Shown: positions 1 to 30,919 of the stretch, piece by piece | How positions within the stretch are numbered: the first letter of the stretch is position 1 | How the letters are laid out: every line of letters starts with the position of its first letter | IMG/VR virus record: IMGVR_UViG_3300017785_000314 | Location: 1 to 30,919 of that record | Source of the DNA: a virus | Lineage: Duplodnaviria > Caudoviricetes | Strand: one strand, 5' to 3' | DNA: 30,919 bases | The notes under the pieces: model-generated | What the model was told of the DNA's origin: nothing | Seen by the model: only the letters and a program-made list of their open reading frames with translations | The model's database searches: none | Program-made: the position numbers and the translations under genes

Positions 1-382
1 CGCCTGTACCAACGACTGTTGCAGATGATGTGCCTGTTAATACAATTTGACCTGTGCCGTAAAAACTTAACGTCTGAGAAACGGCTGTTGTAGTAACTAA
101 TTGAGTAGAAAGATTTGTGCCATTAATTAAACTATTTAATAATAAATTTGTGCGAGTTTCTTCAATCAACAACCCTTTACACACAAGCGTAGTCGGGTCA
201 AAATCAAATCGTGGCAAATCAGCATTGATCGCAGCAATAACACCGCTTGAATTAACAACAGTCGCGGTATTGCCAGTACGGGTAAATGTAATTCTAGGGT
301 CAAGCAAAGCAGTCGTAAAGTCCAACGCCATGCGTGGCAATACTCGCTCGGTAGCAGTTAAAGAAAACGATGGAGAAATCAT
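1..382 (-). CDS. Spike/fibre protein, N-terminal part (runs off window edge; not in ORF track)
   Basis: Read manually: ATG at 382, MISPSFSLTATERVLPRMALDFTT...PRFDFDPTTLVCKGLLIEETRTNLLLNS..., open to base 2. The PRFD..P...GLLIEE.RTNL motif is typical of phage spike/fibre N-termini. Follows the head-binding gene. Confidence 0.75.
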   Translation of the reverse strand, partial: MISPSFSLTATERVLPRMALDFTTALLDPRITFTRTGNTATVVNSSGVIAAINADLPRFDFDPTTLVCKGLLIEETRTNLLLNSLINGTNLSTQLVTTTAVSQTLSFYGTGQIVLTGTSSATVVGTG

Positions 383-392
383 TATTTTCTCT

Positions 393-884
393 TTAAAATA
401 AAAATTCAATTACAGATGTCAAAGGAGGTGCTGCTGAAAAAGTAACATTTCCAATGGCAATCGTGTAAGTATTTTGATTTTGATAAACGCCATTGATGTA
501 AACCAAACTGGGTTTAAAAGAAACAGCAAATACTGTTGTTACTCCATCGCCAGTTGCGTTTTCAAATAAGTTGCCAGCAGAGCCAGGGAAAGAGTTTCCA
601 TTCAATGATGTATAAACAACGCTGCCATTCTTGTCTTTAACCTGAATACTGTAATCTTCATCAACATAAAACCGAGATGGCGTTCCCATAAAAACAGGAT
701 ACCCAGCAAGCGTGCGAATCGGTTGGGCAGCAGGAATCGTCTGGGCAGCATCCCAATAAACAGCAATCGGATTGGTAATTGGGTTTAAATTAACCTCGCC
801 AATATTGATAAATCCGCTGTCCAAGGGCTGACCATCGAGTCCTGCAAACGCTGGAAATGGGGGTTCAATTTCAATTGATCGCAT
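393..884 (-). CDS. P22-tailspike-like head-binding domain protein (short adaptor)
   Basis: N-terminus DGQPLDSGFINIGEVNLNPITNPIAVYWD...AQPIRTLAGYP...DYSIQVKDKNG resembles the P22 tailspike head-binding domain. Short C-terminal GDGVTTVF...VYINGVYQ beta domain. Lies just after the ejection genes. Confidence 0.7.
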   Translation of the reverse strand: MRSIEIEPPFPAFAGLDGQPLDSGFINIGEVNLNPITNPIAVYWDAAQTIPAAQPIRTLAGYPVFMGTPSRFYVDEDYSIQVKDKNGSVVYTSLNGNSFPGSAGNLFENATGDGVTTVFAVSFKPSLVYINGVYQNQNTYTIAIGNVTFSAAPPLTSVIEFLF

Positions 885-886
885 CT

Positions 887-3424
887 TTATTGCTCCTGTT
901 CGTCAGCCATTTGGCGTTGTGTTTGCATGGTGCTGAGTATCCACTGTGTCTTGGCATTTAACTCTTTTGGGATGCCCATCTCTTTGGCAAATTTACCAAA
1001 CGCTGCACTCTTGGCCAATACATTAGCACCCGCCTCAGCCTGACCCTCTGCGACAAGTCTCGATGCTCTCAACAACTCAGGCGATGACAACACAGCGTCT
1101 GCCACCTTTTGCCTTGATGTTTTATCTTTGCCGAGTGCCAATACACTCCAAAGAGCAACGCCAGCACCAGGCGCACCCAAAGCCCTTGCCCCTCCTTCAA
1201 GAGCTGCTACGCCTGCGCTTTTTTGAGCCATGCCAATGATGCCGCCAATGAGTGAATCAGCATCTTTAAGCTGATCTGCCACCGCAGTCAGCCGACCCGT
1301 CTGGATTCGCTCGCGTGAAGCCTTAGCAATCGAGTTAGACACACGATACAAGTCGGAGAGCTGCTTGCGTGACTCTTGTGGCAAATTGCTCATAATCGCC
1401 GCATAAGCCTGTTTGTTCTGCAATAACCCTTGGTAAAAGGTTGCATAGTCATTAAAGCTAATCGGTCTGTCCATACTGGCACGACCAAAGGCAGTCTTCA
1501 TGCCTGATGCCACGACCTCTGACCGCATATCCTCTGGCACGCTTTTGAGCAATGCGATCAACTGCTTCTCATCGCCCTTAGTCAATGCTTTAAATGACTT
1601 GTCGAGCTTCGACACCATGCTTTGATGCAATTGCTTGCCAAACAAAGCAGTCATGTCTTGCTCAACGCCCTTACGAATACGCACTAAGGAGTTGGCTTCT
1701 TTTAAGGCATCGTCGACCCCAAACTTCGCGGCCACGCTTAATTGGTCTTGTGATAATCGACCATAAAGCTGATCGAGTTGCGCTCGGTCTGCGTCTTTGA
1801 ACGGTCCTGTTCCTTTATATGCTGAGCCAATATCCTTGCGAACGTCATCGAGTAGAGTATAAGTTGGCAGTTTCTCAACCTCCACGCCATCAACTTTTAC
1901 TTTGCGAGGTGCTAACTTTCCAAATATTTCCTTTTCCATTGGGGAAAGATTTTGAAAGCCACCTAAATCTTCAGCCCTTGTGCGAATGAAATTTAGGATA
2001 TTTTCGGCATTAACCTCAACCCGCTTTGGAATCGTTTTGTTAAGAACATCATCATAAATTTTGTTTGATTTTGCTGCTAGGTCATCAACTTGCTGTTGCA
2101 AGGCCACCTGAATTTTTGTGTTTAAAGTCGAAAAGTCTTTAGTGCCACCGATCTCGTCAATCAAATCGCTTGCACGCTTACCGACTTGTTCGAGACCCTT
2201 CATCTCTGCTTGGCGAGCCTCGGAGCCTGGGATGGATTTGACCGCTTGCGCCAGTTCACGATAAACCTGATTTGTGGTCACATGGTCTGGCTGCAAAAAC
2301 TCGTCAATCCCTAGCCGCTTGGCTGCTGCAAGAACCTTTGGATCAGGCGCAGTCTCACCAGCTAATACCTCAACGGCTCTTGACTGTCGACCAGGCACAA
2401 TTGACTTTTGACCAGCTTGCATTGCTGTCTCAATCAGTTCCTCTGTGGTCATTTGCCCAGCAGCAGGAGCAGCAGGGGCAGCACCAGCGGCAGTATCAGC
2501 CGCAGCAGCAGGATTGAGCGCACTACCTTCAGGCGCAAGCGCACCCGCAGCAGGAGCAGGGGCAGCGGGTGGTTGACCCTTGAACGCAGCTCGACCCGCT
2601 TGTGCGGTCTTTACAACCGCTGGAACAATCGCGCCGCCTGCACTTGCTAGCCCAACCTCAGCCGGACTGAACTCGCCGCCAGCAGCCACCTGAGAGGCTT
2701 CAATGCCTGTCTGCGTTAATCCAGATTTGAGACCCGCGCCTGTAATAGTTGTCGCACGACCCGCCGGAGTGAACGCCGCGATTCCTCCGATAACGCGAGG
2801 AATGTCACTCACTCTCATGCCAGGCTTGATTGCATAGTCTCGACCATCGAGGGATGACCGGAAGATGTAATTGCCTTTCTCATCTTGGAATACTTGCGTA
2901 TCTGGAAAGTTAGCTTTCACGACCTGTGAAATCTCGTCAGGGTTTGCAAGCAGCGTGCCAAGTCCAGTCAGTGCGGATCGGAATGACGCAGAGTTAAGCT
3001 CTGGCATACTTGTCCATTCTGGCAATGCTTTGATCGTTTCAGTTTCGCGCCCACTGCCCGTCACAGCCTCGACTACCCCACGGCCAACATCGCTAGCCAT
3101 ATCACCAACCAAGTTCGACAACCCATATCTTCCTTGAGGGGCTGCTGCTGTCGTTTCCGGTGCAACAGCCGCTTCTGGTGCAACACCAGCAACTGGTGCG
3201 GCAACTGGTGCTTCTGCAGCAACTGGCGCAGCCTGTGGTGTCTGCATACCTTCTGCCGGAGCAGCGACAACGGCCTGATCAGTCGCGGCAGGCGTTGGTG
3301 ACTGCACACCCATTGCGCTGACTGCTTGCTCAATCAGTATCTGTGCCTGCTCTGGTGACGTACCATCCGGCACTTCAAACCGACCAATGCGCCCATCAGG
3401 GAATTGAAACCTAGCGGTAGCCAT
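887..3424 (-). CDS. Large DNA ejection (transfer) protein, P22 gp16 position
   Basis: 845 aa, helical and Ala/Gly-rich with hydrophobic glycine-rich segments. Third and largest of three consecutive genes after the tail genes. TAATG coupling to the upstream gene. Confidence 0.65.
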   Translation of the reverse strand: MATARFQFPDGRIGRFEVPDGTSPEQAQILIEQAVSAMGVQSPTPAATDQAVVAAPAEGMQTPQAAPVAAEAPVAAPVAGVAPEAAVAPETTAAAPQGRYGLSNLVGDMASDVGRGVVEAVTGSGRETETIKALPEWTSMPELNSASFRSALTGLGTLLANPDEISQVVKANFPDTQVFQDEKGNYIFRSSLDGRDYAIKPGMRVSDIPRVIGGIAAFTPAGRATTITGAGLKSGLTQTGIEASQVAAGGEFSPAEVGLASAGGAIVPAVVKTAQAGRAAFKGQPPAAPAPAAGALAPEGSALNPAAAADTAAGAAPAAPAAGQMTTEELIETAMQAGQKSIVPGRQSRAVEVLAGETAPDPKVLAAAKRLGIDEFLQPDHVTTNQVYRELAQAVKSIPGSEARQAEMKGLEQVGKRASDLIDEIGGTKDFSTLNTKIQVALQQQVDDLAAKSNKIYDDVLNKTIPKRVEVNAENILNFIRTRAEDLGGFQNLSPMEKEIFGKLAPRKVKVDGVEVEKLPTYTLLDDVRKDIGSAYKGTGPFKDADRAQLDQLYGRLSQDQLSVAAKFGVDDALKEANSLVRIRKGVEQDMTALFGKQLHQSMVSKLDKSFKALTKGDEKQLIALLKSVPEDMRSEVVASGMKTAFGRASMDRPISFNDYATFYQGLLQNKQAYAAIMSNLPQESRKQLSDLYRVSNSIAKASRERIQTGRLTAVADQLKDADSLIGGIIGMAQKSAGVAALEGGARALGAPGAGVALWSVLALGKDKTSRQKVADAVLSSPELLRASRLVAEGQAEAGANVLAKSAAFGKFAKEMGIPKELNAKTQWILSTMQTQRQMADEQEQ

Positions 3425-4902
3425 TATTCAAACCCTAAAAATTTAACGCCGCTTGCCGGACGCGCCGGAGGTGCAGCCGCAGGCGGTTGTGAAGTCTTCG
3501 GTGTAATTGCAGGAGGTTTATACGGCTGCACGCCTGGTCGTTTGCCTCTTGCAAATTCATAAAAATCTTTATCAAGCATTGGTCCAAGGCTTTCGTCAAA
3601 ACGAGCAACCTCTTCGTCCGAATACTTATCATCACGAATGAGCTTTCTAGCATGGTCAGCAAGTCTGGCAGATCGCTTTGCAAAGGCTTCAGCGTACTTA
3701 GCCATTAACTCACGTCCACCTTCTGAATTTGACAATGATGGGATCGACGCAACAAAAGATTTGAATTCAATGTCAGAGGTTGAGCCAGAGCCTGCTGGAC
3801 GAATCTGCACAGCGGCTTTTGTTGCGAGAGCATTTGCCAAATCGTTTGCTGTAACCGTTTCAGTAGAAAGTCCAAGGTTTTTTGCAACTTCAGTGGTAAG
3901 TTTAATAACAGCACCGCCAGATTTGCCTCTCAACAAATCAGCAATTACACGAGTGTCTTTAGCCACTGCTCTCGCAGATGCGGCTGAGGCACTAAATTCT
4001 TTAGCGCGAGGAATATCCAATTCCTTTAATGCAAGAACCTCTCTTTTTTCTCCAGAATCAATTTGAACTAACGGGCCTGTACTCACTGGTGAAATTTTTT
4101 GATCAGGTCCTTGTTGAAATTTCACATCAGCAGGTAATCCGAGCTTAACGTTCTCCTCTGACGTAAGGACACGGTAATTTTCTTTTGGTGCAGCAGAAAT
4201 TTTTAATTCTGTAATTTGTCCATCTGGACTCTTTTGAAAACGAATATTTTCTGGCAATCCCAACTCAATATTTTGAGCTGGTGTAAGTAAAGTGTATCCT
4301 GGCTTTGGCTGTCCACCAGCAAGTCTATCTGCCGCTTTAGCTTGGGCTTCAGCGACCTGTAATGGCGCAAGCTGCGCTTTGGTGGTGGCTTCGATGATCT
4401 TATCACCGCCTGGCACAGTTGCCAACAACATACCAATCGTTGCTTTTGCTGCGCCTGGGTTAATTCTTGCTAACTCTGCATAAGAGCGAAACGCTTGTCC
4501 TTGCTCTTTTCTGCCAGAATTTTCCTCAGCAGTCGCTCGGTTTTCTAACAAATCAATGCCAATCTGATTCTGACCATTCGTAAAGGCTGCAAGCACCTTG
4601 CCTGAAAACAAAATCTGATTGTCTTTTTGCTCTTGTGAACCCAGTTCATAAGTTTTACGAATGCTCTCCATTTGCGCTGGAGGCAGCAATCGACTCAAGG
4701 TCATATACTCTGATATGTTTGGATTTTGAATTGCACTAATACGCTGAAATTCTGTATTCAACGCTTGCTGACGAACAGCCTCTTGCTGCTGTGCTTGCCG
4801 ACGAGCATCCATCTCGGCCAATCCTGCGCCAAACTGTGCCGCTTGTCCAAAGGCTTGGAGTGGGCTTTGGACGTTAATCGAGTAATTTGCTGGCTGAACC
4901 AC
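3424..4902 (-). CDS. DNA ejection protein, P22 gp20 position
   Basis: Likely start is GTG at 4902 (MVQPANYSINVQSP), preceded by SD AAGGAG. Gln/Ala-rich helical protein between gp7-like and gp16-like genes. Confidence 0.65.
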   Translation of the reverse strand: MVQPANYSINVQSPLQAFGQAAQFGAGLAEMDARRQAQQQEAVRQQALNTEFQRISAIQNPNISEYMTLSRLLPPAQMESIRKTYELGSQEQKDNQILFSGKVLAAFTNGQNQIGIDLLENRATAEENSGRKEQGQAFRSYAELARINPGAAKATIGMLLATVPGGDKIIEATTKAQLAPLQVAEAQAKAADRLAGGQPKPGYTLLTPAQNIELGLPENIRFQKSPDGQITELKISAAPKENYRVLTSEENVKLGLPADVKFQQGPDQKISPVSTGPLVQIDSGEKREVLALKELDIPRAKEFSASAASARAVAKDTRVIADLLRGKSGGAVIKLTTEVAKNLGLSTETVTANDLANALATKAAVQIRPAGSGSTSDIEFKSFVASIPSLSNSEGGRELMAKYAEAFAKRSARLADHARKLIRDDKYSDEEVARFDESLGPMLDKDFYEFARGKRPGVQPYKPPAITPKTSQPPAAAPPARPASGVKFLGFE

Positions 4903-4912
4903 GTTTGACTCC

Positions 4913-6031
4913 TTAACCGAATAAACCACCGAGACCTGGCGTTACGTTATTAGCGCGACCTTGCGCCCCGTACTGCATTCCAAGAAACTGTGCAGGAAGA
5001 TTGAAAACACTCGACAACGCTTGACCTCTAGCCAAATCAGCACCAGCTCTAGCTGAACCAATGTCACCCTCAAGCCCCGCAATTCTTGCGCCCGTTTGCA
5101 GTCCTGCTGCGCCTGTTCCTGCTGCCGAGGCTTGTCCAAGTTGTGCTAAGTTCTGGGTTGCGGCTTGCCCTATGTTTGCTAGGTTTTGCGATCCAGTGAA
5201 CCCCATTTGCGCTAAGTTTTGAGCTGTAGTCAGACCCATGTTCGCCAAGTTTTGATACGACGATTGCCCCAAGCCAGCTAAGTTCTGGGTCGACGTTAAT
5301 CCCAACTGTGCTAAGTTTTGAGTTGTGCCTTGTCCTAATGCGGTCATTCCACCTAGCCGACCATATTGCAAGTCGATTTCTCGCTGCAGCATTTGGGGGC
5401 GAAACTGTGCAAGAGCTGCTTGAACATTACCACCACGCAAACCCCCCGTCGCAGATGCCGCTTGAAGAATCGCCTCTTCACCCTGCCTGACTTGAGCTTG
5501 AAAGGCTGGGCTTTGCTCAATAGCTGAAATGGATAATTGCTGTGCCTGTGGACCACGCAAACCAAGCAAAGCCTGCTGTTGCGCGAGAGCTGGTGCGCCT
5601 GCTGCTGCATAAGGGTCTAAGCCACCTACCGCACGACTCCCCGCTGCGCCATAACCCTCTAAGCCACCAATCGCTCGGCTTCCAGCCCCACCAAACTCCT
5701 GTAACCCGGCTAGAGCTTGAGTTCCCGCTTGGATGAAAGGTTGTAATTGCCCTAACGCTTGAGTCCCTGCGTCGAGAAAAGGATTTAATCTACTTAACCC
5801 ATCAGTACCAGCTTGTATAAAAGGCTGAAAACCACCGAGTGCTGTCGTGCCTGCCGAAACGTATGGGCTAAGGATTTTCTGCAACGCATCAAATTGTCGG
5901 CGTTGTTCCTCAATGCCTGCTTCAGCAGACTGTTGCTGCGCTTTGGATGCTTTGCCAGCAGCACTACTTTGGATAGCACCGCCAATCAGTGTTGTTCCAC
6001 CAACGATTAGTCCTGTGACCGGATCAGGCAT
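4913..6031 (-). CDS. DNA ejection protein, P22 gp7-like, with internal repeats
   Basis: Hydrophobic Gly/Ala N-terminus followed by AAGKASKAQQQSAEAGIEEQRRQFD...LSPYVSAG, and ASATGGLRGGNVQAALAQF, both characteristic of gp7-like proteins. Confidence 0.75.
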   Translation of the reverse strand: MPDPVTGLIVGGTTLIGGAIQSSAAGKASKAQQQSAEAGIEEQRRQFDALQKILSPYVSAGTTALGGFQPFIQAGTDGLSRLNPFLDAGTQALGQLQPFIQAGTQALAGLQEFGGAGSRAIGGLEGYGAAGSRAVGGLDPYAAAGAPALAQQQALLGLRGPQAQQLSISAIEQSPAFQAQVRQGEEAILQAASATGGLRGGNVQAALAQFRPQMLQREIDLQYGRLGGMTALGQGTTQNLAQLGLTSTQNLAGLGQSSYQNLANMGLTTAQNLAQMGFTGSQNLANIGQAATQNLAQLGQASAAGTGAAGLQTGARIAGLEGDIGSARAGADLARGQALSSVFNLPAQFLGMQYGAQGRANNVTPGLGGLFG

Positions 6032-6467
6032 GATTAAACTCCATCAAATAATCTTCTAATTTTTCACCATAGATTGCCATGACATCACTGGCCACCTCGG
6101 TCGCATGATTTGATCCATAACATAACGCCACGGTCATCAATACCACATCGTAGAATCCTGCACGCCAAACGAAAGAGCGAGCATCAGCATGACCAGCACG
6201 CTCGGCTTGATCGGATGCTTGCCACTTTAAAATCATAGTTGCAACAACTGGCGTGAGAGTTTGAGCGTTCTCTATCCAAAAGATATTTCGATTCATGCCG
6301 ACCAGCGTGTTCCAGATGGTGGCGTTCAAATCCTGACGCTTGACAATATCTCCGTCAGCCACGTCATCAAAGACTTGGATTGCTCCAAAGAGCATCATTA
6401 ACCAGTCCACGGCAGAGGCAGGCAGAGCTAGACTCTTTTCTAAGTTCTCTCTAAGCCAATCGGTCAT
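6024..6467 (-). CDS. Hypothetical helical protein with DDxxD motif (isoprenoid synthase-like)
   Basis: Probable start is ATG 6467 (MTDWLRENL). Contains AIQVFDDVADGD. Overlaps the start of the gp7-like gene. Confidence 0.55.
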   Translation of the reverse strand: MTDWLRENLEKSLALPASAVDWLMMLFGAIQVFDDVADGDIVKRQDLNATIWNTLVGMNRNIFWIENAQTLTPVVATMILKWQASDQAERAGHADARSFVWRAGFYDVVLMTVALCYGSNHATEVASDVMAIYGEKLEDYLMEFNHA

Positions 6468-6539
6468 ACAAATCCCAAATGGATAAGCTGCTGGTGGCTC
6501 GATTGACTCAGCAAGAGTATTTGACCACAATTAGGCATA

Positions 6540-6941
6540 TCAATCCATCTCATCTTTACGATCTTCCCAAGCCTGGCACACTCTCATGTCGTTGCAGATG
6601 AAATTAAGTTTTTCGCAATGCCCACGAAATCCATACCCTGTGTCGTATCCCGCCATTGGAATGCGCTCGATTTTGACCTGTGCCATCAGACTATTGTCAT
6701 AATAACCACAGTTTGAGCAATGCTTGCGTCGTGCGTCTTTCTCATCGCATTGCATCGCATCAGCCAGAGCAGCGTAAAACTCAGGGTTCGCTTTAGGGTC
6801 GTTGCTCGGTTCTTCTGGCCCGTAGTACCAGTTTTCCACTGCGACGATAAAGTTCTTCTTGTTCTCAGCTGGAGACAAGAACCCCTCTTCCATCGGCAAC
6901 CCTGCAAATCCCTTGGGGATAATCATAAAGTTTTTCATCAT
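6540..6941 (-). CDS. Hypothetical Cys-rich metal-binding protein (HiPIP-like Cys pattern)
   Basis: HCSNCGYY...GHCEKLNFICNDMRVCQAW. SD GAGGA upstream. Confidence 0.55.
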   Translation of the reverse strand: MMKNFMIIPKGFAGLPMEEGFLSPAENKKNFIVAVENWYYGPEEPSNDPKANPEFYAALADAMQCDEKDARRKHCSNCGYYDNSLMAQVKIERIPMAGYDTGYGFRGHCEKLNFICNDMRVCQAWEDRKDEMD

Positions 6942-6947
6942 ATTCCT

Positions 6948-7283
6948 CTAAGTTATCTCTCGGCCTGATGCGCGAATGGTCAAAGACGTTGCCGCACCCG
7001 CAAGCGTGGAGATAAACCCACCCGCCTCTAACGCCTGACCCACTAGTTCTGGGCAAGTATAAGTCTCATCTGGCACAAGGCTGCGAGCGTCAATAATTAG
7101 GTTCGATGCGGATGCCGATCCACTAACTGTGACTAGATTGCAACTAAACGTGACGTTGTTTGCGCTGGTATTCGTGACGGTAAACTTGTCGATAATCGCA
7201 CGCACATTGGTGGCTGTGTACTGTGTAGTTTGAGCGTTCTCAGCCTGCTTTGCTGGAATCAGAACTTTTACGATGACGGTCAT
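6948..7283 (-). CDS. Small all-beta virion protein (tail-tip associated, putative)
   Basis: 111 aa, Thr/Val/Ser-rich beta pattern. ATGA overlap with the needle-like gene. Confidence 0.5.
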   Translation of the reverse strand: MTVIVKVLIPAKQAENAQTTQYTATNVRAIIDKFTVTNTSANNVTFSCNLVTVSGSASASNLIIDARSLVPDETYTCPELVGQALEAGGFISTLAGAATSLTIRASGREIT

Positions 7284-8131
7284 TGGACACCTTCGATATT
7301 GTTGTTAACGGTAAGAATGATTGACGGGATAGATGGGACTGGAGCAGACGCTGCGATTGCTTTAAGTTCAACAGACAAATCATCAACGGAAAATATCATC
7401 TCAACGTAATCGTTTGCTTTAAGATCAAAAAAATAATTTAGCGAGGAAAAGATTTCAGCGTTATTGCCTTGAATACGAATGTGACTTGCGCTGTCTGGAA
7501 CATCGACACCATTGAGCCTAAACCAAAAGTAAAACTCTGCCGTGCCTCCTGATGTCTTATCTAGCTGAAATGATGTATCAAAATTGTAAATGCCTTCGCT
7601 GTCCACAATAATTCTGGATGTTGTGCCGCCAATGTAAACGCCCTGACTTAAATCGGTGGTGTTAAAAGTAATCGCTGTGGCTGTGTTAATAACTGTCGCA
7701 AGTTGTGTAGTGGTGTCATAAAACGAGCCATATCTTGCACGCTTGAACTCCCTTGGTGGTGGAGTCATCTGCAAGCCTTCAACCGCCTTTCTTAAATTGT
7801 CTACCAACTCAAGTGTTGGGGTTATCTGTAAACCCTCGACCGCCTTTCTTAAATTATCTATCAATGCAAGAGCTTGATTTGCTTTGCTCTCTGCCAACGC
7901 AGCGTTAACAGCGGATTCTTGTGCTTGTGCCGCTATTTGTGCCAAAGCATCGTTAGCTGAGGACTGCGCCAATCCAGCCTCAAAGTCAATAACAACAATA
8001 CCATCCGGTACATCAACAACCGTATCAGCTACAGCAAACAGATTCTCAAATTGCTTGATCTGCTCTGGACTTGATAGAAATTCAGCGAGCTGGTCTCTTG
8101 TCAGTCCAAGTGGTCTAAATACCTTAGCCAT
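7280..8131 (-). CDS. Tail needle-like protein (P22 gp26 position): coiled coil plus C-terminal beta knob
   Basis: Immediately downstream of gp10. Ala-rich heptad region followed by a C1q/TNF-like beta domain (ITFNT...GIYNF...YFFDLKANDYVEM). Confidence 0.6.
   Translation of the reverse strand: MAKVFRPLGLTRDQLAEFLSSPEQIKQFENLFAVADTVVDVPDGIVVIDFEAGLAQSSANDALAQIAAQAQESAVNAALAESKANQALALIDNLRKAVEGLQITPTLELVDNLRKAVEGLQMTPPPREFKRARYGSFYDTTTQLATVINTATAITFNTTDLSQGVYIGGTTSRIIVDSEGIYNFDTSFQLDKTSGGTAEFYFWFRLNGVDVPDSASHIRIQGNNAEIFSSLNYFFDLKANDYVEMIFSVDDLSVELKAIAASAPVPSIPSIILTVNNNIEGVQ
7761..7864. repeat. 57-bp-period tandem duplication in the needle coiled coil
   Basis: LIDNLRKAVEGLQITP and LVDNLRKAVEGLQMTP. 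DNA copies at about 7761-7807 and 7818-7864. Confidence 0.9.
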
Positions 8132-9537
8132 TAGTAAGCCAACCCTTCGATCTTGGCTTCCAGACGCACAAAAGAAATATGCGAGTCGCTATCGCCACGA
8201 AACTTCTGGATTCTAAAGTTCCTCATGTGTCCCTGCTGAAACCATGCCAGACGTTTACTTGTGTTGCCTACTGTGCCAACCTTGATAAACTTTTCTTGGC
8301 TGTAAGACAATCCATCCACCGAATAACTGGTGCTGATTTGCGGATCAATGCCCAAAGCCACCCGACCCGTTAATGTAACCAACTCCATGTCATAAAATAT
8401 CGCACCTTTGCCCTCGTTGTAAACGATGAGCGTGCCAAACTCCCAGCGCACCTGTTCGCCCCAATGCGAGCCAATCGTGTCCACCAGATAGCCAATGTTG
8501 CTCGACTGCGGATCGCCCACTAACCATTTGTCATAGGCATAAACCAGATTTCTAGCCCGATAAGCAGCGAAACCTACAACTGTCGATACGAGGTTAAACC
8601 AAACAAAATCTTGCAAAATTTGCGACGCAGCCGAGTCATACACAATCGTTCTGTCTGGCAGATGAATATAAAGATGCTGATGCGATCGGTCATTGCGAGC
8701 CTCTAGCTTGACTGTTGCAAGCTGCGCTTCCGTAAATTGCAACAGAATCTCATCAATTTCTTGGGTGCTAATTTTCTTAGCTGTCCCATTTGCACCTAGG
8801 TAGATGCCTGGTGCTTCATTGCGACCACTTCCTAAAAATGCAATCGTCTCTAAATAAACGCAGCAGGCAAACGTACCGACCACGCCTTTCTGAACCTGTG
8901 CGCCATCAATACGTTGGAATGGAAATAAATCACCACCCACGTTGTCAAACACCTCAATCGTGTTTCTGTTCAGCGCATAGACTTCGTTTCTTAGCTTTAA
9001 TAATGCCACCACAGGGTCAGGATCGACCTCAGAGCTACCGTATTTAAGAGGGTTGACTTGGAATGGGTCTGTGAGTTCTGTGACCACCAAGAACTCGCCA
9101 TCAGTGGTCATAAAGTAACCATCGACCCAAACCACATCTAAAACCACACCTAGATCAGGATCAGTTACTTGAGCGAGTGTTGACCCGTCCCAGTAATACA
9201 AACGCCCACCAGAGGCAATTGCTAACAGATCAAAGCTGTAATCAAACGTGACTAGTTCATTGACTGGACCACCGACATCGCCAAGAATCGTCACAACACC
9301 GCTGCTCGAAATCTCAACTAGCTTAGTCCCCATCACTCGATATAGTTGGCCTTGCCAATTGATACCGCCTCGATCCGCACCTGGTCCTGTGCCGTTAGCC
9401 ACAATCCCATCGGCTGGGCGCAAGTATCCATTACTAATCCCGCTTTGCTTTGGAGTCGGCACAAGATTGACTGGGTAAGAGGTGCGTAAGTCTGGCCCGT
9501 TGTCAGTAAATATGCCGGACAAAATAGGGATTTGCAT
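8131..9537 (-). CDS. Packaged DNA stabilisation protein / tail hub, P22 gp10 family
   Basis: 468 aa. Motifs D.RTSYPVNLVP, RGGINW...LYRVMG.KL, E.DPD.VV.L and final RLEA match the gp10 family, as does position. Confidence 0.9.
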   Translation of the reverse strand: MQIPILSGIFTDNGPDLRTSYPVNLVPTPKQSGISNGYLRPADGIVANGTGPGADRGGINWQGQLYRVMGTKLVEISSSGVVTILGDVGGPVNELVTFDYSFDLLAIASGGRLYYWDGSTLAQVTDPDLGVVLDVVWVDGYFMTTDGEFLVVTELTDPFQVNPLKYGSSEVDPDPVVALLKLRNEVYALNRNTIEVFDNVGGDLFPFQRIDGAQVQKGVVGTFACCVYLETIAFLGSGRNEAPGIYLGANGTAKKISTQEIDEILLQFTEAQLATVKLEARNDRSHQHLYIHLPDRTIVYDSAASQILQDFVWFNLVSTVVGFAAYRARNLVYAYDKWLVGDPQSSNIGYLVDTIGSHWGEQVRWEFGTLIVYNEGKGAIFYDMELVTLTGRVALGIDPQISTSYSVDGLSYSQEKFIKVGTVGNTSKRLAWFQQGHMRNFRIQKFRGDSDSHISFVRLEAKIEGLAY

Positions 9538-9834
9538 TTACTTTTTCGCCTTATTTCTGGCAGAGATTTTCTTGGCTTTTGATTGTGCATCATCCTTAGA
9601 CGATGCGCCCCAAGCTCGCAAACTTAACAGCAACCTCGTTGGCTCGCCATCTTTATACTCTGGCCCTGCGTTGCCTGCCATGCGTGCCAAGAAACTAGCT
9701 CGGCGTGGATTGTCACCAGACTTAACAGGGGCTTTGAGATTCATGCCTTCAGCCTTTGCACTTGCCCGACCCTTGGCATTCAGCCCACCCTTTGGGTTCT
9801 GCCCTTCCTTGCGAGTGTAAGCAGGGGATTTCAT
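9538..9834 (-). CDS. Small basic protein (resembles DUF6321-type phage proteins)
   Basis: RKEGQNPKGGLNAKGRAS...RRASFLARM...PTRLLLSLRAW. ATGA coupling. Family name is from recall, not a search. Confidence 0.6.
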   Translation of the reverse strand: MKSPAYTRKEGQNPKGGLNAKGRASAKAEGMNLKAPVKSGDNPRRASFLARMAGNAGPEYKDGEPTRLLLSLRAWGASSKDDAQSKAKKISARNKAKK

Positions 9835-10064
9835 CTGTAAGCCTTGGTTTTGGCTGCTACCTTCTTGGGCTGTTTGGCAAACTGTTCGCCCTTTGCTGTA
9901 GCTTCCCGCTTGGCTTTGGTGGTCGCTGCATACTCAGCGGGTGAGAGTGCCTCAATAGCAGCCTTTGGCAGATAACGCTCACCTGTCTCAGACGATGGTT
10001 TGCCAGACTTAGTACCCCAATCTTGCCGACCCCAATCCTTGAGGCTTTTCTGCGATGCTTTCAT
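9831..10064 (-). CDS. Small basic protein
   Basis: SQKSLKDWGRQDWGTKSG...ERYLPKAAIEALSPAEYAAT. ATGA overlaps on both sides. Confidence 0.65.
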   Translation of the reverse strand: MKASQKSLKDWGRQDWGTKSGKPSSETGERYLPKAAIEALSPAEYAATTKAKREATAKGEQFAKQPKKVAAKTKAYR

Positions 10065-10246
10065 TTATAGCCGCCTCCCTTCTCTTTGTACTTCTTCGCC
10101 AAAAGTTGGGATTTCCTTGCTGACCATTCGCCAGATGCTGTACCTTGCACAGCCGAACCCTTAATCTCCGCAAACAGACGCTTTCGCATCGTTGGCTTCG
10201 TATAGTTGCCAGCTTCGTTGACAGAGGATTTGGGCTTTGTGGCCAT
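10061..10246 (-). CDS. Small basic protein (resembles DUF5872-type N-terminal module)
   Basis: NYTKPTMRKRL...GEWSARKSQLLAKKYKEKGGGY. TAATG coupling with the upstream fibre gene. Family name is from recall. Confidence 0.6.
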   Translation of the reverse strand: MATKPKSSVNEAGNYTKPTMRKRLFAEIKGSAVQGTASGEWSARKSQLLAKKYKEKGGGYK

Positions 10247-11490
10247 TATGCAGCGACACCCTTGATGACCGCAAAGTTAAAGACCGGAGTTTCTGTGGTC
10301 GTGCCGCCTGTGGTGCGGAATGTAATATTAAAACTTCCCGCTGCCACCGCTGTTACCATCAGATCATACAAGTCTGTTCCCGATTTTTGATTCAAGATAA
10401 TCACATCAGTTGCCGCGACGGTGCTGTTCGTCACAGTAAAAGTGGCCGCAACAGTTGTGCCTGCTGCACTAAATAGCGTGATCGCGCCAGATGTCTTGTT
10501 TAGCGTGACACTTGTTGTGCGGCTTGTGCCTTGAATAACCGTGCCGCCAGCACCCGTTGAGTAACCTACGCCAGTTGTGCCTGATGACACAATCGTTCCT
10601 GTCGCTGTCAGACTTGTGCCTGTGGCCGCGCCAATGTTGGGTGTGATCAATGTTGGCGTGTTTGCAAATACGTTTGCGCCTGTGCCAGTTTCATCCGTCA
10701 ATACCGCAGCCAAGTTTGCACTCGATGGGGTAGCCAAAAATGCTGCCACATTCGCAGCCAAACCAGAAACGCCAGTGGCAATTGGCAAACCAGTGCAATT
10801 AGTCAATGTTCCAGAAGTTGGTGTGCCTAGAATCGGTGTTACCAATACCATACTGGTCGATGTGCAAGCAGAAATGTTGCCGCTTGCAACCGTCCCCAAA
10901 ATCGGTGTGACAAATGTCGGACTAGTGTTAAACACCAACAGCCCTGTGCCTGTCTCATCAGTCATTGCCGTGCGTAGATTTGCACTGGTTGGGCTTGCTA
11001 AGAAGTTTTGAATACCCGCAGCATAGACAGTATCAGAAATAATCTGATACCAAGAATTTGTCGGCTGATAAAACCGAATTTGCGTGGCCGTTCCTGCCGC
11101 CAATGATGTCACCGCACCGTAAACCGCTGTCGCACCATTTAACGCAATCGTCAAAGAGGTGATTTCCTGCGTCGATGTAATCAGCACAGTCGTACCATCC
11201 GGCACGCCAGTATTCAATGGCAACGTAATTGTGCCAGTTGCCAACGTACCCGCAGGCTGCAAAAGCATCCATTGATCGTTGCTAACTGGTGTCGGGACAG
11301 TAATGTTAAATCCTGAGCCTGGCACATACAGGTTGACCGAAAGAGTCGGAGACGCAAAGCTCTGTTGAAAGAAAGTCAGCAAACTGCCAATTGACGTTCT
11401 GCGAGCATCGCCATTGTTAGGCGAATAAACAGGCAGTTGATCTCCGCTAGAAATCGTGCTGAGTACGGGCAGTTGATTGATGGTTGGCAT
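10246..11490 (-). CDS. Fibre-like virion protein with internal repeats
   Basis: 414 aa, Thr/Gly/Ala-rich. Two FLA.P.SANL....TDETGTG..VF...PT..TP..G repeats. SD AAGGA. Lies between gp4 and gp10. Confidence 0.65.
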   Translation of the reverse strand: MPTINQLPVLSTISSGDQLPVYSPNNGDARRTSIGSLLTFFQQSFASPTLSVNLYVPGSGFNITVPTPVSNDQWMLLQPAGTLATGTITLPLNTGVPDGTTVLITSTQEITSLTIALNGATAVYGAVTSLAAGTATQIRFYQPTNSWYQIISDTVYAAGIQNFLASPTSANLRTAMTDETGTGLLVFNTSPTFVTPILGTVASGNISACTSTSMVLVTPILGTPTSGTLTNCTGLPIATGVSGLAANVAAFLATPSSANLAAVLTDETGTGANVFANTPTLITPNIGAATGTSLTATGTIVSSGTTGVGYSTGAGGTVIQGTSRTTSVTLNKTSGAITLFSAAGTTVAATFTVTNSTVAATDVIILNQKSGTDLYDLMVTAVAAGSFNITFRTTGGTTTETPVFNFAVIKGVAA

Positions 11491-11499
11491 AGCTGTTCC

Positions 11500-11982
11500 T
11501 TAGTTGTATTCGATTGGACCATCTGGACCAGCGTCCACAGGAAAATAGGGTGGTCGTACAAATGGGTTGTCGTAAACTCGCCAAGGCTTGTTGCCTGCGC
11601 CAGATGGCATTGTGCCAGGCAGCTGCTGCTCCAGCGGAAAGGTCGCACGCTGTAGCAAAATGTCATAGCCTTGTTTGGCCACAACCTTGGTCTCTGGCAT
11701 CACTTGTTTGCCATAACTTGGCGCAAGCCTGATGCCTAGAGAGCAGATAATCGCCTCATATGCCGAATCAGGCACGTTGGTCTCTTCGTCCAGATCACCA
11801 TCTTGTGGGCTTGATGGGATGGGATAGCCAAGTCTAATGCCCTTGGCGTTCCAATCTGCCATCATCGCATCGAGCCTGCGTCTGGCCGTGTCAATTTGCT
11901 CTGGCTGCAAGTCAAAGACATAGGATGCAAGCCCGATTTCTTCCAGCGCAGCTGAGATGAATTGCCGCTTGCTATAACCCAT
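11500..11982 (-). CDS. Head-to-tail adaptor, P22 gp4 family
   Basis: ARRRLDAMMADW...GIRLGY...LGIRLAPSYG...MPSGAGNK is characteristic of gp4. Confidence 0.9.
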   Translation of the reverse strand: MGYSKRQFISAALEEIGLASYVFDLQPEQIDTARRRLDAMMADWNAKGIRLGYPIPSSPQDGDLDEETNVPDSAYEAIICSLGIRLAPSYGKQVMPETKVVAKQGYDILLQRATFPLEQQLPGTMPSGAGNKPWRVYDNPFVRPPYFPVDAGPDGPIEYN

Positions 11983-11983
11983 G

Positions 11984-12301
11984 TCAGCCTCCTAGTGCTG
12001 TTTCGATGAGTGAACTCAATTTCTTGTCTGACGTTCTGCCGTCAAATTTTATTCCAAGCTCGCGTGCTTTGATAGCCATTTCGTCGCGGGTCGGAGCAGA
12101 CTCAATGATCGGATCTGTATCCTCGATGACTTGCTCAACCGCAACTGGCTCTCTCACACGCACATTCATAGGCGATGGGAAATAAACCTTGATAGCTTTT
12201 CGCTCAATCTGAGCCTGCTTCTTGGCTTTCTTTTTAGCTAAACGCACCTCACGCCATTCAGCGCGAGGTGCATTCTTAATAATTGCTGCAGACTTAATCA
12301 T
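11984..12301 (-). CDS. Hypothetical protein with C-terminal HeH/LEM-like helix pair
   Basis: PTRDEMAIKARELGIKFDGRTSDKKLSSLI at the C-terminus. Basic N-terminus. Confidence 0.6.
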   Translation of the reverse strand: MIKSAAIIKNAPRAEWREVRLAKKKAKKQAQIERKAIKVYFPSPMNVRVREPVAVEQVIEDTDPIIESAPTRDEMAIKARELGIKFDGRTSDKKLSSLIETALGG

Positions 12302-12435
12302 TTCTTCTTTGCAACTTTCTTGGCAGGCTTGTTCATGCTGTAAGCCATCGCCACGGCTTGCTTTTGGGGCTTGCCAGCTTTCATTTCTTTCTTGATAGTC
12401 TTGGACATCATATCGCCCATCTTCTTACCCATCAT
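12298..12435 (-). CDS. 45-aa very basic protein (below ORF track cutoff)
   Basis: Read manually: SD AGGAG, then MMGKKMGDMMSKTIKKEMKAGKPQKQAVAMAYSMNKPAKKVAKKK*. ATGA overlap with the next gene. Confidence 0.8.
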   Translation of the reverse strand: MMGKKMGDMMSKTIKKEMKAGKPQKQAVAMAYSMNKPAKKVAKKK

Positions 12436-12448
12436 AGCGTTCTCCTGT

Positions 12449-12476
12449 TAAACAGGCCAACATCGCTGCTGGCCTG
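12449..12476 (-). terminator. Hairpin / probable intrinsic terminator after the capsid genes
   Basis: Minus strand CAGGCCAGCA-GCGA-TGTTGGCCTG: 10-bp stem with one G.U pair and a GNRA loop, followed by TTTAAC (short U tract, so probably leaky). Confidence 0.65.
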
Positions 12477-12485
12477 CTCGTTTGA

Positions 12486-13097
12486 TTAACTGATTCGATA
12501 CACAATAAAGGTATCGGCAGCAGTTTTACGCATACGGAAACGTGCAGACGCTCCAGATGTTGCAGCCGTTGCAGCTGACCCAACAATGGTCACGCCTGTG
12601 TTGACTGTAATAGTCAAAGCAAACGCAGCCAAAGTTATGACCGAGAAGTCAAACGAATCACCAATCGCCCACTCTGTTGCCAACTCAAGGTTTGTAGCCA
12701 AAGGCAATTGAATGCTTCGAGTAGTAGTTGGCGTTGCCGTTACGATACCAGTCAAAACATCAGCTGCTGTGGCAATCATTGAACCACCATCAGCAATGTT
12801 CGCTGGCGCACCCTGCGGCTGCCAGTTTCCATTGTTGCTGATCGTAGGTGCTACACCAATAGCGTAGTAAGCACCTGATGCACCAGCCTGAATAATCACG
12901 TTGGTGGCATTGGTGAATGCGCTTGACACAAAGGTGGTGTTCTCAACCACGCTCAACAGGTCATTTGCTTCAGGGAAGTTAGGGAAACCAACCTCTTGAA
13001 ACACACTCGCTGGTGAGTAGGCTTGAACGGCGATTTTCTCGCCTGCTGGCACTGCGACAGTTGCTGTGCCTTGTGCAAAAATAATGTTATAGGACAT
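12486..13097 (-). CDS. Putative capsid decoration / minor capsid protein
   Basis: 203 aa, beta-rich Ala/Thr/Val protein directly after the coat gene and before the terminator hairpin. SD AAGGA. Confidence 0.55.
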   Translation of the reverse strand: MSYNIIFAQGTATVAVPAGEKIAVQAYSPASVFQEVGFPNFPEANDLLSVVENTTFVSSAFTNATNVIIQAGASGAYYAIGVAPTISNNGNWQPQGAPANIADGGSMIATAADVLTGIVTATPTTTRSIQLPLATNLELATEWAIGDSFDFSVITLAAFALTITVNTGVTIVGSAATAATSGASARFRMRKTAADTFIVYRIS

Positions 13098-13108
13098 GAT
13101 TATTTCCT

Positions 13109-14398
13109 TTAAACAGTCTGATTAAACAGCAAGATACCAGACATTTCTGGCTGCTTATTGACCACGCCGAAAAGTGTATCGAGACGATACTTGGTTTTCA
13201 TTGTGTTCACATCGTATTGCTTCTGCATCACCAACTCAATGCCCTGATCCGTTGAGGCACGCATCACTGCGACACCAGCATCAGATGGGACAGCGTAACG
13301 ACCAGGCAGAATCTCAAGAGCATCTTTCTGCCAGAAGCAGTTGATCGGTGCTGTATCAAGGTTCAGACGGGTCATGGTGGCTGTTGCGTTAGGAGTGACG
13401 ATACAGTTCTGGTATTGCAGTTCTGCATCAGTTCCACCTTGAGCCGAGATGATCGGTGGTGTGATAACAACGGTTGTCGCATTAACAACTTGGATCACAC
13501 GGAAAGTCTTGGCAAAGCCAGTACCTTGTTTTGTGATGTGATGGACAGCCTCAACGCCACCAATCTCAAACGGTGTACCGACCAACAAGTCTGTGCTTGA
13601 TGTCACGGTGATTGTCTGGAAACGATTATCAACGTTTTGGGTCTCACCAGTTACTGCGGTCTGGGTAGCCTGTGGAACGTAATAGTTGTTTGCACCAACC
13701 AAGGTTGACATTGTGGTGTTTGAACCAGTCGCACCAATCAAGCGATTTGCGTAGTCTAGTTTGTAGGTCTCAAAACCTGCAACCATACCAACGAAACTGC
13801 GCTCAAACGCATTGTTTGACTTGTTGCCAGAGAAACTGCGCGACACAGATGCGCCACCAGCACCACCAGCAATGTTGCCTGCTAAGCCGTTATAGTCACG
13901 GCTCGACAATGCCAAGTAGCGATCAAACGCCTGCACGCCCTGCTCGTTCATGATGCTGTCGCACAAAGCGATGTCATCGTAATCGCCTGCGGCTGTGTTG
14001 GTTGTAACAACCAATGAGCCTTGGGCAGCAGCCACGTTCATAATGGCAATGTTGATGTCAGAGGCAAGTTTTTGCTTTGCAGCATCACCCAAACGACCTT
14101 CTTGCAACGCATCGCGCAGCTCAAGCGCGTCCAGAATGAAAGGCACAGACTTTTGAAAGCCAAGCGTCGCTGGAACTGAAAGCTGTGTGTAAGCCGTGAA
14201 GTTACCCGTCTGATCCATGCCATCATAGCTTTGAGCAATGTAAGGCTGGGGGCGATAGATAACGTTGTTTGTGCGCTCCATCATCGAGCCATCTGTGTTG
14301 TAGATGGACACGTTGCGGGACAAAACCAGAGCGTCGTTGAAGCCTTCGAGGATGTCCTCAAATGCAACACGCTCTTCTTTCGAGAAAGAGTTACTCAT
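13109..14398 (-). CDS. Major capsid protein, P22 gp5 (coat) family
   Basis: 429 aa. MSNSFSKEERVAFEDILEGF, IYRPQPY, AAKQKLASDIN and YRLDTLFGVVNKQPEMSGILL. Follows scaffold. Confidence 0.92.
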   Translation of the reverse strand: MSNSFSKEERVAFEDILEGFNDALVLSRNVSIYNTDGSMMERTNNVIYRPQPYIAQSYDGMDQTGNFTAYTQLSVPATLGFQKSVPFILDALELRDALQEGRLGDAAKQKLASDINIAIMNVAAAQGSLVVTTNTAAGDYDDIALCDSIMNEQGVQAFDRYLALSSRDYNGLAGNIAGGAGGASVSRSFSGNKSNNAFERSFVGMVAGFETYKLDYANRLIGATGSNTTMSTLVGANNYYVPQATQTAVTGETQNVDNRFQTITVTSSTDLLVGTPFEIGGVEAVHHITKQGTGFAKTFRVIQVVNATTVVITPPIISAQGGTDAELQYQNCIVTPNATATMTRLNLDTAPINCFWQKDALEILPGRYAVPSDAGVAVMRASTDQGIELVMQKQYDVNTMKTKYRLDTLFGVVNKQPEMSGILLFNQTV

Positions 14399-14415
14399 TT
14401 TAAATTCCTTTTAAA

Positions 14416-15252
14416 TTATTTGGATGCTGATCGTTTCTGCGCTCTGTACTGAATGACTTTCGTCATGTTGCCAGTTCGAGCCGCTTCTTCTCGCAGCCGT
14501 TCTAAGGTTGAGTCTATCGCACCAGATGATCGTCCTGTTCCTGACACGACACGTTCCGGTGCGGGTGCTGCCCTACGATTGGTAACTTTCAATTCCTTCT
14601 CCAGTTTCGCAACCGCAAAAGCAAACTTTACGGGATCAGATAACTTTGCAAGTTCCGCAGTTTTCTTTGGATTCTTGCCTAACGCATACACGACGAGTGC
14701 GGGATTATCGCAGCCATTCAATAAGACACCTTGCTGTGTGATATTTAAAAGTTGCTGGACAGTTTCCTCAGCATCTTCATAATCACGGACTTTGAGTTCA
14801 GCTCTCGCCTTCCCGTAGTCGTTCAACTTGGCTTGCCAAGCTTGTTGCTGTTGCTGCTCTGATTGCTGGGCTTGTTCAGCCTCACGATCATGCTCGCGCT
14901 TGCGTTCATGCCATTGGTCTAATGCTGCTTCAAATAAATCAGTGTCGTAATCATAAGCATCGAGCTTGGGCTTCGGTCCTAACGTCACAACTGGCTTGAT
15001 CTCAGTTGTGGTGGCCGATAGCCTAGCTTCTAACTCACGAATGCGACGCTCTTTTTCCCTATTCGTCTTACGCAGCTCACGCACCCATTCAGGCGCACGA
15101 ACTTCCTCTTCGGCGGGGGGCGCATCCTCACCAATTGAGACAACAACCTCGTCCGAGTCTGACTCTTCAGATTCCAGATCAACTTCCTCTGCAATCGTCA
15201 CCTCTTCCACGGACTCTTCTTGGTTCTCGTCTACTTCTGCCCTTTCATTCAT
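14416..15252 (-). CDS. Scaffolding protein
   Basis: Acidic N-terminus, coiled coil, PKPKL..YDYD, NPALVVYALGKNP and a basic C-terminal helix. Lies between portal and coat. Confidence 0.85.
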   Translation of the reverse strand: MNERAEVDENQEESVEEVTIAEEVDLESEESDSDEVVVSIGEDAPPAEEEVRAPEWVRELRKTNREKERRIRELEARLSATTTEIKPVVTLGPKPKLDAYDYDTDLFEAALDQWHERKREHDREAEQAQQSEQQQQQAWQAKLNDYGKARAELKVRDYEDAEETVQQLLNITQQGVLLNGCDNPALVVYALGKNPKKTAELAKLSDPVKFAFAVAKLEKELKVTNRRAAPAPERVVSGTGRSSGAIDSTLERLREEAARTGNMTKVIQYRAQKRSASK

Positions 15253-15309
15253 TTACTGACCCCATTAAACTCACCCATTTAAGGCTGGATGGATACCATT
15301 TCTTGCATT

Positions 15310-17370
15310 TTATCTGACAACAGGCTGAATTTGCTCACCTTGTGCGGCTTGTTGGGCTGCTTCAATCTCAGTCATCACCATATTCTGTTGTTCAACACCA
15401 GTCTTAGCAAGGGTTTCGGCAGTCTTTGCCTTAGCCAATCCTGCGTCTGCCACGGTCTTAATGACGCTTGCTCTGGCCTGCGCTGCCTTAGCCGTTGCCT
15501 CTTCAGCCGCTGCCTGCAGGAATATTGAGTTTGCATCAACCTGTTGACTTTGCATTTGCTGCTCTTGAGCGAGCATCTCAGCCTCTTGCTCGGTTGGCTT
15601 GACAACGCCCAGGCGCAACAGTTGCTTACGAAAGAAGTCTCTCACATCGCCAATGCCTTCGCCTTCCATGTTCATCATGGCCATCGCTTGCAAGACTTGC
15701 TTGGTCTGTGGATCGTCGGTGATCGCCATCATGCCTGTCAACGCCCGAACGGTTGCCGCACGCTTACTCGATGAGGATGGACCGACATCAACGTTTACAT
15801 CAAACTTAGCGCGGCTCAGGTCGTTTTCCATGATGACCTCGCCAGTCTCGGACACCTTTGGTCGCATCAACTCAACGGTACTTACCTCTTCGGTGCGCCC
15901 GATAACCTTCATCTTGCGACCTTCTTCCACATAAATATCGCGAGCCATGCTCAACCAGATCTCGCCTGATCGCTTCATGCCTTTCGCAAAGTTGCTCATG
16001 TAAATAAAGGTTTGCATATCCAGACGGGTCTGAATCATCTCGACCGCTTTACCTGAGATATTGCTGACAATTTGCTCACCTTGGGACGATGCGCCCAAAA
16101 TTTCCTTCATGTCTGATTCGGTGATCTGCAGCAATGCCGCCATCGCTGGTGGGATTTGTGCGCTGCGAGTGTACGCCAGTGGCCCTTGAACCTGAGTGCT
16201 GCCATCAGCACCTGTAATCGGATTGACCAACAGGTACGGATAGTTCTTCAGGTTATCGTCAGCCCACATAATCTGGTGGCCAGCAACTTGCTCTGGAGTC
16301 AGGATTGGCTTCTCAACGCTTGATAATGCGCTGATCTCACCCAACTTCGACAGTTGCATATTCTTCAGACGCTGGGCATCCTTAGCCAGACGCACATGAC
16401 CCATGCAACGCTCAACGTTGTCCACAAACCACCGCTTGCCATATACAGGCACAACAGGGATGCAGTTGCCAGCGATATATCCTGCGTCCTCTAAGACCTT
16501 GCCGCCAGACATAATGTATTTACGCACACGCTTGCGTTTGATCTTGCGCTGGCGAACCTCTTGACTGCCAATGGCGATCAGGGTTTCCTCTAATGTCTCG
16601 TCGTTCTTAAAATCATCTTGGCGGTACTTTTCTTCTGTCCCGTCGATTGATCGAAAGATACGAATAGTCTCAGCGACTTCCTCAACCTTGAAGTATTCAG
16701 CGACAAACACAACATCAGGCGTTGCCCAATCAAACTCGTACTGGTGAATAATCTTTGGCCAGTCTGTCGGGTCATCGTTGTATGTTTCTTTGTAACTCTC
16801 GCGGGTCATACTGTTGACCACGAAGCAAAACAAAGCGTCAGACTTGTCCTGGCGTTTGGAGTTCAGGTCAAAGAATACCGAGCTGTCAGCATCAAAGATC
16901 GGCTCAAACATGATGCGCTGGCGGTCATTGTCCTCATCTTCGTCATCTTCGTAGACGGTTCTGAGCCTGAATGCGCCAATGCCACCACCCACAGCTTCCT
17001 CGAAAGCGTTGTCATACGCTTCGTTGGCCACTGAGTCCTGCTCGTCAGCCCTGTAAAGACCGTCGCAAGTGTCCGCCAGGCTATCTTCTGCGCCATCTTT
17101 AGCGATGTAATCGACTGTGATTCGGTTGTTTCGGTACTCGTTGACGATCCGAATGACCGACAGCATGATCTTGTTGACCTCAAACCGAGGCTTGTTTTCA
17201 TACTGATCGTAGAGTGGTCCTTCCCATTGTGCGCCGCAAATAGAGTAAAACCGTCGATCCTGCAAACATTGGAGACGCTCGTCCCGCAGCGCAGTCTGGA
17301 TGTCGTTGTACTGGCGCAGAGCTTCAGCGTGCAAGTTTGCCAAGCGTTGATCGTTTGGTATGCGTGCCAT
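15310..17370 (-). CDS. Portal protein, P22 gp1 family
   Basis: Likely start is ATG 17370 (MARIPNDQ; SD GAGGA). Contains DRRFY...GAQWEG, IPVVPVYGKRWFVD, GHVRLAKDAQRL.N, DVGPSSSSKR and a C-terminal helical barrel. Confidence 0.93.
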   Translation of the reverse strand: MARIPNDQRLANLHAEALRQYNDIQTALRDERLQCLQDRRFYSICGAQWEGPLYDQYENKPRFEVNKIMLSVIRIVNEYRNNRITVDYIAKDGAEDSLADTCDGLYRADEQDSVANEAYDNAFEEAVGGGIGAFRLRTVYEDDEDEDNDRQRIMFEPIFDADSSVFFDLNSKRQDKSDALFCFVVNSMTRESYKETYNDDPTDWPKIIHQYEFDWATPDVVFVAEYFKVEEVAETIRIFRSIDGTEEKYRQDDFKNDETLEETLIAIGSQEVRQRKIKRKRVRKYIMSGGKVLEDAGYIAGNCIPVVPVYGKRWFVDNVERCMGHVRLAKDAQRLKNMQLSKLGEISALSSVEKPILTPEQVAGHQIMWADDNLKNYPYLLVNPITGADGSTQVQGPLAYTRSAQIPPAMAALLQITESDMKEILGASSQGEQIVSNISGKAVEMIQTRLDMQTFIYMSNFAKGMKRSGEIWLSMARDIYVEEGRKMKVIGRTEEVSTVELMRPKVSETGEVIMENDLSRAKFDVNVDVGPSSSSKRAATVRALTGMMAITDDPQTKQVLQAMAMMNMEGEGIGDVRDFFRKQLLRLGVVKPTEQEAEMLAQEQQMQSQQVDANSIFLQAAAEEATAKAAQARASVIKTVADAGLAKAKTAETLAKTGVEQQNMVMTEIEAAQQAAQGEQIQPVVR

Positions 17371-17395
17371 GTTTATCCTCTTTGTGCGTATTAAA

Positions 17396-18622
17396 TCACC
17401 ATTTGTTACTAACTGGCAAGGGTGTGAAGCTCTGAACCTTAGAAATATTCGTTCTTCTGACACCTTCGCAAGCATACCGCAGTGCGTCAATCACATGGTT
17501 CTTCTTGTCTTGCAACAGCGGCAGCACCCGTCCAGTTAGCGGGTCGGTGCGATAACTGTACAGGCTCAGCTCGTCAATCGTGTGCTTGCACCTTGGATGC
17601 ACCACGATGTCGTAGTTTTTGAGAAACTCGATGCCTTCCTCGACAGACTTCGCCCCTTTGACTGCGCCCATGATCTTAGGAAACCCGTTCTTTCTCATGT
17701 GGCTGATGGTCTCTGGCCGCGCTGAGTCTGCCACGATTGGCCACTTCTCTGCCTCTGGAATGCTCAAAAAGAGTTCAGGCGTGTTCACAATCTCGCACCC
17801 AACCATGTACGCCTCGTAATCAATGTATAGCGTGCGCCCAATAATGTGGCATCGCACCAACACTGTCGGGTCAATGGCGAATCCCCAATCTGCGCCCAGA
17901 CGGTGGATTGCCTCTGGTGAGGCTTCAAAATCATCTATCTTCCAGTTACGAAACACCCTGGCGTTGCTGTTTGTCAGATATTGACCCTGCCAAACGTGCT
18001 GATACTTGTCCGGGTCTCGTCTAAGGTCGTACTCCATCTCGTCACGCAGGACATCGGGAAACCAAGGGTTGTCACTAAAGTTGACCTTGATGACCGTGGC
18101 ATCCTTTGGTGGCTCTGGCCCACGCAGCAGGAAGTCCACAGGATCGGATTCCTGTCTAGGATTCCATGTAAACCACAGCTCAGAGTCGGGCTTTCGGATC
18201 GTTGGGCGCAGCAGATCGAGGCTCGTCTGGCTTAGGCTCTGGGCTTCCTCCACCCAGGCACAGTCGTAACCTTCTAGTGATTTAATTGAGTCTGAGGTAT
18301 GGTTTTGCATACCTTGAAAGATAATCGCGCCATCGCCTTTCTTGGACTTGATGACCGCATCTTGAACCTCAAAGTATGCGCCAGCATTCATCGCCTGTAT
18401 CTTTGTCTCAAGCAACCGTTTGACCGATTGCTGCAGAGACTTCTGGATTTCACGCACGCACACGCTTCGACGCTTCTGATCCATGATGTGAGTCTCGATC
18501 ATCATCTCAGCAAAGAAATGAGACTTGCCTGAGCCTCGGCCACCCCAAGCTGCCTTGTATCGTGACGGGTCAAGCAGCGGCACAGCCCATTCTGGAGTCT
18601 TGAGCTGGAGGGTCTTACCCAT
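17396..18622 (-). CDS. terL: Terminase large subunit (PBSX family)
   Basis: Walker A GGRGSGKS, Walker B AWVEEAQ, TWNP coupling motif, nuclease residues GADWG and NHVIDALRY. Confidence 0.97.
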   Translation of the reverse strand: MGKTLQLKTPEWAVPLLDPSRYKAAWGGRGSGKSHFFAEMMIETHIMDQKRRSVCVREIQKSLQQSVKRLLETKIQAMNAGAYFEVQDAVIKSKKGDGAIIFQGMQNHTSDSIKSLEGYDCAWVEEAQSLSQTSLDLLRPTIRKPDSELWFTWNPRQESDPVDFLLRGPEPPKDATVIKVNFSDNPWFPDVLRDEMEYDLRRDPDKYQHVWQGQYLTNSNARVFRNWKIDDFEASPEAIHRLGADWGFAIDPTVLVRCHIIGRTLYIDYEAYMVGCEIVNTPELFLSIPEAEKWPIVADSARPETISHMRKNGFPKIMGAVKGAKSVEEGIEFLKNYDIVVHPRCKHTIDELSLYSYRTDPLTGRVLPLLQDKKNHVIDALRYACEGVRRTNISKVQSFTPLPVSNKW

Positions 18623-18968
18623 TCTTAACGATCACACGCTCGATCTTAGCAAAGACTAGCGGTGCGCCATCTGCGCCTGTGACTTCGTGCGAGCTGGTCT
18701 CTTTCCACCTCGCCCTGGTCTTTAGCCAGAAAATAGCCGCCTGAGTGTTACCATTCTTGGCCTGCTGAAACAACGTACCAGCGATCACCGAGTTAGCGTC
18801 AATCCTGCCTTCATCAAGTTCAGTCTGGTAATACTTGGTCAAGGTATCGGATGATATTTTCAAGCGAATGGCAATGTCCTCATGTGGGCAACCAAGTGCC
18901 GCAAGACGTTTTGCCGTGTTCCTGTCTGCCTGAGTAGGCTTGTGCGCTGGCCTTCCTTTTTCAGCCAT
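18615..18968 (-). CDS. terS: Terminase small subunit (putative)
   Basis: N-terminal HTH (GCPHEDIAIRLKISSDTLTKYY), GNTQAAIFWLKTRARW and EVTGADGAPL. Directly upstream of terL. Confidence 0.75.
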   Translation of the reverse strand: MAEKGRPAHKPTQADRNTAKRLAALGCPHEDIAIRLKISSDTLTKYYQTELDEGRIDANSVIAGTLFQQAKNGNTQAAIFWLKTRARWKETSSHEVTGADGAPLVFAKIERVIVKNG

Positions 18969-18972
18969 TTGC

Positions 18973-20187
18973 TTATAACTCCGCTAAAACTGCTGTTTTG
19001 CCTGTGAAGTTTTCCCAGCGCTTGACGATTACGTCGCAGTATTTGGGGTCTAACTCCATTAGCCGAGCGTGACGTCCTGTCTTTTCACAGGCAATTAAGG
19101 TTGAACCGCTGCCTCCAAACAAGTCAACAACACAATCCGATCCTTTACTGCTATTTATAATCGCTTCCTCTGGCAAGCAAACAGGCTTTTGTGTTGGGTG
19201 CACATAACTACTTTGTGCGTCCCTACCTATTTTCCAAACTGAGGTTTTCGTTCTATCGCCAGCGTTGAAGTGGCTTCCTTTGCCTTCCTTCCAACCATAC
19301 AAAATAGGTTCATGCTGCGCACGATAGTCTTGCCAGCCCATTCCGGCTGACTGCTTCATCCATATAATCGTTGAGGATTTCTTAAATTGTTCAGCAAAAG
19401 TCTTTTCAAAAGCTATTTTTGGAGCCGATGCGCTATCAGGGTGGCAAACATAAATACAAGCCAATGGCTTCATTATTGCACTGTAGGTTGCAAAAACATC
19501 TCTACAAAACTGCTCAAAATCCTCTGCCGACATATCATCGTTTTTAATTGTGCCAAGGTTATTCGCACCTCGACCAGAATAAGCAACGTTGTATGGAGGG
19601 TCAGTAAATACCAAATCAGCCAGCATTCCATTCATTAGCTTTTCGCCGTCATCAATGCTAGTGCTGTCACCACACATAAGCCTATGGTTGCCTAACACCC
19701 AAACGTCACCTAGCTTAGTGATTGGCTCTGGTGGTGGTTCTGGTACTTCATCCTCGTCGGTAAGCCCGTCCGTGAGTTGGATTGGTGACAGAGCCTCGAT
19801 CTCCTCTGGCGTGAATCCAATTAGGTCAAGATCAAATCCTAAGTCACCTAGCTCGCCAAGCTCTAGCGACAGCATCTCGTTATCCCACCCAGCATTCAAT
19901 GCCAATTTATTGTCAGCAATGACATAGGCACGCTTTTTGGCATCCGACCATCCTGTGGCCACAACAACTGGTATTTCTTTGATCTTGAGCTTTTGGGCTG
20001 CGAGCGTTCTGCCGTGGCCAGCAATGATGCCGCCGTTCTCATCGACTAAGACTGGTGTTGTCCATCCCCATTCTTTAATGCTGGCTGCAATCTGGTTGAT
20101 CTGCTCGTCGCTGTGGGTGCGGCTGTTTCGTGCGTAAGGCACAAGTTTGTCGATTGACCACTGCTCGACTTTGTCTGCTGGATTCAT
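18973..20187 (-). CDS. ParB-like N-terminal domain fused to N6-adenine/N4-cytosine DNA methyltransferase (beta class)
   Basis: Likely start is ATG 20187. ParB motifs PYARNSRTHS, IIAGHGR and ADNKLA; MTase motifs TDPPY, HPTQKP and DLFGGSGSTL. Confidence 0.92.
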   Translation of the reverse strand: MNPADKVEQWSIDKLVPYARNSRTHSDEQINQIAASIKEWGWTTPVLVDENGGIIAGHGRTLAAQKLKIKEIPVVVATGWSDAKKRAYVIADNKLALNAGWDNEMLSLELGELGDLGFDLDLIGFTPEEIEALSPIQLTDGLTDEDEVPEPPPEPITKLGDVWVLGNHRLMCGDSTSIDDGEKLMNGMLADLVFTDPPYNVAYSGRGANNLGTIKNDDMSAEDFEQFCRDVFATYSAIMKPLACIYVCHPDSASAPKIAFEKTFAEQFKKSSTIIWMKQSAGMGWQDYRAQHEPILYGWKEGKGSHFNAGDRTKTSVWKIGRDAQSSYVHPTQKPVCLPEEAIINSSKGSDCVVDLFGGSGSTLIACEKTGRHARLMELDPKYCDVIVKRWENFTGKTAVLAEL

Positions 20188-20230
20188 ATAACCTTCGCGA
20201 AAGGTTGATTCTGCGTTGTTAACGCTAACC

Positions 20231-20581
20231 TTAAAGGGTAGCAATCACGATTGTACATCCGCCGCCTGATTTAATCACTCCCCTGGCTATCTCTATCTTG
20301 TCGAATTGTGAATCTGATTCATAAATGCCTGCATTTTCTAAACTGTCGAGCAGGCTTTTGAGTCTGTTGTCTAAATCTTGCTTGCGTCGATCTTTCGGGA
20401 ATATCGTGATGATGGCCTGAAGTCTGGCATCGCCAAAGTATGGGATTTTGTTCAGTAAAACGTATTCTTTGACGGTTTGTTTGTAATCTCTTGCAGCTTT
20501 AGAAAGTATTGTTCTGCCGTGGAAATTGCGCCAGTAAGCGTTTACTGATGGCGGTAACGGTAGCTGTAGCGTGGCAATCAC
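20231..20581 (-). CDS. rusA: RusA family Holliday junction resolvase
   Basis: LPLPPSVNAYWR, PKDRRKQDLDNRLKSLLDSL and the D.QFD segment. Confidence 0.92.
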   Translation of the reverse strand: MIATLQLPLPPSVNAYWRNFHGRTILSKAARDYKQTVKEYVLLNKIPYFGDARLQAIITIFPKDRRKQDLDNRLKSLLDSLENAGIYESDSQFDKIEIARGVIKSGGGCTIVIATL

Positions 20582-20841
20582 AATAAAGCCTCTGTCTGCG
20601 CTAATAAATCTTCTTCAGATACATCATAGTGTCTATTAAACGCTTTCCTACCCATCCCATGAACACCAGTATTGCCACGATGATGCTCAGGACACAAACC
20701 GATAACAGGAGAATTATCACGCCTTCCAGCATGGCGAATATGATGGATTTCACAAGGTGTATCTCCATAACCCAAGTGTCTGCAAAGTGAGCAACCAAGC
20801 TCTGCAAGTTTTTCATAATGCTTGCGCTGTGCTTTGTTCAA
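20578..20841 (-). CDS. Ref-like / HNH-type zinc nuclease
   Basis: LGCSLC...EIHHIR...IGLCPEHHRG..GVH. Start uncertain (TTG 20841 suggested). Confidence 0.75.
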   Translation of the reverse strand: MNKAQRKHYEKLAELGCSLCRHLGYGDTPCEIHHIRHAGRRDNSPVIGLCPEHHRGNTGVHGMGRKAFNRHYDVSEEDLLAQTEALL

Positions 20842-20995
20842 TTTGATGTTCTGCCCATTGTTGCAAATTAACCACAGCAATCTGCATATCTACCGCAACG
20901 TCAGCAGCTGCGTTGTATTTACCTTGCGATACAAGTTTTTGGTATTGATGCCGCATTGCGTCAAGTTTAATCAGGCTTTCAGAATAGTCGATCAT
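20813..20995 (-). CDS. Hypothetical protein
   Basis: 60-aa ORF with ATGA coupling to the upstream gene. Confidence 0.6.
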   Translation of the reverse strand: MIDYSESLIKLDAMRHQYQKLVSQGKYNAAADVAVDMQIAVVNLQQWAEHQIEQSTAQAL

Positions 20996-21171
20996 TTTTT
21001 ACCCTTTAAAAAGGTATTAACTTTTGCCCTAAGTTCTTCTACGCTGCCAACATCGTCAATAAAGTCTAAGACTGAAGCGCATATTTGAAGTTCTAAAACT
21101 TCAGTTGCTGATAGTTTTGTGGTTTTCTTATTTGTGATTGCAGCTACCTGTTTTAGTAATTCGTGGCTCAT
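20992..21171 (-). CDS. 59-aa hypothetical protein (below ORF track cutoff)
   Basis: Read manually: MSHELLKQVAAITNKK...KVNTFLKGKK*. ATGA overlaps at both ends fill the gap exactly. Confidence 0.7.
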   Translation of the reverse strand: MSHELLKQVAAITNKKTTKLSATEVLELQICASVLDFIDDVGSVEELRAKVNTFLKGKK

Positions 21172-21497
21172 TTTGTTAATTTCTCAATTTGTCGGTTGCT
21201 GGCCTGCTCGGTGCGCCATGCGTCAAACCTAAGTTGTGCGCTCGTTAGCCGCCACTTTAAAAGCTCTGCCTTTTCAGTTGCTGCCCCGATTGCGTCGCAT
21301 AAGTTCTGATAATCAGGATGAGCGTATGCTTCGCGTTCTTGGGCTGACACTGCAGATTCGCCTGACTGTTTCATCAGGATTGCCTTTAGGCTCGATTTAA
21401 ACGCCTCCAGCTGCGCTAGTTCGCCCTTTGCCTTAGCGTAATGCGGTGCGTTGTCCCAAATGTACTCTATGGCAGGATGCGGTGAGTAGTCACTCAT
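21168..21497 (-). CDS. Hypothetical coiled-coil protein
   Basis: Likely start is ATG 21497, which overlaps the MTase stop. Contains AQEREAYAHPDY...FDAWRTEQASNR. Confidence 0.7.
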   Translation of the reverse strand: MSDYSPHPAIEYIWDNAPHYAKAKGELAQLEAFKSSLKAILMKQSGESAVSAQEREAYAHPDYQNLCDAIGAATEKAELLKWRLTSAQLRFDAWRTEQASNRQIEKLTK

Positions 21498-22515
21498 TTG
21501 AGTAACTCCCATGCAGTTGCTGCACATAAAGGGACTTGTCCATTACCAATGGCTTTAAGTCTGTGAACCCTAGCGGCCACCCCATAAGAAACTCGACCCA
21601 CGTTGGGTTCAATTGCCCACCAGTTTCTGTTGCCAATACCGCTTGAGTTAATCCATTCTGATGATTTTCCCGTGTTTGACGATTGGCTTTGTGTTCCGTA
21701 CTCATTGGTGTTGGCCACATTTGAACAGCACCACTTAACCCGTTTTGTTGTGTCTTTGGATTGCAAAATTGCCCTTTTTTGGCATCGTTGGCAATAGGAG
21801 TTGGCCAATATTTGTCCAGTTTGCTTTTGCAAGCCCCTTTCGTCAACATTAAATAATCCTCGTATGTGGTCACATTCCTCGCCACCATTGATATTTGACC
21901 GTCCCCCCTCCAGGCTCCCGCTTTGCTTGCAATGGGCGTTTGCCATATCGCACGTTTTTTCAATGCTTTCCGACCATTGCTGCCCCCATCTAAACCCGTT
22001 GTGTTCGGTGTGTGAAAGAATGTTTCGTTGTTCGGCTCTGATCCAAATTCTTTCACGCTGATGGTTTGCACCAATATCGGCAGCTGATACAACGCCCCAT
22101 TTTGCATCGAACCCCATCGTGGAAAGGTCTGCAAGGACAACTCCAAGTCCTCTAGTAGTGAGCATTGGGCTGTTCTCCACAAAGACGTACTGGGGTCTAA
22201 CCTCGCCAATGATCCTTGCCATGTGTTTCCACATTGAGGATTTGTTTCCTTCAATTCCTGCGCCTTTTCCTGCGGCTGAAATGTCCTGGCATGGAAAGCC
22301 TCCCGATACAACTTGCACAATTCCTCGCCACGGGTTTCCGTCAAAGGTTTGTACGTCATCCCAAATCGGGAAAGGCGGGAGAATTTTGTCATTTTGTCTA
22401 GCGCACAATACGCTTGCTGGGTATTGTTCCCACTCAACGGCACAGACGGTTCGCCATCCAAGGAGGTGTCCCCCAAGTATTCCTCCACCAGCGCCTGCGA
22501 AAAGAGCCAACTCAT
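21490..22515 (-). CDS. Overlapping +1-frame ORF: putative second MTase polypeptide (TRD-like repeats plus motif IX)
   Basis: 341 codons with no stop, inside the MTase gene. Four (W/H)-x-T-P modules and QLNPTWVEFLMGWPLGFTD, which resembles motif IX (R.LT..E..RLMGFP). Confidence 0.7.
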   Translation of the reverse strand: MSWLFSQALVEEYLGDTSLDGEPSVPLSGNNTQQAYCALDKMTKFSRLSRFGMTYKPLTETRGEELCKLYREAFHARTFQPQEKAQELKETNPQCGNTWQGSLARLDPSTSLWRTAQCSLLEDLELSLQTFPRWGSMQNGALYQLPILVQTISVKEFGSEPNNETFFHTPNTTGLDGGSNGRKALKKRAIWQTPIASKAGAWRGDGQISMVARNVTTYEDYLMLTKGACKSKLDKYWPTPIANDAKKGQFCNPKTQQNGLSGAVQMWPTPMSTEHKANRQTRENHQNGLTQAVLATETGGQLNPTWVEFLMGWPLGFTDLKPLVMDKSLYVQQLHGSYSNE

Positions 22516-22528
22516 TTAATTGTTCCAT
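21494..22528 (-). CDS. C5-cytosine DNA methyltransferase, main polypeptide (motifs I-VIII and X)
   Basis: LFAGAGG (I), GGFPCQD (IV), ENSP (VI), HQRERIW (VIII) and RLKAIGNGQVP (X). No motif IX in this frame. Confidence 0.92.
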   Translation of the reverse strand: MEQLNELALFAGAGGGILGGHLLGWRTVCAVEWEQYPASVLCARQNDKILPPFPIWDDVQTFDGNPWRGIVQVVSGGFPCQDISAAGKGAGIEGNKSSMWKHMARIIGEVRPQYVFVENSPMLTTRGLGVVLADLSTMGFDAKWGVVSAADIGANHQRERIWIRAEQRNILSHTEHNGFRWGQQWSESIEKTCDMANAHCKQSGSLEGGRSNINGGEECDHIRGLFNVDERGLQKQTGQILANSYCQRCQKRAILQSKDTTKRVKWCCSNVANTNEYGTQSQSSNTGKSSEWINSSGIGNRNWWAIEPNVGRVSYGVAARVHRLKAIGNGQVPLCAATAWELLK

Positions 22529-22529
22529 G

Positions 22530-22826
22530 TCATATCAAATCCATCTGTTTCGGCATAACTTTCCATTCCCGTTCTGCCCGACCAGACTTGCTCTGCACGT
22601 TGCGACCAGTAAGCAAGATTTCATGGTTGCGTTCTAATTCACTAAGCCGCCTGGCAACCTGATTCCCATCAAGTCCCGTAATCTGCGCTATACCGTCTTT
22701 CCCCATTGCCCCATACTTGCATAAGGCTGCAATGATTATTGTGGCGTGTTGAGCCGCTAGAGTCTTTGCAGAGTCAGCTGCCGCCCAACTGGTTGACGGG
22801 TCGGTGTTGCGAGCAAATTGGTTCAT
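22530..22826 (-). CDS. Winged-helix DNA-binding protein
   Basis: Likely start is ATG 22826 (MNQFARNTDPSTSWAAA). Contains GIAQITGLDGNQVARRLSELER...SGRAEREW. Confidence 0.7.
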   Translation of the reverse strand: MNQFARNTDPSTSWAAADSAKTLAAQHATIIIAALCKYGAMGKDGIAQITGLDGNQVARRLSELERNHEILLTGRNVQSKSGRAEREWKVMPKQMDLI

Positions 22827-23020
22827 AGCATCACCAATGAAAGAAGTGGAAAAAAACCAAACACCAACGCCAATCCTAACAAACCTAATACCCACGCCAC
22901 AGGCGGTATACGGTCATCAGGTCGTTTGTAATTACGCATCTGACGAGCCGTGCGACCCGTCCAGTTTGGTTCGCTCATGTCTGTGCCGTGAGGCCAGTTA
23001 CGCTTATTCATCGCTGCCAT
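22823..23020 (-). CDS. Small membrane protein
   Basis: C-terminal hydrophobic helix VAWVLGLLGLALVFGFFPLLSLVML. ATGA coupling. Start may be 23011. Confidence 0.6.
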   Translation of the reverse strand: MAAMNKRNWPHGTDMSEPNWTGRTARQMRNYKRPDDRIPPVAWVLGLLGLALVFGFFPLLSLVML

Positions 23021-23267
23021 CCTCTTCGTAACCTTTCACGGTTTCAATGTGGTTAATGTCAATAAAGTGTGTGTACATTGGGCAGGCACAAATCAAAACA
23101 TCGTCACGGTCAATCTTGATATACGGTTCGCCGTTGCTGTCTAATTTCACGCCATCGGCAAATTGATCCATTAGTTTGGCAATCATTTTGTCAGATAACT
23201 CGTGGCTTAATTCACGCATTAGCTGTCGCTTACCTTCGTCTGTCATTTGGATGTATGAGTATTTCAT
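23004..23267 (-). CDS. Hypothetical protein
   Basis: 87-aa ORF packed between neighbours with an upstream AGGGG SD-like sequence. Confidence 0.6.
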   Translation of the reverse strand: MKYSYIQMTDEGKRQLMRELSHELSDKMIAKLMDQFADGVKLDSNGEPYIKIDRDDVLICACPMYTHFIDINHIETVKGYEEDGSDE

Positions 23268-23270
23268 GGC

Positions 23271-23420
23271 TTACCCCTTAAACCCGTTGGCTTTCAGGAA
23301 TTGCTGCTCGTCTGGGCTTGCCATGCAGACTGCCATCATGTGTTTTTGCAAGTATGCCGCTAACTTTGCACGATTCTTGTCGGATGGGTCTGCTTTAAAT
23401 GCTTGGATCAGTTTGTTCAT
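23271..23420 (-). CDS. 49-aa early protein, paralogue B (below cutoff)
   Basis: Read manually: MNKLIQAFKADPSDKNRAKLAAYLQKHMMAVCMASPDEQQFLKANGFKG*. Leader ACAGGTACATAAAATG. Confidence 0.75.
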   Translation of the reverse strand: MNKLIQAFKADPSDKNRAKLAAYLQKHMMAVCMASPDEQQFLKANGFKG

Positions 23421-23434
23421 TTTATGTACCTGTA

Positions 23435-23581
23435 TTAAATAAAACCGTTAATTTTAAGAAACTCCTGAGTGTTTAGTGATGCTCTAAACGCCCAAATTGG
23501 GTGCTTGTTTATATAGTTTTGCAACCTCAACCGTGTTTGCTCTGATGGGTAAGCTACAAACTGTTTAATTAATTTATTCAT
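23435..23581 (-). CDS. 48-aa early protein, paralogue A (below cutoff)
   Basis: Read manually: MNKLIKQFVAYPSEQTRLRLQNYINKHPIWAFRASLNTQEFLKINGFI*. Leader ACAGGTGCATAAATG. Confidence 0.75.
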   Translation of the reverse strand: MNKLIKQFVAYPSEQTRLRLQNYINKHPIWAFRASLNTQEFLKINGFI

Positions 23582-23602
23582 TTATGCACCTGTATTTGTC
23601 GT

Positions 23603-23653
23603 ATGGCGTTGTTGCCATGACTAGATATTAAGCTATCTAAACAATAATTGCAT
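23603..23653 (-). promoter_or_regulatory. Leftward promoter copy 2 with operator-like site
   Basis: ATGCAA-17nt-TAATAT. Shares the block TTGCCATGA..ATATTAAGCTAnCTAAA with 25638-25666. Confidence 0.6.
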
Positions 23654-23768
23654 AGGTGTTTACCCTAGTTTTGCAATTATTTTTAATTTATTGGGGTTTT
23701 TACAACAAGGTGCGGGTACTCGCTGAACAAGGAGTGTGGAGGGACACGGCTTTCCCCGCAGTTACATC

Positions 23769-24470
23769 TTACTGGAAAGTCATCCGTTTGTACGCTTGTC
23801 TGGTTCGCTCAACGTCACCTTCGCAATAGCGAGCAATGTCCTCAATGCGCCCAGCTTGGTAAAAGTCCCAGACTTTAGACCCGTCAATTTCCTCGCCAAT
23901 CTCGCTGCCCTTCTGCGGAATGTTAAAGATTTTGCACAGTTTGTCTAAGCTGACACGGTTGCCGTGGCCTGCCCAGGCTGTCATGGTGTCAAAGATCGCG
24001 TCATCCCACGGTTTTGCAGAGAACGGAATCATAAACGGTGGCTTCACGTTGTTCATCACAGAGCGTTGAAACAAGAATCGTAGATCAAAATTGACAATAT
24101 TGTGGCCGATAAACTTAGGTCGGGTCTGTGACGATGGATTGTATTCATCCATCAATGTTTGGTAAAACTTGTGCAAAATCTCTGCCTCAGAGCCGCCATA
24201 GATCGACACAGGCGCATTATCATCAATGGCATACCCAATGCAGCATATCTCGCCTAAACCGCCGTCAAATGACGTTTTACGGTACGTTGCGTCAAACTCC
24301 GCATCGAGCTTTTCAACCTCAGCTTTGATGTAAGCGTCGATCTTTTCTTGATCTTTGTAATTGCTGGGTGCTTTGACGGACAGCTTTTGTTTCTCAATGT
24401 CAGCCTTGATAAGCTCAATTGCGGCAAAGGATTGAGATGGAATAGTTTCAATATCAAAATAAATGTTCAT
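23769..24470 (-). CDS. DnaQ/PolB-like 3'-5' exonuclease domain protein
   Basis: ExoI FDIETIP, ExoII GHNIVNFD and ExoIII YCEGDV. Confidence 0.88.
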   Translation of the reverse strand: MNIYFDIETIPSQSFAAIELIKADIEKQKLSVKAPSNYKDQEKIDAYIKAEVEKLDAEFDATYRKTSFDGGLGEICCIGYAIDDNAPVSIYGGSEAEILHKFYQTLMDEYNPSSQTRPKFIGHNIVNFDLRFLFQRSVMNNVKPPFMIPFSAKPWDDAIFDTMTAWAGHGNRVSLDKLCKIFNIPQKGSEIGEEIDGSKVWDFYQAGRIEDIARYCEGDVERTRQAYKRMTFQ

Positions 24471-24610
24471 TTTTGTACCTGTTTGGCTAAAGTTTTAAGC
24501 ATCTCGATTGCATCCTGTAGGTCTTGCACGGCTCTGTTGTCAAGAACCATGCCTTCGTACCATTGCTGCAATCTCCAAGAAATCAGTATTGCTTCTTCGG
24601 TTTGCGTCAT
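24467..24610 (-). CDS. 47-aa hypothetical protein (below cutoff)
   Basis: Read manually: MTQTEEAILISWRLQQWYEGMVLDNRAVQDLQDAIEMLKTLAKQVQK*. TGATG and ATGA overlaps with its neighbours. Confidence 0.7.
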   Translation of the reverse strand: MTQTEEAILISWRLQQWYEGMVLDNRAVQDLQDAIEMLKTLAKQVQK

Positions 24611-25044
24611 CAGAACGGGACATCGTCGATCATGTCCTCCAACGGGACAACGATGCCTTCCTTAATTGCTCGATACGCATCTGACTTGGGTTTAGCAGGC
24701 GCAGCTGGCGGTGCATCTTCAGCATTGCGACCTCCAAGCATCTGCATCTGGTCAGCAACAACCTCTGTTGTGTACTGATCAACTCCGTCTTTGTTCTGCC
24801 ACTTGCGAGTAGTCATACGACCCGCTACAAAGACCTGTGAGCCTTTTTTTAGGTAATCGGCACATATTCCTGCCAACTTACCAAACGCCGTGATCCTGAC
24901 CCATTCTGTCGTTTCTTTGGTTGGTGTCTTGTAACCGACAGCAATTGAAAAATTACAGATTGCATTACTGTCAGCGGTGTAACGTACTTCAGGGTCTTTG
25001 CCCAATCGCCCAATAAACTCGCAGCGGTTCAAATCAGTTGCCAT
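24610..25044 (-). CDS. ssb: Single-stranded DNA-binding protein
   Basis: LNRCEFIGRLGKDPEVRY, YLKKGSQVFVAGRMTTRKWQ and acidic tip DDVPF. Confidence 0.97.
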   Translation of the reverse strand: MATDLNRCEFIGRLGKDPEVRYTADSNAICNFSIAVGYKTPTKETTEWVRITAFGKLAGICADYLKKGSQVFVAGRMTTRKWQNKDGVDQYTTEVVADQMQMLGGRNAEDAPPAAPAKPKSDAYRAIKEGIVVPLEDMIDDVPF

Positions 25045-25607
25045 TATTGGTTCTCCCAGTTTGCTTTGATTCCGTCATACATTGCTTTTAAGACGGGTTG
25101 TTGTTCTTTCAGGCATTGTGTCCAAGCCAGTCTAAATATGTCCTTCAGGCTTTCGTAACTAACCGCTGCCGCCATTTGGTCAACAGTTGCATCCATATCT
25201 ATGCCTTTGGGTTTCTCAACCTTTGGGGGCGCAGATTTAACCGCTGCATTACCGTCATCATCCTCACTTGCAACGCAAAAGGCCGCTTGGATTGAGTATC
25301 TCTTTGCGTAGCTCAATGCGCTGCCCATGCCCTGCGCGTCTTGTTTTGATGCAGGCACAAACAATTTGCCGCAAGACATTTCCTGACCTGATTCGTGAAT
25401 GATTACGGTCTCAACACAAACGCCACCTTCAGCATCATGTGTCTTTTGTACAACAGCTAATCCGTTAGCCGACAGATGTGGTCTGACAGCATCAATGACA
25501 GATGCCAAGCTAGAGTATGCAGATTTAAAGTGTGGGTTTTTACTATCTTTGGCTGCGTGTGACATTGCTGCCTGAGCCTTGACCAATGCCTTTGCTAATT
25601 CGTTCAT
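25044..25607 (-). CDS. erf: ERF family single-strand annealing recombinase
   Basis: KDSKNPHFKSAYSSL, IHESGQ and QGMGSALSYAKRYS...EDDDGN. Confidence 0.93.
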   Translation of the reverse strand: MNELAKALVKAQAAMSHAAKDSKNPHFKSAYSSLASVIDAVRPHLSANGLAVVQKTHDAEGGVCVETVIIHESGQEMSCGKLFVPASKQDAQGMGSALSYAKRYSIQAAFCVASEDDDGNAAVKSAPPKVEKPKGIDMDATVDQMAAAVSYESLKDIFRLAWTQCLKEQQPVLKAMYDGIKANWENQ

Positions 25608-25649
25608 TTTGCACCTTGTATCGTGGTTAATGGCTAATTGCCATGATTA

Positions 25650-25678
25650 ATATTAAGCTAACTAAATAGATAAGTCAA
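25650..25678 (-). promoter_or_regulatory. Leftward sigma70-type promoter for the erf-ssb operon
   Basis: TTGACT (25678-25673), 17-nt spacer, TAATAT (25655-25650). Confidence 0.7.
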
Positions 25679-25708
25679 ATAGAAAACAATTATGTTAAGA
25701 TAGCTAAC

Positions 25709-25924
25709 ATGAATACAACAGAAATCATCCAAACATTAGGTGGAACATTTGCCGTAGCCAAGCTCTGCCGTGTCACGCCTTCAAGTGTTAGCCAATGGCG
25801 CAACAATGGTTTGCCTGGCGATAAATTAGTGTTGCTGGCAACCGAGCTTGAAAAGAAATCAGACGGCAAATGGTCAAGAAAAGAAATCCCCAACTGGCAA
25901 CAAATCTGGCCTGAGTTGCATTAG
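25709..25924 (+). CDS. Cro-like (YdaS-type) HTH regulator
   Basis: IIQTLGGTFAVAKLCRVTPSSVSQWRNNGLP...IWPEL. Divergent from the early operon. Confidence 0.85.
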   Translation: MNTTEIIQTLGGTFAVAKLCRVTPSSVSQWRNNGLPGDKLVLLATELEKKSDGKWSRKEIPNWQQIWPELH

Positions 25925-25996
25925 ACTGATTAAGCCTTTAGCAAGCAGAAACTCATCAATGATAAGGGTCGTGTTTCAATAGCCTAGCTTCAGGGC

Positions 25997-26025
25997 TTGA
26001 CAATCTGGAAAGACAGATACATAAT
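25997..26025 (+). promoter_or_regulatory. Near-consensus sigma70 promoter
   Basis: TTGACA (25997-26002), 17-nt spacer, CATAAT (26020-26025). Confidence 0.85.
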
Positions 26026-26030
26026 CAAAT

Positions 26031-26141
26031 TGTTGTCGTGAAGGACAATTAAGCCGTTTAAGTCTGTATCTTGATTCCACTTTCGCCTTGAAGCCGGTAG
26101 TGGGATTCCTTCACCAAGATACAGATTTAAGCGGCTTTTTT
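26031..26141 (+). ncRNA. Putative ~110-nt structured RNA / attenuator leader
   Basis: 23-bp stem 26051-26073/26115-26137 whose two deviations are both G.U. Inner stem 26074-26081/26099-26106. 5' hairpin TTGTC/GACAA. U tract at the end. Confidence 0.7.
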
Positions 26142-26511
26142 ATTGCTCAAGATAACTGTCAGGGCGCATCAGCTAATAGAGTGACCACTCGTACCCAGAA
26201 CAGGTCAGTTATACAGTTATTACTACGCTTTATCCGGTGTGACCCGCACCCCCTAGTAGAGAAATCGAACAGGATATAGACAGACTAGAGAAATCTAGTA
26301 AAACCATTTACTGTAGGTTGTGATCTTTATTACTTGCAAGGACTGCTAGTAATTTAGGGAATCTACGGGTGGGGTGAGCCGCCTGCCATAAACCTAACAA
26401 GGTACAGGTCTGTCGTAAAGGATTTATCCTCAACTACCGTCAAGTACTACGGTGGGTGGGTATAAGGGTAGGGTATCTATATTTAAAATAAACAGAGTAA
26501 GGGTTAACGCT

Positions 26512-26733
26512 ATGACAATCTGGGACTGGATGTTTGTTTTCTATTGTTCGGCAGCTCTAACCGTTGCTGCGCTTTTATTCATTCGTTGGGCAAGACCAAA
26601 GCCACAGACCTATCCAAAAGAATGGGTTTGTGATGGTTGCGGTCAAGTGTCTAGCGAATTACGAGAGGGAATGTGTGCGTATTGCACTAACTTCTACAAA
26701 CCTACGGAACATTGCCGCCAACGGGGTAAGTAG
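26512..26733 (+). CDS. Small protein with TM helix and CxxC...CxxC zinc ribbon
   Basis: Likely start is ATG 26512 (MTIWDW). Hydrophobic N-terminus, CDGC...CAYC. Converges on and overlaps the 3' end of the 26702 gene. Confidence 0.55.
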   Translation: MTIWDWMFVFYCSAALTVAALLFIRWARPKPQTYPKEWVCDGCGQVSSELREGMCAYCTNFYKPTEHCRQRGK

Positions 26734-27265
26734 CCCCGACTGGTGCTTGAGTAAACGCTGTTTCACCTGACACAACGTGGTTGCCAGTCCAAGGTGACTC
26801 CATGACTGGGCCGTAGCAACTAGCCAAGGTCACGCCATTTACTTGCTTGGTTTGCTTTGTGCATAGAAAACTCCACATATTTGACATTCCCGTTTGTGGT
26901 GTATTTCCAACAGTAAACGAACGAAACACCGCAGGCTGTACAGTCCAGTCCGGTGCTTGTGGATAGGCAGTCAATGGTGGCACACCAAACAGACTCCAGA
27001 CTTTACCCTTTGGTGCGTCACACGAACCTTGCATCAGCGTCATGTTTGCCACAGCGTCCCCTGACAGCACAGGACAGACCGCTACGCCCTCTTTAAAGGT
27101 CTTGCCTGCCACAGATATAGACTTGCCAGTTAAAGTCGTTGGCGAGGCTGCACACAGGGCATATTCGCCTTTACAAACCGCTATTGTCTGGGCTTGAATT
27201 GTGTTGATTAAAGCTATAACCCAAAACAAGATAACGGTACTGACTACAGTAAATGTTTTCATCAT
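26702..27265 (-). CDS. Secreted Cys-containing hypothetical protein
   Basis: Signal-peptide-like N-terminus ending IQA-Q. Six Cys in the mature part. Last gene after the endolysin. Confidence 0.65.
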   Translation of the reverse strand: MMKTFTVVSTVILFWVIALINTIQAQTIAVCKGEYALCAASPTTLTGKSISVAGKTFKEGVAVCPVLSGDAVANMTLMQGSCDAPKGKVWSLFGVPPLTAYPQAPDWTVQPAVFRSFTVGNTPQTGMSNMWSFLCTKQTKQVNGVTLASCYGPVMESPWTGNHVVSGETAFTQAPVGATYPVGGNVP

Positions 27266-27270
27266 GTCAC

Positions 27271-27696
27271 CTATTTAACTAATTCAAAATGTGGGCTATC
27301 AGACTCTCCATGCTCATGAATGACTGCATCCATATCCCAGTTGCCGCCCCAACGCAGCGTCACATCAAGCTCTTTAGCTGCTGCAAACATGGTGTTGGCA
27401 AGTTGGTCAAATCGAGGCAAATCATTCCAATCAATTGGGTAAGGTGCAAGATCTACAGCGTGACCGTAACCATCTGCCTGAATACCGTGTGTGCCAGAGG
27501 TCTGCACCCAAGTCACTACCGCACCAGGCTTGGTTCTCCCCTGCGCCCACAGTTCATCTTGGCGAGCTTGCGAACGCACACCTTCCAAAACCGTAAAGTC
27601 TATTGTGCTTAACTCCAACGCACGTTTGACCACCGCAACCAATTTTGGATGTACGCCTTTGAGGTTGTTTAACGAACGCTCTGAGAATGAAAACAT
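27271..27696 (-). CDS. Endolysin, peptidase M15 (L-Ala-D-Glu peptidase-like)
   Basis: FSERSLNNLKGVHPKL, EGVRS..RQ, H......GHAVD, RWGGNW and DSPHFEL zinc ligands. Confidence 0.92.
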   Translation of the reverse strand: MFSFSERSLNNLKGVHPKLVAVVKRALELSTIDFTVLEGVRSQARQDELWAQGRTKPGAVVTWVQTSGTHGIQADGYGHAVDLAPYPIDWNDLPRFDQLANTMFAAAKELDVTLRWGGNWDMDAVIHEHGESDSPHFELVK

Positions 27697-28064
27697 TATT
27701 TCTTTTGTGCGTAGAAAAGAGTTCTATCGCCAAACAAATAGAAACCTACAGCAGACGCAAAGTTGTTGACCGCTGGGTTCTCTTGTCCGGTCAGCATCAT
27801 AAACGACCAAGTGCCAAGCACAATAGCCCCAACAGCGGGTCTCATAAGCCTCACAACCGCCTCAACCCACGGATAGGTAGTGCCGCTACTGCCTACGCTA
27901 TTCATCGCTTTAAACATCTCTAAATCGGTGTTCCGCATCTGCGTGTATTCGCCAATATTTGTCGGCTTGTAAACGTCAGTCTGAATAAATCGCCCGATCA
28001 GGCTTTTACCCAAGTCGACAACCAAGGGGCCGAGTGCTGCGAGAATGGTTATCGGGTCGATGAT
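27696..28064 (-). CDS. Holin-like membrane protein (start codon uncertain)
   Basis: DPITILAALGPLVV N-terminal hydrophobic segment, LMRPAVGAIVLGTWSFMML and GFYLFGDRT. TAATG coupling to the endolysin. Confidence 0.65.
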   Translation of the reverse strand: MIDPITILAALGPLVVDLGKSLIGRFIQTDVYKPTNIGEYTQMRNTDLEMFKAMNSVGSSGTTYPWVEAVVRLMRPAVGAIVLGTWSFMMLTGQENPAVNNFASAVGFYLFGDRTLFYAQKK

Positions 28065-28065
28065 T

Positions 28066-28302
28066 TCACCTGTCTTGTTTAGAATCAAGTTTGTCAAATA
28101 TCTTGCCAAGCATCTCTTTCAACTCTTTGATGCCTTCTCTAAAATCGTCTTTTTTAACGTAGTTGTCAGACATAGACAATTCCAATCTGCTCATGTCAGA
28201 TTTAAGTTTTTGGACAGCATCCCACAGTTGACGGGCAAACCAACCAATAGTCGCAAGGGCAGCACCGCCAGCTATGTTGATAAGGTTCTGCCAGTCCATC
28301 AC
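28066..28302 (-). CDS. Small TM plus coiled-coil lysis-cassette protein (holin/antiholin-like)
   Basis: One N-terminal TM (NIAGGAALATIGWF) followed by YVKKDDF...IFDKLD.K.D. Confidence 0.6.
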   Translation of the reverse strand: MMDWQNLINIAGGAALATIGWFARQLWDAVQKLKSDMSRLELSMSDNYVKKDDFREGIKELKEMLGKIFDKLDSKQDR

Positions 28303-28652
28303 ATACCTTCGCCCTGAACGATAAAGACGCTCGATGCAGCTGCAGCCAGACCAGAAAAGAATGCCTGTCTTCCAAAGCGCAAAACTTCCACCGCACCAGG
28401 CACTAGCACGATGGCCGCAGATGGAGTACCCGCAACAGGCGCGACAGCGTTCGCCGTGGCAGCTGCAGCAGTCTGGCCAACACCTAAGTACACAATGTTA
28501 GTGCTTGAGTTGATGATCCTGTACTGGCCTGTGCTTTGAGCGTCGTACTTAGTTGCAACAAGAGCTTGCACACCAGTTGGGGCAACCGCTGCAGCTGGGA
28601 CAAGTACCGTCTTGCCTAATGGTGCAAATGCGATTTGTGAGTTTTGTGCCAT
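28299..28652 (-). CDS. Hypothetical beta-rich, probably virion protein
   Basis: 117 aa, Ala/Val-rich. SD AAGGAG. Confidence 0.6.
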   Translation of the reverse strand: MAQNSQIAFAPLGKTVLVPAAAVAPTGVQALVATKYDAQSTGQYRIINSSTNIVYLGVGQTAAAATANAVAPVAGTPSAAIVLVPGAVEVLRFGRQAFFSGLAAAASSVFIVQGEGM

Positions 28653-28663
28653 GAGATGACTCC

Positions 28664-29125
28664 TTAATAGTTTCCGTGATTTGCAAATTCTTTGTGGTAC
28701 TTCTCTCTTGCCATCATAGCAACAAGATCAGCAAGCTCTTTATCAATATACCTACCAAATGACCTTAACTTCGTACCAACACGAATAGCAACACGCCATT
28801 TACAAGATTCTTTGTCCAAAAACACACCCTTGTAACCGGATGTATTATTTCGCATTAGCCCACGGTTCATCATGTTTACAGAATTATCAGCAGCCCTTAG
28901 ATTGGTAACATTATTGTTAAGTTTGTTGTTGTCAATATGATCGACCTGATCCGGCAAATAACCGTAGTGATACAGAAATACTAACCGATGCGCTTTGTAT
29001 ATTTTGTAACCAACGCCTATACAGCGATACCCTTTTTTGTTCACGCTACCAGCAATTTTTCCACCACGTATCAATTCGCCGTCTTTGTATTCAAACAATT
29101 TATGTAAACATTTTTGCGTAAGCAT
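28664..29125 (-). CDS. HNH homing endonuclease with AP2-like C-terminal domain
   Basis: AHRLVFLY...VDHIDNNKLNN..TNLR, then NNTSGYKGV...KWRVAI...FGRY. Confidence 0.9.
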   Translation of the reverse strand: MLTQKCLHKLFEYKDGELIRGGKIAGSVNKKGYRCIGVGYKIYKAHRLVFLYHYGYLPDQVDHIDNNKLNNNVTNLRAADNSVNMMNRGLMRNNTSGYKGVFLDKESCKWRVAIRVGTKLRSFGRYIDKELADLVAMMAREKYHKEFANHGNY

Positions 29126-29127
29126 GA

Positions 29128-29478
29128 CTACAATCCTAGGTTTCCGGCTGCGATGAATTGGTCAGCAACCGCGCTGATAAGCGAAATAACAGCATTCTGA
29201 CCCATCGTACTGAACAGGCTTGAATAAGATGCAAGCGTTGCAGCTCCAGCCGCAACTGTAACCTTACCCGCACCGCCTTGGATGATGGTGCAAGTAAACC
29301 CCTTGCCAAGCCCTGTAGCACAGGTAATCGTAGTGGCCGAGCCACTGGTGCAATATATCACCTTGCCGTTGTCACCAGCCGACAGCGTGCGAGAAGTACC
29401 CGCCTCTGTGATGATCCCATCAGGGCTGAGAATGAATGCTGGCGCAGAGCCAGGCAGGAAAGAAACGGTTTTTAACAT
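29128..29478 (-). CDS. Small tail-fibre-type beta domain protein
   Basis: Likely start is ATG 29478 (MLKTVS). TLSAGDNGKVI...TITC...GFTCTIIQGGAGKVTV...GNL resembles fibre C-terminal modules. Confidence 0.55.
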   Translation of the reverse strand: MLKTVSFLPGSAPAFILSPDGIITEAGTSRTLSAGDNGKVIYCTSGSATTITCATGLGKGFTCTIIQGGAGKVTVAAGAATLASYSSLFSTMGQNAVISLISAVADQFIAAGNLGL

Positions 29479-29480
29479 AA

Positions 29481-29771
29481 TTAACCCCAGTAAAAACTTG
29501 AAATTGCAATTGTCATTGTAAGAACTGTTGGCAATATCCAATCAAACATCGACTTTATATCCCAGCCTCTGGGTTCAAATCCACCGTACCAAGGCATATT
29601 GGCTCGTTTACCTTCGTAAAAATGCTCAATCACTCGGTACTCAGCTTGAGCGTGTTCTCGGCCTACAAAGAACGCTGACCCAAAGCAAGCACCAGCGTAC
29701 CAGTTGCCTGTCAGCAATCCAATGATTGCCATGAATAAGAGTGCGTATGCGGAGTGTTCGAGGTTTTTCAT
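29481..29771 (-). CDS. Small membrane protein coupled to the tailspike
   Basis: Hydrophobic N- and C-terminal helices flanking GREHAQAEYR...GKRANMPWYGG. TAATG coupling. Confidence 0.65.
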   Translation of the reverse strand: MKNLEHSAYALLFMAIIGLLTGNWYAGACFGSAFFVGREHAQAEYRVIEHFYEGKRANMPWYGGFEPRGWDIKSMFDWILPTVLTMTIAISSFYWG

Positions 29772-30919
29772 TATCCATCCACCCTTGCAACAAGAAAATG
29801 GCTTTGGTTGCTTTGTACATTTAAAGCACCGCCGCTATCTTGAAATCCAAAAACAGAAACGTAGTCACCGGAGTCTAAATATTCAACAGTTGATGAATAA
29901 AGTGTTGAAGAAATACCAGCAGACGGTATTCCAACTGATCTTGTTCGATCTATGACAACACCATTTTTATATAGATTGATTTGTCTTTGTCCTGCTGCAT
30001 TGGCAACAAATTCAATAAGAGCTTCAATACGATAAAAGCCTGGCGTTTTAATATATATATTTGATGTGTTGCTAGACGTACTATGTAATCCTGTCCTATC
30101 GCTAAGATTAAAATCCCACGTTAACGCAGTTTGCGTGTTATTTGGAATTGATTGCGTTGTTGCCGTGGAACTTGTGACCTCACAAAAATTTGACCCTAAA
30201 TCACTATTTAAATAATTTGTAATATTTGCACTTGCGGAACAGCCAATGACTTGGTTAGCAATTGCTAAGTCATATCCGGTGGTAGGGTAACGAACCAAAG
30301 CAGAATCGCTTGAAAAAGCACTTACTGTTGTCGGAACATCTTGCGTATCAATTACGTTGCAACTAATAAAACGAATTGCTCTAGGGTAGGTTGTATAAAA
30401 CGCGCTTGACATGACTCTGAAGCCTTCAGCACCAGTGCCAGCACCGCCAACACCCAAGACGTTTACTACTTTACACCCAACAAAATCAATGTTTTGCGTG
30501 TTGTATTTTTCATCCGTTGCTGCCGATGCTGCGGGTGAAACAACAAAGCCACCGTTGCCAGTATTGTTTGCTATACAGCCAGTAACCAATCCATCACGGC
30601 TTACGTTTGCAAATTTAAAACCCCATGTGTTTGCGTTGTTAGATGAACAACCTGAAAGAGTCCAACGCCTATTGCCTTCAAAATACGCTGGGGCAGTGCC
30701 GCCTACGCCACCAGAGAAATCATACGCTTGATCTACTGAAGTAACGGTACAACCAATAATTACACAATCTCTTGATTCGGTAATTAAAATACCTCTTGTA
30801 AAACGTGCGGTAAAAACGCCGCCAACCCTAGATTCCAAGTTATAAACATAACAATTAGACAAAGTATAGTTAGCAGCATCGCCAATATCAATGCCGTTCA
30901 TAATGTCGTTTGTCGGGTC
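29771..30919 (-). CDS. Tailspike / beta-helix receptor-binding protein, C-terminal part (5' end outside window)
   Basis: Frame is open to the window edge (DPTNDIMNG...). Parallel beta-helix-type repeats, then a C1q-like beta domain (IYIKTPGFYRI...YLDSGDYVSV). Confidence 0.8.
   Translation of the reverse strand, partial: DPTNDIMNGIDIGDAANYTLSNCYVYNLESRVGGVFTARFTRGILITESRDCVIIGCTVTSVDQAYDFSGGVGGTAPAYFEGNRRWTLSGCSSNNANTWGFKFANVSRDGLVTGCIANNTGNGGFVVSPAASAATDEKYNTQNIDFVGCKVVNVLGVGGAGTGAEGFRVMSSAFYTTYPRAIRFISCNVIDTQDVPTTVSAFSSDSALVRYPTTGYDLAIANQVIGCSASANITNYLNSDLGSNFCEVTSSTATTQSIPNNTQTALTWDFNLSDRTGLHSTSSNTSNIYIKTPGFYRIEALIEFVANAAGQRQINLYKNGVVIDRTRSVGIPSAGISSTLYSSTVEYLDSGDYVSVFGFQDSGGALNVQSNQSHFLVARVDG

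Follow-up and report, generated by a model that had tools for sequence, protein, structure and literature searches.

The window, by which we mean the whole stretch of DNA analyzed, is a linear phage record of 30,919 nt that is 89% complete. Its structural module comprises a P22-type portal, coat and scaffold, and nearly all of its genes point leftward, with erf, ssb and an exonuclease gene lying to the left of a divergent cro-like helix-turn-helix gene (25709–25924, + strand; phrog_35, E = 2e-9; PF14549). This cro-like gene forms the fixed left anchor of a slot that we followed through 80 related loci, and the right anchor is a gene for a 73-amino-acid membrane/CxxC protein (26512–26733, + strand). 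Between the anchors lie a promoter, a leader and an element of ~320 nt (26150–26470), referred to here as RNA A, downstream of which the window has only the 73-amino-acid gene and then convergent late genes. The GC skew of the window tracked gene direction.

Searches of the 48 window ORFs against Pfam and PHROG gave no match to an initiator, helicase, primase, polymerase or integrase, and six-frame family searches of the window recovered no replication gene, in agreement with an earlier note on this DNA, which had reported no recognizable replication proteins. A match to a DNA-polymerase profile was rejected, as it covered an exonuclease domain only. Neither ParA nor Rop was matched among the window ORFs, a parABS cassette was absent beside the element, and the sole ParB-like domain of the window is fused to a methyltransferase (18973–20244). 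Elsewhere, two long ORFs overlap on the same strand in different frames (21490–22528), and both match DNA methyltransferases (phrog_363 and phrog_1008). The missing part of the genome had been supposed to hold more tail genes; in 14 gene maps of relatives with the same structural module, not all of which span the segment, the equivalent segment carried tail-fiber and tailspike-like genes as judged by eye, which agrees with that supposition. When genomes G001–G011 were compared with the window, the erf-cro-slot early module was found in combination with three or more different head modules (two divergent forms of phrog_283, and phrog_9953), with late genes oriented either way relative to the RNA. 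In G011, the large terminase is interrupted by an intein that has an HNH ORF inside (L103:10534–12732).

Promoter and leader ahead of the slot

Downstream of the cro-like gene, where the earlier note had placed a near-consensus promoter, a sigma-70-type promoter (25997–26025, + strand; 11/12 match with a 17-nt spacer) was the only site on either strand of the window to match at 11/12 or better. Comparable promoters were found upstream of the initiator gene in three other loci (L484, L487 and L490). With regard to antisense promoters in the element, no minus-strand match of at least 9/12 was found between positions 25700 and 28000, a threshold that weak promoters would escape.

The promoter is followed by a 110-nt leader (26032–26141, + strand) consisting of a small hairpin (loop at 26038–26045) and a long hairpin with an 8-nt bulge (26107–26114), with a U-run at its end. 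The bulge is complementary to the loop, and the folding energy was far stronger than that of shuffled sequences (z = –9.1 for 26030–26145). This loop/bulge complementarity (7–9 nt) was kept in 27 of the 29 distinct leaders printed, although these carried ~11 different specificity words. By analogy, the leader is inferred to be a control module like that of P4 CI/seqA. The same leader type was common to RNA-bearing and initiator-bearing phages; in the latter, the ATG of the initiator lies within ~15 nt after the U-run, and transcription must therefore be able to pass it. The whole region had previously been described as a single structured transcript of ~480 nt. That it is non-coding and structured was borne out by our results, whereas its first 110 nt proved to be a separate leader ending in a U-run, which had been missed.

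In five loci (L004, L054, L070, L075 and L080), the first 100–270 nt after cro are taken up by an additional hairpin-rich insert that precedes the leader. Such inserts are located between tandem promoters in several loci and occur in RNA-type as well as initiator-type phages. In two further loci (L021 and L063), a gene of 74–90 amino acids lies between the leader and the RNA core, and the core there has a different 5′ domain.

A structured non-coding RNA and its G-tracts

The sole ORF within the element is a 63-amino-acid TTG frame with no Pfam or PHROG match, and the length difference from the window was not divisible by three in 26 of 32 homologues, which supports the earlier statement that no convincing ORF is present. 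Folding energy was marginal for positions 26145–26500 (z = –1.7); because it was strong only for the leader, the case for structure in RNA A rests on covariation. Cro-anchored and motif scans yielded 92 distinct cores with identities down to 39%, to which a search with a covariance model (R1) added divergent members. A first pattern scan had been too loose, returning mostly chance matches, and was discarded.

We applied an in-house tree-based covariation test to 55 representatives and found eight pairs that scored above all 60 tree-based null alignments, all of them canonical and nested. A 50-pair structure had 95.1% of its cells paired in the 55 homologues, with two-sided changes in 35 pairs, a value reached by none of 500 shuffles, and slid controls did not exceed 46%; as this structure was derived from the same 55 sequences, the tree-based null test is the fairer one. 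Rfam, which contains the plasmid motifs ARRPOF, GEBRO and PAGEV, gave no match at E ≤ 1 anywhere in the window. Taken together, the covariation, the motifs typical of RNA and the absence of any Rfam match support the suggestion made in the earlier note, for which it had proposed covariance and Rfam searches, that the region encodes a new large phage non-coding RNA.

The 5′ domain of RNA A (26150–26200, + strand) is exchangeable, the same core being preceded by at least four forms of it, one of which is common to RNA B, described below. The multi-helix core (26233–26422, + strand) was conserved in the 55 homologues. It comprises an invariant hairpin (26236–26250), an arm with a GAAA cap that we take to be loop-E/sarcin-ricin-like (26251–26273), a long-range helix (26279/26414), a GAAA hairpin (26285–26298), a further arm (26304–26372) and a hairpin (26392–26403), all on the + strand. 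The + strand of the element thus carries an AGUA/GAA arm, presumably loop-E-like, together with loops that we read as GNRA and CUUG-type, and one-sided G-U changes were seen on this strand. Five pairings named in the earlier note were checked on 33 homologues. In the GAAA-capped hairpin at 26284–26299, four of six pairs changed on both sides; the long-range helix 26279/26414 was invariant in this set, and five of its six pairs covaried in the wider set. The hairpin at 26434–26455 is real, although its length is variable. The two remaining pairings were not upheld: 26152/26213 and 26314/26391 had 77% and 72% of cells paired, respectively, with no compensatory change, and their strands have other partners.

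RNA A was distributed over phage groups of 33, 40–49 and 60 kb. A blastn search of the core against 50,697 phage records gave no match, and blastn against phage and plasmid records returned only leader or chance matches, plus one RF02932-like match in a Burkholderia replicon. A pattern scan of GTDB gave a single match to a 13-nt core word only, by which no host was identified. We found no description of RNA A in the literature; the 29–151-nt IMG/VR candidates of PMC10690425 may include pieces of it.

Two G-tracts lie toward the 3′ end on the + strand. An inner tract (GG-xy-G) is located at 26368–26372, and a 3′ tract (GG-xy-GG-xy-GG-N5-GGG) at 26451–26470, followed by an AT-rich run (26475–26500; 85% AT). 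Across the family, the 3′ tract took the form GG-xy-GG-xy-GG-N5-7-GGG and was followed by AT-rich DNA, with the inner GG-xy-G ~83 nt upstream; for 85 family members, mean AT across the 3′ end climbed from 0.40 to 0.71. The inner and 3′ tracts of every one of the 101 distinct cores with this G-tract pattern carried an identical 5-mer, in four variants (72, 25, 3 and 1 cores) with no mixed case. On the tree, these variants correspond to only about three independent concerted changes, and the co-change, as read from the alignments, seems to be real but thinly evidenced. Pairing between rG and dC would force the inner and 3′ units to be identical. An exact RNA complement of the unit was absent from 71/72, 3/3 and 1/1 cores of three classes, whereas 20 of 25 cores of the GGGA class hold one, so an RNA–RNA switch is possible. 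The inner tract is partly paired in the derived fold.

A three-tier G-quadruplex held for 92 cores but failed in the divergent L317, L450, L458 and L459, which have GG runs only, and was rejected as a conserved feature. The window itself has four GGG runs; a strict G-quadruplex of the mitochondrial CSBII type, for which a hybrid G-quadruplex comparison was taken from part of PMC6317783, is not conserved, and a two-tier form is possible. DnaA boxes within 250 nt downstream were found for 7 of 85 RNA A copies (2.4 expected) and were likewise rejected, six of the seven being one identical site. Fourfold-site strand skew, examined in 13 genomes, revealed no pattern, with too few co-oriented genes.

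Alternation of RNAs with a replication initiator

L416, which equals the window in length, and the window-derived L081/L082 were removed before counts were made. Among the 80 loci with this cro, counted without dereplication, the slot was occupied by RNA A in 57, by a second RNA (RNA B) in 14, by a third (RNA C, Rfam RF02932) in two and by a DUF1376 initiator in one, and the remaining six end within 464 nt. In the initiator-bearing locus (L075), the DUF1376 initiator and a loader-like gene lie between the same cro/leader type and the same 73-amino-acid downstream gene as in the window. Conversely, none of 45 DUF1376 loci, 22 of which have this cro within 1.3 kb, matched the profiles of RNA A, B or C or the covariance model R1. 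Genes downstream of the RNA varied freely.

The three RNAs have no common core. RNA B (~250 nt) follows cro and leader (L008, L010 and L527–L552), shows compensatory changes by eye, was without a match in Rfam for the two loci that were tested, and has a 5′ domain that also occurs in some RNA A copies (e.g. L165). In L060 and L074, it is RNA C that fills the slot downstream of this cro, promoter and leader, and RNA-C loci scored 79–90 bits against RF02932. RNA A of the window did not match RF02932, and R1 did not find the RF02932 loci tested; by these searches, RF02932 is an alternative occupant of the slot and not a relative of RNA A. RF02932 elements (L553–L646) reach at least 60 nt past the 120-nt Rfam model, and they lie directly after an SF2 helicase and Toprim primase pair in eight loci and before a primase-helicase in two. 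Divergent RNA A copies also occur outside the slot, among lysis-like genes in L317 and after a portal-like gene in L450/L458 (both by eye). In 80 loci with the head-binding gene of the window, none of the three RNAs was found within 9 kb and this cro was not matched; as most of these loci end before the early-region slot, they say nothing on exclusion.

We examined the replication genes of 14 genomes that are at least 90% complete and carry RNA A. None matched PF07120 (DUF1376), full-length phrog_270, the DnaB-like phrog_19 or PF13730 (HTH_36) above the cut-off. In eight of them (G001 and G003–G009), two of which are closed by terminal repeats, no replication protein was detected in ORF scans or six-frame family searches; two weak phrog_16 matches in these eight were rejected because they fall in its methyltransferase-like part. 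The ORF scans covered 149 of 261 non-window clusters, 112 short or shadow ORFs being left out, and for six further genomes, 137 representatives were scanned, with 410 new clusters that include many short or shadow ORFs. Two of the 14 genomes have only a stand-alone C-terminal half of the initiator. Four 60-kb carriers of RNA A have genes for a Toprim primase and for an SF2 helicase, and G030 has a primase-helicase gene. A tyrosine integrase was absent from all 20 genomes searched. No full initiator was encountered among 82 of the 83 same-strand clusters (150 amino acids or longer) that lie within 3.5 kb of 214 RNA sites. No initiator was found among 41 of 72 ORFs scanned in the genome of L317 (G040, 85% complete), and an RNA-B genome (G002, 99% complete) likewise had no recognized replication protein. 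For the group to which the window belongs, these results uphold the earlier proposal that no initiator is phage-encoded.

At 37 of the 71 RNA-C loci and 6 of the 24 RNA-B loci, a stand-alone C-terminal half of the initiator was found no more than 3 kb away. These proteins of 114–155 amino acids (e.g. L571:2723–3097, L477:3717–4091 and L101:2597–2971) cover positions 178–266 of phrog_270, have an extra helical tail and possess their own invariant start Met. An AlphaFold model (pLDDT 82, pTM 0.48) gave no Foldseek match, and neither Pfam nor PDB sequences were matched; because no structural match was found, the role of the half-initiator rests on its PHROG label. Origin binding is the part that is consistently missing where RNAs A, B and C occur. 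Since some carriers encode a primase and helicase or a half-initiator, RNA A appears to replace origin recognition and opening, and not always the whole replication module. A protein of ~90 amino acids, winged-helix-like by eye and with no Pfam or PHROG match, often follows the RNA (L009, L015, L066 and many others) and is absent from the window; such small winged-helix-like proteins, which are common in these genomes, could be an unrecognized initiator.

Proposed role and comparison with known systems

On the evidence of gene order and sequence, RNA A stands in for the replication initiator. We consider it likely that the element has some role in starting replication and, with less assurance, favor the view that it is a ColE1-like RNA-primed origin, unrelated in sequence to ColE1, from which phage replication would be started with host enzymes. 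Indirect support for the latter comes from its position in the slot of the initiator under the same promoter and leader, from the mutual exclusion with full initiators and from the two G-tracts that change together.

The following sequence of events might be envisaged. Host RNA polymerase would start at ~26032 and read through the leader, where loop–bulge pairing would set the amount of transcription that passes. The core would fold during transcription and present the inner G-tract, the proposed equivalent of the ColE1 rG stretch, to the template strand of the 3′ tract (26451–26460), which is C-rich and is the proposed dC target; pairing there would nucleate a persistent RNA–DNA hybrid extending into the AT-rich run, a candidate zone of unwinding and RNA-to-DNA switching. 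Pol I would then be primed either after trimming by RNase H or from the 3′ end of the transcript itself, and the displaced strand would load a helicase, through host PriA-type restart in the group of the window and, in other groups, with the aid of a phage half-initiator or primase/helicase. Fork movement would at first be rightward, from ~26470–26500. In the 60-kb carriers and G030, a primer would not strictly be needed because they have primase/helicase genes of their own.

Alternatively, RNA A might be a stand-alone ornate RNA gene, GOLLD/ROOL-like in kind, whose job is unrelated to replication start, with these phages replicating by recombination or from an unrecognized small initiator. 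This possibility, which we regard as unlikely, would fit the facts that the element travels with its own promoter and leader and lies among late genes in L317 and L450/L458, and Erf, exonuclease, SSB and RusA are available for recombination. It is also in line with short contigs of relatives from the RNA libraries of four lake metatranscriptome studies, which cover the 5′ half of RNA A and stop at 26155–26166 without entering the leader, and which thereby hint weakly at a discrete RNA. Contigs of neighboring genes occur in the same metatranscriptomes, and DNA may be their source; in the RNA runs, all shares were at most 0.12 and all came from contigs of relatives, and run X3 must contain DNA because it holds a 9.9-kb contig. 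However, a stand-alone RNA gene would leave the absence of such RNAs from all 45 initiator loci unexplained, would give no reason for three core-unrelated RNAs to alternate with an initiator in one slot, and would not account for the joint change of the two G-tracts; and G011, which has the same Erf and SSB genes, nevertheless keeps its initiator.

A role in replication other than priming seems improbable to us, though it agrees with several observations. A tethered RNA might open the duplex or replace the DNA-binding head of the initiator as a scaffold that recruits a helicase loader, with a primase making the primer. At 43 loci, RNAs B and C are followed by half-initiators without the N-terminal part; primase and helicase genes occur together with the A2 subfamily and at some RNA-C loci; and ColE1 itself works in this way without RNase H, according to the portion of PMC4412123 consulted. 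Nevertheless, neither a half-initiator nor a primase was found in the eight near-complete RNA-A genomes or in the window, and the half-initiator is assigned by its PHROG label.

With a promoter and a terminator-like U-run ahead of it and genes beyond it, the element would also suit the role of a cis-acting regulatory leader or antiterminator for rightward early genes. This appears very unlikely, given that the downstream genes vary freely, that in the window a single 73-amino-acid gene precedes convergent late genes, and that the 110-nt leader already gives control and suffices in initiator-bearing phages. Folding as single-stranded DNA (an sso or primosome-assembly-type signal) is hardly credible: covariation cannot separate it from RNA, a caveat given for plasmid motifs in the part of PMC5737381 seen, whereas the GNRA and CUUG-type loops, the loop-E-like AGUA/GAA arm and the one-sided G-U changes all lie on the + strand and a conserved promoter points into the element.

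If we return to the RNA-primed origin, a broader proposition can be put forward, the case for which seems to us evenly balanced. Many tailed phages may start replication from interchangeable folded RNAs that behave as alleles of the initiator gene, with at least three families (RNA A, RNA B and RF02932) of different cores within one promoter–leader cassette; in the group of the window, the RNA alone, latched to the template by its matched G-tract in a ColE1-like manner without shared sequence, would take the place of the entire replication module of a phage without integrase. Replication genes cannot be recognized in many uncultured phage genomes, and RNA A would offer a concrete answer for one widespread group, in the form of a clonable 0.6-kb fragment that has a compensatory-mutation test built in. 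RNA-primed initiation, a feature of plasmids and of prophage maintenance, would be extended to the main replication of integrase-free phages, a function would be suggested for the orphan Rfam RNA RF02932, and new protein-free origins for vectors would come into view. Even if the origin idea fails, a structured RNA family of ~320 nt without an Rfam match exists across the three phage size groups.

Several known systems invite comparison. In ColE1, pairing is required between an rG stretch of the RNA and a dC stretch on the template (PMC4412123, in part), a G-rich stretch precedes the origin (PMC6317783, in part), and R-loops start replication of ColE1 as well as stable DNA replication in Escherichia coli (PMC11253446, in part). 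Similar to ColE1 RNA II, RNA A is associated with the absence of a full initiator protein (0/14 near-complete genomes) and with a promoter-driven structured transcript of 450–550 nt, and at the sequence level it has a pair of matching G-tracts with an A/T run after the distal one. The tracts of RNA A are ~83 nt apart, compared with 247 nt in ColE1 (record NC_001371, G6 runs at 928 and 1175). Unlike ColE1, which is a plasmid, RNA A belongs to integrase-free tailed phages, gave no nhmmer or covariance-model match to NC_001371 and has no Rop; no RNA I-type convergent promoter was found, though weak ones would escape, and control is apparently exerted by the CI-like leader. Judged by these comparisons, RNA A is not a member of the ColE1 family.

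The leader resembles P4 CI/seqA (PMC4825925, in part) in lying ahead of the replication slot and in having an upstream word complementary to the bulge of a long hairpin. It differs in having no Rfam match and no downstream seqC-like target that tracks the specificity word, since an 11/12 repeat at 26411–26422 is invariant in 33 homologues whose leaders differ. The plasmid motifs ARRPOF, GEBRO and PAGEV are likewise replication-linked structured elements of 220–350 nt, and the region around ARRPOF replicates in the absence of rep; as described in the available part of PMC5737381, these motifs are plasmid-borne and from other phyla, and the window had no Rfam match. The T4 origins oriF and oriG also combine a promoter with a downstream unwinding element and form a persistent RNA–DNA hybrid in a phage; T4, unlike the RNA-A phages, has its own replisome, and the part of PMC4412123 consulted describes no conserved ornate RNA fold for these origins.

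In the cluster A mycobacteriophages (Wetzel et al. 2020, PMC7157519, in part), the RNA-based prophage origins lie beside parABS, maintain a plasmid prophage and are dispensable for lytic growth, whereas the window gave no ParA match, and no other replication system was recognizable in eight near-complete RNA-A genomes. As for a possible sequence relationship to the Alma and LadyBird ori RNAs, the core of RNA A had no blastn match in the phage records searched. The likeness lies in genetic organization: in both cases, a non-coding transcribed region substitutes for an initiator gene, RepA-like in the mycobacteriophages, and protein and RNA versions are found among close relatives.
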